Assembly: GCA_002304345.1 (NCBI GenBank)
Contig: NEUU01000005.1
Coordinates: forward strand, 165,933 to 229,932
Source of the DNA: Verrucomicrobia bacterium Tous-C9LFEB
GTDB lineage: Bacteria > Verrucomicrobiota > Verrucomicrobiia > Methylacidiphilales > UBA1321
Direction: 5' to 3'
DNA: 64,000 nucleotides
The position numbers were made by a program, and so were the translations under genes. Numbering within the stretch: the stretch's first letter is position 1; each line of letters starts with the position of its first letter. A model generated the notes under the pieces. It saw only the letters and a list, made by a program, of their open reading frames with translations, was not told the DNA's origin and did no database searches. This document shows, piece by piece, positions 1 to 64,000 of the stretch.

Positions 1-51
1 AGTCAAGGCCGCGAAAAAGCAGGACGAATAGTCCGCCTCGCACACGACCAC

Positions 52-75
52 AAAACGGGAGCTGGCTCCCGTTTT
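52..75. terminator. Bidirectional rho-independent terminator-like hairpin (AAAACGGGAGC-tg-GCTCCCGTTTT)
   Basis: Perfect ~10-bp GC-rich stem flanked by an A-run and a T-run, upstream of the hydrolase gene. Seen directly in sequence. Confidence 0.5.
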
Positions 76-138
76 GCCGCGCTCGCAAATCCGCTTGCAC
101 GCGCCGCACTCGCGGCGCAACGTAGGCCGCACTATTCT

Positions 139-912
139 ATGGCCACCACCCCCACTTTCCCCGACGAACACAGCTTCACCATTTCCACGCCCGACAAGCA
201 TCATCTCGCCGCCGTCCTCCACGTGCCGAAGAAAACCGTGAAGGGCCTCGTCATCCTCTCGCACGGGTTTACCGGCAACAAAGGCGAGAGCGGCCGACTC
301 TTCGTCACCACCGCGCGCGAACTCGCCAAGGCGGGTTTTGCCGCGTTGCGATTCGACTTCTGGGGCTCCGGCGACAGCAGCGGCGAGTTTTACCAAATGA
401 CGCCCAACACGGAAATCAACGACTTGAAGAACGTCATCCGCTGGGCGCACCAACAAGGGTGGGACAACATCGGTCTGCTCGGTCTCAGCTTTGGTGGCGC
501 GGTCACCATCTGCACCGCCGCACAAATTCCCGACGGCGCTGTCCAGGCCATGGTCACCTGGTCCAGCGTGCCGAGCTTCCAATTCTGGCGTTCCAAGCCC
601 GACATCAATCCTCCCGCGTTTACAGGCGAAAACCCGATTCACGTCGTAGGCAAAAAGTTCTTCACCGATCGCCCCAAGATTGACGTGCCTGAATCCTACG
701 TCCGCCTGCCTTTCCCCAAACTCCAAATTCAGGGCGACAAAGACATCGAAGGTTTTCGCGAGGAATTCTCCAAGTACTTCCCCGTTGCCCGCGGCGTAAA
801 GAAGCACCTCGTCGTGCCGGGAGCCGACCACGTTTTCACCACGTGGAAACACCGCAAGCAGGTCATCGCGCAGACCGTGAAATGGTTCAGCCAGCACCTC
901 AAGGCCCGCTAG
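139..912 (+). CDS. Alpha/beta-fold hydrolase (dienelactone hydrolase / BAAT-like)
   Basis: 257-aa ORF with an HGFTGNKGESG region and a GLSFGG nucleophile-elbow (G-x-S-x-G) motif. Confidence 0.75.
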   Translation: MATTPTFPDEHSFTISTPDKHHLAAVLHVPKKTVKGLVILSHGFTGNKGESGRLFVTTARELAKAGFAALRFDFWGSGDSSGEFYQMTPNTEINDLKNVIRWAHQQGWDNIGLLGLSFGGAVTICTAAQIPDGAVQAMVTWSSVPSFQFWRSKPDINPPAFTGENPIHVVGKKFFTDRPKIDVPESYVRLPFPKLQIQGDKDIEGFREEFSKYFPVARGVKKHLVVPGADHVFTTWKHRKQVIAQTVKWFSQHLKAR

Positions 913-958
913 CCCAGCGCCTATTCAAGTAGGCTGCACAGGAAGAGTGAATCCGAAC

Positions 959-1000
959 GGTAGGGCGGTTCGGTGAACCGCCGCTGGCACCGCAGGTGCC
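959..1000. repeat. REP-like double-hairpin palindromic element (copy 1 of 5)
   Basis: GTAGG-GCGGTTCGGTGAACCGCC-GCTGGCACCGCAGGTGCC: two adjacent GC-rich hairpins. Same family as the elements at 28850, 35481, 39466 and 56974. Confidence 0.7.
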
Positions 1001-1107
1001 AAGAGTGGGGAGTTGTATTCGGATTTCAGGTGGCAGCCTTGCTGCCAATCGGCCATGGCGAATTTGATTGCTGATTGCTTCGGAAAAAAGGAATCTGAAC
1101 GGCTTCC

Positions 1108-2097
1108 ATGAGAGTTTTGGCCATTCAACTAAACCAGCCCGGTGACGCCATTCTGACGACACCTGCCTTACGCTGGCTGATGCAGCAGGGGCACGAAGTG
1201 CATGCCATGGTGCAACCGATCTCGGCGGAACTACTGCGCACGATGGATGGTCTGGCTGGAGTGCACCCGCTGCCGCGCGGTTCATTCCAAGTCAGCCGCG
1301 ACATCCACCGTTGGAATTTTTTCCGCGCGGTCCATTTCGACTGGGCGCTCGTTTTCTCCCGCTGCTCGGAACGGCCTGCCCTCTGGGCGTGGTTGTCGCG
1401 CGCACCACAGCGCTCGGCGTTGCTCAATGAGAATTTCCCCAAGCTGTTGCGCCCACTGCGCATGATCAATCAATGGCGTCGATATCCCGCGTGGCCGGTT
1501 CATGTTGTGGAGCAGCACCTCGCCCTGGCCGGGGCCAATGCCGAAGAAGCGGCGCAGTCCCGTTTGGAATATACCCCGGCGGTTGAAGCGATCGGCTGGC
1601 ACGCGGAATGGCTGCGCGAGCACGGATTAACCTCGCAGGGTTATCTTCATTTTCATCTCACCGCCCGTTGGCCGTCAAAATGCTGGCCGGTCGGGCACGT
1701 GCGCACTTTCCTGCAGCGTGCGCAAAAAGAACTGGCCTGCCCCATCGTCGTCAGCACTGGTCCGGCGGAATTTGAAAAACAGTACGCCGCGCAAAGCCTC
1801 GATGGACTCTCCGTTGCCGTGACGGAAATTGGCACCCTCGCTCCCCATCAGCTCGGGGCGATCATCGCCGGAGCGGGCGCTTTCCTCGGGATGGACTCCA
1901 TGCCCATGCATCTGGCCGCCGCGCTGCAAATTCCCGGCATCGCCCTCTTCGGCTCCACCAATGCCGACCAGTGGGGCCCGTGGCGGGCGAAGATCGAAGT
2001 CATCCGCACGCCGGACGCGGCCCAACGCATGGCGGCGATTGCCCCCGAACTCGTCGTGGAGCGCTTGCGTTCCCTCGAAGCGCTGGGTGTGAAATGA
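1108..2097 (+). CDS. Glycosyltransferase family 9 (ADP-heptose:LPS heptosyltransferase-like)
   Basis: N-terminus MRVLAIQLNQPGDAILTTPALRWL is the typical GT9 heptosyltransferase signature. 329 aa. Confidence 0.75.
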   Translation: MRVLAIQLNQPGDAILTTPALRWLMQQGHEVHAMVQPISAELLRTMDGLAGVHPLPRGSFQVSRDIHRWNFFRAVHFDWALVFSRCSERPALWAWLSRAPQRSALLNENFPKLLRPLRMINQWRRYPAWPVHVVEQHLALAGANAEEAAQSRLEYTPAVEAIGWHAEWLREHGLTSQGYLHFHLTARWPSKCWPVGHVRTFLQRAQKELACPIVVSTGPAEFEKQYAAQSLDGLSVAVTEIGTLAPHQLGAIIAGAGAFLGMDSMPMHLAAALQIPGIALFGSTNADQWGPWRAKIEVIRTPDAAQRMAAIAPELVVERLRSLEALGVK

Positions 2098-2118
2098 GAT
2101 CGGCCCCTTGAAAGATTT

Positions 2119-3183
2119 ATGAGCAAACCCCTTCGCCTTCTCGCCTTCTGGCCCGCCTCCGATTTCGAGGATTTTCTCGAGCCCGCGTTCTTGAACCGGC
2201 CGGAGTACGAGGTGGAAATCGTCTCGGGCGACCGCACCTCCGGCAAGTCTCCCTACGCCATGGACGGCACGCGCCGCCGCGCCTTGCGCCGTCGGCTGGA
2301 AGCGGGGGAATTCGATCTCGTCATCAGCGGCAACATCTGGAATACCCCCTGGCCCGGCAACAAGGGCTGGTGGACCTCGATGGCGCAGGCCGCGCGCTTC
2401 TTCACCTATAAACAGTCGATGCTCGATGCGTGGTGGGCCCCGTGTTTGGTGCAGGGCCTGACCGATCGCGTGCCCTTCGCGGTGATCGATCTGCGCGATC
2501 CGCATTTTGTCCTGCCTTGCGATTATCGCCTGCTCAAAGGCTGCACCCACTACTTCAAGCGCGAATTATTCGCCTGGCCGCGCCGCTCCCTCCTGCCGCT
2601 CTACACCTATGTGGGCGAACGCCGCGTTGCCCCGCACGAATCAAAATTGTTACCCCTCAGCTACGGCGTCAATCACCGCAAAATTCCGGAACGGGTACGA
2701 TCCATGGCGGAGCGCGATATTGATATTTTCATCAGCGGTCACGGCAATCCCGTGCGCAATGAAGTGCGCGAGCGCTGTCGTAAATTAGCTTCCAAATATA
2801 ACGTGGTGGTGGTCGAGAAGAAGGCCGAGAAAGTGGATTACATCGATTATCTCCAGCGCTCCAAACTCGTCATTTGCACGGAAAGTTACGGCTGCGAAAC
2901 CTGGCGGCAATACGAGGCTTCGTCCGCGGGGGCGGTCCCCGTCATCAATTACCCCTTTGTGCACCATCACATGCCCATGGAGCCCGACGAGCACGCCCTC
3001 TTTTTCTCCATGGCGGGCCAGGATTTCGAAAAGCAGATCGACCGTGCCTTGGCCAACCCCGCCTTGCTCGAAAAGATCTCGCGCCAGACCCGGGAATTCA
3101 CCATCGCGCACAAGGATCGCCGCCGCATTGCCGATTATATCGTGCAGACCGCCCTCGCTCCCTCAAAAAAGTCGCACACCTAG
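2119..3183 (+). CDS. Putative glycosyltransferase (GT1-like C-terminal domain), LPS/polysaccharide biosynthesis
   Basis: 354-aa ORF immediately downstream of the GT9 gene. Its C-terminal region (ICTESYGCETWRQYEASSAGAVPV) resembles the GT1 E-x7-E region. Family assignment is tentative. Confidence 0.45.
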   Translation: MSKPLRLLAFWPASDFEDFLEPAFLNRPEYEVEIVSGDRTSGKSPYAMDGTRRRALRRRLEAGEFDLVISGNIWNTPWPGNKGWWTSMAQAARFFTYKQSMLDAWWAPCLVQGLTDRVPFAVIDLRDPHFVLPCDYRLLKGCTHYFKRELFAWPRRSLLPLYTYVGERRVAPHESKLLPLSYGVNHRKIPERVRSMAERDIDIFISGHGNPVRNEVRERCRKLASKYNVVVVEKKAEKVDYIDYLQRSKLVICTESYGCETWRQYEASSAGAVPVINYPFVHHHMPMEPDEHALFFSMAGQDFEKQIDRALANPALLEKISRQTREFTIAHKDRRRIADYIVQTALAPSKKSHT

Positions 3184-3426
3184 CAAACGTAGCCAACCTA
3201 ACGCAAACGTTCGCCCCGTTTTTCTGCTAGAACAGGAGTCATGCGCGAACTCCGCCCCTTTGAAATTTCAAATCTGAAATTTGAAATCCATCAGTTTGGC
3301 CTACACCGACCGCGACACCCAACAGAGTCGGTTGATGCTTGTAGCGCGTTGTCGACGCTGTTTTTTTATGGAGTTACGCGACCCTTGACTTTGCTCACGT
3401 CCCATACAATCCTGTGCGCACCATGA
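3183..3426 (+). repeat. Repeated upstream module (copy A) containing a conserved small ORF (3241..3426, 61 aa)
   Basis: About 75-80% nucleotide identity to the inverted copy at 12953-13148. It contains the palindromic core TTTCAAATCTGAAATTTGAAA. The small-ORF stop overlaps an in-frame ATG of the downstream gene (ATGA). Confidence 0.6.
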
Positions 3427-4436
3427 AGCGGACCCTTACAGCAGTGATGGCGTTGGTGGCGGCGACAACCCTGTGGTTTGGTTTGACACCTCATTCCCAG
3501 GCGCAGACGAAGAAGCCGGCCAAGCTGATGTTGATCCGCTATAATGAAGCCGCCGATGCCGAGAGCGGCGAGAAAGCCATCCGTGCCGGTCTCACCAGCG
3601 CGGGCCTCGTCGATGGCACCGATTACATTCTCACCGTCTCCTCCGCGCAGAACGACATGCCGACGCTGATTAATCTCGTCGACAAAGCGGTCAACGACAA
3701 GGCCGACATCCTCATCCCGCTGCAATCCCAGAGCCTGCAACCCGCCGTGCAGCGCGCGCCGAAAACGCCGATCGTTTTTCACCTCGTCTCCGACCCGATC
3801 CTGCTCGGCGTCGCGAAGAGCGATACCGACCACCTGCCCATGGTCACCGGCGCGTACATCAAAACCCAGCCTTCCGAATTCGAAGCGGTCGTCGCCCAGA
3901 TCAAGTTCCTCATTCCCGGCGTCACACAAATCGGCACGCTCTACGTCCCCGGCGAAGTGATCTCCAACGAACAAAAGGATCTCCTCATCGAAATGGCCGC
4001 GAAGTACAAGATCAAGGTCAACGCCGTTCCGGTCGACACGGTCAGCGATATCACCAACGCCGTGCAGGCCCTCGTCAGCCAGCAGCCCAGCGCCATCGTC
4101 ATGATCGAAGGTTCCATCCCGAACGGAGCGTTCTCTGCCGTGGCCGCGCAAGCCACCCGCTCGCGCATTCCGATCTTCGGCTTCACCGCCTATCAGGCGA
4201 AAAACGGCGCGGTCTTCTGCGTCGTGCCCGACGTCGGTCGTGGAGGTAAAGCCGCCGGCGAAATGGTTTCGCGCATTCTCAAGGGCGAAAGCCCGGCCAA
4301 CATTCCCCTTTACCGCATGCCCTCCGGCTTGAAGTTGATCAACTCCACCGCGGCCCGCCGCATCGGCATGGAAAACATCTCGACCGATACAATCAAGGGC
4401 GCGGCCGATGTCGTTCCCGGCTCTTTTGCTCCTTAG
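3414..4436 (+). CDS. ABC transporter substrate-binding protein (COG2984-type periplasmic component)
   Basis: Signal peptide, then a TKKPAKLMLIRYNEAADAESGEKAIRAGL... region typical of COG2984 binding proteins. The true start may instead be the M at 3423. Confidence 0.7.
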   Translation: MRTMKRTLTAVMALVAATTLWFGLTPHSQAQTKKPAKLMLIRYNEAADAESGEKAIRAGLTSAGLVDGTDYILTVSSAQNDMPTLINLVDKAVNDKADILIPLQSQSLQPAVQRAPKTPIVFHLVSDPILLGVAKSDTDHLPMVTGAYIKTQPSEFEAVVAQIKFLIPGVTQIGTLYVPGEVISNEQKDLLIEMAAKYKIKVNAVPVDTVSDITNAVQALVSQQPSAIVMIEGSIPNGAFSAVAAQATRSRIPIFGFTAYQAKNGAVFCVVPDVGRGGKAAGEMVSRILKGESPANIPLYRMPSGLKLINSTAARRIGMENISTDTIKGAADVVPGSFAP

Positions 4437-4477
4437 GTACCTTGACTATCACCATGGCATCTTAATAATACGCGGCG

Positions 4478-5296
4478 TCACGCGGCGCGTTTGGTCGAGC
4501 GGAAAAATTGCAACCAGACCATCACAGCCGTCGCGGCGAACATCGCGGCGGAGAGTAGTTGACCCTGCGTGAGCCAGCCGAAGAAGTAGCCGATGTTGTC
4601 GTCCGGTTCGCGGAAGAATTCCCCCACGATGCGCAGCACGGGGTAGGCCCCCATGAAGGTGAGTGAGACGATGCCGGCGCGCTTCGTCCTGAAGCGAAGG
4701 AGAAGAAGAATCGCGAAGAGCAGGAGCCCTTCCAGTCCGGCCTCGTAGAGTTGCGATGGATGGCGCGGCAGCGGAACGCCGTCCGGTCCGCGCGGGGCGT
4801 CGGGGAAGATGACGGCCCACGGCACGGTGGCGGGGCGACCCCAGAGTTCGCCATTGATGAAATTCGCCACGCGACCCAGCGCGAGCGCGGGCGGCGTGCA
4901 CAGGGCGGTCGCATCCGCGAGAACGTAGAAGGAGATTTTTTGGCGACGGGCGAACCAGGCGATCGCCAGGATGGAGCCGACGATGCCGCCGTGACTGGCC
5001 ATGCCGCCTTGCCAGACGAAGAAGATCGAGAGCGGATGGCGGACCGTGGCGTCCCAATTATAGAGCAGGCAGGAGGTCAACCGACCGCCCACGATCACCC
5101 CGATGATCATCGCGGTGAGGAAATCGACAATGGCGTCTTGCGAGAGCGGGAGCCAGCCACGTTTCGCCTGCCAGACCAGCCCGAAGTAGAGGCCGATAAA
5201 GCCGACTGCATACGCCAACCCATAATAGCGGATGCCCCAATTCCCACCGAAATGGATCAGGTAGGGACTGAGATCGTGGACATAGTACGCAAACAT
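4478..5296 (-). CDS. lgt: Prolipoprotein diacylglyceryl transferase
   Basis: 272-aa multi-TM protein whose N-terminus (MFAYYVHDLSPYLIHFGGNWGIRYYGLAYAVGF) is characteristic of Lgt. Confidence 0.9.
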   Translation of the reverse strand: MFAYYVHDLSPYLIHFGGNWGIRYYGLAYAVGFIGLYFGLVWQAKRGWLPLSQDAIVDFLTAMIIGVIVGGRLTSCLLYNWDATVRHPLSIFFVWQGGMASHGGIVGSILAIAWFARRQKISFYVLADATALCTPPALALGRVANFINGELWGRPATVPWAVIFPDAPRGPDGVPLPRHPSQLYEAGLEGLLLFAILLLLRFRTKRAGIVSLTFMGAYPVLRIVGEFFREPDDNIGYFFGWLTQGQLLSAAMFAATAVMVWLQFFRSTKRAA

Positions 5297-5572
5297 CGAC
5301 TTCAGGTGCTACCGAACAGGGGAAGTGGTGTCGAGGGGAAATCGAATCCATCACAGGCGAACCGCCCTGAAGCCCAGGCAATGTGACAATCTGGTAAATT
5401 ATTATTGACTAGCTCTATAATATTGATAGAGATTCAAATAATAATGTCTATCGACTTTATTGGGATCTGCGGAAAGCCGCTGATCCAGAAGCCATTCAGT
5501 CAGATCCGGGAGACTGTCTGAATCGAAAGCCGACGGTGAGAGCCGTCACAATAACCTAAGGAGAAACGAAAA

Positions 5573-6904
5573 ATGAAAAGCAATCTGAAGAAGCTGGTTG
5601 CGCTGGTGGGGATAGCGATTCTGGCTGTTTCCTCGCTGCACGCGCAGGACAGCAAGGCGCTGGTGGAAGCCCTCGTGAAGAAAGGGGTTCTAACCGATCA
5701 AGAGGCCGAGGAAATTCGCGCCGACCTGGTCAAGGAATTCAACACCACCTCGGCGGGCAAGCTCGAGGTGGGTAGTCATATCAAAAAACTCAAACTATAC
5801 GGCGATGCCCGCTGGCGTTACGAGTATGTGGGCCAGGACGGTCAAGTCAACGGCAGCACCAATTCGCATAACTGGCAGGCGCGTTATCGCATTCGCCTCG
5901 GGGCCGAATACGCCTTCAAGGATAACTTCTCAGGCGGATTTGAACTCGATTCCTCCACGGCCAATGATTCCGGCAACCAGACCATCGGAGCCGGTTTTGG
6001 CAAATTCGGCATCAACGTGGGCCTGCTTTACCTGACCTACAAGCCGTGGGATTGGGCGACGGTCACAGGTGGTAAGATTCGCAATCCGTTTTATACCACC
6101 GATCTGGTCTGGTCCAACGACCTGTACCCGGAAGGTGCGGCGGAAATCCTCAAATGGGACTTGTCGGATCAATGGTCGATTGGTTTGACTGCCGCGCAGT
6201 TCAACTACACCGAAAACAATGACAGCGGTAGCCTCACGGGCAACGACAAGCTTCAGGACTCATGGATCTTTGCTGCGCAGGTGCCGGTGACCTACCAGTT
6301 CGGCAAGTTTGAAAGCGTCACGGTGGCCCCGGCATTCTACTCGTATACGGGGAACAGTGCCGCCACGGTGGTCACGGGCAGCCCCAGCTCGACGGGTACG
6401 CTCAGCGCGACCAATCTGAATATCGTCACGGCTCCCGGCGACGTCTCATTCAAGTTGTTCAGCAAAAAAGCCAAGTTCTACTGGGACTTAGCTTACAATA
6501 CCTCGGGTGAAGCGCGCATTCACCAAGTCTACGGGATCGTCAATCAGAACAACGATCTGACGGACAGCCTGGCCTGGTTGGCTGGCTTTCAAGTGGGCGA
6601 CAGCAAGAAGAAGGGGGATTGGCTCGTCGGACTGGACTACCGGCAAATCGGTCTCGGCTCGATCGATCCGAACATCAGCGATCCGAGCTGGGGTAACGGT
6701 TACCTCAATCAGCAGGGTATCCGTCTGCGCACCAGCTACAACTTTACTGACTTCCTGACTGGTGGGGTGACCTACTACAACACGTGGAACCTCAAGGAAA
6801 ACATCAACACTTCCGCGACCAATCAGAATGGCAATACGGTCGGTGGTCTCAACGGCGTCAACGCCACGAGCCGACTGCAGCTGGATTTGGTTTGGAAGTT
6901 CTAA
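5573..6904 (+). CDS. Outer-membrane beta-barrel porin-like protein
   Basis: Signal peptide (MKSNLKKLVALVGIAILAVSSLHA), alternating amphipathic strands, and a C-terminal ...LDLVWKF with terminal F typical of OM beta-barrels. Confidence 0.6.
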   Translation: MKSNLKKLVALVGIAILAVSSLHAQDSKALVEALVKKGVLTDQEAEEIRADLVKEFNTTSAGKLEVGSHIKKLKLYGDARWRYEYVGQDGQVNGSTNSHNWQARYRIRLGAEYAFKDNFSGGFELDSSTANDSGNQTIGAGFGKFGINVGLLYLTYKPWDWATVTGGKIRNPFYTTDLVWSNDLYPEGAAEILKWDLSDQWSIGLTAAQFNYTENNDSGSLTGNDKLQDSWIFAAQVPVTYQFGKFESVTVAPAFYSYTGNSAATVVTGSPSSTGTLSATNLNIVTAPGDVSFKLFSKKAKFYWDLAYNTSGEARIHQVYGIVNQNNDLTDSLAWLAGFQVGDSKKKGDWLVGLDYRQIGLGSIDPNISDPSWGNGYLNQQGIRLRTSYNFTDFLTGGVTYYNTWNLKENINTSATNQNGNTVGGLNGVNATSRLQLDLVWKF

Positions 6905-6950
6905 GGCGATCTCCGAGCGGATTCATCCGCTTTATCGCGCGCAACGCAAA

Positions 6951-6981
6951 GGCCAGTCCGGGTAACCGGGCTGGCCTTTTT
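6951..6981 (+). terminator. Rho-independent terminator downstream of the porin gene
   Basis: GGCCAGTCCGG-gtaa-CCGGGCTGGCC stem (one G-U) followed by TTTTTG. Confidence 0.7.
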
Positions 6982-7358
6982 GCTGTCTTGTGAGCCTCTT
7001 TCAAACGATTGCGAAGGAGTAGGAGATCGCCGTGGATATCCTTCCTCGCCGCCCTTCCACAATCCCTGACGGCGCGGCCATTTCCTATTGAGGGATAAGC
7101 TCTCAGCCCGGAAAAGCGCCCGGCAAAATCTGCCGGTTTTTTTGGAGTGGGGCTGGAGCGTCGTTGTCGCAGCCATCCAAGATCGCTGAGGATATTGGCC
7201 GGCTGCTCCGCCTCGCCCAGCCTCCCTATTCTTGGCAACTCCACCCCAAAAAGATCGTGGATAGGTTCTTAGGACCTGAAAAGTTTGGCCTCCTACGCAT
7301 TGCGTTAAGTTTTACTTCTGCGCGGACGATTTAGTGAACAACCAATTCGTTCAACGGG

Positions 7359-10300
7359 ATGTTATATTTTCCGAAGCCAGCCTTTTTTGCGCGACTGCGG
7401 CAAGCCCTGCCGTGGCCACTGATCTTGTGTGCCTGCCTCACGGTTTTGGCTCTCTTGATTTACCGCACCTTCACCCACGTGGGATGGCAGGTTGGACTGA
7501 TGGATCTGGTCGTTTCCGCCAGTGGATTGGTCTTCTGGCTGGCTATTGGCGCGGTGCGTCATACGGCTCATTTACACCAGCATGCTGAGGAAAAAGCAGC
7601 CACGCTTGAGCGGGAGTTGCGGGGAAAAATCGCTGATCTCGAAGCGCATAACCACAAGATCCAGCACCTGCTCGACGACCGGCAGACACTCGCCCTCGTG
7701 GCGATGCGCACCCACAACGGCGTGGTCATTACCGATCCGCAAGGTCATATCCAGTGGGCGAATCCCGGATTCACCCGCATCACCGGATATACGCTCGACG
7801 AGGTTCTCGGTAAAAAGCCGGGAGTCTTTCTGCAGGGACAGGACACCGATCAGGCCACTCGCCTGATGATGCGATCCGCCCTGCAACAGGGTGAAGGATT
7901 TCGCGTTGAGGTGGTCAATTACAACAAGAATGGTCGCAAATATTGGGCGGCCGTGGATGTCCAGCCGCTGCACGATGAGCAGGGCAACATCACCCATTAC
8001 ATGGGAATTCAAAACGAGATCACCGAACGCGTGCTCTCCGAACAGAAATTCCGCATTCTCTTCGAACACTCCATCGATGCCCACATTCTTTATAATCAGC
8101 GCGGCATTCTCGATTGCAATCAGGCCACGCTCGACATGCTGCGTTGCCCGGAAAAGAAACGCATTCTGGGGCAGCGTCCCTCCCGGTTCTCGCCCGAGAT
8201 ACAACCGGACGGTCGCGCTTCGATCAGCAAGGGCGAGGAGATGGACACCATCGCGCGTAAACGGGGATTTCACCGCTTTGAATGGGTGCACCGCCGGATG
8301 ACCGGCGAGGATTTTCCGACGGAATCGACGCTCACACCGGTGATCATCAATGGCGAGCAAACCATGCTGGTCGTGCTGCGCGACATCAGCGAACGCAAGC
8401 GGGCCGAGCAGACCATTGCCTTGAATGAGCAACGCCTCGACATGGCGCTGAAGGCTTCGAAACAATATCTCTGGGACTGGCTCGTGCCCACCGGCGCGGT
8501 TTATTTCAGCTCGGAATGGTCGCGCATCATGGGCTACGACGAGAAGGATACCATTCCGCGCATCGAGTTTTGGGACAAGACGATTCATCCGGAAGACCTG
8601 CCCCGCGTGAAGCAATTGCTGGATGCACACGTTAGCGGCGAAACCGAATTCTTTGACGTGGAGTACCGCAGCGCCACGAAATCGGGTGAGCCGATGTGGT
8701 TTGGTACCCGCGGTCGAGTCGTTGAGCGCGACTCCGAGGGCCGCGCGTTGCGTATGATCGGTACCGGCATGGACATCACCCGGCGCAAGAAAATCGAGGA
8801 GGAATTGCGGCTCGCCAAGGCTGCGGCCGAAAGCGCCGACCGCGCGAAGAGCGAATTTCTTGCGGTGATGAGCCACGAAATCCGCACCCCGATGAACGGC
8901 CTGATTGGCTTCACCAGCCTCCTGCTCGATACCCCGCTCAACAACACGCAGCGCGATCATCTCGAGACGGTGCGCAATTGCGGTGAGTCGCTGCTCACCC
9001 TCATCAATGACATTCTGGATTTTTCCAAAATCGAATCGGGTCGCTTGGAACTCGAGGCGCAGCCGCTGCCGTTGCGCAGCACGATCGAGGATGTGCTCGA
9101 ACTTTACGCGCAGCGCGCGGCCGCGCGGCACATCGAATTGATTTATAGTCTCGCCGACAACGTGCCTCCCTGCATCCGGGGCGACTGGTCGCGATTGCGG
9201 CAGGTGCTGGTGAATCTCGTGGCCAACGCGATCAAGTTTACCCCGCAGGGAGAAGTGGAACTTTCAGTGCGTGTCATCGATGTCGGAACGCAATGGAAAG
9301 GTGGCGACCGCATTGTTTTGGAATTCAGTGTGCGCGATACCGGTATCGGCATCGAGGAAAGCAAACTCTCCCGCCTCTTCAAGCCGTTCAGTCAGGCGGA
9401 TTCTTCCACGACGCGGCGTTTTGGCGGCACGGGATTGGGGCTGGCCATTTGCAAAAATCTCGTTGCGCTCATGGGTGGCGAGATCCGCGTGCAGAGCCGC
9501 CCTCAGGACGGGTCTGTCTTTACCTTCACCTTGCCAACCGAGGTGGTCGATCCGGTCGATGCGGGGAGTGAGGCCAAGGCGGAAATTGATGCGCGGTTGC
9601 AGGGACTGCCTGTTCTCATTGTGGATGATAATCAATCCTTGCGCCGTTCGCTGGCGGAATTGCTGCAGGGGTGGGGATTGCAACCGCAGGGTGTTCGCAC
9701 GTTCGCCGAGGCGCGCAAAATTCTCGAGGGTCCGAACGATATTCGGCTGGCGATTCTCGATAGTAATTTATCTGACGGCGTGGCTTCTTCCCTGCTCGAA
9801 CAATTGCCCGCGCTTTTCCCGACGTTGCCGTTGATCTTTCTCTCGGCGGTGAACGAGCATTTGCCCGAGGTGGATAAAATTCCCACGCGCGCGCCGCGCC
9901 ATCTTTTAAACAAACCGGTGCATTATCACCAATTGCGGCATGCGGTGCATCAGGCCTTGAACATGAATGATATCGCCCCGGACACCGCGCGGGAATCGCG
10001 CGATCGGGCGGGACTGGGGGATGTCACGCCCGGCGAGGAATCGGATCTGAAAATCCTCGTGGTGGAGGATAATCTGGTGAATCAAAAGGTGGTCACTCTC
10101 ATGCTGGCGAAACTCGGTTGCAAAGCCGAGGCGGTGAACAACGGACGGCTCGCGGTGGATGCTTTCAGGCAGCAGAATTACGACGTGATTTTCATGGACG
10201 TACAGATGCCGGAGATGGACGGGTACGCGGCTTCAGTGGCGATCCGTTCAGTCGAGGCTTCCACCTCGCGCCTGAATCATACGCCCACACACATCGTGGC

Positions 10301-10433
10301 GTTGACGGCCAACGCGCTCACGGGCGACCGGGAGAAATGTTTGCAGGCGGGGATGGATGACTATCTGACGAAGCCGATCCAATTACGGGAATTGGAACGG
10401 ACTTTGCGTCGCGTCGCGAAGCACCAGAACTAA
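7359..10433 (+). CDS. Hybrid sensor histidine kinase / response regulator with multiple PAS domains and two receiver domains
   Basis: Two N-terminal TM helices and PAS/PAC-like repeats. HisKA H-box ([10 protein letters not shown]), HATPase_c G-boxes ([10 protein letters not shown]), and two C-terminal REC domains (D-x-MP-x-MDG). Confidence 0.85.
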
Positions 10434-10798
10434 GCTTTCGGACCGCTATAGCTGCAGCTGGCGCGCTCGGTTTCGTGCACGGTGACTTCACTCAGGCCGG
10501 GCAGGATGCCGTCGAGTTTGTTCCAGAACCACGCGCAGAGCAGTTCGATCGTCGGATTTTCCAGGCCGGGAATTTCGTTGAGGTAGGAGTGATCGAGGAG
10601 TTCGATCAGCGGCTTCATTTTTTCCGAGATCACGGCGTGATCGTAATACAGGCCGGTCTTGGGATCGACTTCGCCGGTGACGGAAATTTTCACATGGAAG
10701 GTATGCCCGTGCAGGCGGTGGCACTTGTGGCCATCGGGAAAATTGGGCAACGATTGGGCGGCGGCAAATTCAAAAACTTTGTGCAGGGTGACTTTCAT
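10430..10798 (-). CDS. queD: 6-carboxy-5,6,7,8-tetrahydropterin synthase
   Basis: 122 aa. The CHRLHGHTF zinc-binding signature and overall PTPS fold sequence are present. Confidence 0.85.
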   Translation of the reverse strand: MKVTLHKVFEFAAAQSLPNFPDGHKCHRLHGHTFHVKISVTGEVDPKTGLYYDHAVISEKMKPLIELLDHSYLNEIPGLENPTIELLCAWFWNKLDGILPGLSEVTVHETERASCSYSGPKA

Positions 10799-10854
10799 AG
10801 GGAAGGGTGAAGGCTACCTGATCGGTGCGTTCATGGGAAGCCCGGTGTGATGAA

Positions 10855-12030
10855 TTATGGCTTGGTCGCGTCGGGATCGAGAGCACCGGGGGCCGGTTTG
10901 GCAATGGGGGTCGACTCGGCGGGAGGGGGCGGAATCTGGCCAGGGCGGGGTTGAAGCGTCACTTTCATCTCCACGCGCTGCAACGGGTTATCGCGGCCAT
11001 CGCGCTGAAGCGCGGAGATACGGTCGACCACTTCCATGCCGGAAATGACCTTGCCGAAGACGGTGTATTCGCCGTCGAGGAAGGGGCAGTCGATGACGCA
11101 GATATAAAACTGGCTGCCGTTGGACGACTTGAGCGGATTGACGTTGTTGGGGAGGCGGGCCATGGCGACGGAGCCGCGCTTGTGCTTGAGTTTGATTTCC
11201 GCTTGTAACGTGTAATCGGGACCACCTTTGCCATAGGTGGCGCGGTCTTCGCCCTTGCTGTTGGGATCGCCGCCCTGAATCATGAAATCGGGGATCACGC
11301 GGTGGAAGGTGGTGCCGTTGTAGAAGCCTTCGCCGGTGAGCTTTTCGAAATTCGCCACGGTCAGGGGCGCGGCCAGCGGGTCGAGTTCAATGGTGATCGC
11401 CCCGAGTTTGGTTTCAATCACGGCGACTTGTTCGCCAACGGGTTTCGGCGTGGCGGGAGCGGGCGTTTCCGCGACGGCAGGTGCAGGCGTGGGAGTGGGG
11501 GCCGGTGCGGCGGGAGTTTCGACAGGCGCGGGTGCTGCCGGTTGGGTATCCACTTTGGGCGCGGCGGTATCGACCACGATGGATTCCTTCACCTTGACCT
11601 CGACCTGTTCCGGACTGGGGGTGGTGATGGGACCGGAGCCGGTGGCCGATTTGTCGGGCTTGGGCAACTTCAAGTCATCATCAGTGGTGGCGAGGCCGGG
11701 GGTTTCTACTTCCGATGTTTTGGAGGAGGGAGAGGATTTCTTGGCCGGAGTGGCCGGGGTAGAGGGTGTGGAAGTCGTCGCCGTGGTGGTCACGACGGTC
11801 GTTTTATTTTTGATCTGCGACGGCTCGGTGGTCGGATCGGCGGCGCGTTTGCGGGCTACATTTTGGTCGAAGGCAGTGGAGGCTCGTCCCTTGAGCGGAA
11901 TTTGTGGTCCGATGATCGCGGGGTCATTCTCCTCTTTGGAGAACTGCGCGGAAATTTGCGGATCGTAAGCACAACCCACGATCAGGAGTGAAGCGGCCGC
12001 GAGTAAGAGGGAGAATCGAAATGCGCTCAA
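10855..12030 (-). CDS. Peptidyl-prolyl cis-trans isomerase, cyclophilin type, lipoprotein with a Pro/Thr/Ala-rich linker
   Basis: Lipobox (LLIVGC). A ~200-aa low-complexity P/T/A-rich region. C-terminal cyclophilin core ([15 protein letters not shown]...SQFYICV...[10 protein letters not shown]). Confidence 0.85.
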
Positions 12031-12911
12031 GAGGAAGCCAGTTGCAAAGGTGGTTCGATGATCGTGACGGCGTTCGGCCCGACAGACAGCCGCTCGCCAA
12101 TACGGGCATGCTGCCGTTGCACGTAGCCTAGCGCAATTCCTTTTTCGAGCGCCGGAGAATAAGCGGAACTGGTGAGGGTGCCGACCACCTTATCGCCCGC
12201 GCGCAACTCGGCGCCGGGGGCGGGGATTTCCGGTGTGTCCGACTGGAAAAGAAGCAGGCTTTTGTTCACATGGCCGATGCTTTTGATGCGGGCGATGGTT
12301 TCCTGGCCGAGGTAACAGCCCTTGGTGTAGCTGATGCCGTAGCGGTCGAGACCCGCTTCGGGCGGGAGGTTTTCCTCGGTCATGTCCACGCCCCATTTGG
12401 CGAGGCCATGCTCGAGACGCAGCGATTCCACGATGTCGTCCGGCAACCAGGGAAAACTCGGTTCACTGGTGCCCGCAATCCAGAAGTCGTGACCGGGAAG
12501 GCCGAAGCGAGCGTTCGCAAAATTCTGAGACACATCAGCCGGGGTGGAACCTTCCACGGAACCGATCAGGTGGAAAAGCGTCCACTCGTCGGTGACATCG
12601 ACCAGCTCGGCGTCGTCCGCGATGAGGTATTTCTGCAGGCGCTGGTCGAGCGCCTCGCGCAGTTCGAGGGGCGCATCGATCCAGAGCGCATCGGCGGTGG
12701 CGCTGATGAAGCAATCGCCCACGAATTTCCCCTTCGCATTCGGCACGGCGGCGTAAAGAGAGCGGCCTGCGGCGAGCTTTTTGATGTCGTTGGTGACCTG
12801 CCCATTGAGGTAGCGCACGCGGTCATTGCCGGTGAGCTTCCACAGGGCGCGCGACAGCCGCACGTAGCCGGGTTTTCCGGCGCGGAGTGAGCGATAGAGT
12901 TCCAGGTTCAT
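12027..12911 (-). CDS. ygfZ: Folate-binding YgfZ / GcvT-like aminomethyltransferase family protein
   Basis: 294 aa. N-terminus ([32 protein letters not shown]) matches the YgfZ/GcvT family. Overlaps the PPIase gene by 4 bp. Confidence 0.7.
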
Positions 12912-12952
12912 GCAGGTATAAATAAGCTAGAGGAAAGGAACGTAATGCACAA

Positions 12953-13148
12953 TCACGGCATCGTGGTGAGAAAAATAAAGACCGTCGACAAACGACTACA
13001 AGAATCGACCGCCTCTGTTGGGTGTCGTGGTGGGTGTCGACCAAACCGATGAATTTCAAATTTCAGATTTGAGATTTCAGAGAGGCGGAGATGGGGCATG
13101 GGCTATTTATAACAGAAAAGACGCCAGAACGTTTGCGTTAGGTTTGCT
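12953..13148 (-). repeat. Repeated upstream module (copy B, inverted) with a conserved 48-aa small ORF (12953..13099, minus)
   Basis: Reverse complement aligns with 3183-3400. The encoded peptide MPHLRLSEISNLKFEIHRFGRHPPRHPTEAVDSCSRLST... parallels MRELRPFEISNLKFEIHQFGLHRPRHPTESVDACSALST... in copy A. Lies 41 nt upstream of the ygfZ start. Confidence 0.6.
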
Positions 13149-13207
13149 GCGTGAGCTAGGTGTACGAAATCTTTTGCTTTTTTTCCCCGAAAATCGGTTA
13201 ACCTGCC

Positions 13208-13681
13208 GTGCGTATGACCGAATCCACTCCCGACGATCTCGTTTTCATGGACGAAGCGCTTGCGCTCGCCCGCGAAGCGGCGGCGGCAGATGAAGTGCCG
13301 GTGGGCGCGGTGCTGGTGAAGGACGGTCAGGTCATTGCCCGCGCGGCGAACACGGTGGAGCAATCCAAGGACGCACTGGCCCATGCCGAAATGCGCGTGC
13401 TGGCCGAGGGGGAAAAGCTCGCGGGCGATTGGCGGCTCACGGAATGCACGCTGTATGTGACGAAGGAGCCGTGCCCGATGTGTGCCGGGGCGATTATTCA
13501 CACGCGGCTCAAGCGCGTGGTCTACGGCGTCGGCGATCCGAAGGCGGGCGCGTGCGGTGGGGCGATCAATCTGCTGCAACTGCCGGGGCTGAATCACCGC
13601 TTCGAATGCGTCGCCGGGGTGCGCGAAGCGGAGGCCAAGACGTTGCTGCAGGATTTCTTCCGCGCCAAACGCCAGCGGTAG
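13208..13681 (+). CDS. tadA: tRNA-specific adenosine deaminase
   Basis: HAEMRVL...CPMCAGAI cytidine/deoxycytidylate deaminase zinc motif. 157 aa. Confidence 0.9.
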   Translation: MRMTESTPDDLVFMDEALALAREAAAADEVPVGAVLVKDGQVIARAANTVEQSKDALAHAEMRVLAEGEKLAGDWRLTECTLYVTKEPCPMCAGAIIHTRLKRVVYGVGDPKAGACGGAINLLQLPGLNHRFECVAGVREAEAKTLLQDFFRAKRQR

Positions 13682-13897
13682 GGCGGCGCGCGCTTCATGA
13701 TGGTGTGCTGCCGCACGCCAAATCATCCCTCTCCTCGCCATCTGTCGATGGGGTGGTCTGAAGCTTCCCTAATTTGGAGTTTTAACGCTCCTAATTGGAA
13801 AAGGTTTTGACGATCGTGTGCTGGCGATCTCGTTTTCGTATAGAGATTTGCCATTCCTTTTCTCTTGTATCACGAATGTCGCTCCGCAACAAGTTGC

Positions 13898-13924
13898 TAA
13901 ACAATGAGATATAGAAACCGATAA
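13898..13924 (+). promoter_or_regulatory. Sigma-28 (FliA)-type promoter upstream of MCP gene 1
   Basis: CTAAA-N15-ACCGATAA matches the TAAA-N15-GCCGATAA consensus. Lies ~95 bp upstream of the 14021 start. An almost identical module precedes MCP gene 2. Confidence 0.6.
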
Positions 13925-14020
13925 TTGTTGGCACGGGACATGTGAATAGGGAGATGCGCTTTTCGAGCGGCTGATGTTGATGCCGAAGCAAAGCGGACTG
14001 CACAACAACACACAATCAAT

Positions 14021-15733
14021 ATGGAAACAATCGGTATGAAAAATTGGACCATTGGTAAGCGAATCATCTTCGGGTTCGCCAGTATCATCCTTATCAGCGC
14101 CATCCTTGGAATCTTCGCCTTCGTGCGAGTGAACTCCATTAATCACGAATCAAATCTCATTGCCAAGACAGCGGTTCCCACCTCGGTCTTGTGCGGAGAA
14201 ATGAAGTACAATCTGAGAACGGTGCTGCTCTCCACGTACCAGCACATCGGCAGTAATGACAAGGCGGACATGGCGCAACTGGAGTCCACCATTGATAAAG
14301 CGAGAGCGCGCAATACGGAAATCTTTGCCGAGCTCGACAAACTGGTGATCGATCCGAAAGGTCTCGCCCTGCTGGAAAAGGTCAAGGGCGCGCGGGGCGC
14401 TTACGCGAAAGCGACGAGCGCGGTGATGGAAATCAGCAAGAAGGGTAATGAGAACGAAAAAGCCTATAACCTGGCCCGCACCGAAATGGATGGAGCCGCC
14501 ACGGTGTACACCGCCGAATTGGATAACCTGAATGCCTTCAGCAAGGAGTCCATGTACCACGCGCTCACCGATATTCAAGAAGACGTGGCGGGTTCCAAGC
14601 TCGGGATTTTGATCGGTCTCGCAACGGCGCTCGTCGTGGGTGTGGTGTTGGCCTATGTGATCATCTCGGCCGTGAGCCGGGCGTTGACCTCGATTGCGAA
14701 CGCGCTTGGTGAAGGTTCCAACCAGATCGCCAGCGCGACGTCGCAGTTGTCGTCCACAAGCCAGTTGCTGGCGGAAGGGGCGAGCGAACAGGCGGCGTCA
14801 CTGGAAGAGACCTCCTCTTCGATGGAAGAGATGGCGAGCATGGTGACGGCCAACGCGACGAGCGTGCAGGATTCCAAGACGCTGGCCAGTGAGACGCGCC
14901 AGACGACCACGCAGAATGTGAGCCGGGTGCAGGAGCTGAAGAGCTCGGTGACGGAAGCGCAGAGCTCTTCAACCGAATTGACTCAGGCGATGGAAGCGAT
15001 CAAGCAGTCGAGCGATTCGATCGCGAAGATCATCAAGACCATCGACGAGATTGCGTTCCAGACGAACATCCTCGCGTTGAACGCGGCGGTGGAAGCGGCC
15101 CGGGCGGGAGAAGCCGGCATGGGCTTCGCCGTGGTGGCCGATGAAGTGCGCAATCTGGCCAAGCGCAGCGCGGATGCGGCGAAGGAAACGGCCTCGATCA
15201 TCGAGGACTCCATCCGCAAGAGCGAGAATGGCGTGAAGGTGAACGAGCAGGTGGTGAAGAACCTCACCGACATTGATACCAAGAGCAAGCAGGTCGATAA
15301 CGGTCTGCAGGAGATTCTCACGAAGGTGGGCAAGGTCGACGAGACGATGGGGCAGATCGCCTCCGCCTCGAAGGAACAGAGCTCGGGCATCAGCCAGGTC
15401 AATATTGCCCTGACGCAGATGGACAAGGTGACGCAATCCTCCGCGGCCAGTGCCGAGGAAACCGCCAGCGCCGCGGAAGAACTCAACGCCCAGGCCATGG
15501 AACTCAAGGGCGCGGTGGATCAGCTCCTGCGCTTGGTCGGGTCCAAGTCGGGTGGAGCGGCCACCCCGGCTCCCACTCATGCCAGCCAGAGCCGCGTCTC
15601 CGCTCCGTCAACGGGGCTGAAGAAGACCTTCACCACCCCCAGCCGCTCCACGCCCACCAAGGCCGCTCCGGCCTCGGCCAAATCGGGTGAGTCGATTCCG
15701 ATGGAGAGCGACTTCGAAGACATGCATAATTGA
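14021..15733 (+). CDS. Methyl-accepting chemotaxis protein (4-helix-bundle sensor, HAMP, MCP signalling domain)
   Basis: N-terminal TM, periplasmic helical domain, second TM. Highly conserved MCP signalling core ([37 protein letters not shown]). Confidence 0.9.
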
Positions 15734-15766
15734 ACGATTGTTGTGTGAAGCAGCCCGCAAGGCAGA

Positions 15767-15798
15767 ACGTCCTCCCGAAAGGGAGGACGTTTCTTTTT
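15767..15798 (+). terminator. Rho-independent terminator after MCP gene 1
   Basis: ACGTCCTCCC-gaaa-GGGAGGACGT followed by TTCTTTTTG. Confidence 0.8.
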
Positions 15799-16046
15799 GT
15801 CTCGAGGCGATCTGCAGACAATTCTCTGCGTTGCCCGAGGGTGTTCTCGTGGGGCGCTGTCAGTCCTGACTGGGGTGCCGAATTTAACGCAGGGGGAGTT
15901 ACTTTCCTGTCGTTTGACTTACCGTTTCGTAGCTCCTGGCGGCCTAGAAAGAAATTTTACTCACGCAAAATTTTTTATCTCTATTCCGTATAAAGATTTA
16001 CGCCGTTTTCTTCATGTTCGAAACCTCGGTTTTTCTAATAACTTGC

Positions 16047-16073
16047 TAAACAAGGAGATATCGGACCCGATAA
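16047..16073 (+). promoter_or_regulatory. Sigma-28 (FliA)-type promoter upstream of MCP gene 2
   Basis: CTAAA-N15-CCCGATAA, ~90 bp upstream of 16164. Flanking sequence (TTGCTAAACAAgGAGATA...CCGATAAaTGTgGCACaGGAtATGTGA) is conserved with the promoter at 13898. Confidence 0.6.
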
Positions 16074-16163
16074 ATGTGGCACAGGATATGTGATTGAATC
16101 GTGCGCGACCGCTAACAAGGACGTTCAGGTCGCGGACAGCAACCACACCACACAACAAAAATT

Positions 16164-17840
16164 ATGAAAAATTGGACCATCGGCAAGCGCATCATCTTTG
16201 GCTTTGCCAGTATCATCGGCATCTCGGCAATCCTGGGAATTTTTGCCTACACACGGATTCTGTCGATCAACAAAAACTCCACTGAGATTTCCGATCAATC
16301 GATCCCCACTTTCGCCAATGCCAGTTTGGCCAAGTACAATCTGACGGCGAGTACCTTGGGGGTGTTCCAGACCCTCACGCTCAACGATCAAACCGAGATC
16401 GATCTGCTTAAAGCCAGGTTGGGGGCGATCACCGAGTCGCAGACCAAGGCAATGGCCGCGCTGGAGTCGCTCCTGACTGAACCCAATGAAAAGGCCATGT
16501 TTGAGAAGGTGAAAGGTGACCGGGCGCCCTATCTCAAGGCCCGTGCGAACCTGATCGCGGTGGGGCGTCCGACTGCTGAGAATGAAAAGGCGTACAACAA
16601 GGCCTTCCAGGAATTCAATGCCGCCAATGACCAATACGTCAAGGACCTGGAAACGTTGATCACCTATAGCCAGGGCGAACAACAGCAGGCGACGCTCAAC
16701 ATCGTTTCGGCTGTCACCAGCTCCAAGGTGGGAATCCTGCTCGGACTGGCCATCGCTCTGGTCGTCGGCGTCTCTCTGGCTTTCGTCATCATCAGTAGTG
16801 TCAGCCGGGTGCTGACTTCGATCGCGACCTCGCTGGGTGAGGGTTCCAACCAGATCGCCAGCGCGACATCCCAGTTGTCGTCCACGAGCCAGTTGCTGGC
16901 GGAAGGGGCGAGCGAACAGGCGGCGTCGCTGGAGGAGACCTCCTCCTCGATGGAAGAGATGGCGAGCATGGTGACGGCCAACGCGGCGAGCGTGCAGGAT
17001 TCCAAGACGCTCACGAGCGAAACGCGTCAAACAGCCGTGCAGAACACGGAGCGCGTGCAGGAACTCAAGGGCTCGGTGACGGAAGCGCAGACGTCTTCGA
17101 CCGAATTGACGCAGGCGATGGAAGCGATCAAGCAGTCGAGCGATTCGATCGCGAAAATCATCAAGACCATCGACGAGATTGCGTTCCAGACGAACATCCT
17201 CGCATTGAACGCGGCGGTGGAAGCGGCCCGGGCGGGAGAAGCCGGCATGGGCTTCGCCGTGGTGGCCGATGAAGTGCGCAGCCTGGCCAAGCGCAGCGCG
17301 GATGCCGCGAAGGAAACGGCTGCGATCATCGAGGACTCCATCCGCAAGAGTGAGAACGGGGTTCGCGTGAACGAAGTCGTGGTGAGCAAGCTCGTTGACA
17401 TCGACACCAAGAGCAAGCAGGTCGATAGCGGCCTGCAGGAGATTCTGGCAAAAGTGGGCAAGGTCGATGAGACGATGGGACAGATTTCCTCGGCGTCGAA
17501 GGAGCAGAGTTCCGGTATCAGCCAGGTCAACATTGCGCTGACGCAGATGGACAAGGTGACGCAATCCTCCGCGGCCAGTGCCGAGGAAACCGCCAGTGCC
17601 GCGGAAGAATTAAGCGCGCAGGCGATGGAGCTGAAGGGCGCGGTGGGCCAGTTGCTGGAATTGGTTGGCGGTAAGAATGGCGCCAGCTCGAGCCCGGCTC
17701 CGTCGGTCGTCCGTACCCGGTCGACTCCTGTGTCGTCGAAGAAGAATGCCTTCGTGTCGGCCTCTCGCACGAGCGCCGCGCCAGCCAAGAAGGATTCCGG
17801 GATTCCGATGGAGAGCGATTTCCACGATATCCATAATTAA
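16164..17840 (+). CDS. Methyl-accepting chemotaxis protein (tandem paralog of 14021..15733)
   Basis: Same architecture. The signalling/HAMP region is ~95% identical at nucleotide level to the upstream paralog, whereas the periplasmic sensor region has diverged. Confidence 0.9.
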
Positions 17841-17866
17841 TCAGCGCCCGAAACGTTCAAAAAAAA

Positions 17867-17895
17867 CGCCCTCCGACATGGAGGGCGTTTTTTTT
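17867..17895. terminator. Bidirectional rho-independent terminator between MCP gene 2 (+) and the convergent secreted-protein gene (-)
   Basis: A8-CGCCCTCC-gacat-GGAGGGCG-T8: a perfect stem flanked by A- and T-runs. Confidence 0.85.
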
Positions 17896-17909
17896 GAAAC
17901 GGAAAGGCG

Positions 17910-18515
17910 TTATTTCATCTTGCGGGGAATCGCGACGAAATTGGACAGATAGACCTCGCCGGTTCCGGGTTGAATCTCGATGACGAGGGGCAGGTCGCGC
18001 GTTCCGGGGACGACATCGTAGACGAATCCCACCTGTCTTTTCTTTCCCGGTTCAACGCGGACATCGGTATAGGTGATGGTCCGTCCTTGATCAAAATAGG
18101 CCCGGATCACGGTCGGCGTCTTGGGCTTCAGATCGCTGCTGCCTTCCACATCAAACTCAAATGCGAGGGCCACAATATCCGTGGTAAGCTTCATGGCGCC
18201 GTTGATGGTGTGAGGGCCAGCCGCACGAAGTTTCACCTCAAGGACCTTGATTCCGTCGCGATCAATGATGTTGCCGCTGCCGCGCCAGCCGTTTTTGCCG
18301 TCGGAAAAATCGCCGTTGCGAAAGAGATTTTCACCCTTGTCTTTATCCTTTTTTTCCACCGCGACGACGGTGGGACCGGAGGTGTTTTCCGCGGGCTGGC
18401 TGCTAGTCGCGGTGGGGTTCGGATTTTCCTGCGCTTGCACGACCGTCGGCGCGAGCAGCACCGCGGTTACCATAGCTACTGTGGAAAGGAGTTTCATACG
18501 GGGAACGGTAGGCAC
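17910..18515 (-). CDS. Small secreted beta-sandwich (CBM4/9-like) protein, family member 1
   Basis: Signal peptide. The NLFRNGDFSDGKNGW motif typically opens CBM4/9-type jelly-roll modules. C-terminal ...PGTGEVYLSNFVAIP motif is shared with the paralogs. Confidence 0.55.
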   Translation of the reverse strand: MPTVPRMKLLSTVAMVTAVLLAPTVVQAQENPNPTATSSQPAENTSGPTVVAVEKKDKDKGENLFRNGDFSDGKNGWRGSGNIIDRDGIKVLEVKLRAAGPHTINGAMKLTTDIVALAFEFDVEGSSDLKPKTPTVIRAYFDQGRTITYTDVRVEPGKKRQVGFVYDVVPGTRDLPLVIEIQPGTGEVYLSNFVAIPRKMK

Positions 18516-18543
18516 GAAAGGAGCGGAATTGCGAGCTTCAATT

Positions 18544-18942
18544 TCAGGCGCTGGCGGGCCAGTTTTCCATGAGTTCGAGGATGTTGCCTTCCGGATCGCG
18601 GAAAAAACAGATGCGCAGGCCGGGGACGGGTAGTTTGTCGAGGATGGGGTCGGCCGTGATGCCGTCTTCTTTCAACTTGTCGATGGCTGCTTCCAGATTG
18701 TCCACGCTGAAGGCGAGATGGCGAAGGCCGATCTTTTGTTCGCCGCCGCGCTCGGTGGCTGCGGTGTCGGCGGCGCGGGGAAAAAATTCCAGGCAACAGG
18801 CGCCGCAACGCAGCATGATGAATTCGTTGGGCTGGCCTTCATTGAAGGTCCAGACACGTTTGAAACCAAAGTGGCGGGCGTAGAATTTCTCCTGCGCGTG
18901 GATGTCGTGACAGTGAAAGGCGATGTGATGGATGGCGGGCAT
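18544..18942 (-). CDS. VOC family (glyoxalase/bleomycin-resistance/dioxygenase) protein
   Basis: 132 aa. MPAIHHIAFHCHDIHAQEKFYARHFGF... matches the VOC fold N-terminal metal-binding region. Confidence 0.8.
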   Translation of the reverse strand: MPAIHHIAFHCHDIHAQEKFYARHFGFKRVWTFNEGQPNEFIMLRCGACCLEFFPRAADTAATERGGEQKIGLRHLAFSVDNLEAAIDKLKEDGITADPILDKLPVPGLRICFFRDPEGNILELMENWPASA

Positions 18943-18952
18943 AAGGGTTTAT

Positions 18953-19525
18953 TTATTCTACTCCGAGGACGACGAAGTTGGTGAAGCAAAGGGGGCCTGT
19001 GCCGGAGCGGGTGATGATTTCAAAGGTGAAGTCGCGCTGGCCGTCGGGGACTTCCCGGTCCCAGTGAATCGTCTGCCAGCCGCCGCCGGGCTTGACGGTG
19101 ATGTTGTTAAAGGAGTGACCGCCGCGAGCCTTGTTGATTTGCATGCGGAAGTCCGCGACCGCGCCGTCGCTCGATTTGACTTCGAAGGAGATTTTCAAGA
19201 TGCGAACGTCGCGAACGGTTTTCCACGAGGTGCCGAGGGACTGGGGCTCGCGGCGGGTGGTGTCGAGTTCAAGGGCGTTGCGATTGTCGACCTGGATGAT
19301 CTTGCCGCGGGAATACCAGTCGGATTTGCCGCGTTCAAAATCGCCGTTGCGCAGCAGATTTCCCGGCGTGTCGGTGCTGGCACCTTCAACCGGTACGACG
19401 ACGGGACCGGAGGTCGTGGCGGTGTTCTCCGGCGGTGGTGTGGTGGCGGGTGGTTCCTGAGCCAGAAGTGGAACCAGAGAGAAAATGGAAACGATTGCCG
19501 CGAATAAATACCCCATGCGTTTCAT
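18953..19525 (-). CDS. Small secreted beta-sandwich (CBM4/9-like) protein, family member 2
   Basis: Signal peptide, an NLLRNGDFERGKSDW motif, and a C-terminal ...SGTGPLCFTNFVVLG motif. Paralog of 17910..18515. Confidence 0.55.
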   Translation of the reverse strand: MKRMGYLFAAIVSIFSLVPLLAQEPPATTPPPENTATTSGPVVVPVEGASTDTPGNLLRNGDFERGKSDWYSRGKIIQVDNRNALELDTTRREPQSLGTSWKTVRDVRILKISFEVKSSDGAVADFRMQINKARGGHSFNNITVKPGGGWQTIHWDREVPDGQRDFTFEIITRSGTGPLCFTNFVVLGVE

Positions 19526-19608
19526 TGCTGTACCCTAGAAGGCCACAAGGGGAGAAATCCAGATTAATCTCGAGACGCGAGGCGATCGCGGTGAGGAGAT
19601 GTTGCCTG

Positions 19609-20022
19609 CTAACCGCGCTTTTTGGTCTTCAGATTGAACTGCACGAGCGAGCGGGCCAGCATGGCCTGCGTGGCTTCGAGTTCTTCGCCGACGAGGGTCT
19701 GGGTGCGGAGGGCTTCCTGGGCGCGGGCGATGGCTTCCTTGGTCTTTTGCTCGTCGATGTCGTCGGCCTTGATGGCCATGTCGGTGAGGACGGTGACGGT
19801 GCCTTGCGAGATTTCGGCAAAGCCTTCGCCGATGGCCAGAGTGCTGGTCTTGCCACCGGCGGTGATGCGGAGTTCGCCGGGCTGGACCTCGGTCATGAGC
19901 TTGGCGTGATTGGGTAACGCGCCGATTTCACCCTCGCTGCCGGGCAGGAGCACGCCTTCGACGTTGCCGTCGTAGATGCTGCCTTCCGGCGTGACGATCT
20001 GGAGATGAAATGTGGAAGCCAT
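19609..20022 (-). CDS. atpC: F0F1 ATP synthase subunit epsilon
   Basis: 137 aa. The N-terminus (MASTFHLQIVTPEGSIYDGNVEGVLLPGSEGEIGALPNHAKL) matches the epsilon-chain family. Last gene of the operon. Confidence 0.9.
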   Translation of the reverse strand: MASTFHLQIVTPEGSIYDGNVEGVLLPGSEGEIGALPNHAKLMTEVQPGELRITAGGKTSTLAIGEGFAEISQGTVTVLTDMAIKADDIDEQKTKEAIARAQEALRTQTLVGEELEATQAMLARSLVQFNLKTKKRG

Positions 20023-20040
20023 GATGGGTGCCTTTTTTTA

Positions 20041-20133
20041 GACGAAATTAACGAGATTTACGAAATTGAAGAAAAGGCAAAGCTCAACGCCTTTCATTCC
20101 GTTTCAAATTCCGTTAATTCCGTAAATTTCGTC
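20041..20133. repeat. atp intercistronic quasi-palindromic AT-rich repeat R1 (atpD|atpC gap)
   Basis: Left arm GACGAAATTAACGAGATTTACGAAATTGAA and right arm TTCAAATTCCGTTAATTCCGTAAATTTCGTC. Each arm is three 9-mer units (T/A)ACG(A/G)(A/G)ATT, in inverted orientation around an AT-rich core. Confidence 0.8.
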
Positions 20134-20149
20134 AAAATCTTTTCTTTGC

Positions 20150-21601
<1,452 letters not shown>

Positions 21602-21605
21602 TTAA

Positions 21606-21720
21606 GACGAAATTAACGAGATTTACGAAATTTGAAAAAGGCGCGAGGTGCTTGTTTGTTTCCTATTTTTCACTTCTATTTCTTGTTTTAACTAATTCCG
21701 TTAATTTCGTTAATTCCGTC
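21606..21720. repeat. atp intercistronic repeat R2 (atpG|atpD gap)
   Basis: Same terminal arms as R1 (GACGAAATTAACGAGATTTACGAAATTTGAA ... AATTCCGTTAATTTCGTTAATTCCGTC) with a different AT-rich core. Confidence 0.8.
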
Positions 21721-21743
21721 AAAAAGTTTGTTTTGCCTTGTCT

Positions 21744-22601
21744 CTAGCCGAGCGCGGCTTGCGCGGTGCTGATTTCGAGCAGTTCGGTCGTGATCATGGC
21801 CTGACGTGCCTTGTTGTATTCAAGGGTCAAGTCTTTCACGAGCTGCTTGGCGTTGTCGGTGGCGTTCTTCATGGCGACCATGCGGGCGCTGTGTTCGGAG
21901 GCCTTGGAATCGAGCAAGGTTTGATACGTCTCGTAGTGGACGTAGAACGGCAGCAACTTGGCGAGCAGTTCCGGGCCGCTCGGTTCGAAGAGGTAGTCGC
22001 CGGGGGTGATGCCGGTGATGGCCACCTTGGCATCGAGCTTGTGCGCACCGATGGGGAGGATATCGATGACGGTCGGCTTTTGGTTGATCGTGTTGATGAA
22101 GCGGGTGTAGTGGATTTCCACCGCATCGAAGTCGTGCTTGATGAAGCCGTCGATCAGGAACGTGCTGATGCGTTTGCTGTCGCGGAAGGTGAAATTGTCG
22201 CGAATCTCGAAGTCGGCCAGCAAGGTCTTGCCCGAACGCGCGAGGAATTGGCGGCCCTTGCGACCGGCGGTGACGTACACCTTGTTGGGTGCGTCCTGCT
22301 TCAGGACTTCGCGCAGCAAATTGGTATTGAGCGCGCCGCAGAGACCCTTGTCCGTGGTGACGACGAGCGCGCAGATCTTCTTCACTTTGCGCTCTTCGAG
22401 GAGCGGGTGGGTGAAGTCGCCGCCCGCGTCGTGCAGATGCGCGCCGAGTTCATCCAAACGCAACGCGTAGGGACGGCCGGCAATGGCCGCCTGCTGCGCC
22501 TTGCGCATGCGGGAAGCGGCCACCATCTGCATGGCTTTGGTGATCTGCGCCGTGTTTTTGATCGACTTGATCCGGCGTCTGATGTCGCGCAAGTTGGCCA
22601 T
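21744..22601 (-). CDS. atpG: F0F1 ATP synthase subunit gamma
   Basis: 285 aa with N- and C-terminal coiled-coil helices (MANLRDIRRRIKSIKNTAQITKAMQMVAASRMRKAQ...). Confidence 0.9.
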   Translation of the reverse strand: MANLRDIRRRIKSIKNTAQITKAMQMVAASRMRKAQQAAIAGRPYALRLDELGAHLHDAGGDFTHPLLEERKVKKICALVVTTDKGLCGALNTNLLREVLKQDAPNKVYVTAGRKGRQFLARSGKTLLADFEIRDNFTFRDSKRISTFLIDGFIKHDFDAVEIHYTRFINTINQKPTVIDILPIGAHKLDAKVAITGITPGDYLFEPSGPELLAKLLPFYVHYETYQTLLDSKASEHSARMVAMKNATDNAKQLVKDLTLEYNKARQAMITTELLEISTAQAALG

Positions 22602-22619
22602 AGTTTTAGAGAGTTTTTA

Positions 22620-22743
22620 GACGAAATTCCTTAAAGGCAGTTTTGACGAAATTAACGAGATTAACGAAATTGAAAGACAGGAAAATCTTGAGTTTTTCTT
22701 TCTCTATGGGTTATGAAATTTCGTAAATTCCGTTAATTTCGTC
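22620..22743. repeat. atp intercistronic repeat R3 (atpA|atpG gap)
   Basis: One extra partial left unit (GACGAAATT at 22620), then GACGAAATTAACGAGATTAACGAAATTGAA ... GAAATTTCGTAAATTCCGTTAATTTCGTC. Confidence 0.8.
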
Positions 22744-22761
22744 TAAAAATTCTTTCCCTTC

Positions 22762-24291
<1,530 letters not shown>

Positions 24292-24328
24292 GGCTTTTTA
24301 GTGGTGTGGAGTTGTTCGGAAAAAAGGG

Positions 24329-24721
24329 TTATTGCAGGTTCTGGCGCAGGGTGTTGAGGCGACCGCGGATGGAGTCATCCCAGACATCGCTGCCGCGCTG
24401 GACGCGCAGGCCACCGATGAGGGAGGGGTTGATCGTGTAGTTCTTTTGCAGAGCGGGGCCAAATTTGCGTTCGAGCGCGGCGAAGGCGGAGGCACCCTGG
24501 TCGGGCAACGCGACGGCGGAGGTGACGCTGACGGTGTTTTGCTCGACTTCGATTTCCACGAGCTTGAGGAGCCGGGTGGCGATGGCGAGGTAGTTGCGCG
24601 GCTTTTGCGTGCAGAGCGCGTCGACGGTCTCGCGCACGCGGGATTCGTCGAGCTGTCCGTTCACGACGGAAAACTTGAAGAGCTTCTTGGCGGTCTGTCG
24701 GGCTTCGCGGTTGATCTTCAT
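24329..24721 (-). CDS. atpH: F0F1 ATP synthase subunit delta (OSCP)
   Basis: 130-aa protein between atpF and atpA whose C-terminal region resembles OSCP (LIGGLRVQRGSDVWDDSIRGRLNTL). Shorter than a typical delta subunit. Confidence 0.65.
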   Translation of the reverse strand: MKINREARQTAKKLFKFSVVNGQLDESRVRETVDALCTQKPRNYLAIATRLLKLVEIEVEQNTVSVTSAVALPDQGASAFAALERKFGPALQKNYTINPSLIGGLRVQRGSDVWDDSIRGRLNTLRQNLQ

Positions 24722-24741
24722 TTTTTGAAGGGGATTTTTTT

Positions 24742-24854
24742 GACGAAATTAACGGAATTTACGAAATGGAAAGGCAGGAAGGCTTCGATCCGATTTCAGC
24801 TTCTTGTCTCGTTATTTTGTTTTAATCAATTTCGTTAATTCCGTTAATTTCGTC
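24742..24854. repeat. atp intercistronic repeat R4 (atpF|atpH gap)
   Basis: GACGAAATTAACGGAATTTACGAAATGGAA ... CAATTTCGTTAATTCCGTTAATTTCGTC: same arm structure as R1-R3. Confidence 0.8.
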
Positions 24855-24873
24855 TAAAGCTTTTTCTTTTCGC

Positions 24874-25431
24874 TCAATTCTGGTTCGCGATCTGGCGGAC
24901 GGTTTCTTCGTTCAGGCGGGTCTGGTCGTCGGCGGTGAGGACCTTGCCGCTGACCTTGGCGGTGGTCTCGATGACGAGCTTGGCGACTTCCTGTTTCAAT
25001 TCGGTGAGCATGCGTTCGCGGTCGAGTGCGGTGGCTTCATGGGCCTTGGCGATGAGCTGCTCGGCCTGAGCGACGGCTTCCTGCAGGCGGCGTTCGCCTT
25101 GGACGGCCGCGGCTTTCTGCGCGTCGTTGATGAGGGCGGTGGCTTGTTCGTTGGCCTTCTGGATGATTTCCTTGCGGGTGGCTTCGGCGGCGGCGAGTTC
25201 GGCCTTGATCTTCTCGGCGTTGTCGAGGCTGTCCTTGATCGTGTTGCGACGCTCGTCGAGCACGGTGAGGATGGGATTGAAGGCGTATTTGTAGAGCACC
25301 GCGCAGAGAATGCCGAAAACGATGAACTGTGAAATAAAGTGAGGAAGACTCACTCCAAAGGTCGTGAGCAAGTCTTGATTAGCAGTCTCTTCGGCTGCCA
25401 GATTCGCCAGTAAGATAGTATTGGAAAGCAT
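24874..25431 (-). CDS. atpF: F0F1 ATP synthase subunit b
   Basis: 185 aa: N-terminal TM helix then a long charged coiled coil (AEAAEATRKEIIQKANEQATALINDAQ...). Sits in operon position between atpE and atpH. Confidence 0.8.
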   Translation of the reverse strand: MLSNTILLANLAAEETANQDLLTTFGVSLPHFISQFIVFGILCAVLYKYAFNPILTVLDERRNTIKDSLDNAEKIKAELAAAEATRKEIIQKANEQATALINDAQKAAAVQGERRLQEAVAQAEQLIAKAHEATALDRERMLTELKQEVAKLVIETTAKVSGKVLTADDQTRLNEETVRQIANQN

Positions 25432-25491
25432 AAAAGTACCCGAGAGTCATTCAACCTCCACCACTTGGATAGAGGTTGAATGAGAATTGAA

Positions 25492-25776
25492 TTACATGCC
25501 CATCTTGCCGAGGAAGATCGCAAAGAAGACGATACCTTCTGCGAACGCCATGGCCAAGATGCTTTGCACGAGGATCGGGGTGGCGGCACCGGGATTGCGG
25601 CCGACCGCTTCCGAGGCTTTCATACCAATCAGACCCACGCCAATGGCCGAGCCGACTGCGGCGAAGGCGATGTGGAAACTGCCCGAGAGTTCTGCGAACA
25701 TGGTTAACATGATGTGATTCTCCGTTGTGTTTATTGTTGTTCTGCCCTGTCCCCGCGATTGAACACGGTCGGACAA
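25492..25776 (-). CDS. atpE: F0F1 ATP synthase subunit c
   Basis: 94-aa hairpin proteolipid with GxGxGxG-type helix packing. The conserved acidic residue lies in helix 2 (ILAMAFAEGIVFFAIFL). Confidence 0.9.
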   Translation of the reverse strand: MSDRVQSRGQGRTTINTTENHIMLTMFAELSGSFHIAFAAVGSAIGVGLIGMKASEAVGRNPGAATPILVQSILAMAFAEGIVFFAIFLGKMGM

Positions 25777-25786
25777 AGCAAAGTGT

Positions 25787-26638
25787 TTAGTGCTTGGACT
25801 CTCCGTGATCGTCGTGCTTGATCATCATCCCGGTGAAGGCCGCCGTGAGCAGGCAGAACACCAAGGCCTGCACAATCGCAACCAGCAATTCAAAAAAGTA
25901 AAAGGGAATCAACGCCACGCAGGCCCAGATCGGACCGGCCGTCTCGTACATCGATTCGAGCATCTGCTCACCGCCGTAGATATTGCCAAAAAGACGGAAG
26001 CTGAGCGACACTGGGCGAAACGCGATGGAAACCACCTCGATCAAGCCCGCACCAAAGAAAATCAGGCCAAAAAGAATCGAGACCAACACGCCGATCCAGC
26101 CCTTGAGACCGAGTTCTGCCTTGGAGCCGAAGATGTGCTGGAAAAATCCCTTGAGGCCGAGCGCTTGAAGAGACCAGACAATCCAAAGCAACGCAAAGGT
26201 TACGGCCATCGCCGCTGTCATGTTCAGATCTGCATTCACCCCGCGCAAGAGCGGCTTGGTGACTTCGAAGTGGCCATGCACGTCTTCGCCCCAGCCGATG
26301 CTGCCGACGCCGGGGATCAGCGCGAACAGGTTCATCGAAACGATGAAGATGAAAATCGTGGCGAAGAACCAGAAGGTCTTCTTCGCACCCTCATAACCGA
26401 GGATGGGTTCCAAAATACCGAAAAGCTTTTCAATGACGACTTCCAGAAAACCCTGCTTACGGTCGGGTACCGTTTGCAAATTCCATGTCGCCCAACGTAC
26501 TGCCGCAATGACAATGAGAGCGGCACCCCACAGCACGACCATCGAGTTGGTGATGGGGAAGGGTCCGATGCGGAGCACCTCGACCGGGCTCATGGGCAAG
26601 GAGGCAAAAAATGCCGTATTTGTCGCGATTGGTAACAT
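25787..26638 (-). CDS. atpB: F0F1 ATP synthase subunit a
   Basis: 283-aa multi-TM protein. The conserved R in the penultimate helix lies in the LSFRLFGNIYGGE region. First gene of the operon, preceded by an AT-rich promoter region. Confidence 0.9.
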   Translation of the reverse strand: MLPIATNTAFFASLPMSPVEVLRIGPFPITNSMVVLWGAALIVIAAVRWATWNLQTVPDRKQGFLEVVIEKLFGILEPILGYEGAKKTFWFFATIFIFIVSMNLFALIPGVGSIGWGEDVHGHFEVTKPLLRGVNADLNMTAAMAVTFALLWIVWSLQALGLKGFFQHIFGSKAELGLKGWIGVLVSILFGLIFFGAGLIEVVSIAFRPVSLSFRLFGNIYGGEQMLESMYETAGPIWACVALIPFYFFELLVAIVQALVFCLLTAAFTGMMIKHDDHGESKH

Positions 26639-27083
26639 AAGGAAAGGCTAAGTATGATTGTCAGATTTGGATTTTAGGCAAGTCTAAGTTGTGAAAAATT
26701 TCACAATCTCTTCTAATGGTTAAAGTTCAAGGACTTATACTAATACGGTTAAGTAGAAGTAATAATGGGTGGGTAAGTGTCTTTAGACGAAATAATTACA
26801 CTTTATGAAAAAGTGCCGGTGCCGACCTGTTTTCGTCTCGAAACGAATCACCCTCTCTTCTCCTCCCTCTGTAGACCGGCGTGTCGGGTGGGTCAAACCC
26901 TTCTTAAAAAGACCTTTTTAGGCCCGGTCGCCAAAGGGGTATCGGTAGCGATCTTTAAAAAGTTTGGCAAAAAATGCCATTAAATTACGAGAGAGGCACA
27001 GCGTAACTCCTTATGAAGTTGGTGGTTAGTAGGAGTAAAAAGCCGAAATATCGCTCACTAACAGGATCAGGGTGACACTCCCT

Positions 27084-27210
27084 GTCCGAGAGCTTGCGCC
27101 CGCCGAAGCCACCGGCTTCGGCTACACCCGGAGTTCCATTGAGAAGTTCACCTGTCGCGATAGCGTTGTAGCCGAAGCCGGTGGCTTCGGCGGGCGCAAG
27201 CTCTCGGACG
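27084..27210. repeat. Perfect 41-bp inverted repeat (48 bp with one mismatch) around a 40-bp spacer; MITE-/cruciform-like element
   Basis: Left arm CCGAGAGCTTGCGCCCGCCGAAGCCACCGGCTTCGGCTACA (27086-27126) is the exact reverse complement of 27167-27207. Each arm also contains its own palindrome, GCCGAAGCC-acc-GGCTTCGGC. Confidence 0.85.
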
Positions 27211-27490
27211 GGGGCTCATAGGTCTTGAGTGTCATTTCTGCTGTGGATTCGCGACCTAACAAAGGCATGCGAGTGGTGGCGCTGCCGCTGTCGCTGACAT
27301 GAACCTCGCTCGACACGATAAGGTTATTTACTAATCTCAACTACTTTATACCGCATAAAAAAGCGGGTAAACTGCTTGCTGAAAGGCGAATGCGATTGAT
27401 GCTTAAGGAGCTAAATGACCTGACTTTTTGGAAATTCTGATTGCATCTTGTGGCAGAACCCGTAACTTGCTCGCTCAAGAAAGGATACGA

Positions 27491-28147
27491 ATGAGGATTT
27501 ACCTCGCCGAGGCCATCGGCACCTTCGCTCTCATCTTTATTGGTGTGGGAGTGATGCAAAACACGGATAATCTGTTAACCATCGCTTTAGCGCATGGGTT
27601 AACCATCGCCGTCATGGTCTCAGCAGTGGGCAGCATCTCTGGAGGTCATCTTAATCCCGCCGTCACATTTGGCGCGTGGGTGGGAGGCAAAATTTCCACG
27701 GCGGAAGCCGGGAAGTACTGGGTAGCGCAATTATTGGGCGCGACCTTGGCAGGGGTGTTAGTCACCATCCTCTTCGGCAAAGGGGTCGTAATCCTGGGTA
27801 CGCCCGGATTATCGGCCAAGACAACCTATCTTCGAGCCATCGCTATTGAGGCGGTCACTACATTCTTCCTGGTGTTTGTCGTTTACGGCACCGGAATTGA
27901 CCGCCGCGGTCCCAAAATCGGGGGCCTGGCCATCGGCTTGACGGTAACCATTGGAATTTTGGTGGCATATCCGTTTACAGGCGGCGCCCTGAATCCAGCG
28001 CGGGCTTTTGGCCCGGCACTGGCCTCGGGCGATCTTCTGTTCAACGGCTGGTCCTACTTCGGGAACCACCTGGTTTACTGGTTTGGCCCTCTTTTGGGCG
28101 GTGCCTTGGCCGGTCTCATTTACGGCCGTTATTTGCTGAAAGATTAA
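27491..28147 (+). CDS. aqpZ: Aquaporin / MIP-family water channel
   Basis: Two NPA boxes (GGHLNPAVTFG and GALNPARAFG) and six TM helices. The ORF in the track (from 27428) is trimmed to the M at 27491. Confidence 0.9.
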   Translation: MRIYLAEAIGTFALIFIGVGVMQNTDNLLTIALAHGLTIAVMVSAVGSISGGHLNPAVTFGAWVGGKISTAEAGKYWVAQLLGATLAGVLVTILFGKGVVILGTPGLSAKTTYLRAIAIEAVTTFFLVFVVYGTGIDRRGPKIGGLAIGLTVTIGILVAYPFTGGALNPARAFGPALASGDLLFNGWSYFGNHLVYWFGPLLGGALAGLIYGRYLLKD

Positions 28148-28189
28148 GCAACGCACTCGAACACTCCTCGTTCGTTCACAACTCGCAAC

Positions 28190-28744
28190 ATGAATACAGA
28201 TACACGGCCGCGTAATGGTGGCTCAGGCCGCCGCCGTCGCGGTGGACGCAATCGTCGCAATGATACCCGCAGCAGCAGCGGTCAGGGCTACGCCCCCCGC
28301 CGCAAGGAAGAAACCAGCCTCTTAAAAAAGATTCTGGGTTGGTTTGGCTTCAAGTCGAAACCCGCCAGCAGCTCGAGCAGCAGCAGCTATAGCTCGCCCA
28401 AACCCGTCAGCGAAAAAGCCGAACGTGCGGAACGCCCCGCGCGCAAGGAACTCACGGCCGAACCGCCGGTTCCCCAGGAAATCACCAGCACCAAGCTCTA
28501 CATCGGCAACTTGTCCTATGACGCCGCCGAAAGCGACTTGTTCGACCTGTTCTCCAAGGTTGGCGCGGTGAAAAACGTGGAAGTGGTCATGGACCGCCAA
28601 AGCAGCCGCTCCAAAGGCTTCGGCTTTGTGGAAATGGAAGAACTCGAAACGGCCAAGCTCGCCGTGGAAAAGCTCAACCGCACCGACTTCATGGGCCGCC
28701 AGATCGTCGTGAGCGGTGCCAAGACCGACCGCCGGGCAGCCTAA
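28190..28744 (+). CDS. RNA-binding protein with an RRM domain and an Arg-rich N-terminal region
   Basis: RNP-2 (KLYIGNL) and RNP-1 (KGFGFVEM) motifs in the C-terminal ~85 aa. The N-terminal ~90 aa are R/S/G-rich. Confidence 0.85.
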   Translation: MNTDTRPRNGGSGRRRRGGRNRRNDTRSSSGQGYAPRRKEETSLLKKILGWFGFKSKPASSSSSSSYSSPKPVSEKAERAERPARKELTAEPPVPQEITSTKLYIGNLSYDAAESDLFDLFSKVGAVKNVEVVMDRQSSRSKGFGFVEMEELETAKLAVEKLNRTDFMGRQIVVSGAKTDRRAA

Positions 28745-28765
28745 TTTCCGGCCTCTCGCAAAAAA

Positions 28766-28793
28766 GGCGCACTCGCAAGGGTGCGCCTTTTTT
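28766..28793 (+). terminator. Rho-independent terminator after the RRM protein gene
   Basis: A-run, GGCGCAC-tcgcaagg-GTGCGCC, then TTTTTT. Confidence 0.8.
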
Positions 28794-28849
28794 CGTGTCG
28801 TGGGGGCTCTAGAGCGTTTTAAATAAAACTATAGCCGCTGGTGCCTTGC

Positions 28850-28900
28850 TGTAGGGCGGCTCGGTGAGCCGCCATGGCGCTTCACCGAAGCGCCCTACAG
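28850..28900. repeat. REP-like double-hairpin element (copy 2)
   Basis: TGTAGG-[GCGGCTCGGTGAGCCGCC]-at-[GGCGCTTCACCGAAGCGCC]-CTACAG: an outer TGTAGG/CCTACA stem enclosing two GC hairpins. Confidence 0.75.
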
Positions 28901-28986
28901 AAAAACCAATGGCGTTCGTAACGGCTACAGCAATTTTTAAAATGCCCTAGACTCCATCAAACGGTGAAGATTTGCATTTGAAAATC

Positions 28987-29079
28987 ACTTGGGCCGAATT
29001 CGCTCTTTTACGTCTGCGTAAAAGGCGAATTCGGCCCAAGCGGGGTTTCCAAAGGGAATCATTCCCTTTGGCGGGGTTT
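28987..29079. terminator. Pair of strong hairpins in the convergent gap between the RRM protein gene (+) and the lactonase gene (-)
   Basis: A 24/25-bp inverted repeat CTTGGGCCGAATTCGCTCTTTTACG-tctg-CGTAAAAGGCGAATTCGGCCCAAG (28987-29039), then CCAAAGGGAAT-ca-TTCCCTTTGG + CGGGGTTTT (29048-29079). Confidence 0.5.
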
Positions 29080-29095
29080 TAAGGGGCGGAGCCGC

Positions 29096-30208
29096 TTAGT
29101 AAAACACAACGCACACGGTCGTGCCGACGGTGGCGGACTGATCGGTGAGCGAGAGTTTGCCGGTGGCCGGATCGATGCGGAGCACGGCGACTTTGCCGTC
29201 TTTTTGGCCTGTGGCGAGAATCCACCGACCGCTCGGGTCGATGGAGAAATCGCGCGGCACCTGCACCCCGGCGGAGACGTTATCCACGTAGGTCAGTTTG
29301 CCATCGGTCCCCACGGCGTAGAGCGTGATCGAGTCGTGGCCGCGATTCGAGGCGTAGAGCCAGCGCCCGTTCGGGTGCAGCTTGATCGCAGCGGTCGAGG
29401 TGCCTTCGCGCGACACGCCTTCCGGCAGGGTGGAGATCGTCTGCACTTCTGTCAGCGCGCCGGTTTTTTCGTCGCGAGCGAGCACGCTCACGGTCAGCGC
29501 CATCTCGTTGATCAGGTAATAGAATTTGCCATCGGGAGCGAGCGCGAGATGCCGCGGTCCCGCGCCGGGCGTGCCCTTGAACGCGGCGGGTTCATTCGGC
29601 GTCAACGTGCCGCGCGCCGGATCGAATTGAAAGATCCAGACCGAGTCGGTGCCGAGATCGCACGAGTAGACGCGGCGATTGTCCGCATCCGCGTAGATGG
29701 AGTGCGCGTGCGGCTTCGATTGCCGTTGGGCGTTCACGCTCGAACCGGTGTAGGCGATCATCGCCGTGCGCGCGCCGAGCGAGCCGTCGGCTTCGATGGG
29801 GAAGCTGATCACGTTACCGCCGTTGTAATTGGCGACGAGGACATTCTTGCCCGTGGCGTCGACGCTGATATGGCACGGGGCCGCGCCCTCGGCGGAACGC
29901 GTGTTGAGGAAGGTCAGCTTGCCATCCGCTTCCACGCGGAATGCGCTCACGGACCCCTCGGGGGCTTCCGTCACGGCATAGAGAAAATGGCGATTGGGCG
30001 AGAGCGCGACGTAGCTGGGATTCTTCGCGGGCGCGGCGAGGGTGATCGGCCCGAGCTGGCCGGTCTCGGTGTTGAAGACGCCGAGGTAGATGCCCTGGCT
30101 GGGCGGGGTATTGGTGTAGGTGCCGAGGTAAAAACGAACGTCGGAAGCAGTCGCAGTCATGGTCAATAAAATGGTGAGAATCGAAAGAAGTGGGGTGAAG
30201 AGTTTCAT
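29096..30208 (-). CDS. Lactonase, 7-bladed beta-propeller (6-phosphogluconolactonase / COG2706 family), secreted
   Basis: Signal peptide MKLFTPLLSILTILLTMTATA, then ...YLGTYTNTPPSQGIYLGVFNTETGQLGPI... typical of the COG2706 lactonase family. The ORF is trimmed to the first Met that precedes a signal peptide. Confidence 0.75.
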   Translation of the reverse strand: MKLFTPLLSILTILLTMTATASDVRFYLGTYTNTPPSQGIYLGVFNTETGQLGPITLAAPAKNPSYVALSPNRHFLYAVTEAPEGSVSAFRVEADGKLTFLNTRSAEGAAPCHISVDATGKNVLVANYNGGNVISFPIEADGSLGARTAMIAYTGSSVNAQRQSKPHAHSIYADADNRRVYSCDLGTDSVWIFQFDPARGTLTPNEPAAFKGTPGAGPRHLALAPDGKFYYLINEMALTVSVLARDEKTGALTEVQTISTLPEGVSREGTSTAAIKLHPNGRWLYASNRGHDSITLYAVGTDGKLTYVDNVSAGVQVPRDFSIDPSGRWILATGQKDGKVAVLRIDPATGKLSLTDQSATVGTTVCVVFY

Positions 30209-30408
30209 CCGATTTCTCCGCACCCTAGAAGTCCGCCTGTTGGTTGGCAAGCCGCCTGTCTTTCTCATTTGAACCTGCGTGACGGCAGCGCTGAGCCTTG
30301 CACCCGGTGCGCACCGCTTTCGGTTCTTGTCACAGTGAGTTAATTCATCGGCGTTCTCAACCTTTCTAGGGCGGATTTCGAGTTCATTGTCGCATCCCAA
30401 ACAATCCC

Positions 30409-30545
30409 AGCCGATCCTTCGACAAGCTCAGGATGACGGGTTGGGGAGGTAATCTCAAATGATCGTGAGGAGTTCTGGAGAGAGCAGAAAGTTATCTGAA
30501 ATATTACTTTCACTCCACGTCATCCTGAGCTTGTCGAAGGATCAG
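30409..30545. mobile_element. MITE-like element, family A copy 1 (TIR GATCCTTCGAC-nn-GCTCAGGATGAC)
   Basis: CCGATCCTTCGACAAGCTCAGGATGAC ... GTCATCCTGAGCTTGTCGAAGGATC flank an ~80-bp core. No coding capacity. Confidence 0.7.
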
Positions 30546-30667
30546 TTGGCTTGCTCCACGAGTCTTAGCGTTGCGACAATCTAGTTGAAAAAGGCCCTAA
30601 TATCGTACTTCGGTCCTTCCTGATTCGCTTGTCAGCGGCCAAAGGAGAGCTATAGATTGACCTCACT

Positions 30668-31243
30668 GTGATACCGTTCGCCTTTATCGCTGATTGGTGG
30701 TCGGACCAAACGCTTTCGTTGCAGATTTTCTGGGGCATCGGTTTGGTGTCGTTGGGATTGATCGTTTTGCAGGCGGTGCTCGGTCTCTTTGCCGGACACG
30801 ATGGGGATATCTCCGTCGATGTGGCGACCGATCACGAACTGAGCGGTTATCTCTCGCTGAAATCGATTTCCGCTCTGATGCTCGGTCTTGGTTTCGGCGG
30901 CGTGATGGCGATCCAACACAACTATTCCATTCCGGTGGCGTCGGCTTTTGGCCTGCTCATCGGTCTCGTCATCACGGCGAGCTACGTGCTGCTCATGAAG
31001 TTCGTCTACAGCCTGCGGTCCGACGGCACGGCGATTTTGAAAGAGGCCATCGGCTGCAATGGCACGGTTTACATGCGCGTTCCGGGAGCGAATTCGGGCG
31101 CGGGCGAAATCCAGGTGTCATTCAGCGGTCGGCGGCAGAACGTGAAGGCCTACACGACGGGGCCGGAACTCGCCACCGGCACAGATGTCAAAGTCACCGC
31201 TCTGCGCGGGGAAAACGCCTTGGTCGTCGAAAAGCTTTCGTAG
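30668..31243 (+). CDS. NfeD-like membrane protein (partner of SPFH/flotillin)
   Basis: N-terminal TM helices plus a C-terminal OB-fold-like soluble domain. Immediately upstream of the flotillin gene, the usual nfeD-floT arrangement. Confidence 0.65.
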   Translation: MIPFAFIADWWSDQTLSLQIFWGIGLVSLGLIVLQAVLGLFAGHDGDISVDVATDHELSGYLSLKSISALMLGLGFGGVMAIQHNYSIPVASAFGLLIGLVITASYVLLMKFVYSLRSDGTAILKEAIGCNGTVYMRVPGANSGAGEIQVSFSGRRQNVKAYTTGPELATGTDVKVTALRGENALVVEKLS

Positions 31244-31297
31244 GGTTCACACGGGTCGGTTTTTTTCACAACCACAAATAAGAAGGAAAAAGGGATT

Positions 31298-32704
31298 ATG
31301 CCTGAGTTGTTTCTCATTGCCGGAATCGCGGTTCTCGTCTTTGCCGTCATCATGACGTTGCTCACCCGCTACAAGCGGTGCCCGTCCGACCGCGTGCTCG
31401 TCGTCTACGGTTGCGTCGGCACGGGCCGCAGCGCGAAATGTCTGCACGGTGGCGCGGCCTTCATCTGGCCGGTCTTTCAGGACTACCAGTTTCTCGACCT
31501 GCACCCGATGTCGATCGATATCCAGCTCAACAACGCGCTCTCGAAGCAGAACATCCGCGTCAGTGTGCCGTCCACTTTTACCATCGGCGTCACCACCGAC
31601 CCGCAGATGATGGGCAACGCCGCCGAGCGGTTGCTCGGGTTGAACAACGTGCAGATCATCCAGCTCGCGCAGGAAATTATCTTTGGCCAGATGCGTCTCG
31701 TCGTCGCCACGATGCGGATTGAGGAAATCAACGCCGACCGCGACAAGCTGATCGAAGCGATCACCACCAACGTCAGCACCGAATTGGAGAAGGTCGGCCT
31801 GCGCCTCATCAACGTCAACATTCAGGACGTGATGGACGAGTCCGGCTACATCGAGGCGCTCGGCAAGGAAGCGTCCGCCAAGGCCATCGCCGATGCGAAG
31901 ATCAAAGTGGCCGAAGCCGAGCGCGATTCCGAAATCGGTAAAGCCGAAGCGGACAAGGAAATGACCGTCAGCGTTTCCAATGCGCAAGCCCTCGCCACGC
32001 AGGGCCGCAATGAAGCACAAAAAGCCATCGCCCAATCGAACGCCGATCTGCGCGTGAAGCAGGCCGAAGCGGCGCGCCAGGCGCAGGCGGCGGAAAACAT
32101 CGCCAAGGCCGACGTCGAACGCCAGACCTTCGAAGCCGAAGCCGTCGCGCAACAGGCCCGTGCCGAGATGACGCGCAAGGAACAGTACGCGGTGCAGGTC
32201 GTTCCTGCGGAAATCGCCAAGGAAGCCGCCATCGTCAACGCCGAGGCCGATGCGAAGCGCGTCACCATCGCGGCGGAAGCGGAAGGTACGAAGATCTTCA
32301 CGATCAAGCAGGCCGAGGGTCTCGGCATCAAGGCCGTGCTCGAAGGCCGTGCGAACGGTTTCCGCGAACTGGTCAGTGCTGCTGGTGGCAACGCCAACGA
32401 AGCGGTCGTCGTCCTGCTCGCCGATCAACTCCCGAGCCTCGTCGAATCGCAGATGAAGGGCATCTCCAACCTGAAGATCGACAAGGTCGTCGTCTGGGGT
32501 GGCGGCGAAGGCGGCGCGAGCGGCGGCGTCTCCGGTCTGCTGAAGGATCTCATCACCGGTCTCCCGCCCGTGACCGATCTCGCTCGCGCGGCGGGGATCG
32601 AACTTCCGCCCGTGCTCGGCAAGGTCGGCGCGGAAACGAAGCCTGTTCCGGTTCCCGCACAACCGGTCGTCCTGCCGCCCGCCACGCCGAATCAGCAGGC
32701 GTAA
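31298..32704 (+). CDS. Flotillin-like SPFH (band 7) domain protein
   Basis: N-terminal TM helix, SPFH domain, and a long E/A/K/Q-rich coiled coil (AKIKVAEAERDSEIGKAEADKEM...). Confidence 0.85.
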   Translation: MPELFLIAGIAVLVFAVIMTLLTRYKRCPSDRVLVVYGCVGTGRSAKCLHGGAAFIWPVFQDYQFLDLHPMSIDIQLNNALSKQNIRVSVPSTFTIGVTTDPQMMGNAAERLLGLNNVQIIQLAQEIIFGQMRLVVATMRIEEINADRDKLIEAITTNVSTELEKVGLRLINVNIQDVMDESGYIEALGKEASAKAIADAKIKVAEAERDSEIGKAEADKEMTVSVSNAQALATQGRNEAQKAIAQSNADLRVKQAEAARQAQAAENIAKADVERQTFEAEAVAQQARAEMTRKEQYAVQVVPAEIAKEAAIVNAEADAKRVTIAAEAEGTKIFTIKQAEGLGIKAVLEGRANGFRELVSAAGGNANEAVVVLLADQLPSLVESQMKGISNLKIDKVVVWGGGEGGASGGVSGLLKDLITGLPPVTDLARAAGIELPPVLGKVGAETKPVPVPAQPVVLPPATPNQQA

Positions 32705-32731
32705 AGATTGGTGTTATCAGGGGATTGGACC

Positions 32732-33115
32732 ATGAGGAAGGTTCTGTTGGCTCTGATGTTGATAGCTGCGACGGCGAATGCGGCGGAAGGCTATCGCTAT
32801 ATTTCGTCGCCCGGCCTCTACGAGAAAGCAGTGGGGGGCGAGAACCTCCAGGTCAAACTCGACAAGAATACGCTGACGCTCTCACGAGTTCGGCTCAAGA
32901 ACGCCGTTGCTTTTGAGGTCGTGGATGGATGGCTCGTCTACACGGACTCCAGTCATGTTCTTTGGGCCTATGACGGATACGATAAAATCTGGTGCTTTGA
33001 ATTCACGCCAGACAGTATTCGCTTTAAAGAACGTCACCATGTCGAATTCCAGTGGAAAGAAGCCCCACAGCAGTTCATGAGTCTCGTTCGTCAAAAGCGG
33101 AAGGTTTCGGAGTAA
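32732..33115 (+). CDS. Small secreted hypothetical protein
   Basis: Signal peptide MRKVLLALMLIAATANA. 127 aa. No recognised domain. Its 3' end is imperfectly duplicated at 34017-34090. Confidence 0.45.
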   Translation: MRKVLLALMLIAATANAAEGYRYISSPGLYEKAVGGENLQVKLDKNTLTLSRVRLKNAVAFEVVDGWLVYTDSSHVLWAYDGYDKIWCFEFTPDSIRFKERHHVEFQWKEAPQQFMSLVRQKRKVSE

Positions 33116-33186
33116 TCGAGCTAAAAGGGGACTGGCCCATTTTCTCCGCAAGATGCATATAATAAAGGGTATTTATAATATTCGCC

Positions 33187-33810
33187 ATGTCAGTATATAG
33201 AGGTTCTTTTGCATCTCTAGTGATAGCGGTGCTTGTTTTTTGCTGTTCGTCGCTGAGCCTTTACTCAGATGCGAGTGGAGATATTACAGTGCTAATAATC
33301 GATTATAAAAAACAAGATCAGATTTCCTATGCCTTATTAATGATTATTAACGAGTCTAAGGAGCGTTATAAATTTCGCTCGCTGCAAGTTAAGCAGAAAA
33401 ATATAAATACAGAGAATATTGATGGAGTTGCAGTGGGTCTCGACTATTTGAAAGATGATCTGGCAATTAAAAAATATGTGAAGAAAACGGTCACGCAAAA
33501 TGTTTTCTTAAATTCAGAGAATTCATCAAAAGATGGTGGAGCCTATGTGCTAAATGAATCTGGTGGATCATTTATCGGAAAGATTGCTTATCCAACTCTC
33601 TGTTATAATAACTTAAAATTTGAAATATCTTTTCGAGTATATAATTATACGGATGAGGGTGGTAGCTATAAAATAGTCAAAAATATGGAGATATTAAATC
33701 CTATCTTCATTAATGATCCTGGATTTTTTGAGAGGAAATTAGACTTTGATCGGGTGGTGGTTTTAACGCGAGTTATCGAGAATCCTGAGGTAAAGCAGAC
33801 AGCGAAATAG
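33187..33810 (+). CDS. Hypothetical secreted protein encoded in a low-GC (~35%) island
   Basis: 207-aa ORF with an N-terminal hydrophobic signal region and AT-rich codon usage, in strong contrast to neighbouring genes. No recognised domain. Confidence 0.5.
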   Translation: MSVYRGSFASLVIAVLVFCCSSLSLYSDASGDITVLIIDYKKQDQISYALLMIINESKERYKFRSLQVKQKNINTENIDGVAVGLDYLKDDLAIKKYVKKTVTQNVFLNSENSSKDGGAYVLNESGGSFIGKIAYPTLCYNNLKFEISFRVYNYTDEGGSYKIVKNMEILNPIFINDPGFFERKLDFDRVVVLTRVIENPEVKQTAK

Positions 33811-33821
33811 GGGGCAGGTAT

Positions 33822-33982
33822 GAATGGCACTAAGTTAAGGACGTGTTAGGATGATTTTATGAGGCCTTGAACGCTTTGGAGTGCGGCGGCTTGCCGCCGC
33901 ACCGAAAAGCGGGAGCAAGCTCCCGCACTCCAAATTATCCTCAGTGGAGGTACTCTCCAACTTGCTTAGCTTAGTGCCATTC
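33822..33982. repeat. Structured inverted-repeat element at the right edge of the AT-rich island
   Basis: Outer IR GAATGGCACTAAGTTAAG ... CTTAGCTTAGTGCCATTC encloses nested GC hairpins (GTGCGGCGG-ctt-GCCGCCGCAC; GCGGGAGC-aagc-TCCCGC). Confidence 0.55.
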
Positions 33983-34095
33983 GGGGCTGTCCCCTTTAAT
34001 CCCCGCATTAAAGAAAGCCGCAATGTCGAGTTTCAGTGAAAAGAAGCTCCGCCTCAATTCATGAATCTCGTTCGCCAAAAGCGAAAAGATTAGCA

Positions 34096-34245
34096 CCTTG
34101 CCCGCCGATCCTTCGACGAGCTCAGGATGACGTGGAATGAAGGTAATGTCGTAGGGTCATCTTCACATCACACCAGAACTCCTCGCGATCATTTGAGTTT
34201 GCCACCCCCAACCCGTCATCCTTGTCGAAGGATCGGTGGGCAAGG
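34096..34245. mobile_element. MITE-like element, family A copy 2 (inverted relative to copy 1)
   Basis: CCTTGCCCGCCGATCCTTCGACGAGCTCAGGATGAC ... GTCATCCTTGTCGAAGGATCGGTGGGCAAGG. Core is the reverse complement of the copy 1 core. Confidence 0.7.
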
Positions 34246-34411
34246 TTTCGGAGTCATCGTGTTCCGCGTCGGCGGGGGGGCGTTCTCATCAGAACCGACT
34301 CCGTTCAAGGGGCTTGAGGGACTGCTCGTGGACTGGCGTCGTAGCGATTCCGCATCCACGCTTGCCCCGCGCGGAGTTTTAGGGCATCTTTGACCCTCAC
34401 GTTTTACGCTT

Positions 34412-35467
34412 ATGCAAAAGACCTATAATCTGCGTGTCCGGGGGATGGATCGTCTCGTCTCGCCGCACCAGCTCAAGAATGAATTGCCGATGACCGATGA
34501 GGACTCCGCGAGTGTGCTCGCGTGGCGTCAATCGGTGGAGGCGATTCTCGCCGGCAAAGACCACCGCCTGCTCGTGGTCATCGGCCCCTGTTCCATCCAC
34601 GACCCGAAGGGCGCGATGGAATATGCGCAGCGTCTCGTCACCCTCCGCAACGAGTTGAAGGATGTCTTCGAAATCGTCATGCGCACCTATTTCGAAAAGC
34701 CGCGCACGACCATCGGCTGGAAGGGGCTTATCAGCGACCCCTACATGAACGATTCCAACGACATCGAAGCGGGCCTGCGCCTCTCGCGCAAGCTGCTCAT
34801 CGACATCACGCGCCTCGGCCTGCCGACCGCCACGGAATTTCTCGACCCGATCGTGCCGCAGTACAATGCCGACATGGTGACGTGGGCCGCCATTGGCGCG
34901 CGCACGACGGAATCGCAAACCCATCGCATGATGGCGAGCGGTCTTTCCATGCCGGTCGGATTCAAGAACGGCACGGATGGCAGTCTGCAAGTGGCGCTCG
35001 ACGCGATGCGTTCGGCGCAGCATCCGCACAGTTTCCTGGGCATGGATCAGGACGGAATGACCGCCATCATTCACACGACCGGCAACCCCTGCAGTCACAT
35101 CGTGCTGCGCGGTGGACGGGGGCGCACGAATTATGATGCGACGAGCATCGTGGACGCGGAAGCGCAGCTCAAGAAAGCCGGATTGCCGAGTGGCGTCATG
35201 GTCGATTGCAGTCACGCGAATTCCGGCAAGGAACCGACCCGGCAGGAAATCGTCTGGCAGAATCTGATGGAGCAACTCTGCCACCGCACCAGCCCCGCAT
35301 TGATGGGGGTGATGATCGAGAGCTTTCTGCACGAAGGGACGCAGCCGATTTGCGCCGACGTTTCGAAGTTGAAGTACGGCGTGTCGATCACCGACCCGTG
35401 CATTGGCTGGGAAATGACCGAGAGCATGTTGCGCAGCGGGGCGGCGCTCCTGCGCGCGCGTAAGTAG
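34412..35467 (+). CDS. aroG: 3-deoxy-7-phosphoheptulonate (DAHP) synthase, class I
   Basis: 351 aa. [13 protein letters not shown] and the KPRT motif are present, consistent with class I alpha DAHP synthases. Confidence 0.9.
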
Positions 35468-35480
35468 CGTGACGTTCTTT

Positions 35481-35530
35481 TGTAGGACGGGACTGCGTCC
35501 CGTCGCGGCGGTTCACCGAACCGCCCTACA
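35481..35530. repeat. REP-like double-hairpin element (copy 3)
   Basis: TGTAGG-[ACGGGACTGCGTCCCGT]-c-[GCGGCGGTTCACCGAACCGCC]-CTACAG. Confidence 0.75.
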
Positions 35531-35699
35531 GCAAGACACCTGCATCCGTCTGCTACAATGAGGTCCTTCGAGGTGTATGCTGGGTTAGCATCGCTGAGTC
35601 CAGCGCCGCGCTGCTATTAGTTATGCTGTAAAGTCGTCATTTCTCGCAGAATCCGCTTGGCGTTAATAAGTTGGAAGCCGTATAACACTGTTCCCCCTT

Positions 35700-38600
35700 A
35701 TGACTAAACGCCGCAAGACGAAGTCGACTTCCACCACGCAAACTCTTTCCGTTCCAAGCTATTCCGCCAGCGTCGGGAGCAAGCCGAAGAAACTGCTCGT
35801 CGCCAACCGCAGCGAAATCGCCATTCGTGTTTTTCGCGCCGCGACGGAACTCGGTTTGCGCACGGTCGCGCTCTTCGCGCAGGAGGATCGTTTCAGCATG
35901 CACCGCTTCAAGGCGGACGAGGCGTATCTGGTGGGACAGGGGAAGGGACCGGTCGGCGCGTATCTGGACATCGACGGCATCATTACGCTGGCGAAGGACA
36001 ATGGCATCGATCTCATCCACCCCGGCTACGGATTTCTTTCCGAGAATGCGGATTTCGCGCGCGCGTGCGCGAAGGCGGGCATTACATTCGTTGGACCGCG
36101 ACCGGAGCTGCTCGATTTGATGGGCAACAAGGTGGCGGCGCGGGAGCTGACGCAGAAGTTGAAAATCCCCACGCTACCCGGCACGGAAGATCCGGTGACG
36201 GATCGCAAGCTAGCGGTGAAGATCGCGCGGGAACTCGGTTTTCCATTGATCATCAAAGCGGCGTTCGGTGGCGGCGGTCGCGGCATGCGCATTGTGCAGG
36301 ACCCGAAGGATCTCGACCGTTTGCTGGACGAAGCGCAGGGTGAGGCGGATCGCGCGTTTGGTAATCCGGCGGTATTTTTGGAAAAATTCGTGCGTCGCGC
36401 GAAGCACATCGAAGTGCAATTGCTCGGCGACAAGCACGGCAATTGCATCCACCTGCACGAGCGTGATTGTTCCGTGCAGCGGCGTCACCAGAAGGTGATC
36501 GAAGTCGCGCCGTCGATCGGGCTGGCGGAGAACGTGCGGCGCGAGTTGTGCGATGCGGCGGTGCGCATCGGCAAGGAGATCGGTTACGACAACGCGGGCA
36601 CGGTCGAGTTCCTCTACGATCTGGACGATAACAAGTGGTACTTCATTGAGATGAATCCGCGCATCCAGGTGGAGCACACGGTGACGGAGCAGATCACGGG
36701 CATCGATCTTGTGCGCTCGCAGATCATGATCGCGCAGGGCGCGTCGTTGTTCGGTCCGGAATTGAAGTTGCCGAAGCAGGAGGACGTCCCGCGCATCGGC
36801 TACGCGGTGCAGTCGCGCATCACGACGGAAGATCCGACGAAAAACTTCACGCCGGATTACGGCAAGATTCTCACCTACCGCTCGGCGGCGGGCTACGGCA
36901 TCCGACTCGACGCGGGTATGGGCGATACCGGGAGCGTCATCACGCCGTTCTACGATTCGCTGTTGGTGAAGGTGACGGCGAGCGGGCCGTCCTTCGGCAT
37001 CGCGTTGCAGCGCATGGAGCGCGCGTTGCGGGAATTCCGTATTCGCGGGGTGAAGACGAACATTCCGTTCCTCGAGAATTTGATTCACAACGAGACGTTC
37101 CGCCGTGGCGACGCGACGACGCGCTTGATCGATAACACGCCGGACCTCTTTAAGTTCACGCCGCGCCGGGATCGCGCGACGAAGTTGCTGTCCTACATCG
37201 GCGATGTGACTGTGAATGGCAACCCGCAGGCGAAGGGGTTCAAGCCGGGGAAGTTGCCGACACCGGCCGCGCCAAAATTCGATTTCAAGCAGACGCCGCC
37301 CGAAGGCACTCGCCAGATCCTGCTCAATCTCGGGGCGCGCAAATTCGCGGAGTGGGCGAAGAACGAGAAGCGCTTGCTCATCACGGATACAACGTTGCGA
37401 GACGCGCACCAGTCGCTCATGGCCACGCGCGTGCGGAGTTACGATATGCTCGCGGCGGCGGATGCCATCGCGCGGCGCACGCCGAATTTATTCAGTCTCG
37501 AGATGTGGGGCGGCGCGACGTTCGACACGGCGATGCGCTTCCTGCATGAAGACCCGTGGCAGCGGTTGCGCGATCTGCGCGAGCGGGTGCCGAACATTTG
37601 CTTCCAGATGCTGTTCCGTGGCTCGAACGCGGTCGGCTATTCGAACTACGCGGATAACGTGGTGTCGGGGTTCGTGAAGCACTCGGCGGAATCGGGGATC
37701 GATATTTTTCGCATCTTCGATTCGCTGAATTATCTGCCGAACCTGAAAGTCGCAATGGAAGCGGTGCAGGACACGCACGCGGTTTGTGACGCGGCGATTT
37801 GCTACACCGGCGATATTCTCGACGGGAAGCGCGACAAGTATTCGCTGAATTATTACATCAAGCTCGCCAAAGAGCTCGAGAAGATGGGCGCGCATATTCT
37901 CACCATCAAGGACATGGCGGGCCTGTGTAAGCCCTACGCCGCGTACAAGCTGGTGAAGGCGCTGAAGCAGGAGATCGATCTCCCGATTCATTTCCACACG
38001 CACGACACGAGCGGCATCAATTCCGCCTCGATTCTGAAAGCAGCGGATGCGGGCGTGGACATCGCCGACGCGGCGATTGCGTCGCTCTCCGGGTCGACGA
38101 GCCAGCCGAATTTGAATTCGCTCGTGGCCGCGTTGCAGCACACGCCGCGCGACACGAAGCTCGATCTCGACGCGCTCAACGAGTTCGCCGACTACTGGGA
38201 ACAGGTCCGCGAGTACTACGCGCCGTTCGACACCGCGCCGAAGTTCGGCACGGCGGAGGTCTACCTCCACGAAATGCCGGGCGGTCAATACACGAACCTC
38301 AAGGAGCAGGCCGTCAGCATGGAGATCGGTCACCGCTGGCCGGAAATCGCCCGGTGCTATGCCGAGGTGAACGCGCTCTTTGGCGACATCGTCAAAGTGA
38401 CGCCGAGCAGCAAGGTGGTCGGCGATATGACCATGTTCCTCGTCACGCGCGGCATCAAGCCGGCCGACGTGCTCAATCTGCCCGCCGGAACGCCGTTCCC
38501 GGAATCGGTCATCGACATGCTTTCGGGCGGACTCGGTTTCCCGCAGGGCGGTTGGCCGAAGAAGCTGCAGCAGATCGTGCTGGGCAATCGCAAGCCGCTG

Positions 38601-39221
38601 AAGTCGCGCCCCGGCGCGAATCTGCCGCCGCTCGATTTCGACAAGACGAAGGACGAGCTCGAAGCGAAGATCAAATCGAAGCCGACGGACGACGATCTTT
38701 ACAGCTACCTGATGTATCCGCAGGTGTTCCTCGACTACAATAAATTCGAGAAGGACTACAGCGACGTGAGCGTGCTGCCGACCCCGGCGTTCTTCTACGG
38801 CATGAAGCCGAACGATGAAATCAGCATCACGATCGAGCAGGGCAAGACGCTTTACCTGAAATTGCTGAATGTGAATCCGCCCGACAAGGATGGCCGCCGC
38901 ATGGTGGTGTTTGAGTTGAACGGCGTGACGCGCCAGACGTGGATCACGGATCGCGCGATCCAGCCGAAGACGAAGCCGCGCGTGCAGGCGGACCCGAACA
39001 ACGCGCTGGAAGTGGCCGCGCCGATCCCCGGCATGGTGACGTCGCTGGCAGTGAGCGTGGGCTCGAAGGTCGCGAAGGGTGACAAGCTGCTGACGCTCGA
39101 GGCGATGAAGATGTACACGACGTTGACCGCGCCGGAAAATGGCGTGGTGGGCGAACTGTTCGTCGCCGTGGGCGATGCGGTCGAGAGCAAGGATCTTGTC
39201 GTCCGGTTGCGGAAGGCGTAG
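35700..39221 (+). CDS. pyc: Pyruvate carboxylase
   Basis: 1173 aa: biotin carboxylase domain (ATP-grasp), carboxyltransferase (HFHTHDTSG) and C-terminal biotinyl domain (EAMKM). The exact start is uncertain. Confidence 0.95.
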   Translation: MTKRRKTKSTSTTQTLSVPSYSASVGSKPKKLLVANRSEIAIRVFRAATELGLRTVALFAQEDRFSMHRFKADEAYLVGQGKGPVGAYLDIDGIITLAKDNGIDLIHPGYGFLSENADFARACAKAGITFVGPRPELLDLMGNKVAARELTQKLKIPTLPGTEDPVTDRKLAVKIARELGFPLIIKAAFGGGGRGMRIVQDPKDLDRLLDEAQGEADRAFGNPAVFLEKFVRRAKHIEVQLLGDKHGNCIHLHERDCSVQRRHQKVIEVAPSIGLAENVRRELCDAAVRIGKEIGYDNAGTVEFLYDLDDNKWYFIEMNPRIQVEHTVTEQITGIDLVRSQIMIAQGASLFGPELKLPKQEDVPRIGYAVQSRITTEDPTKNFTPDYGKILTYRSAAGYGIRLDAGMGDTGSVITPFYDSLLVKVTASGPSFGIALQRMERALREFRIRGVKTNIPFLENLIHNETFRRGDATTRLIDNTPDLFKFTPRRDRATKLLSYIGDVTVNGNPQAKGFKPGKLPTPAAPKFDFKQTPPEGTRQILLNLGARKFAEWAKNEKRLLITDTTLRDAHQSLMATRVRSYDMLAAADAIARRTPNLFSLEMWGGATFDTAMRFLHEDPWQRLRDLRERVPNICFQMLFRGSNAVGYSNYADNVVSGFVKHSAESGIDIFRIFDSLNYLPNLKVAMEAVQDTHAVCDAAICYTGDILDGKRDKYSLNYYIKLAKELEKMGAHILTIKDMAGLCKPYAAYKLVKALKQEIDLPIHFHTHDTSGINSASILKAADAGVDIADAAIASLSGSTSQPNLNSLVAALQHTPRDTKLDLDALNEFADYWEQVREYYAPFDTAPKFGTAEVYLHEMPGGQYTNLKEQAVSMEIGHRWPEIARCYAEVNALFGDIVKVTPSSKVVGDMTMFLVTRGIKPADVLNLPAGTPFPESVIDMLSGGLGFPQGGWPKKLQQIVLGNRKPLKSRPGANLPPLDFDKTKDELEAKIKSKPTDDDLYSYLMYPQVFLDYNKFEKDYSDVSVLPTPAFFYGMKPNDEISITIEQGKTLYLKLLNVNPPDKDGRRMVVFELNGVTRQTWITDRAIQPKTKPRVQADPNNALEVAAPIPGMVTSLAVSVGSKVAKGDKLLTLEAMKMYTTLTAPENGVVGELFVAVGDAVESKDLVVRLRKA

Positions 39222-39300
39222 GCAGCGGAGAGTTTCTCGCCGAGCTCGCCAAGAACGCAGAGGAGGGGATGGGGTTTGAGATGGATAAAGACCGAACCTG

Positions 39301-39444
39301 CCCCTTCCACCCGATCCTTCGACTTCGCTCAGGATGACCAGTGTGACGCTGGACCCGCTTGCTGATTGGCTGCGCCAATCGCAAAAGACATTCGCTTTCA
39401 CACTCTGTCATCCTGAGCGAAGTCGAAGGATCGGGTGGAAGGGG
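39301..39444. mobile_element. MITE-like element, family A copy 3 (perfect 36-bp TIR)
   Basis: CCCCTTCCACCCGATCCTTCGACTTCGCTCAGGATGAC ... GTCATCCTGAGCGAAGTCGAAGGATCGGGTGGAAGGGG. Core differs from copies 1-2. Confidence 0.75.
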
Positions 39445-39465
39445 CGGTGGATTTTTTGGATAGCC

Positions 39466-39492
39466 GCGGCGGTTCGCAGAACCGCCCTACAA
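39466..39492. repeat. REP-like element (copy 4, single hairpin)
   Basis: GCGGCGGTTCGCAGAACCGCC-CTACAA. Confidence 0.6.
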
Positions 39493-39525
39493 CGCAGAGA
39501 AGACCGGCATTACACTCGCGCGCTA

Positions 39526-40998
39526 CTAAAAGAGGCGGGCTTCGTCGCTGCTGGTGATGAGCGAGTCGGCGCGTTCGTTGCGGCGTTCGAGGATGAGCTT
39601 GTCGACTTTTTGGTCGTACTCGACCGGGTATTTGCCGTTGAAACAGGCGCGGCAGAATTGATTTTCGGGGCGGCCAATGGCGCGGATCATCGCTTCTTCC
39701 GTGAGGTAGCCGAGGCTGTCGGCACCGAGGTACTGGGCGATTTCGTCGAGGGAAAGCTGATTGGCGAGCAGGTCCTTGGGATTCGGGAAATCGATGCCGT
39801 AATGACAGGCGTGTCGATGCGGGGGACAGCTGACGCGGATGTGGACTTCCTTCGCACCGGCTTTGCGCAGGGTGACGACGCGGGATCGGGCGGTGGTGCC
39901 GCGCACGATGGAGTCATCGACCACGACGACGCGCTTGCCCTTGACCGCGTCCTTGACGAGGTTGAGCTTCACGCGGACACCGAAATCGCGGATGAGCTGC
40001 GAGGGTTGAAGAAAGGTGCGGCCGATGTAGTGATTACGCACGAAGGCGTGCGAATAGGGGATGCCGGATTGCTCGCTGTAGCCGAGCGCGGCGTAGTTGC
40101 CGGAATCGGGAATGGGGACGACGAGGTCGGCTTCAACCGGATGCAATTTGGCCAACTCGTAGCCCATGCGGGTGCGGGCGAGGCTGACGTTGACGTCCAT
40201 GATCTTGGAGTCGGGCCGGGCAAAGTAGACGTATTCGAAAACGCAGAGCGCCTTGTTGGGCTTGTCGACGAAGGGCTTGAAGGAGCGGAGACCTTTTTCG
40301 TCGATCACGACGATTTCGCCGGGTTCGACTTCGCGGATGAACTGCGCGTCGATGAGGTCGAGGGCGCAGGTTTCGCTGGAGAGAACCCAAGCGTCGCCGA
40401 GTTTGCCGATGCAGAGGGGGCGGAAGCCGTATTGATCGCGCGCGCCGATGATTTCGCGCTCGCTCATGATCACGAGCGAGAACGCGCCGTCGATGCGGGA
40501 CAGGGCGCGGACGAGGCTGGACTCGCGGCCACCGTCTTGGGGTTGCGCCATGAGGTGGAGAATGATCTCGCTGTCGACGGTGGTTTGGAAAATGGAGCCG
40601 TTGGCTTCGAGTTCGTCGCGAATGATGTTGGCGTTGACGAGATTGCCGTTGTGCGCGATGGCGACCTGGCCGCGGGCGCAGTCGACGACGATGGGCTGGG
40701 CGTTCTTGAGCGTGCTCGAGCCGGTGGTGGAGTAGCGGACGTGGCCGATGGAGCGGGTGCCGGAAATCTGCTTGAGGATGCCCTCATTGAAGACCTGAGA
40801 GACGAGGCCCATGCCGCGATGGAAGGCGAAGGGGCTGCCGGGTTCCTTGGCGGAGACGATACCGGCGCTTTCCTGGCCGCGGTGTTGGAGGGCGTAGAGA
40901 CCGTAGTAGGTCAGCATCGCGGCATCGGGATGACCGAAGATGCCGAAGACGCCGCACTCGTGTTTGGGATAATGGGCTTGGGAGGAGGATTCGCTCAC
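39526..40998 (-). CDS. purF: Amidophosphoribosyltransferase
   Basis: N-terminal ...KHECGVFGIFG (the catalytic Cys follows the initiator Met region) and PRTase motifs. 490 aa. Confidence 0.95.
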   Translation of the reverse strand: MSESSSQAHYPKHECGVFGIFGHPDAAMLTYYGLYALQHRGQESAGIVSAKEPGSPFAFHRGMGLVSQVFNEGILKQISGTRSIGHVRYSTTGSSTLKNAQPIVVDCARGQVAIAHNGNLVNANIIRDELEANGSIFQTTVDSEIILHLMAQPQDGGRESSLVRALSRIDGAFSLVIMSEREIIGARDQYGFRPLCIGKLGDAWVLSSETCALDLIDAQFIREVEPGEIVVIDEKGLRSFKPFVDKPNKALCVFEYVYFARPDSKIMDVNVSLARTRMGYELAKLHPVEADLVVPIPDSGNYAALGYSEQSGIPYSHAFVRNHYIGRTFLQPSQLIRDFGVRVKLNLVKDAVKGKRVVVVDDSIVRGTTARSRVVTLRKAGAKEVHIRVSCPPHRHACHYGIDFPNPKDLLANQLSLDEIAQYLGADSLGYLTEEAMIRAIGRPENQFCRACFNGKYPVEYDQKVDKLILERRNERADSLITSSDEARLF

Positions 40999-41033
40999 AG
41001 GGGTAGGGGTGGGGAGGATGGTTACAACGTAGC

Positions 41034-43289
<2,256 letters not shown>

Positions 43290-43345
43290 GGCGGGGAAAA
43301 GTTTTCGGTTATCAGTTTTCGGTTTTCAGTAGGACTGAAGAACAG

Positions 43346-44056
43346 CTAGGCGGCGACGGCCCCTTTCGGTTCCTTGGCTTCAATGACCGACTCGAAGATC
43401 GCCTTGCCATCGCTGCCGCCGAGGATCGACTCGGACGCGCGCTCGGGGTGGGGCATCATGCCGAGGACGTTGCCTTCTTTATTCATGATCCCGGCGATGT
43501 TGAGGGCGGAGCCGTTCGGATTGGTCTCCGGCGTGGCGCGGCCCGCGCGGTCGCTGTAGGTGAAGAGAATCTGGCGGTTGATCTGGAGCGACTTCAACGT
43601 CTCGGGATCGGCAAAGTAGTTGCCTTCGCCGTGGGCGATGGGGATGTCGAGGATCTGGCCGGTGAGGAGTTTCTTCGTGAAGAGGGAGTGGGGATGCTCG
43701 ACGCGCAGGGGGCGCGATTCGCAGCGGAAGTGGAGCGAGCGGTTGCGGATGAGCGCGCCGGGGAGCAGGCCCGCTTCGCAAAGGACCTGGAAGCCGTTGC
43801 AGATGCCGATGACGATGCCGCCGTCGGCCGCGTGGGCCTTGACCGATTGCATGACGGGTGACCAGCGGGCGATCGCGCCGCAGCGCAGGTAGTCGCCGTA
43901 GGAGAAGCCGCCGGGGACGATGACGGCGTCCGCGCCTTCGAGGGAATCGTTCTTGTGCCAGACGTAGTAGGCGTCCTGACCGAGGACGTGCTTGAGGACG
44001 TGGTAGCAGTCCTGATCGCAGTTTGAACCGGGAAATTGAATGACAGCCCAACGCAT
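43346..44056 (-). CDS. purQ: Phosphoribosylformylglycinamidine synthase subunit PurQ (glutaminase)
   Basis: [14 protein letters not shown]... and catalytic GICNGFQ. 236 aa. Confidence 0.95.
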
Positions 44057-44099
44057 GGTCGATTCCTTCTTATTCTTGGGTTAATGGACGAGCTTGGCG

Positions 44100-44531
44100 C
44101 TAGTGCTTCTTTTTCTTTTTGTCCTTCTTCTTCTTGTCCTTTTTCTTTTCTTTCTTGGACTTCTTCTTGTCGGACTTGTCTTTGACCTTGGACTTGATCT
44201 TCGAAGCGGGAAGGGGGATTTCGTCGTCGTCGTCGGTGGCTTCCTCGATGAGGGCCTTCAGCTTGGCGGCGGCGGAAACGGGGGCCTTGGCTTCGCCGAG
44301 CTTCAGGACGTAGTCTTCAATCACGGGATTGGAGAGCAGGTCCTTGCAAATCTGGTCGAGCTTGACGCGGGTCTTTTCGACATTCTTGCCGCTGATTTCA
44401 AGCTCGATGAACTTTCCGATGCGGACCGATTCCACACACTCCATTCCGAGGTGTTGCATGGCGCGCTTTACGGCATCGCCCTGGGGGTCATAAACGCTTT
44501 GTTTCGGGGTGACAATAATCTCGGCCTTCAT
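44100..44531 (-). CDS. purS: PurS fused to a ~60-aa acidic/lysine-rich C-terminal tail
   Basis: The first ~82 aa are canonical PurS. They are followed by ...EEATDDDDEIPLPASKIKSKVKDKSDKKKSKKEKKKDKKKKDKKKKKH. Confidence 0.85.
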   Translation of the reverse strand: MKAEIIVTPKQSVYDPQGDAVKRAMQHLGMECVESVRIGKFIELEISGKNVEKTRVKLDQICKDLLSNPVIEDYVLKLGEAKAPVSAAAKLKALIEEATDDDDEIPLPASKIKSKVKDKSDKKKSKKEKKKDKKKKDKKKKKH

Positions 44532-44655
44532 AAGGGAAGGAATATCTTTAGACAGTGGCCAAGAGAAGTCAATGATCGCGTGGTGACAAAAGCGATGGCT
44601 TTATCGATTTCAACAGCTTAGACTCTGCAGGTAGGTAATTAATCAAGGAGAGGGT

Positions 44656-45018
44656 ATGAAATGGGTCCGCTCGTTGCACTTATATTTAGGCTGTGTTTTT
44701 GCTCCGTTGCTGATTCTCTACGCGGTCAGCGGTGTCTGGCAGGTCTACCGCCTCAATGACGCGGCCAAGGACGGGAGTTACACCCCGCCCGCGTGGTTGA
44801 AAACGATGTCCAGCGTGCATCTCCACCAATCCCTCGCCAAGGGAACGTCCGCGACCATTTCCAAGGCCATCGGCGCGGCTCTCGGAGTGGCGTTGGCTGT
44901 GACGGCGGCGCTCGGGGTGGTGATGGCCTATAAATATCAGCGTCGGCCGGGGATCGTGACGCTTTGCCTGCTGGCGGGTGTGCTCGTGCCGGGGTTGTTG
45001 CTGGTGCTGCGGGTGTAG
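44656..45018 (+). CDS. Small membrane protein (hypothetical)
   Basis: 120 aa with N- and C-terminal TM helices. No recognised motif. Confidence 0.45.
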   Translation: MKWVRSLHLYLGCVFAPLLILYAVSGVWQVYRLNDAAKDGSYTPPAWLKTMSSVHLHQSLAKGTSATISKAIGAALGVALAVTAALGVVMAYKYQRRPGIVTLCLLAGVLVPGLLLVLRV

Positions 45019-45288
45019 CGGCGTTTCTCGCTAAGAGTGGAAAACCGCGCGGCGCGGACTTCAATCATAGATCGATAAAATCGGATCAAGTTTGGGAAAA
45101 CTCCTTGGTCCTGACGCGTCGGTGTGAATACAATTATTATCAAAATATATAACTTATTGATGGAATGTGAAAAGCTATCCGGTTCGCCATGCTTTTTCGA
45201 TTCGGCATAGTAAGGATGGAAGTTTACCCACTTCGCCACGCAGCCATCTCCGATTTTGCTTTTTAACCCTCAACGACTGATCTTGCTT

Positions 45289-45816
45289 ATGAAATTGGGA
45301 TTACACTTAGTTGCCGTTACTCTTTTATTGCTGCCCATGGCCGCCTGCGGTGATCCCCGCGCGCAGGAATGGAATTACTCCAATCTCGCCAATACCCCGG
45401 AGAATTGGGGCGGATTGAAAATCTCGGTGAACAACGAGGTGAAGACTCCCGACGGTCAGCCCTCGCTGGAGCTGGTGCCCGAATACAGCACCGAGGATCT
45501 CGAATGGCCGTCGCATCTGCGTTATCCCGCCCGCGCGGCGTTGGCCATCGGTGCGAAATCGGTGGAGGTCACGTTTTGGATCAAAGGCGATGTGGGTTCC
45601 CAGATCGCCATGCGCGTGACCAGCGCGAACGCAAGTCACTACACCGTCACGAAATCGTACGACCTGACTGGCGCGTGGCAGAAGATCGAATTCAAGGAAG
45701 TGATCAACGGCCAGGTGAGCGGTAAATGGCTCAGCGCCCCGCGCTTGCTCCTGTCCAAAGCCAAGGGCGGACAGCATTTTTTCATTGGTCCGGTCTCATT
45801 CAAGGCGATCGAATAA
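45289..45816 (+). CDS. Secreted/lipoprotein-like beta-sandwich protein (hypothetical)
   Basis: Signal peptide MKLGLHLVAVTLLLLPMAAC (possible lipobox). ~175 aa, predicted beta-rich. No recognised motif. Confidence 0.45.
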   Translation: MKLGLHLVAVTLLLLPMAACGDPRAQEWNYSNLANTPENWGGLKISVNNEVKTPDGQPSLELVPEYSTEDLEWPSHLRYPARAALAIGAKSVEVTFWIKGDVGSQIAMRVTSANASHYTVTKSYDLTGAWQKIEFKEVINGQVSGKWLSAPRLLLSKAKGGQHFFIGPVSFKAIE

Positions 45817-45865
45817 ATACACCTGCGGCGATCCAGCTTAAAGTAACATTCTATGCCCTCTGTTG

Positions 45866-45996
45866 ACACACCCCGGCGCTTTGCGCCACCCCTCTTATTA
45901 GAGGGGACTCCTGCTTGCCCGCTCTTGGGTAACGATGAGTTGCGACAGGAGAAGTCCCCTCTAATAAGAGGGGTGGCGCAAAGCGCCGGGGTGTGT
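45866..45996. mobile_element. MITE-like element, family B (perfect ~45-bp TIR with nested palindromes)
   Basis: ACACACCCCGGCGCTTTGCGCCACCCCTCTTATTAGAGGGGACT ... AGTCCCCTCTAATAAGAGGGGTGGCGCAAAGCGCCGGGGTGTGT. The track ORF 45853..46071 is an artefact of this element. Confidence 0.8.
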
Positions 45997-46040
45997 GTTT
46001 TGTTCTTCAATCTTCTGATTACAAACGAAAGGAATACCCT

Positions 46041-46496
46041 ATGCGTCACTTCATTCTCGCAGCTCTGCTGATCGGCCTGCTCCCGGGAGCGGTCCAAGCG
46101 GAGGAAATCGCCGCTCGCAACGGCGCTCAGGCGACCACCACCAACGGTGAGATCGTCATCACCTTTGCCTCGAAAAAAGGCGAGTGGCCGCCCGCCGTGG
46201 GCATCCCGGAAAAGTCGTCCGTAGTCGCGGGAAAAAAGATCACGCTTACCTTTGAGGTCAAGGCCACGGAGGCGATGCCCGCTCGCATTGTAGTTTCCGA
46301 ATTTGCCCCGCCTTACACGCATCTGGCCGGGGCGGAGTCCATCAAGCTCGGCACTTCGTGGCAGCCCGTTTCGCTGACCTTTACGGTGGCCGCCACGACG
46401 GTGGAGAATGTCAACCTGCCGTTGATCGTCTTTGAAAGCTCTCCCACCAGCGGTGAAGTGCGCGTGCGCAACATCAAGGCCAGCCCGGCGCAGTAA
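46041..46496 (+). CDS. Small secreted beta-sandwich (CBM-like) protein; stand-alone paralog of the N-terminal domain of the downstream glycoside hydrolase
   Basis: Signal peptide. EEIAARNGAQATTTNGEIVITFASKKGEWPPAVGIPEK... is ~65% identical to residues 1-150 of the 46537 ORF. Ends LPLIVFESSPTSGEVRVRNIKASP. Confidence 0.6.
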   Translation: MRHFILAALLIGLLPGAVQAEEIAARNGAQATTTNGEIVITFASKKGEWPPAVGIPEKSSVVAGKKITLTFEVKATEAMPARIVVSEFAPPYTHLAGAESIKLGTSWQPVSLTFTVAATTVENVNLPLIVFESSPTSGEVRVRNIKASPAQ

Positions 46497-46536
46497 GTCA
46501 TTTTTTAAATCGTTTACTCCAGAAAGATCCTCCCTC

Positions 46537-49227
46537 ATGCGTTTCCTCATTGTCTCCGTTCTCACTCTCGGTTTGCTGACCGGGACTGTCACTGCCCAGG
46601 AAGTCGCCGCCCGCAACGGCGCGAAGGCCGACGTCACCAATGGTGAAGTCGTGGTCCGTTTTGCCGAAAAGAAAGGGGAATGGCCGCCCGCCGTGGGCAT
46701 CGCCGGAAAGCCGGAGGGCGTTGCTGGCAAATCGATCGTGCTGGAATTCGAAGCCAAGAGCGCGGCATCGCTTCCCGTGCGCGCGGTTATCTCCGACTTT
46801 GCGCCGCCTTACAGTCACCTCTCGCCTGCGCAAACGATCAATCTCGGCACGGCGTGGCAAGCCTACTCGCTCACCTTTGCGGTGAGTGCGACGAGCGCGG
46901 CGAAGATCAATCTGCCGCTACTCGTGTTCGAAAGCTCCCCCACCAGCGGCGAAGTGCGATTCCGTAATATCAAGACCTCTGCGCCGGTGGCGGCCCCGGC
47001 CGCTCCGGCGGTGGAGCGGAAGTGGAAGGCCATCGATACGACCAATCTCTTTATCAAGCCCGGCAGCGCGCTGGACTTCGCGCCCTTCTTCGATCAAGCC
47101 GTGGCGGGTGCGTACGGTCGTCTGACGGTGAACAAGAACGGCGAGTTTGCTTTCGCCTCCAAGCCCGACGCGCCGGTGCGTTTCTTCTCGGTGCAGCTCA
47201 TGCCGCCGCCGGATTTCACTCTGTGGACCGATGAGGATGTGGCGCAGTACGCGGCGGCCATCACGCGCCAGGGCTACAATCTCGTGCGCTTCCACTTCTT
47301 CGATAATTTGATCAACGGCAATTTCCGCGCCGCCCCGCTGAAGGCGAACCTGCCGAGCATGGAGCGCTACACCCTGCCGGAGAAGCCGGAGGAAATTCAA
47401 TTCGATGTCCGCGCCCTCGATCGCTTTCATCTCCTGTTGGCGGAACTCAAGAAACGCGGCGTGTACTGGAATCTCGATTTCATGACATCGTTTGTCGGTT
47501 ACTCCAACGGCAAGCTGCAGTCCGCGCCCAAGCAGGGCGGTTTCAACACCAAGGCGCAGATGTATGTGAATCCGAATTTCCGCGCCAACTGGAAAGCGGC
47601 GGTCACACGGTTGCTCAACGATGTGAATCCCTACACCAAGCAGTCGATCAAGAATGATCCCGCCTTGGCGTTGACCACCTGCCTGAACGAACCGGAAATC
47701 CTGTTCGAGCAGCGCAATTACGGTCACGAATTCGACGGACCGTGGCATGCTTTCCTCACGAAGAAATACGGCGATTACAAGAAAATGCGCGAAGCGTGGG
47801 AGGGCAAATGCGGTACCACGGTGTTGCCGGAAAATGGCACCTTTGCCGACGTGCCGCCCATCGGTGCACCGACGGTGCTGACCGATACTCCGGCCGGTCG
47901 CGACATGGCGCAGTGCTGTGGTGGCATGGAATATGAAATGGCGCAGTGGTATCTCGCCACGTTGCGCGAACTCAACTTCCCCGGTCTCGTCTCGAACTAC
48001 AACATGCGCACGCGCATTGGCACCGTTCCGGCTCGTTCGCTTTATCCGGTGATCACGATGAACGGTTACCACGCGCATCCGCAGTTCGGCGAGAGAACCA
48101 CGGTGAGCCAGAACAGCTCCTTGGCCGGAGGCGGAGACAGTTTCAAGAGTCAGGCTTTGGCCCGCTTCCTGGATCGCCCGTTTGCGAATACGGAATTCGG
48201 CATCGTCTTCTGGAATCCCTATCGCCACGAACAGGGCATGCTCTACGGAGTGGGCGGCGCGTTGCAAAACTGGAGTGCGCTGACCTGTCACGCCGAGCAG
48301 GTGGTGGATGCGGGTGCCACGTTGCGTTACTTCAACGCCGGGGACGATCCCGTCATTCGCGCTTCTGAAACCATTGAAGCGCTGGCCTTCCGACGTGGTG
48401 ACATCGCTTCGTCGCCGCACACCATCGAAATTCCGCTCACGGATGAATTCATCTATGGCGGTCGTGCGATGAAGGCGTTGGATGACGAACTTTCCCGTCT
48501 GTGGGTGTTGTGCCGCGTGGGCATTACCTACGGCACGAAGAAGGTGGATTATCCCAAGGTCTTCGCCGTGTCGCCGGACAAGATGGCGGCCATCGGTGGC
48601 AGTATCTGGTTTTCCGAAGTGGCCAAGTCCACCTCCACGACGCAGCTTTCCGCCATTGTCGCGAAGCTCAAGGAAATGAAAGCGCTGCCCGCGGACAATG
48701 AAAGCAATCCCGCGCAAGGCGTGCTCCAGAGCGATACCGGCGAGGTGACGCTGAATACGAAATCGGGCGGCGAAATGTTTGTGCACGCCCCGCGCTTCGA
48801 AGGCGCGGTGGTGAAGAGTGACAAGAAGGTGAAGCTCGATGCGCTGACGATTGACCAGAGCACCGTTCCGGCCTCGATCACGATGACATCGCTTGATTTG
48901 AAGAAGACCCTGCGCGATGCGAATCGACTGCTGCTCGTGTTCTCGACCGATGCGCGCAATACGAACATGACCTTCACCGACGCCAAGGAAGACAAGGTGA
49001 TCAGTCTCGGCACGTTGCCCGTTCTGGCGCGCACGGGCGAACTCAAGGTAACGCTCACGCGCGCTGCTGCGCCGAAGAAGGTGACCGTCTACGCGCTCAA
49101 GCTCAATGGCGAACGCGCCGACGAAGTACCCGCCACCATCTCGGGTAACACGATCGCGCTTGCCATCGACACAGAGAAATTGCCCAAGGCCGGTCCCACG
49201 CCGTTTTTTGAGCTCGTAGTGGAGTAA
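46537..49227 (+). CDS. Secreted glycoside hydrolase (clan GH-A TIM-barrel-like) with an N-terminal CBM-like beta-sandwich domain
   Basis: Signal peptide plus N-terminal domain paralogous to 46041..46496. TCLNEPEILF (NEP acid/base motif) and a later NTEFGIVFWN (candidate nucleophile Glu) are consistent with a GH-A retaining hydrolase. Family unassigned. Confidence 0.65.
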   Translation: MRFLIVSVLTLGLLTGTVTAQEVAARNGAKADVTNGEVVVRFAEKKGEWPPAVGIAGKPEGVAGKSIVLEFEAKSAASLPVRAVISDFAPPYSHLSPAQTINLGTAWQAYSLTFAVSATSAAKINLPLLVFESSPTSGEVRFRNIKTSAPVAAPAAPAVERKWKAIDTTNLFIKPGSALDFAPFFDQAVAGAYGRLTVNKNGEFAFASKPDAPVRFFSVQLMPPPDFTLWTDEDVAQYAAAITRQGYNLVRFHFFDNLINGNFRAAPLKANLPSMERYTLPEKPEEIQFDVRALDRFHLLLAELKKRGVYWNLDFMTSFVGYSNGKLQSAPKQGGFNTKAQMYVNPNFRANWKAAVTRLLNDVNPYTKQSIKNDPALALTTCLNEPEILFEQRNYGHEFDGPWHAFLTKKYGDYKKMREAWEGKCGTTVLPENGTFADVPPIGAPTVLTDTPAGRDMAQCCGGMEYEMAQWYLATLRELNFPGLVSNYNMRTRIGTVPARSLYPVITMNGYHAHPQFGERTTVSQNSSLAGGGDSFKSQALARFLDRPFANTEFGIVFWNPYRHEQGMLYGVGGALQNWSALTCHAEQVVDAGATLRYFNAGDDPVIRASETIEALAFRRGDIASSPHTIEIPLTDEFIYGGRAMKALDDELSRLWVLCRVGITYGTKKVDYPKVFAVSPDKMAAIGGSIWFSEVAKSTSTTQLSAIVAKLKEMKALPADNESNPAQGVLQSDTGEVTLNTKSGGEMFVHAPRFEGAVVKSDKKVKLDALTIDQSTVPASITMTSLDLKKTLRDANRLLLVFSTDARNTNMTFTDAKEDKVISLGTLPVLARTGELKVTLTRAAAPKKVTVYALKLNGERADEVPATISGNTIALAIDTEKLPKAGPTPFFELVVE

Positions 49228-49238
49228 GTTGTAAAAAA

Positions 49239-49265
49239 GGAAGTCCGCATAATCTGCGGACTTCC
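49239..49265. terminator. Perfect 11-bp hairpin after the glycoside hydrolase gene
   Basis: AAAAAA-GGAAGTCCGCA-taatc-TGCGGACTTCC. The U-tract would lie on the minus strand, so this may act bidirectionally or by a hairpin-only mechanism. Confidence 0.45.
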
Positions 49266-49323
49266 CCTGTCTTGGAAATTGGCATTTGGCAATGGCTGGA
49301 TGATAAGCTAGGGTCACCGTGCC

Positions 49324-49710
49324 ATGAAAATGTCTACTGTCTCCATTGTCTTCGCCCTGCTCTTTATCGCGCTCGGATTGTTTGGATTCGTCAGCTACCA
49401 AGCCCAAACGGCGCTGATCCCTGCCTACATCGGCGCGGTCCTGCTGATCTGCGGGCTCATGGCGACCAAGGACGAATGGCGCATGCACGCCATGCACGGC
49501 GCGGTGCTCATCGGCATCATCGGATTTCTCGGCTCGGTTTCGGGCTTGTTGAAATTGCCGAAGCTCCTGGCGGGCGAAGTGCTCGAGCGGCCCCACGCCG
49601 TGACGCTCCAATCGATCATGGCGGTTCTCTGCCTGATCTTCGTCGGTCTCTGCGTGAAGTCGTTCATCGACGTCCGCATCGCTCGCCGCAAAGCCGCGGG
49701 CCAGAGCTAA
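49324..49710 (+). CDS. Small integral membrane protein (hypothetical, ~4 TM)
   Basis: 128 aa, four hydrophobic helices. No recognised motif. Confidence 0.45.
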   Translation: MKMSTVSIVFALLFIALGLFGFVSYQAQTALIPAYIGAVLLICGLMATKDEWRMHAMHGAVLIGIIGFLGSVSGLLKLPKLLAGEVLERPHAVTLQSIMAVLCLIFVGLCVKSFIDVRIARRKAAGQS

Positions 49711-49723
49711 TCTTTTCCGGCCT

Positions 49724-50536
49724 ATGAAAACGTGGCTGCTGGGCGCGGCGTTTTTGGTGTTATTAAACGGGGCACTCTTTGCGGAAGCTCCCGCGACGCG
49801 GAATTGTCGTTTGCTCATGGACCCCGCGAGCGGCGAGATCCTCTTGCGCGAAGGACCGTGCGATGTTCGCCGCAGTCCCTGCTCCACGTTCAAGGTGCCG
49901 CTGGCCTTGATGGGATTTGATGCGGGTGTGCTGAAAGACGCGCACCATCCCGAGTGGGATTATCTTCCCGAATATCCCTCCAACCGGCCGGAAGAACAAA
50001 TCCGCATCAATCCCACCTCGTGGGAGGCGATCTCCGTGGTGTGGTATTCCCAGAAGTTGACCCGCGCCTTGGGCATGAAAACCTTCCAGAAATACGTCGA
50101 TCAATTCCAGTACGGAAACCGCGATCTGTCCGGCGCTCCGGGCCAGAACAACGGATTGACGAACGCATGGCTGCAGACCTCGCTGTTGATCTCGCCGGAC
50201 GAACAAGCCGTTTTTGTGCGCAAGCTGCTCCAGCGAAAACTGGGAGTTTCCAGTCATGCCTATGAAATGACTGAAGCGGTTCTGCCCCAATTTCCCGCCG
50301 AAGACGGGTGGACATTGACGGGCAAAACCGGAACCGGTTTTCAGGAAAAAGCCGATGGCACCCCCGACCGCAAAAAACAACTCGGCTGGTTCATCGGTTG
50401 GGCGACCAAAGGAGATCGGCGCGTCCTCTTCGTCGAATTCATCATGGACGAAACTCCGCAGGAAACCTACGCCGGCCCTCGTGCTCGCGCTGCCCTGATC
50501 AAGGCGCTGCCCGGCCTTCTGGCGAAGAAGCGCTAA
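49724..50536 (+). CDS. Class D (OXA-type) beta-lactamase
   Basis: Signal peptide. S-T-F-K active-site tetrad (CSTFKVPLAL), YGN motif (QFQYGNRD), KTG motif (LTGKTGTG) and the W-x-x-G region. Confidence 0.85.
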   Translation: MKTWLLGAAFLVLLNGALFAEAPATRNCRLLMDPASGEILLREGPCDVRRSPCSTFKVPLALMGFDAGVLKDAHHPEWDYLPEYPSNRPEEQIRINPTSWEAISVVWYSQKLTRALGMKTFQKYVDQFQYGNRDLSGAPGQNNGLTNAWLQTSLLISPDEQAVFVRKLLQRKLGVSSHAYEMTEAVLPQFPAEDGWTLTGKTGTGFQEKADGTPDRKKQLGWFIGWATKGDRRVLFVEFIMDETPQETYAGPRARAALIKALPGLLAKKR

Positions 50537-52070
50537 GCTTTTCTTCATTTGCCGTGGCCGAATCCTCATAGACGCGAGTTGCATCGGTCTGGGGAACGGC
50601 GGGTGGTTTTGAAGTGGGCTGGCACTCGCGAATTGCCTTGGCTGCGCGCCACTGCCATGATCGCCAGTTATCCAAAGTCTGGTCGTACACGAGCGCTTCA
50701 TGCAATGCCTTGGCCGCCCGGCTGGCATCGGGTTGATAATCGCTTTCCGCGACCTGCTTGAGAGAGGGCCACGCGGTGGGGCCGAGCTCGCGCAAATACT
50801 CGACGTCAAACGCGAGATAGCGATCGGAGCGGGGATGATTCCGCCACGCGGAGACGTTGTAAGCGGCCACCCATTGCGCGGTGTCGAAAAACTGGACCAC
50901 GTAAAACAAGATCAAGACCGCAGCCACGCCGCGCGTCAACAGCCACGTGAAGGAATGCCGTCGTTGCAGGTAGACCGCAAGCAACGCAAAGCCGCACGCG
51001 ACAAGAACGAGAAAGAGCGCCACGTTCACCCGTGCTTCACTGAGTTGATACGATTCCACATACAGCCGCAAGCGCCGCAGCACACCTATAAGCAGAAGGC
51101 CATTCTGCGCGATCCACGCATAGGAGAGGGCGCGCGTCCAACGAGTCACAGCGGCATCAGCTTGTTGATGAATCAGGATCAGCACGACCCCGGCAATCAC
51201 GGTGGAAGCAATCAGGCTCGCCACGCCTTGATGCACATATTCGCTCAAGGTGACATCCGGCGGCAGCACGGCTTGCTCCCAGAGGTAGATCGCGTCGATG
51301 CCGTTTGCGCCGAGATAGAGCAGATTCACCGCGAGCAGGACGGCATAGCCGCGCCAACGCGCCACCCACATTTTCGACGGCTCCGGAAAGCGACCGGGCT
51401 CGAACACCCACGGACGCGGTTTCTTCGAGGCGCGGGCTGGTCGCACCATGGCGAGAAAAAGGGTGGCCATAGTGGCCCAGAAAAGCAGGCGGCCGAAAGA
51501 AACCTGGCTCCAAAGCCAATCGAAGAACCGCTCCGGCAGATGGCCCATCCATTGACCGTAGATCGCGTTGCCACTGCCCAACAGAAGCGCGAAGACCACG
51601 GTGACCACGAGAGCGGGAGCGAAAATCATCGTTGCATGCCAGAGTCGTTGTGTGATGACGCCAGCGGTGTCGAGCGGATCGCGCAGCAATTCCGCGAGCA
51701 GCCACACCCAGCGAAACGGTGCCTTGACCAACGCCCACACCGCTTCGGTCCAACGCGACCAGCGACCCTGCAATTCCGGGCCGTACCATTCGCTGACGAG
51801 AAAGAGAATCAAGACGATCTCAACGATCACATTGGCCAAACCGATTTGCATCACCGACTGCGCCACCGCTCCCGCGAGCAACGTCCACGCGATCCACGGG
51901 CGACGTCTGCAGCCCTGCACCAGCCACAGTGTCGCGGCGAGTGCGGTCACAAAAATCGCCCACGATAGTCCTGGCCGATGATTCCAGAGCAGAAAATCCG
52001 CCAAGGCGGTGAGCCCCGACGTGGCAATCATCGCCACCACCAAACCCCGCCATTCCATCCATCGATTCAT
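50499..52070 (-). CDS. Polytopic membrane protein (hypothetical; DUF4153/DUF4173-like)
   Basis: 523 aa, ~12 predicted TM helices, Trp-rich. Overlaps the 3' end of the OXA gene convergently. The DUF label is a guess from composition only. Confidence 0.5.
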   Translation of the reverse strand: MNRWMEWRGLVVAMIATSGLTALADFLLWNHRPGLSWAIFVTALAATLWLVQGCRRRPWIAWTLLAGAVAQSVMQIGLANVIVEIVLILFLVSEWYGPELQGRWSRWTEAVWALVKAPFRWVWLLAELLRDPLDTAGVITQRLWHATMIFAPALVVTVVFALLLGSGNAIYGQWMGHLPERFFDWLWSQVSFGRLLFWATMATLFLAMVRPARASKKPRPWVFEPGRFPEPSKMWVARWRGYAVLLAVNLLYLGANGIDAIYLWEQAVLPPDVTLSEYVHQGVASLIASTVIAGVVLILIHQQADAAVTRWTRALSYAWIAQNGLLLIGVLRRLRLYVESYQLSEARVNVALFLVLVACGFALLAVYLQRRHSFTWLLTRGVAAVLILFYVVQFFDTAQWVAAYNVSAWRNHPRSDRYLAFDVEYLRELGPTAWPSLKQVAESDYQPDASRAAKALHEALVYDQTLDNWRSWQWRAAKAIRECQPTSKPPAVPQTDATRVYEDSATANEEKLSASSPEGRAAP

Positions 52071-52088
52071 ATTTGTTCCTTTCCGAAA

Positions 52089-52955
52089 TCAAGCGGCCAA
52101 GCGAGTGTGAGCGCTGAGTTGCATCAGAGCTTGTTCCACCGCATCGATGACGGCATCGGGCGTTGACGTACCCGCGGTCAGGCCGACGCGCGCGACGTTA
52201 ATCAACCACTCGGCGTGCAGATCGTGAGGGCCTTCCACCGAGTAGGCGCGCACGCCGTACGATTGCGCGGCGAGGACGAGCTGCCGCGTGTTGTTGCTCT
52301 CGCGGCCTCCGACCACGATGACGGCTTCCACCTCAGCGCAGAGTTCGCGCAGGGCGTTCTGCCGGTCTTTCGTGGGCTGGCAAACCGTGTCGGCAAAAAA
52401 GAGCGCTTGCGTGGGGCGCAGTAAGCGGATGCACAAGACCAGATCGCGTACGCGCTCGATCGGCTGCGTGGTTTGGGAGACGACGCCGAGCCCGCGCTCC
52501 GGGGGCAATTTGGCGATATCGGATTCCGTTTCGATCACGGTTGCCTCGCGATAATCGCCCGTAAGGCCGAGCACTTCCACGTGACCCGCCTTGCCGATCA
52601 CCACGGGATGCAAACCCATTGCGACGAATTCCCGCAGCCGATGATGCGCTTTCTGAACAAGAGGACAGGTCGTGTCATGCAGCGTGGCACCGGTTTGCGA
52701 CCACACTTCGCGTTGTGCGTCGGAGATACCATGCGCGGTGATGACGTAGTGCGTGCCGGGTTCCACGCGCACCGTGTTGATATTCTCCGCGACGTCGACA
52801 CCTTGCTCACGGAGCGATTGCAGGACATCCGGGTTGTGGACCAATTGACCCAGCACCGTGACTGGCCCCGATTGCGCGGCGACTTGACCCGCGAGCGCAA
52901 TCGCGTCGCGCACGCCGAAACACATTCCGTAGACTCTGGCTCGCTTGATGATCAT
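52089..52955 (-). CDS. ispH: 4-hydroxy-3-methylbut-2-enyl diphosphate reductase
   Basis: 288 aa. N-terminal ...GMCFGVRDAI (FeS-ligand Cys) and conserved IspH/LytB motifs. Confidence 0.9.
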   Translation of the reverse strand: MIIKRARVYGMCFGVRDAIALAGQVAAQSGPVTVLGQLVHNPDVLQSLREQGVDVAENINTVRVEPGTHYVITAHGISDAQREVWSQTGATLHDTTCPLVQKAHHRLREFVAMGLHPVVIGKAGHVEVLGLTGDYREATVIETESDIAKLPPERGLGVVSQTTQPIERVRDLVLCIRLLRPTQALFFADTVCQPTKDRQNALRELCAEVEAVIVVGGRESNNTRQLVLAAQSYGVRAYSVEGPHDLHAEWLINVARVGLTAGTSTPDAVIDAVEQALMQLSAHTRLAA

Positions 52956-53017
52956 GAATGATTCCTTTGTTATTTTGGATTATTACTTTGTATGGCAAAG
53001 TGATTGGCTAAATTTTT

Positions 53018-53314
53018 TTAGCTCCGGCTCGTCTTGATGATTTCCTCCAGCAGCTTCAAATAGACCTGAAACGCCTGCCGTCCCTTGGTGGTCAGGGCAT
53101 AGCGGGTCTGAGGGCGATCCAGCATTTCCTTGGTGAAGGAGACGTATCCGGCCTGGTGCAGCGTGCGCAGGTGGGTGATCAGATTGCCGTCGCTCATGTT
53201 GAGCTGCGCCTTGAGTTCTTGAAACGGCCACTCGGCCCGCGAGGCGAGGAGCGTCATGATGGACAGACGCCCCTTTTCGTGGATCAGCTTGTCGAGTTTG
53301 TCGAAATCGAGCAT
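53018..53314 (-). CDS. Winged-helix transcriptional regulator (small, ~99 aa)
   Basis: MLDFDKLDKLIHEKGRLSIMTLLASRAEWPFQELKAQLNMSDGNLITHLRTLHQAGYV... resembles a wHTH recognition helix/wing. The longer track ORF (to 53830) overlaps the upstream gene and is trimmed to this Met. Confidence 0.55.
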   Translation of the reverse strand: MLDFDKLDKLIHEKGRLSIMTLLASRAEWPFQELKAQLNMSDGNLITHLRTLHQAGYVSFTKEMLDRPQTRYALTTKGRQAFQVYLKLLEEIIKTSRS

Positions 53315-53331
53315 GGAGTCCTGGGTAGAGA

Positions 53332-53979
53332 CTAAGCCGCCGCTTCGGTTTCGCGTCCGGCTTTCACGGCGCGCAAGGTGGTGACGCCGTAAATCACGTG
53401 CAGCACGCCGAAGGAAAGGCCCATCGCGGCGGAGCCAAAGAACAGGGGATTCGCGCAGGGGCGGCACAGTGACCAGAGGAGACCGGTCAGGACGCCAAGG
53501 ATGACAAACGCGCGGCCGAGCCATTGAATCGACGCCGGGGCGAATTCTTGAGTGCTCAGCAGGGCGAGACCGTAAAACAGCATCCACAACGTTACCAGCA
53601 CGGGAATCGGCGGAAGCATGGCGGTGAGCGCGACACCCGCAAGGAGCGGAGGGATGATGCCGCGGAGGGCGAGCTTCATGCCGGGCGAGACGAAGGGTTC
53701 GCTGCGGAGCCACGCTTGTTTGTGGAGTACGATGGCATTGACCACGCTGACAAAGATGCAAACGATGATCCACGAGGCGACGAAGTTGAGGTCCGAACTG
53801 CCTTGACCACACGCGGTGAAGATTCCCCAAGCGCTCAGGGCGATGGCCAGAACGCCGCCGAGGATGGCGGTGTTGGCCGAGACGGCGCGGTAAATCGTGG
53901 CGCGCTCCATCAGCGAGCGGATGGTTTTCAGTGTCGTTTCAGCTTCGTTGGCAGTGACCATAGTGGCTTTGTATAGCAA
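53332..53979 (-). CDS. Membrane protein (hypothetical, ~6 TM), probably co-transcribed with the wHTH regulator
   Basis: Six hydrophobic helices. Ends 18 bp upstream of the regulator gene. Confidence 0.45.
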   Translation of the reverse strand: MLYKATMVTANEAETTLKTIRSLMERATIYRAVSANTAILGGVLAIALSAWGIFTACGQGSSDLNFVASWIIVCIFVSVVNAIVLHKQAWLRSEPFVSPGMKLALRGIIPPLLAGVALTAMLPPIPVLVTLWMLFYGLALLSTQEFAPASIQWLGRAFVILGVLTGLLWSLCRPCANPLFFGSAAMGLSFGVLHVIYGVTTLRAVKAGRETEAAA

Positions 53980-54034
53980 AGCAATCGGTACGCAAGCGAA
54001 ATCTTTTGAGTGCGAAAGAAATAAAACTCGTCCG

Positions 54035-55489
54035 CTAGACGGGCAATTTCACCGTGAAGAGCGAGCCCTTGCCGAGGTGACTCTCCACAGTGACGAGGCC
54101 GCCGTGAGCGGTCACGATGGCGCGAACGAAACTCAGGCCGAGACCGAGACCGCGCTGGGTGCGGCTCGCGTCGCCGCGGAACAAGCGGTTCCAGATGCGT
54201 GGGAGATCCTCGGCGGAAATGCCTTCGCCGCTATCCTGCACGGTCAGCACCACCTGTGCGCCTTCGGAACGGATGGCGATCGACACGGTTCCCTTGTGCG
54301 GGGTGTACTTGAGCGCGTTGTCGAGCAGATTGGCGACGACTTGCTGGAGTCGCACGCGATCGGCATGCAGAATGACTCCGGCCGGAAGATCCGGAGTGAC
54401 GGTGATTTCTTTTTCCTCGGCGATGATGTCGTACAGATCCACGACCGACTCGACCAGCTTGCCGAGATCGACTTCCACGCGATTGAGCCGCATCGTGCCG
54501 GTTTCCGCTTCAGAAATATCCATGAGCGTCATCAACATCGTGCTTACGCGGTCGGACTCCTCCACGCAATCGGCCAGCGCCTCGCGCAGGGCTTCCGCAT
54601 TCTCCGGCGATTGCAAGGCCAGTTCCGCCGTGCCGCGCAGGCGGGTGACCGGAGTGCGCAAATCGTGCGCCACGTTGTCGAGGGCGGCACGCATGCCGTA
54701 GATCAGTGATTCGTTGCGGTCGAGCATCCGGTTGAAAAGCGTCACGAGATCGTCGAGTTCATCGCCATTGCTGGGTGCTGGCACCCGCGCGCGCATGTCG
54801 CCGGTGGAAATAATGGAACGGATCGTCGCGACGAGTTGTCGTAGCGGGAGTAGGGCGCGATGCGTGATGACGGCTCCTCCGCAAAATCCGAGCAGGATCG
54901 TCGGCACGAGACCGATGAGAAAGAGCAGCCGGAAACGTTCCAGAAACCGCGCGCGATTCTCGGTCAACAGGCCCGCCTGCAGCCACGTGCCGTCGCGCGT
55001 TGTGGCGGCGGCGGCGCTCCAGATGCGATTCGGATCATGCGCGGGGATCAGGACGAAATGAGCGACATCCGGTTCGCTGGCAGCGGGCAGGGCGCCGAGA
55101 CGGCGCTGGTCGATGGCCTCGCCGGAGGAGGTCTGCGAGTAGAAGATATTTTGACGCGGATTGGAAAGCCGCACGAAAAACGAATCGCGCTCGGCGGCGG
55201 CGAGACCGTTGAGCCGTTGTTGCAGGAGCGGCACGCCGCCCTCGTTGTACCAGACGATGCAGAGGCGGACGCGGTCGAGGGCGATGTCGCGGTCGCGTTG
55301 TTGCAAGGTGGCGGCAATAAAGTAATACGCCACGCCGTAGAGCGCGCCGAGAGCGATGAGGAGAAAGCCGGTGTACCAGAGATTCAACCGCAGGCTGAAG
55401 GAACGACCCGCCCCTTGCCACGCGGTGCTTTTTCCGGCCAATTCCTTGACCAGTTCCGGATGGCTGGGCTTGCTCGATTCGGGGGACAT
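54035..55489 (-). CDS. Sensor histidine kinase (two TM, HAMP, HisKA, HATPase_c)
   Basis: H-box ([11 protein letters not shown]), N/G boxes (LDNALKYTP; [13 protein letters not shown]). The start is set at MSPESS, giving an ATGA overlap with the response-regulator stop. Confidence 0.85.
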
Positions 55490-56169
55490 CACTTTTTTTC
55501 CACGCGCAACGAGTAACCGGAGCCGCGCAGGGTGTGAATCAGCTTGGGTTCGAAATCGCGGTCGACCTTGTTCCGCAGCCGGCACACGAGCACGTCGACG
55601 ACATTGGTCTGCGGATCGAAACTATAATCCCAGATGTGTTCGAGGATCATTGTTTTCGACACCACCCGGCCCGCATTGCGCAGCAGGTATTCCAACAACG
55701 AAAACTCCCGCGCCTGCAGTTCGATCTGCTGGCCGCTACGAGTCACCTCGCGCGTGACCAGATTCATGGAGAGATCCTCCAGCGAGAGCGTGGTGGTCTC
55801 CGATGTGCGTGTCGCGCGGCGCAGATGCGCCTGCAGACGGGCGAGCAGTTCGGAGAAGGAAAACGGTTTGGTCAGGTAATCATCGCCGCCGCGTTGCAAG
55901 CCTGCGATGCGGTCGTCCACGTCGCGTTTCGCGCTCAGGATAATCACCGGCATCTTCAACTGCCGCGCGCGCCAGCGTTCGATCATGGCCAGCCCGTCGA
56001 GCTTCGGCAACATGATGTCGACCACGGCCGCATCGTAGGGGTTGGCCAGACCGAACTCCACGCCGTCCTCGCCGTTGTCCGCCACATCCACGGCAAAGCC
56101 CGCCTGCTTGAGGCCCTTCGCCACGAAGGAGGCGATCTTCTTGTCATCTTCCACGACGAGTATGCGCAC
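55489..56169 (-). CDS. OmpR-family response regulator
   Basis: REC domain (MRILVVEDD...DIMLPKLDG) plus a winged-helix trans_reg_C domain. Confidence 0.9.
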
Positions 56170-56183
56170 AGGAATAAGGTAGG

Positions 56184-57056
56184 TTAAGGAGTGGCTTTCA
56201 GCAAATCCGGTTCCACGGTGGCGATCTGGGATTGGTTCACCCAGGCCGATTTGCCTTTTTCGTACCGGACCAAAACGTAATCGCCGTATTTCTTCTCCGC
56301 GTTGACCGAGTCACCTTCGGGCAGCGTGGTCATCACCTCGGATTTATCAAAGGGCGAGACGAGCAGCGAGGCTTGCTTGACGATGACGATGGCCTCGTGC
56401 CGATCCTGCACCGACATCGCTCCGCAGGCGACGATGAGAAAAAGCACCGCCACGTTGAGGAAAAGAATCAATCGCCAGATCGGCGTGAGAAGTGGCGTGC
56501 TGACGCCGACGCGCTGCAACCACTCAGGCCGTACCAACCGCACGACCCAGAGCAGACAGAGGAGGGAGAAGGCGAAGCTGGCCGCCCACGCCCATTGACT
56601 CGGGTTCAGCGATTTCAGGAGCACGCGCCACCACCGCTCGGAAGGTTGCGGCAGGCCGGATTGGGTGCGGGCATATTTCAGGTTGGCGTGAATATCCGGG
56701 TCGCGCGGGTCGAGCCGCAGCGCGCGCTCGTAGTTGAGAATAGCGAGTCCGACCTGGCCATGACGGTAGTAAGCGTTACCGAGATTGAAGAGCACTGAGG
56801 CGGAGTAACCGTTTTGCTTGAGGAGATTTTCGTAACCGCTGATGGCCTCAGTGTATTTGCCCGAGCCGAACGCGCGATTCGCTGCGTCGAAGGCCGTATC
56901 GGCGGGCGCGGCGTGAAGCAGGCCCGAGGACAAGAGTATGAGTAATAGCAGCAAGATCAGCTTGGTTCCGAATTGTAGGGCGGTTCTGTGAACCGCCGCG
57001 GCGGCACACAGTGCCGCCCTACAACACGGATTTACATCAAGGGTAACGTGCCTCAT
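56184..57056 (-). CDS. BatE-like TPR + SH3-domain protein
   Basis: TPR repeats (YTEAISGYENLLK...LGNAYYRHGQ...AILNYERALRLDP), a TM segment and a C-terminal SH3-like region. Last gene of the Bat-type operon. A REP element lies within the annotated N-terminus. Confidence 0.65.
   Translation of the reverse strand: MRHVTLDVNPCCRAALCAAAAVHRTALQFGTKLILLLLLILLSSGLLHAAPADTAFDAANRAFGSGKYTEAISGYENLLKQNGYSASVLFNLGNAYYRHGQVGLAILNYERALRLDPRDPDIHANLKYARTQSGLPQPSERWWRVLLKSLNPSQWAWAASFAFSLLCLLWVVRLVRPEWLQRVGVSTPLLTPIWRLILFLNVAVLFLIVACGAMSVQDRHEAIVIVKQASLLVSPFDKSEVMTTLPEGDSVNAEKKYGDYVLVRYEKGKSAWVNQSQIATVEPDLLKATP
56974..57024. repeat. REP-like double-hairpin element (copy 5), at the batD|batE junction
   Basis: TGTAGG-[GCGGTTCTGTGAACCGCC]-[GCGGCGGCACACAGTGCCGCC]-CTACAA. 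Confidence 0.75.
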
Positions 57057-58963
57057 ACCTTCTTCTCCAATCGGCCCAGCAGCGACACGATGGCTTTTTG
57101 CCAATCGGCGAGCGTGACATCGGTGTGGGCTTCGCCCGAGTAAGCCATTTCATCGGCCACAAGGAAGAGACTCTTCAGCGAGTCCGCCAGTTCCGTGCTG
57201 CGTTCACTGATGACCTCGAACGTGATGTCGTCGGCCTTGATGCGCCAGCGGTCCGCCAGCCGGAACTGCACGGCGCGTCGCGCGGCGGTGAAGAACGCCG
57301 CGGCATCGTTGCGCGCCACGGCGGTATTCATCGCTTCCAGTTGAGTGCGCACCGTGCGATTCGCTTCGTGGGTGCGGGCATAATCGGGATCGTTCTCCAG
57401 TCGTTGACGACGGCGGGCGACGAGGAATCCCGCCACCAGCGCGATCAGGGGAACGCCTTGCGCGGCGATGAAAAGGGGATTGCGGAAAACGGGGGTGAAG
57501 TTCGCGACGAAGGGTGAGAGGTACACCTTGATCGGCACCAGCGCGGGCTCGGCCGGTTTGGCATCCTCCTCGACTTTTTGGGTGGCGGAGGGAGTTGCGG
57601 TCGGAGTGACTGCTGCGACGGGTGACGCGGGCGCTTCGCTGATGGCCACGCGCGGTGCTTCCACGGTGCGCGTTACGTATTGCTTTGTATCGGGATTAAA
57701 GAAGGTGAACGAGATGGGCGGCAGCGATCCCACCTTCAGCGGCACCACGGCCTCGGTGAAAATCTTGCGGCCTTCCAGACCGAGATCGTCGCGCAACTCG
57801 ACCTTGCTCGTGGGCGAGTAAGTCTTGAATCCGTCGGTCGAGGTGAGCACGGGCGCATTCACGCGGTCGAGGTTGCCCTTGCCGTCGATTGTCATCTCGA
57901 GGCTGATTGGTTCGCCTACCTTCACCTTGTCCGGCTGCGCCTTGACGGTGAGGGTGTAATCGCCGATCGCGCCGCTGAAGTTCTCCGGCTTGCCTTCATT
58001 CGGCACGGACGAAATTTTCCAATTCTGCGTGGTGCTCTGCACCTTCTTTTCCACCATGCGGTATTGCGAGAACATGGCATCGAGGAGGCTTTCGTCGAGG
58101 CCGCCGGGACGGCGCATCTTCACCCGTTCCGCCACGCGGATGCTCTGTTCGACACCGACGGTATAGTCGCCCGTTTTGACCGGCACGACGGCGACATTCC
58201 AGATCCCGACATTATAGAGCGTGTTGTCGATCATTTCCTGATCCTGCTCGAGTTTTTTGGGCAGCGTCACGGTGAACGCATCGCTGAGGAATTTCAACGG
58301 AGAAGGGACGAGCTCCGCCTGACGATCCGCGCGGACATAGAGTTTCACCGTCACCGGCACCACCTGGCCCACGACCATTTCATTGCGCGGACTGTAGAGA
58401 CGCAGAAAGACGGTTTCGTTGCCGACGTTCACCGGTTTCGGCGTGGTCGTGCTCGGGCGCGGGGCGGGAGCCGGGGCTTGGGGATCGGGCGCAGTGTTGC
58501 CCGCAACATAGGGAGAGGAAGTGGCGGGAGCCACGGCGGGCGGCGGGGGTGCCTGACCCTGACCTTGGAATACTTTCAGCGCGAGCGGGGCGGTGGCGAC
58601 TTTCTGTCCACCTGCTTCGACTTGGAAAGAGGGAATGACGTACTGGCCCTCCGCGTTGGGCAGCACCGCAAAGACATAAAAACTTTGCTGGGCCATCACG
58701 CCATTGATGATTTGCAGCGAGCTCTGCGTGCCGCGCGAAACGATGTCGAGATTCTCCACCTGCGGAAGACTGATCCGCGCCGAGCTCGCGCCGGTCACTT
58801 CGACGGTCAACTGAGCGGCTTGGCCGAGCGCGACCTGTCGCGGCTCGATCGTCGCGCGGACGCTGACATCGGCGGCCCGCAAGGACAGCAGACCGAGCCC
58901 GGCCAGCAAGCCCATGCAGGCGGCGGCGGTCACGTAGACCCGGGTCTGAGACATCGTTTTCAT
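57053..58963 (-). CDS. BatD-like oxygen-tolerance protein
   Basis: Signal peptide, a large beta-rich extracytoplasmic region, and a C-terminal TM + cytoplasmic domain. Position and sequence fit BatD. Confidence 0.7.
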   Translation of the reverse strand: MKTMSQTRVYVTAAACMGLLAGLGLLSLRAADVSVRATIEPRQVALGQAAQLTVEVTGASSARISLPQVENLDIVSRGTQSSLQIINGVMAQQSFYVFAVLPNAEGQYVIPSFQVEAGGQKVATAPLALKVFQGQGQAPPPPAVAPATSSPYVAGNTAPDPQAPAPAPRPSTTTPKPVNVGNETVFLRLYSPRNEMVVGQVVPVTVKLYVRADRQAELVPSPLKFLSDAFTVTLPKKLEQDQEMIDNTLYNVGIWNVAVVPVKTGDYTVGVEQSIRVAERVKMRRPGGLDESLLDAMFSQYRMVEKKVQSTTQNWKISSVPNEGKPENFSGAIGDYTLTVKAQPDKVKVGEPISLEMTIDGKGNLDRVNAPVLTSTDGFKTYSPTSKVELRDDLGLEGRKIFTEAVVPLKVGSLPPISFTFFNPDTKQYVTRTVEAPRVAISEAPASPVAAVTPTATPSATQKVEEDAKPAEPALVPIKVYLSPFVANFTPVFRNPLFIAAQGVPLIALVAGFLVARRRQRLENDPDYARTHEANRTVRTQLEAMNTAVARNDAAAFFTAARRAVQFRLADRWRIKADDITFEVISERSTELADSLKSLFLVADEMAYSGEAHTDVTLADWQKAIVSLLGRLEKKV

Positions 58964-58976
58964 TTTCGGAAAATCC

Positions 58977-61016
58977 TTACCAATCCTTCTTCACGGCACG
59001 CTGGTCGGCTTTCTCGTTCTGTTTGCCTTGCAGTAGCATTACCTTCTTCTCATCTCCCTTGGCAGAATCAAGCAGATTACGCGCTTCCGCCTTGCTCATT
59101 TGACCGGGACGCGGCTCCTCGCCACCGTCTTCACCCTGTTTGGCCTGCTGCGGTTTTTGATCTGGCTGCTGGCCCGGCTTGTTTTCCGGCTGGGCGGGTT
59201 GCTTCTTGTCCTCGGGTTTTTGACCGTTCTGCCCGGCCTGATCCTTGTTCTGATTCTGATCTTTTTTCTCATCAGGTTTGCCACCCTGATTTTGGTTCTG
59301 GGAGTTGGACGAATTCGATTGGTTGTTTTTGTCCTGATTTTTATCTTTGTTATCGGGATTCTGATTCTTGTCTTTATCGGATTGATTTTGATTCTGCTGG
59401 TTCTTGTCCTGATTCTTTTGATCCTGCTTTTGCTGCTGATCCTGTTGCTGGTCGTTCTTCTGCTGTTGCGGCGGTTGCTGCTTCTTTAATTCCTCCAGCT
59501 TCTTCTTCACATAATCGCGGTTGTACTTCGCATCGGCGTCATCGGCCTTGATGCGCAGCGCGCCTTCGTAGGCTTGAATCGCCTGTTCCCACGCGCCAAT
59601 GGTCTGCTGGGGATTGCTCTTCTCCGTCTCCTGACCGACACGATACAGCGTGTTACCGAGATTGTAGGACGTATTTTGCACGATGGCCGGGTCCTGAGCT
59701 CCGAGCGCTTTCTGAAAGGCTTGCGCGGCTTCGTTCCATTGACCCGCCTTGTAGGCGGAAGCGCCCACGTTGTACTGCAGCTCCGCGCGATCCGGATGCT
59801 TCTTTTCCTCGGCGGAATATTGCTGCAGGGCCATGCCGTACTGACCTTTCTTGTACGCTTCCTCGGCGGAACCGGGCGAAGCCTGTGCCGTGAATCCCGA
59901 GAGCAGTAGCGCGCCCAGAAGGATCGCCACCGGGGCGGAACGCTTGCGGTCGCGGTGTTGCACGGTGATGTGGTGCTTCGGCCGGATGTCGCGCGATTCG
60001 AGACGGCGCTTGGCCGGAGCGCGACGTTCGATGAGGAGAAGTTCGATGATGAAAAGCGCGAGCGCCAGTCCGAGCGGCCATTGGAAACGCTCGTAGTAGA
60101 CACGTTGCTGGCGCGAGGAGAGATCGTATTGCGGCAGCGTCTTCAGATCGCGATTGTAGATCTTGATCAGACCCTGGCCATCGGAGCCGAGGGGTTCGTA
60201 GGAACCGCCGGTGACGTCCGCGATCTGGCGCAGCATCTTGTCATCCAGTCGAGACTTCACGAAGTTGCCGCTCTCGTCCTTGGCGAAGGAGACGCCGCCG
60301 CGTTCGTCCGGCACGGGGACGAGTTCACCTGTCGAGGAACCGACGCCGATCGTATAGATTTTCACGCCCTGCTTCGCCGCATCGCGGGCCACATCGAGCG
60401 CGCGGCCTTCCAGATCCTCGCCATCGGTGATCAGGACAAGGATCTTGTGATTCTGACCTTCGTTCACGAACGCCGCCTCGGCTTCCGTGATGGCGCTGGC
60501 CACATCGGTGCCGCCGCGCGGAATGATCGTCGTGTCGAGTGCCTGCAAACTTTCCAGGAAAGCGGAGTGATCCAGCGTGAGCGGGCATTGTAGGAACGCT
60601 TCGCCCGCGAAGGCAATCAGGCCGACGCGGTCGCCGCCGATTTGATCGACGAGATCATTCACCGCGAGCTTGGCACGGGTCAGGCGGTCGGGCTTCACAT
60701 CCTGCGCGAGCATGCTTTTGGACGTATCGACGGCGATCAGAATATCGATGCCGCGGCGCTTGATTTCCTCCCAGTAAAAGCCCCATTGCGGACGCGCCAG
60801 TGCGGTGAAGAGCATCGCCACGGCGAGCACCCAGAGGATCTGTTTGATCAGGCGCAATTGCGGCGACATGCTCGCCGTGAGTTGCGGCAGGAGATGACTC
60901 GCGGCGAATTTCTCGAGTGTGCGGCGGCGCGCCTGACCCGACAGGCGGAACGCGAGCACGAGCAGCGCACAGACGGCGAGACCAACAGCAAGCCAGAGGG
61001 GTTGGGCAAAAGTCAT
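58977..61016 (-). CDS. BatB/BatC-like fusion: vWA domain + TPR repeats + ~170-aa Q/N/K/D-rich low-complexity tail
   Basis: vWA MIDAS (ILIAVDTSKSM), TPR region (YNVGASAYKAGQWNEAAQAFQKAL...), then QQPPQQQKNDQQQDQQQKQDQKNQDKNQQNQNQ... Confidence 0.75.
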   Translation of the reverse strand: MTFAQPLWLAVGLAVCALLVLAFRLSGQARRRTLEKFAASHLLPQLTASMSPQLRLIKQILWVLAVAMLFTALARPQWGFYWEEIKRRGIDILIAVDTSKSMLAQDVKPDRLTRAKLAVNDLVDQIGGDRVGLIAFAGEAFLQCPLTLDHSAFLESLQALDTTIIPRGGTDVASAITEAEAAFVNEGQNHKILVLITDGEDLEGRALDVARDAAKQGVKIYTIGVGSSTGELVPVPDERGGVSFAKDESGNFVKSRLDDKMLRQIADVTGGSYEPLGSDGQGLIKIYNRDLKTLPQYDLSSRQQRVYYERFQWPLGLALALFIIELLLIERRAPAKRRLESRDIRPKHHITVQHRDRKRSAPVAILLGALLLSGFTAQASPGSAEEAYKKGQYGMALQQYSAEEKKHPDRAELQYNVGASAYKAGQWNEAAQAFQKALGAQDPAIVQNTSYNLGNTLYRVGQETEKSNPQQTIGAWEQAIQAYEGALRIKADDADAKYNRDYVKKKLEELKKQQPPQQQKNDQQQDQQQKQDQKNQDKNQQNQNQSDKDKNQNPDNKDKNQDKNNQSNSSNSQNQNQGGKPDEKKDQNQNKDQAGQNGQKPEDKKQPAQPENKPGQQPDQKPQQAKQGEDGGEEPRPGQMSKAEARNLLDSAKGDEKKVMLLQGKQNEKADQRAVKKDW

Positions 61017-61034
61017 GGGATTCTCCAGTGGATA

Positions 61035-62036
61035 TTAGGGCAATCTCCGAAAGCGGGTGTGGGCGAGACCGAGTTCCGCGCCGAGCAGCAGGAAGGCCGG
61101 GATCAACGCCAGCGCAAAGAGGTCGCGGAAGTTCTCGTACTTCTTCATCGTCTGCGTGGTCTTTTCCAGGCGATCGATCTCCGCGTAAATGCGGCGCAGC
61201 GAATCGGTATCCGTGGCGCGGTAGAAACGACCCCCGGTGATGTCCGCGATGGTCTTGAGATTTTTTTCGTCCACATCGACCGGGATGGTGACGATGCGGC
61301 GGCGACCGAATTCATCCGTGATCGGAATCGGGGCGGGACCTTCGGAACCGGCGGCGATGGTGTAGACCTTCACCCCGAGCGCGTGGGCCGCTTCAGCGGC
61401 GGTGAGGGGAGCGATTTTGCCGGTGTTGTTCACGCCGTCGGTGAGAAGCACGATCACCTTCGACTTGGCGACCTGACCGCGCAGGCGGTTCACGCTGGAG
61501 GCGAGACCCGAACCGATGGCGGTGCCGTCCTGGCTCAGGCCGACCTGTAGGCGTTCGATATTTTGCAGCAGCCAATCGTGATCGAGCGTCAGCGGGCTGA
61601 CGAGGTACGGCTGTCCCGCGAAGGCCACCATGCCGATGCGGTCATTGGGCCGCGCTTCCACAAACTTGCCGACCACTTCCTTCACCACTTCCAGTCGCGA
61701 GATGGCCTGACCGGCGCGTTGGTAATCCATCGCCTGCATCGAACCGGACACGTCGACCGCGAGAATCATGTCGATGCCGCTGGCATTGACCTCGGTGGAG
61801 CTCTTGCCGTGCTGCGGCCGGGCGAGGGCGACAATCACGAACGCGAGCGCGAGCAGGCGCAAGGTCGTCAGCCACGCGCCCGCACTGGTGCGGCGCAGCG
61901 TGCCGAGACGGCGCACCGTGTCGACGCTCGGATATTGCACGGCGGCGGCGCGGCCCTTGCGGCCCATCCAGAGCGCGAGCAGGGGGAGAAGCAGGAGCAA
62001 CCAGAGAAATTCGGGATTGGCAAAACGGTAGAGCAT
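61035..62036 (-). CDS. BatA-like vWA-domain membrane protein
   Basis: N-terminal TM helices and MIDAS (ILAVDVSGSMQAMD). Confidence 0.8.
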   Translation of the reverse strand: MLYRFANPEFLWLLLLLPLLALWMGRKGRAAAVQYPSVDTVRRLGTLRRTSAGAWLTTLRLLALAFVIVALARPQHGKSSTEVNASGIDMILAVDVSGSMQAMDYQRAGQAISRLEVVKEVVGKFVEARPNDRIGMVAFAGQPYLVSPLTLDHDWLLQNIERLQVGLSQDGTAIGSGLASSVNRLRGQVAKSKVIVLLTDGVNNTGKIAPLTAAEAAHALGVKVYTIAAGSEGPAPIPITDEFGRRRIVTIPVDVDEKNLKTIADITGGRFYRATDTDSLRRIYAEIDRLEKTTQTMKKYENFRDLFALALIPAFLLLGAELGLAHTRFRRLP

Positions 62037-62050
62037 GGGGACTCCTTTTC

Positions 62051-62893
62051 TTAAGCTTCGGAACTACGCAATTCGGGGGCGGTGGGAGAATTGGCTTCGA
62101 GTGCGGGATTGGTGGCGGTGACAAACGCAACCGCGCTGGTGTGCATCTTCTCCATTTCTTCGGGCGAGAGCGTCCAGCGGGCGAACTTCGCCAGATCGCA
62201 ATGCTTGAGGAATTCTTCCAACAGCGGCGCATGCTCGGCCAACCGGGTCGAGGGTTTGTCGACGAGATCGTGGAGAAATTCCTCGGTCGTGCGATGGGCC
62301 GCGCGGGTGCCGAAGCGGGCTTCGATATAGTTGCGGGTGATCTCCGACACGCGGAAGGAATACTCGCGTACTTTGTCCGGAGCCATCAGGCTGCGCGCCT
62401 GGTCGAGAGCTTCGAGGGCGAGTTCAAACGACGTCTTGGCCCGTTCCTTCGCGCGGCTCTTCCACCAGCGATAGAGCGCATACAGCGCGGCAGCGAGGGC
62501 GAGGCCGCCTAACAGATAGACCAGCCACATCCACGACGGCGCGATGTGCACCACGCCGCGAATGTCGCGGATATCATCCGCTGTCGTTGTGTTGGCCGAC
62601 GCGGGCAGCGTCGCGCCGCCGGGAGTGGCGACGGAGAACGGCGCGGAGGATGTTGTGGTGGGAACGGAGGTCGAGTTCGTGCTGCCGTACTTGAGCGGAT
62701 CGGCCGAGGCGAGATCGATGGCGAGGAAAATCAGCGCGAGCGTGAGCACCGCGACCCAGAGCTGGGACAGCAGGCGGCGCGGGGCCAGGGGATGTTCCTC
62801 CACCTGGGCTTCGACGCGATAACCCGGGATGGCGCTCACATTGCGGCGGTGCGCGTAGCGTTGGGGCGGGGGAAATTGCAGGATGGTGGCCAT
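62051..62893 (-). CDS. DUF4381-like membrane protein of the Bat/MoxR operon
   Basis: Two TM helices and a S/T/P-rich segment. Sits between the DUF58 and BatA genes as in canonical Bat operons. The start is set at MATIL, giving an ATGA overlap with the DUF58 stop. Confidence 0.5.
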   Translation of the reverse strand: MATILQFPPPQRYAHRRNVSAIPGYRVEAQVEEHPLAPRRLLSQLWVAVLTLALIFLAIDLASADPLKYGSTNSTSVPTTTSSAPFSVATPGGATLPASANTTTADDIRDIRGVVHIAPSWMWLVYLLGGLALAAALYALYRWWKSRAKERAKTSFELALEALDQARSLMAPDKVREYSFRVSEITRNYIEARFGTRAAHRTTEEFLHDLVDKPSTRLAEHAPLLEEFLKHCDLAKFARWTLSPEEMEKMHTSAVAFVTATNPALEANSPTAPELRSSEA

Positions 62894-62894
62894 A

Positions 62895-63803
62895 TTAACG
62901 TCTCCTCTTTCCACGGGAGTTGAAGAAATTCAGCAGCGCCGGGACGTACGGTTTTCCCGTGGCCAGCTCGAGCGTCTCCACGCCGCTGGAGCGGGTCAGG
63001 TGGCGCAGCTCATTCTGGCGTTCCTCGCTCAGCGCGGCAAAGGCGCGGCGGGTTTCCTCGCTGGCGGTATCGATCTCGTATTGCTCGCCCGTCTCGGAAT
63101 CCTCCACGGTGAGCAAGCCCATGTCGGGCAATTCGCGTTCATGCCGGTCTGAGATCGACAGGGCGATCAGGTCGTGGCGTTTATTCGTCAACCGCAACGC
63201 GGTTTGCAGCGGCGGCAACGGCGTAATGAAATCGGACAGCAGGAAGACCACCGCGCGGCGCTTGAGTACGCGATTCACAAAGTCGAGCGCGAGCGGGATG
63301 TCGGTGCCCTGCTGGCGCGGCTCGAAGAAAAGAATTTCGCGGACGACGCGCAGCACGTGACTGCGGCCTTTTTGCGGCGGGATGTAGGCTTCGATCTGGT
63401 CGGTGAAGAGCACCGCGCCGACCTTGTCGCGGTTGCGGATGGCGGAGAAGGCCAGGACGCTGGCCACCTCGGCGGCGAGTTCGCGCTTGCTCTGCGCGTT
63501 GGAACCGAAATTGCCGGACGCGCTCAAATCGATCATCAGCATGATCGTGAGTTCGCGTTCCTCGGTGAATTTCTTCACGAAGGTCGTGCCGCTGCGCGCC
63601 GTCACATTCCAGTCAATCATGCGCACCTCGTCGCCGGGCGAGTACTCGCGCACCTCGTCGAAATCCATGCCCCGGCCCTTGAAGACGGAGTGGTATTCGC
63701 CTGCGAGAGAGTCGTTGACGAGCCGGCTCGTGCGGATTTCGATCTGCCGCACCTTCTTCAAAATCTCCCGCGTGCGATCGCGGCCTTTGAGTTCGGTTTT
63801 CAT
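62895..63803 (-). CDS. DUF58 protein (vWA-like, MoxR-associated)
   Basis: Contains the ...RGMDFDEVREYSPGDEVRMIDWNVTARSG... DUF58 signature. The start is trimmed to MKTELKG because the upstream 18 codons of the track ORF are encoded by a family B MITE arm. Confidence 0.8.
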   Translation of the reverse strand: MKTELKGRDRTREILKKVRQIEIRTSRLVNDSLAGEYHSVFKGRGMDFDEVREYSPGDEVRMIDWNVTARSGTTFVKKFTEERELTIMLMIDLSASGNFGSNAQSKRELAAEVASVLAFSAIRNRDKVGAVLFTDQIEAYIPPQKGRSHVLRVVREILFFEPRQQGTDIPLALDFVNRVLKRRAVVFLLSDFITPLPPLQTALRLTNKRHDLIALSISDRHERELPDMGLLTVEDSETGEQYEIDTASEETRRAFAALSEERQNELRHLTRSSGVETLELATGKPYVPALLNFFNSRGKRRR

Positions 63804-63834
63804 GACCTGTCCAGTTCCAATGTTAATCTGCTGA

Positions 63835-63886
63835 CACACCCCGGCGCTTCGCGCCACCCCTCTTATTAGAGGGGACTCCTGCTTGC
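63835..63886. mobile_element. MITE-like element family B, half copy (single TIR arm)
   Basis: ACACACCCCGGCGCTTCGCGCCACCCCTCTTATTAGAGGGGACTCCTGCTTGC is near-identical to the arms at 45866/45952. No partner arm is seen to the right within the window. Confidence 0.65.
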
Positions 63887-63909
63887 GTGCTCCGGAATCG
63901 ACGCAGTGC

Positions 63910-64000
63910 TTTACGGCACCGGGAGCGTATCGAGGATCTTGGTGATGATCTGTTCGGACGTGGTGTTCTCCGCCTCGGCTTCGTAGGTGACCGTGACGCG
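63910..64000 (-). CDS. MoxR-like AAA+ ATPase, C-terminal fragment (gene continues beyond the window)
   Basis: Reverse translation ends ...EQIITKILDTLPVP*. Position upstream of the DUF58 gene matches canonical MoxR-DUF58-Bat operons. Only ~30 codons are visible. Confidence 0.4.

Follow-up and report, generated by a model that had tools for sequence, protein, structure and literature searches.

A duplicated, lineage-restricted module of putative regulatory role upstream of unrelated genes in Verrucomicrobia

Module copies and their neighbouring genes

The window, by which we mean the whole 64-kb stretch of DNA analysed here, carries two copies of a short repeated module on opposite strands, each upstream of a gene and co-oriented with it, where the first-pass annotation had placed them. 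Copy A (3172..3368, + strand) precedes a gene (3423..4436, +) whose product is a PF04392 substrate-binding protein of the ABC type, an orphan that carries a signal peptide, and copy B (12971..13167, - strand) precedes ygfZ, of the GCV_T folate-binding family (12027..12911, -); both extents come from nhmmer and alignments. A putative open reading frame (ORF), whose ATG is invariant in all copies, begins within each: 61 aa in copy A (3241..3426, +; not a called gene) and 48 aa in copy B (12953..13099, -). As had been described earlier, the stop in copy A (TGA, 3424-3426) shares bases with the start codon of the gene that follows (ATG, 3423-3425, where the signal peptide begins), and in copy B 41 nt separate the stop, itself 18 nt past a run of T, from the ygfZ start codon at 12911.

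A profile search (nhmmer) of the window recovered copy A at 3172-3366 (+) with an E value of 6.7e-62 and copy B at 13167-12974 (-) with 2.5e-59; it found no third copy within the 64 kb, and the 8 kb past the window end hold none either. A repeat search returned the same pair as two sets of inverted arms, 3240-3367/12973-13100 (128 nt, 83%) and 3165-3232/13107-13174 (68 nt, 76%). Aligned to each other, the copies share ~80% mean column identity, which bears out the nucleotide likeness claimed for them, and the shared strings that had been quoted are present. The string AACCTAACGCAAACGTTC, an exact 18-mer common to copies A and B that spans the invariant block TAACGCAAACG, occurs in the window solely at 3195-3212 (+) and 13144-13127 (-), with a chance expectation of 0.02, and TCAAATCTGAAATTTGAAAT solely at 3268-3287 (+) and 13072-13053 (-), with a chance expectation of 0. 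Similarity starts ~70 nt upstream of the ATG and ends at the T-run (3367 in copy A, where the T-run is its 3' limit, and 12971 in copy B) rather than where the ORFs end. The repeat unit thus measures ~197 nt and does not coincide with the ORF. The repeat proposed in the first-pass annotation is thus real, but its boundaries had to be redrawn.

Two more full copies lie outside the window, for a total of four at three different loci. One, L122, was found in a relative, at the orthologous ygfZ locus (YgfZ identity 88%); the other, L126, lies upstream of a GH42 beta-galactosidase on a JGI metagenome contig and, from a different habitat and locus, keeps all the conserved blocks at ~70% overall identity. 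All four copies are sense-oriented, with the module end 29-115 nt from the downstream start, so that every copy lies 5' of a gene in the same orientation (four copies, three unrelated genes), as the check proposed earlier had asked; sense orientation at 3/3 independent loci has a P of only ~0.125. No obvious function is common to the PF04392 binding protein, ygfZ and GH42.

Five other relatives (YgfZ identity 80, 76, 76, 71 and 66%) have no module between tadA and ygfZ. Measured in those whose contig includes both flanking genes, this spacer is 72-165 nt long, versus 296 nt in the window. Because it is missing at these five more distant ygfZ loci, we regard the module as an insertion, polymorphic in presence and absence at orthologous ygfZ sites (the window and L122 versus five empty loci). 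Alignments revealed no terminal inverted repeats, the ends TCGCACACCTAGC... and ...TTCTCACCA not being inverted repeats of each other, and no target-site duplication is definable, the empty ygfZ sites being too diverged. A native ygfZ promoter-like region (12950-12915) is kept between module and gene in the window and is conserved in the module-less relatives; ygfZ therefore does not need the inserted unit.

Wider searches added little. Scanning metagenomes for the promoter block together with the core yielded 0 matches, a second scan, for the core plus CCAACAGAG, gave one junk match and one doubtful relative, viral scans gave one chance match and nothing further, and the literature held nothing relevant on the core string or on the GTCATCCTGAGCGAAG repeat. 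The window and related genomes are rich in other short dispersed repeat families.

Conserved blocks and promoter-like signals

In the four-copy alignment, conservation is concentrated in discrete nucleotide blocks: TAACGCAAACG, an extended -10 box, TGAAATTT, CCCAACAGAG and TTGTCGACG. Three runs of invariant columns reach 9 nt or more (P=0.003), runs of 8 nt or more together hold 38 nt (P=0.0003), and one of the invariant blocks precedes the ATG. The block TAACGCAAACG (3199..3209, + in copy A; 13130..13140, - in copy B), an 11-nt run invariant in 4/4 copies, forms the second member of an imperfect direct-repeat pair (~18 nt each, ACCTA..C.AACG) and, in copy A, is placed 18 nt before the -10 hexamer; it is presumed to be a regulator or sigma contact. 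Downstream, CCCAACAGAG (3318..3327, +; 13013..13022, -), a 10-nt invariant run that includes four third-codon positions, closes a C/A-rich, G-poor stretch, and the invariant TTGTCGACG falls within a hairpin (3349-3357 in copy A, 12991-12983 in copy B). The invariant blocks inside the ORF include four-fold sites.

The extended -10-like box, lying in conserved columns, reads TGCTAGAAC in copy A (3225..3233, +), its hexamer ending 7 nt before the ATG, and TGTTATAAA in copy B (13106..13114, -), ending 6 nt before. The motif TGYTAnAA is kept in 4/4 copies and is followed 6-7 nt downstream by an invariant CATGC, with variable flanks on either side; the four arrangements of hexamer, spacing and start are TAGAAC-7-ATG, TATAAA-6-ATG, TATAAC-7-ATG and TAAAAC-7-ATG. 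This spacing is, as far as sequence can tell, the geometry of a leaderless start, and AGGAG(G) occurs only in copies A and L126, 1-2 nt from the ATG. From these signals we infer a promoter in the module. A TTGACA/TATAAT scan found no canonical sigma-70 promoter, and did not call the -10-like box because it has no -35 match; sigma-54, ECF and canonical -35 readings likewise gave no convincing match by inspection. A LacI/PurR-type operator at ACGCAAACGTT was rejected, only its left half-site being conserved.

Few window genes (4/81) have a leaderless-type -10 box, and relatives' ygfZ promoters carry similar TAGnnT-type boxes. Shine-Dalgarno motifs are mostly missing from the window genes (14/81 ORF calls), and some Verrucomicrobia have been reported to be Shine-Dalgarno-scarce (PMC10783764).

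Between the start and CCCAACAGAG lies an AT-rich core at 3259..3287 (+) in copy A and at 13053..13081 (-) in copy B. The first-pass annotation described it as a palindromic core; the string is indeed present in both copies, but it is not specific to the module, being a four-unit heptamer array (YTSAAAT) that reads in copy A as the tandem units TTGAAAT TTCAAAT CTGAAAT TTGAAAT. A codon-degenerate genome scan found the 26-mer class of this core in >115 unrelated genomes of several phyla, with unrelated flanks, and the module flanks were absent from all >115 core-bearing loci of that scan. Core-bearing arrays, of 4-6 units, occur in Acidobacteriota, Planctomycetota and Verrucomicrobiota, mostly in intergenic DNA, and Rfam on 18 such loci returned tRNAs only. 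The heptamer array, together with other short repeats recurring across three phyla, could matter more than the module.

Hairpin, small-RNA potential and coding potential

Towards its 3' end, each window copy carries a terminator-like hairpin followed by a T-run: in copy A at 3321..3367 (+), with T7 at 3361-3367, RNAfold -15.2 kcal/mol and a weak terminator call at 3346-3358, and in copy B at 12971..13017 (-), with TTTATTTTT at 12979-12971 and RNAfold -15.7 kcal/mol. The hairpin with U6-7 is predicted in A, B and L122 at -12.8 to -15.7 kcal/mol; in L126 it is weak (-7.3) and the T-run is interrupted, and the hairpin register varies between copies. A terminator/antiterminator pair (H1/H2 around CCCAACAGAG) was rejected as a conserved feature, its strengths being inconsistent across copies: H1 (GUUUGG/CCCAAC), which overlaps the terminator arm, is a strong stem in just L122 and L126 but a weak one in A and B. 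Clear intrinsic terminators are found elsewhere in the window, for example at 7120 and 15765.

In three of the four copies the predicted -10 and the hairpin/T-run bound ~125-130 nt, and the copies could be a paralogous family of trans-acting small-RNA genes. Each would have a regulated promoter and yield an RNA of that length from AUGC to the hairpin/U-tract; the ORF would be incidental, and the AU-rich heptamers and CCCAACAGAG would serve as single-stranded protein-binding or seed regions. We consider this the main rival to the cassette described below, possible but rather unlikely. Similarity in A, B and L122 that runs from ~70 nt ahead of the putative start as far as the T-run is what such genes would show, and three of the four copies have hairpins of about -13 to -16 kcal/mol followed by U6-7, in a genome that uses clear intrinsic terminators elsewhere. 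Yet the terminator is degenerate in L126, the RNAalifold consensus is only -4.75 kcal/mol with 0/14 pairs compensatory (four sequences, giving little power), and single-sequence fold z-scores are -1.14 and -0.30. Rfam 15 gave 0 matches over the whole window at gathering thresholds and 0 even at E<=10 on 3100-3500. Block-wise conservation that takes in four-fold sites inside the ORF, GC3 and codon usage unlike those of genes, an ORF stop always past the T-run and the native ygfZ promoter retained downstream all agree with a small RNA, and the hairpin and T-run between module and ygfZ would likewise suit a unit insulated from the gene and independent of it. A small RNA would, however, need neither an ATG exactly at the predicted start nor a frame kept in 4/4 copies across a 3-nt indel, and the sense orientation of each copy, adjoining a gene start, also weighs against it.

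An improbable reading takes the module for a dispersed repeat that is decaying and has no function, the remnant of a small mobile or duplicated element, with similarity due to recent common descent and with an accidental ORF and motifs. Divergence between the orthologous copies B and L122 is 21%, as it is at ygfZ four-fold sites (21%), and decay would account for the presence/absence polymorphism among relatives, the few known copies and the unconserved RNA structure in genomes where other short dispersed repeat families abound. It does not account for invariant blocks far longer than the overall divergence of the copies predicts (the two P values given above) or for L126, which in another habitat and at another locus keeps all of them; nor does it fit the lack of terminal inverted repeats and of a definable target duplication, or the consistent orientation and position relative to genes at three loci. 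The module is real, partly under selection and restricted to a limited set of Verrucomicrobia from fresh water and peat.

The ORF is open from the same ATG in 4/4 copies, one of which was found through a protein search, which returns intact ORFs only; its sole internal indel is 3 nt, and a four-copy column-shuffle gives P(no stops)=0.03. Copies with a broken frame, which the first-pass annotation took as the mark of a non-coding repeat, were thus not among the four, and since all keep the frame, a regulatory upstream ORF (uORF) is possible. The stop lies past the T-run in every copy and, in L126, 5 nt before the downstream start. Extension of the ORF to the downstream start was rejected as a signal, the run of open frame beyond the module being at chance level (P 0.56 and 0.30).

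That the module encodes a conserved peptide is weakly supported: the ATG and frame hold in 4/4 copies, as the earlier claim would have it, but the measures of coding constraint are marginal. The dN/dS between A and B is 0.60 (P 0.11), and the several synonymous differences that had been pointed out are at chance level, A and B differing by codon position as 7/9/10. GC3 of the ORF is 0.45-0.48 versus 0.74 in window genes (GC1/2/3 0.53/0.45/0.48 versus 0.64/0.43/0.74), and an in-frame codon model, which wins for 98.5% of real 50-codon gene chunks, does not win for it. Peptide identity between orthologues is 64% versus 88% for YgfZ, and the orthologous copies diverge at the neutral rate; such near-neutral divergence is expected if translation, and not peptide sequence, is under selection. 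The C-termini are unrelated (lengths 48, 50, 61 and 81 aa), and no run of one amino acid is conserved among the peptides. Searches of Pfam, NCBIfam and PDB with the peptides gave no match, and a profile of the two window peptides gave no candidate homologue. A four-peptide profile search of 5.8 billion clusters found only P0121, and HMMER, run exhaustively on 1.84 billion representative proteins, returned P0121 and a repetitive false match, P0122. P0121 (81 aa), called as a gene by JGI, is the only called homologue among ~15 billion proteins. A functional small protein of 48-81 aa, made from a leaderless mRNA and conserved over its N-terminal ~43 residues (M..L...EISNLKFEI..FG.H...HPTE....S.LSTLF), is accordingly very unlikely: the kept ATG and frame, the excess of variable third positions in the four copies (12/15/22 by codon position), replacements slightly more conservative than chance (column-shuffle BLOSUM P=0.045, with synonymous P=0.11, both before correcting for frames) and the JGI gene call speak for it, but the dN/dS, low orthologue identity, composition, losing codon model, unrelated C-termini and lengths, invariant four-fold sites, near-absence of relatives and a hairpin and U-tract inside the ORF speak against it, as does, more feebly, an AlphaFold2 model with mean pLDDT 50.8 and pTM 0.24, uninformative given its shallow alignment.

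A possible cis-acting promoter/leader cassette

Among the three options offered in the first-pass annotation, a promoter/leader cassette held up best, through the -10 box, the upstream block, the empty loci and the three genes, while the peptide option fared poorly. Our preferred explanation, which we hold tentatively, is that the module is a copied, lineage-restricted ~200-bp sense promoter/leader cassette that acts in cis, possibly with a leaderless uORF, in the 5' regions of unrelated genes of Methylacidiphilales-related Verrucomicrobia. The sequences show the repeat itself, its insertion polymorphism, the block-wise constraint on nucleotides, the sense orientation and the kept frame; from these we infer the promoter, transcript ends, translation and regulatory effect as follows. 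The two imperfect direct repeats ending in TAACGCAAACG would be contacted by a regulator or sigma factor, and the extended -10 box TGYTAnAA would set the transcript start at or next to the invariant AUG, 6-7 nt downstream. The transcript would then run through the AU-rich array of four heptamers, the C/A-rich stretch ending in CCCAACAGAG and a GTCGAC-centred hairpin with its U-tract. In this way the cassette would add a second, separately regulated promoter; the leader hairpin and U-tract would terminate part of the transcripts, and read-through would carry the downstream gene. The frame from the 5'-terminal AUG might be translated as a leaderless uORF running through the hairpin, and it would be the act of translation, not the peptide, that matters, by suppressing the terminator and bringing ribosomes to starts that have no Shine-Dalgarno motif.

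Several points count against a cassette: the negative sigma-70 scan, the varying hairpin register, the weak L126 terminator, the lack of a consistent terminator/antiterminator pair, the chance-level open extensions, the modest P for sense orientation, the hairpin and T-run between module and ygfZ, the rarity of leaderless -10 boxes (4/81), the native ygfZ promoter kept in place and the unrelated downstream genes. A more specific version is quite unlikely as a whole. It makes the module a portable, self-contained unit in which a regulated promoter is joined to a leaderless uORF reading through the unit's own terminator; downstream expression would then depend on uORF translation in a pyrBI-like coupling without nucleotide or amino-acid specificity; the heptamers would be a cross-phylum cis-element, (YTSAAAT)n, bound by a conserved host factor in Shine-Dalgarno-scarce bacteria.

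At present the evidence suggests a lineage-restricted repeat with a putative regulatory role. If the module is a functional promoter/leader unit, uncultured freshwater and peat Verrucomicrobia would rewire the expression of unrelated genes through duplication of a finished regulatory unit, and the module would open a first way into the promoter and translation-start architecture of a poorly studied, Shine-Dalgarno-scarce lineage.

Several known systems resemble parts of this arrangement. Paralogous small-RNA families with shared regulated promoters, such as Qrr1-4, PrrF1/2 and AbcR1/2, are matched by the ~80% identical copies, the upstream regulator site, the single-stranded blocks and the hairpin with U-tail, which in the module are predicted. 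The module differs from them in having no conserved structure or covariation and no Rfam match, and in its invariant AUG at the predicted 5' end, its kept frame and its sense placement by gene starts. The Correia elements of Neisseria, pneumococcal BOX and RUP and enterobacterial ERIC are promoter-carrying dispersed repeats present in hundreds of copies. Like the module, they are short (100-200 bp), intergenic, near genes and polymorphic between relatives, may provide promoters or undergo co-transcription, and in many cases include small ORFs that are spurious; unlike them, the module has no terminal inverted repeats or target duplications, numbers two copies in 64 kb and four overall, and is uniformly sense. 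For the core, the closest parallel is the STRR (short tandemly repeated repetitive) sequences of heterocystous cyanobacteria, heptanucleotide tandem arrays that are mostly intergenic and occur in many genomes. The core shares all of these traits, but its unit (YTSAAAT) is AT-rich and quasi-palindromic, its arrays are short and its phyla are non-cyanobacterial.

The remaining comparison is with leader-peptide attenuators. In the E. coli pyrBI leader, the leader ORF runs through the attenuator hairpin, and the mycobacterial Cys-uORFs provide leaderless uORFs in Actinobacteria. Leaderless leader peptides are also described for trpE, leuA, ilvB and aroF of C. glutamicum (PMC3890552). The module departs from pyrBI-type and other leader-peptide attenuators in having no regulatory-codon run and no consistent antiterminator/terminator alternative, in the functionally unrelated genes downstream, and in the duplication of the whole unit, promoter included, at ~80% identity; we know of no attenuator that is duplicated with its promoter. 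What it shares with them is a short ORF near the predicted transcript 5' end, co-oriented and upstream of the putatively regulated gene, and, in three of the four copies, a predicted hairpin with U-tract between ORF start and gene.

Two inverted copies and an insertion at ygfZ

The two oppositely oriented copies described in the first-pass annotation are real: copy A (3172-3368, +) and copy B (13167-12971, -) align at 80% mean identity, a repeat search of the window recovers them as inverted arms (3240-3367/12973-13100, 128 nt, 83%; 3165-3232/13107-13174, 68 nt, 76%), and a module profile finds them with E values of 6.7e-62 and 2.5e-59 and no third copy in the 64 kb. The 18-mer and 20-mer quoted as shared are each confined to these copies, with about zero expected by chance. 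The ORFs also lie as described, that of copy A (3241-3426, +, 61 aa) with its stop overlapping the start codon (ATG at 3423) of a gene for a PF04392 ABC substrate-binding protein and that of copy B (13099-12953, -, 48 aa) ending 41 nt from ygfZ. The extent of the repeat needs two corrections: similarity begins ~70 nt 5′ of the ATG and runs only as far as a T-run (3361-3367; 12979-12971), short of the stop codons. The last 4-6 codons and TAG of an upstream glycosyltransferase-like gene (2119-3183) fall within the 5′ end of copy A (TCGCACACCTAG; 3165-3183); because the sequence that is coding there is intergenic in copy B, insertion may have replaced that gene's original 3′ end. The substrate-binding protein gene (3423-4436) is an orphan, followed not by a permease or ATPase gene but by a convergent lgt (4478-5296).

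In a relative of this freshwater-reservoir genome (PMC5673642) with 88% YgfZ identity (locus L122), the module has the same position and start and an intact 50-aa frame. It is absent at the ygfZ loci of relatives with 80, 76, 76, 71 and 66% YgfZ identity, and the tadA-ygfZ spacer of module-less relatives with both genes on the contig measures 72-165 nt, compared with 296 nt in the window. Because the module is present in L122 and missing from more distant loci with shorter spacers, this comparison identifies it as an insertion at ygfZ. A native promoter-like stretch (TTGTGCATT...CTCTAGC), conserved in module-less relatives, persists between module and ygfZ.

When 1.84 billion representative proteins were searched exhaustively with the two module peptides (HMMER), one relevant match emerged, P0121 (81 aa, E 3.5e-7); on its contig (L126, JGI 3300029989), a fourth full copy lies directly 5′ of a co-oriented GH42 beta-galactosidase gene. 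No further full copy appeared in the window, the 8 kb past its end, the loci bearing the module's AT-rich core, or metagenome and viral scans. The proposal that copies precede genes in the same orientation holds at all three independent loci, where each is in sense and near a start codon. Homology of the module with a metagenome locus (L124 3326-3018, -; JGI Ga0187817_10001642) is uncertain (nhmmer E 2.7e-7, partial). There the core, CCCCCAACAGAG, a hairpin and T7 lie 5′ of a signal-peptide glycosidase gene, alpha-galactosidase-like and neighboured by a DeoR-type regulator; a 102-codon frame crosses the core and, as in copy A, its stop overlaps the start codon of that gene (ATGA), and CCCAACAGAG is in another frame with spacing +14 nt.

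Reading frame and nucleotide constraint

Broken frames, anticipated for a non-coding repeat, were not seen: all four copies keep the ATG and frame, and the sole indel within the frame is 3 nt. Variable columns across the four fall 12/15/22 by codon position, amino-acid replacements are milder than column shuffles predict (P=0.045), and a stop-free frame has P=0.03 against such shuffles; no significant enrichment of synonymous changes is seen (P=0.11). All four copies thus retain the start and frame of the proposed peptide; conservation of its sequence is weakly supported. Copies A and B differ 7/9/10 by codon position (dN/dS 0.60, P about 0.11), module ORFs have a GC3 of 0.45-0.48 vs 0.74 for window genes, and the C-terminal parts are unrelated, with lengths of 48, 50, 61 and 81 aa. 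On 50-codon stretches of real genes, a codon-usage model finds the correct frame 98.5% of the time, yet it shows no preference for the module frame. Divergence between the orthologous copies B and L122 is 21%, equal to that of ygfZ four-fold sites, and identity at their first and second codon positions is only 82%, vs 92% and 96% in ygfZ. Every ORF stops 3′ of the T-run, and the frame reaches the next gene's start as expected by chance (P 0.56 and 0.30). Pfam, NCBIfam and PDB hold no relative of the peptides, the 61-aa ORF is not among the called genes, and AlphaFold2 was uninformative (pLDDT 50.8). We read the conserved entity as something other than the peptide sequence.

The four-way alignment consists of long invariant blocks with variable stretches between. 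Invariant are TAACGCAAACG, the second of two imperfect ~18-nt direct repeats; CATGC, 6-7 nt 3′ of a conserved extended -10 motif (TGYTAnAA); TGAAAT and TGAAATTT within the AT-rich core; CCCAACAGAG, ending a C/A-rich, G-poor stretch; and TTGTCGACG, just 5′ of the T-run. Because overall divergence predicts neither three invariant runs of ≥9 nt (P=0.003) nor a total of 38 nt in runs of ≥8 nt (P=0.0003), parts of the module are evidently under selection at the nucleotide level. These parts include a block 5′ of the ATG as well as blocks within the ORF that span four-fold degenerate sites.

In A, B and L122, a predicted hairpin (-13 to -16 kcal/mol) leads into U6-7; both hairpin and T-run are weak in L126. 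The module matches no Rfam family, its copies fold jointly at -4.75 kcal/mol with no compensatory pair (RNAalifold), and sequences folded singly have z-scores of -1.1 and -0.3. Although a possible antiterminator (GUUUGG/CCCAAC) overlaps the terminator arm, it pairs strongly only in copies with a weaker terminator, and vice versa, so we do not claim a switch.

The heptamer core and other repeats

The 'palindromic core' proved not to be specific to the module. It comprises four tandem heptamers, TTGAAAT, TTCAAAT, CTGAAAT and TTGAAAT (3259-3287 and 13053-13081), and a scan with each species represented by a single genome found its codon-degenerate form at no fewer than 115 loci (L001-L115), the 26-nt array GAAATYTCAAATCTSAAATTTGARAT occurring in at least 115 species-level genomes. 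Because it recurs across genomes with flanks unrelated to the module, the core is evidently a building block common to many other elements and no evidence for the module peptide. The matches listed include Acidobacteriota, Planctomycetota, Verrucomicrobiota and some Desulfobacterota, cyanobacteria and Bacteroidota; they are mostly intergenic (77, with 18 partial and 24 in ORF calls), without a preferred orientation relative to adjacent genes. An Rfam search of 18 core-bearing loci gave only tRNAs, and no match to the string turned up in the searchable literature.

Often, the core forms the loop that separates two long inverted repeats (such as the CACAGAGACACAGAGACACAG arms in L012, L038, L082, L087 and L098) or lies a few nucleotides 5′ of start codons (L010, L051, L085, L088). 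In two GC-rich genomes, identical cores lie in frame within class I methyltransferase-like ORFs (L003 1970-1995; L109, -, about 4388-4417), encoding EISNLKFEI just before a ...DA...F.D.sFD motif, with AT-rich codons that look foreign to the host gene. In seven Acidobacteriota MAGs (L002, L004, L065, L083, L092, L104, L105), it follows a GTCATCCCGAAC-CCCCTTnAGGGG-TGAGGGATC hairpin and hexamer arrays, (GCATTT)n or (GCCGTT)n, about 30-130 nt upstream, which together form a larger composite repeat. Long inverted repeats in the window (30407-30550, 34100-34266, 39300-39445; 39-nt arms at 39300/39407, 100% complementary) are built from GTCATCCTGAGCGAAGTCGAAGGATC, a string not found in the literature, which resembles the Acidobacterial GTCATCCCGAAC...GAGGGATC hairpin with an apparently compensated stem (ATCCT/AGGAT vs ATCCC/GGGAT).

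Other families share the window. Inverted pairs of an AT-rich repeat with 9-nt periodicity (TTTCGTAAA TTCCGTTAA TTTCGTCTA and complement) lie between genes at 20037-20158, 21600-21736, 22632-22759, 24729-24870 and 26771-26810, 20-30 nt 5′ of several start codons (genes at 20022, 22601 and 24721, -); a copy fills the upstream spacer of a module-less ygfZ locus (L130, about 605-635), where the window has the module. The GC-rich palindromic repeat TGTAGGGCGGTTCnGTGAACCGCCGCGGCGG is dispersed in at least five copies on both strands (952-984, 28843-28875, 35480-35537, 39452-39498, 56967-57030). Near-perfect 47-50-nt inverted repeats (ACACACCCCGGCGCTTTGCGCCACCCCTCTTATTAGAGGGG..., 94-98% complementary) occur at 45859-45996 and 63827-63892 and also at 27080-27213, one family recurring at two distant sites. 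A 300-nt direct repeat (14594-14893 and 16722-17021, 83% identity) lies within neighbouring paralogous genes (14021-15733 and 16164-17840) that also share 3′ ends (15694/17801); their starts, like many in the window, follow C/A-rich, G-poor leaders (cacaacaacacacaatcaatATG at 14021, accacaccacacaacaaaaattATG at 16164).

Candidate roles and known systems

Our tentative preference is for the module as a cis-acting, copied promoter/leader cassette, a first-pass idea favoured by the sense placement near starts at three loci and the conserved -10. Such a cassette would carry its -10 box and upstream block, and the invariant AUG would sit where the transcript starts. A frame kept while the peptide drifts would fit a leaderless uORF that matters through its translation and not through its product; translation might, for instance, suppress the hairpin and U-tract or feed ribosomes to starts without Shine-Dalgarno motifs. 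Such motifs precede only about 14 of the 81 ORF calls in the window, and some Verrucomicrobia are documented as poor in them (PMC10783764). Against a cassette stand the native ygfZ promoter-like stretch still 3′ of the module, the rarity of leaderless geometry in the window (4/81) and the lack of a common function across the three downstream genes.

The main rival, which we consider doubtful, is a paralogous sRNA gene bounded by the module's putative promoter and terminator; it would account for the boundaries, block pattern and un-gene-like composition but leaves the AUG, retained frame, orientation and lack of conserved structure unexplained. A neutral, decaying repeat is unlikely, being contradicted by the invariant-block test. 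A functional small protein, the worst fit to the composition and divergence data, is quite improbable.

pyrBI is a leader-peptide attenuator whose ORF spans the terminator, and a promoter/leader cassette would act most like attenuators of this type. The leaderless leader peptides of Actinobacteria (PMC3890552) offer a further likeness. Unlike leader-peptide attenuators, the module has neither regulatory codons nor a conserved antiterminator, their defining tests. It differs from promoter-bearing dispersed repeats (Correia, BOX) in its few copies and lack of terminal inverted repeats but resembles them as an insertion near genes, and although it lacks the conserved fold of paralogous sRNA families, it shares their block pattern.
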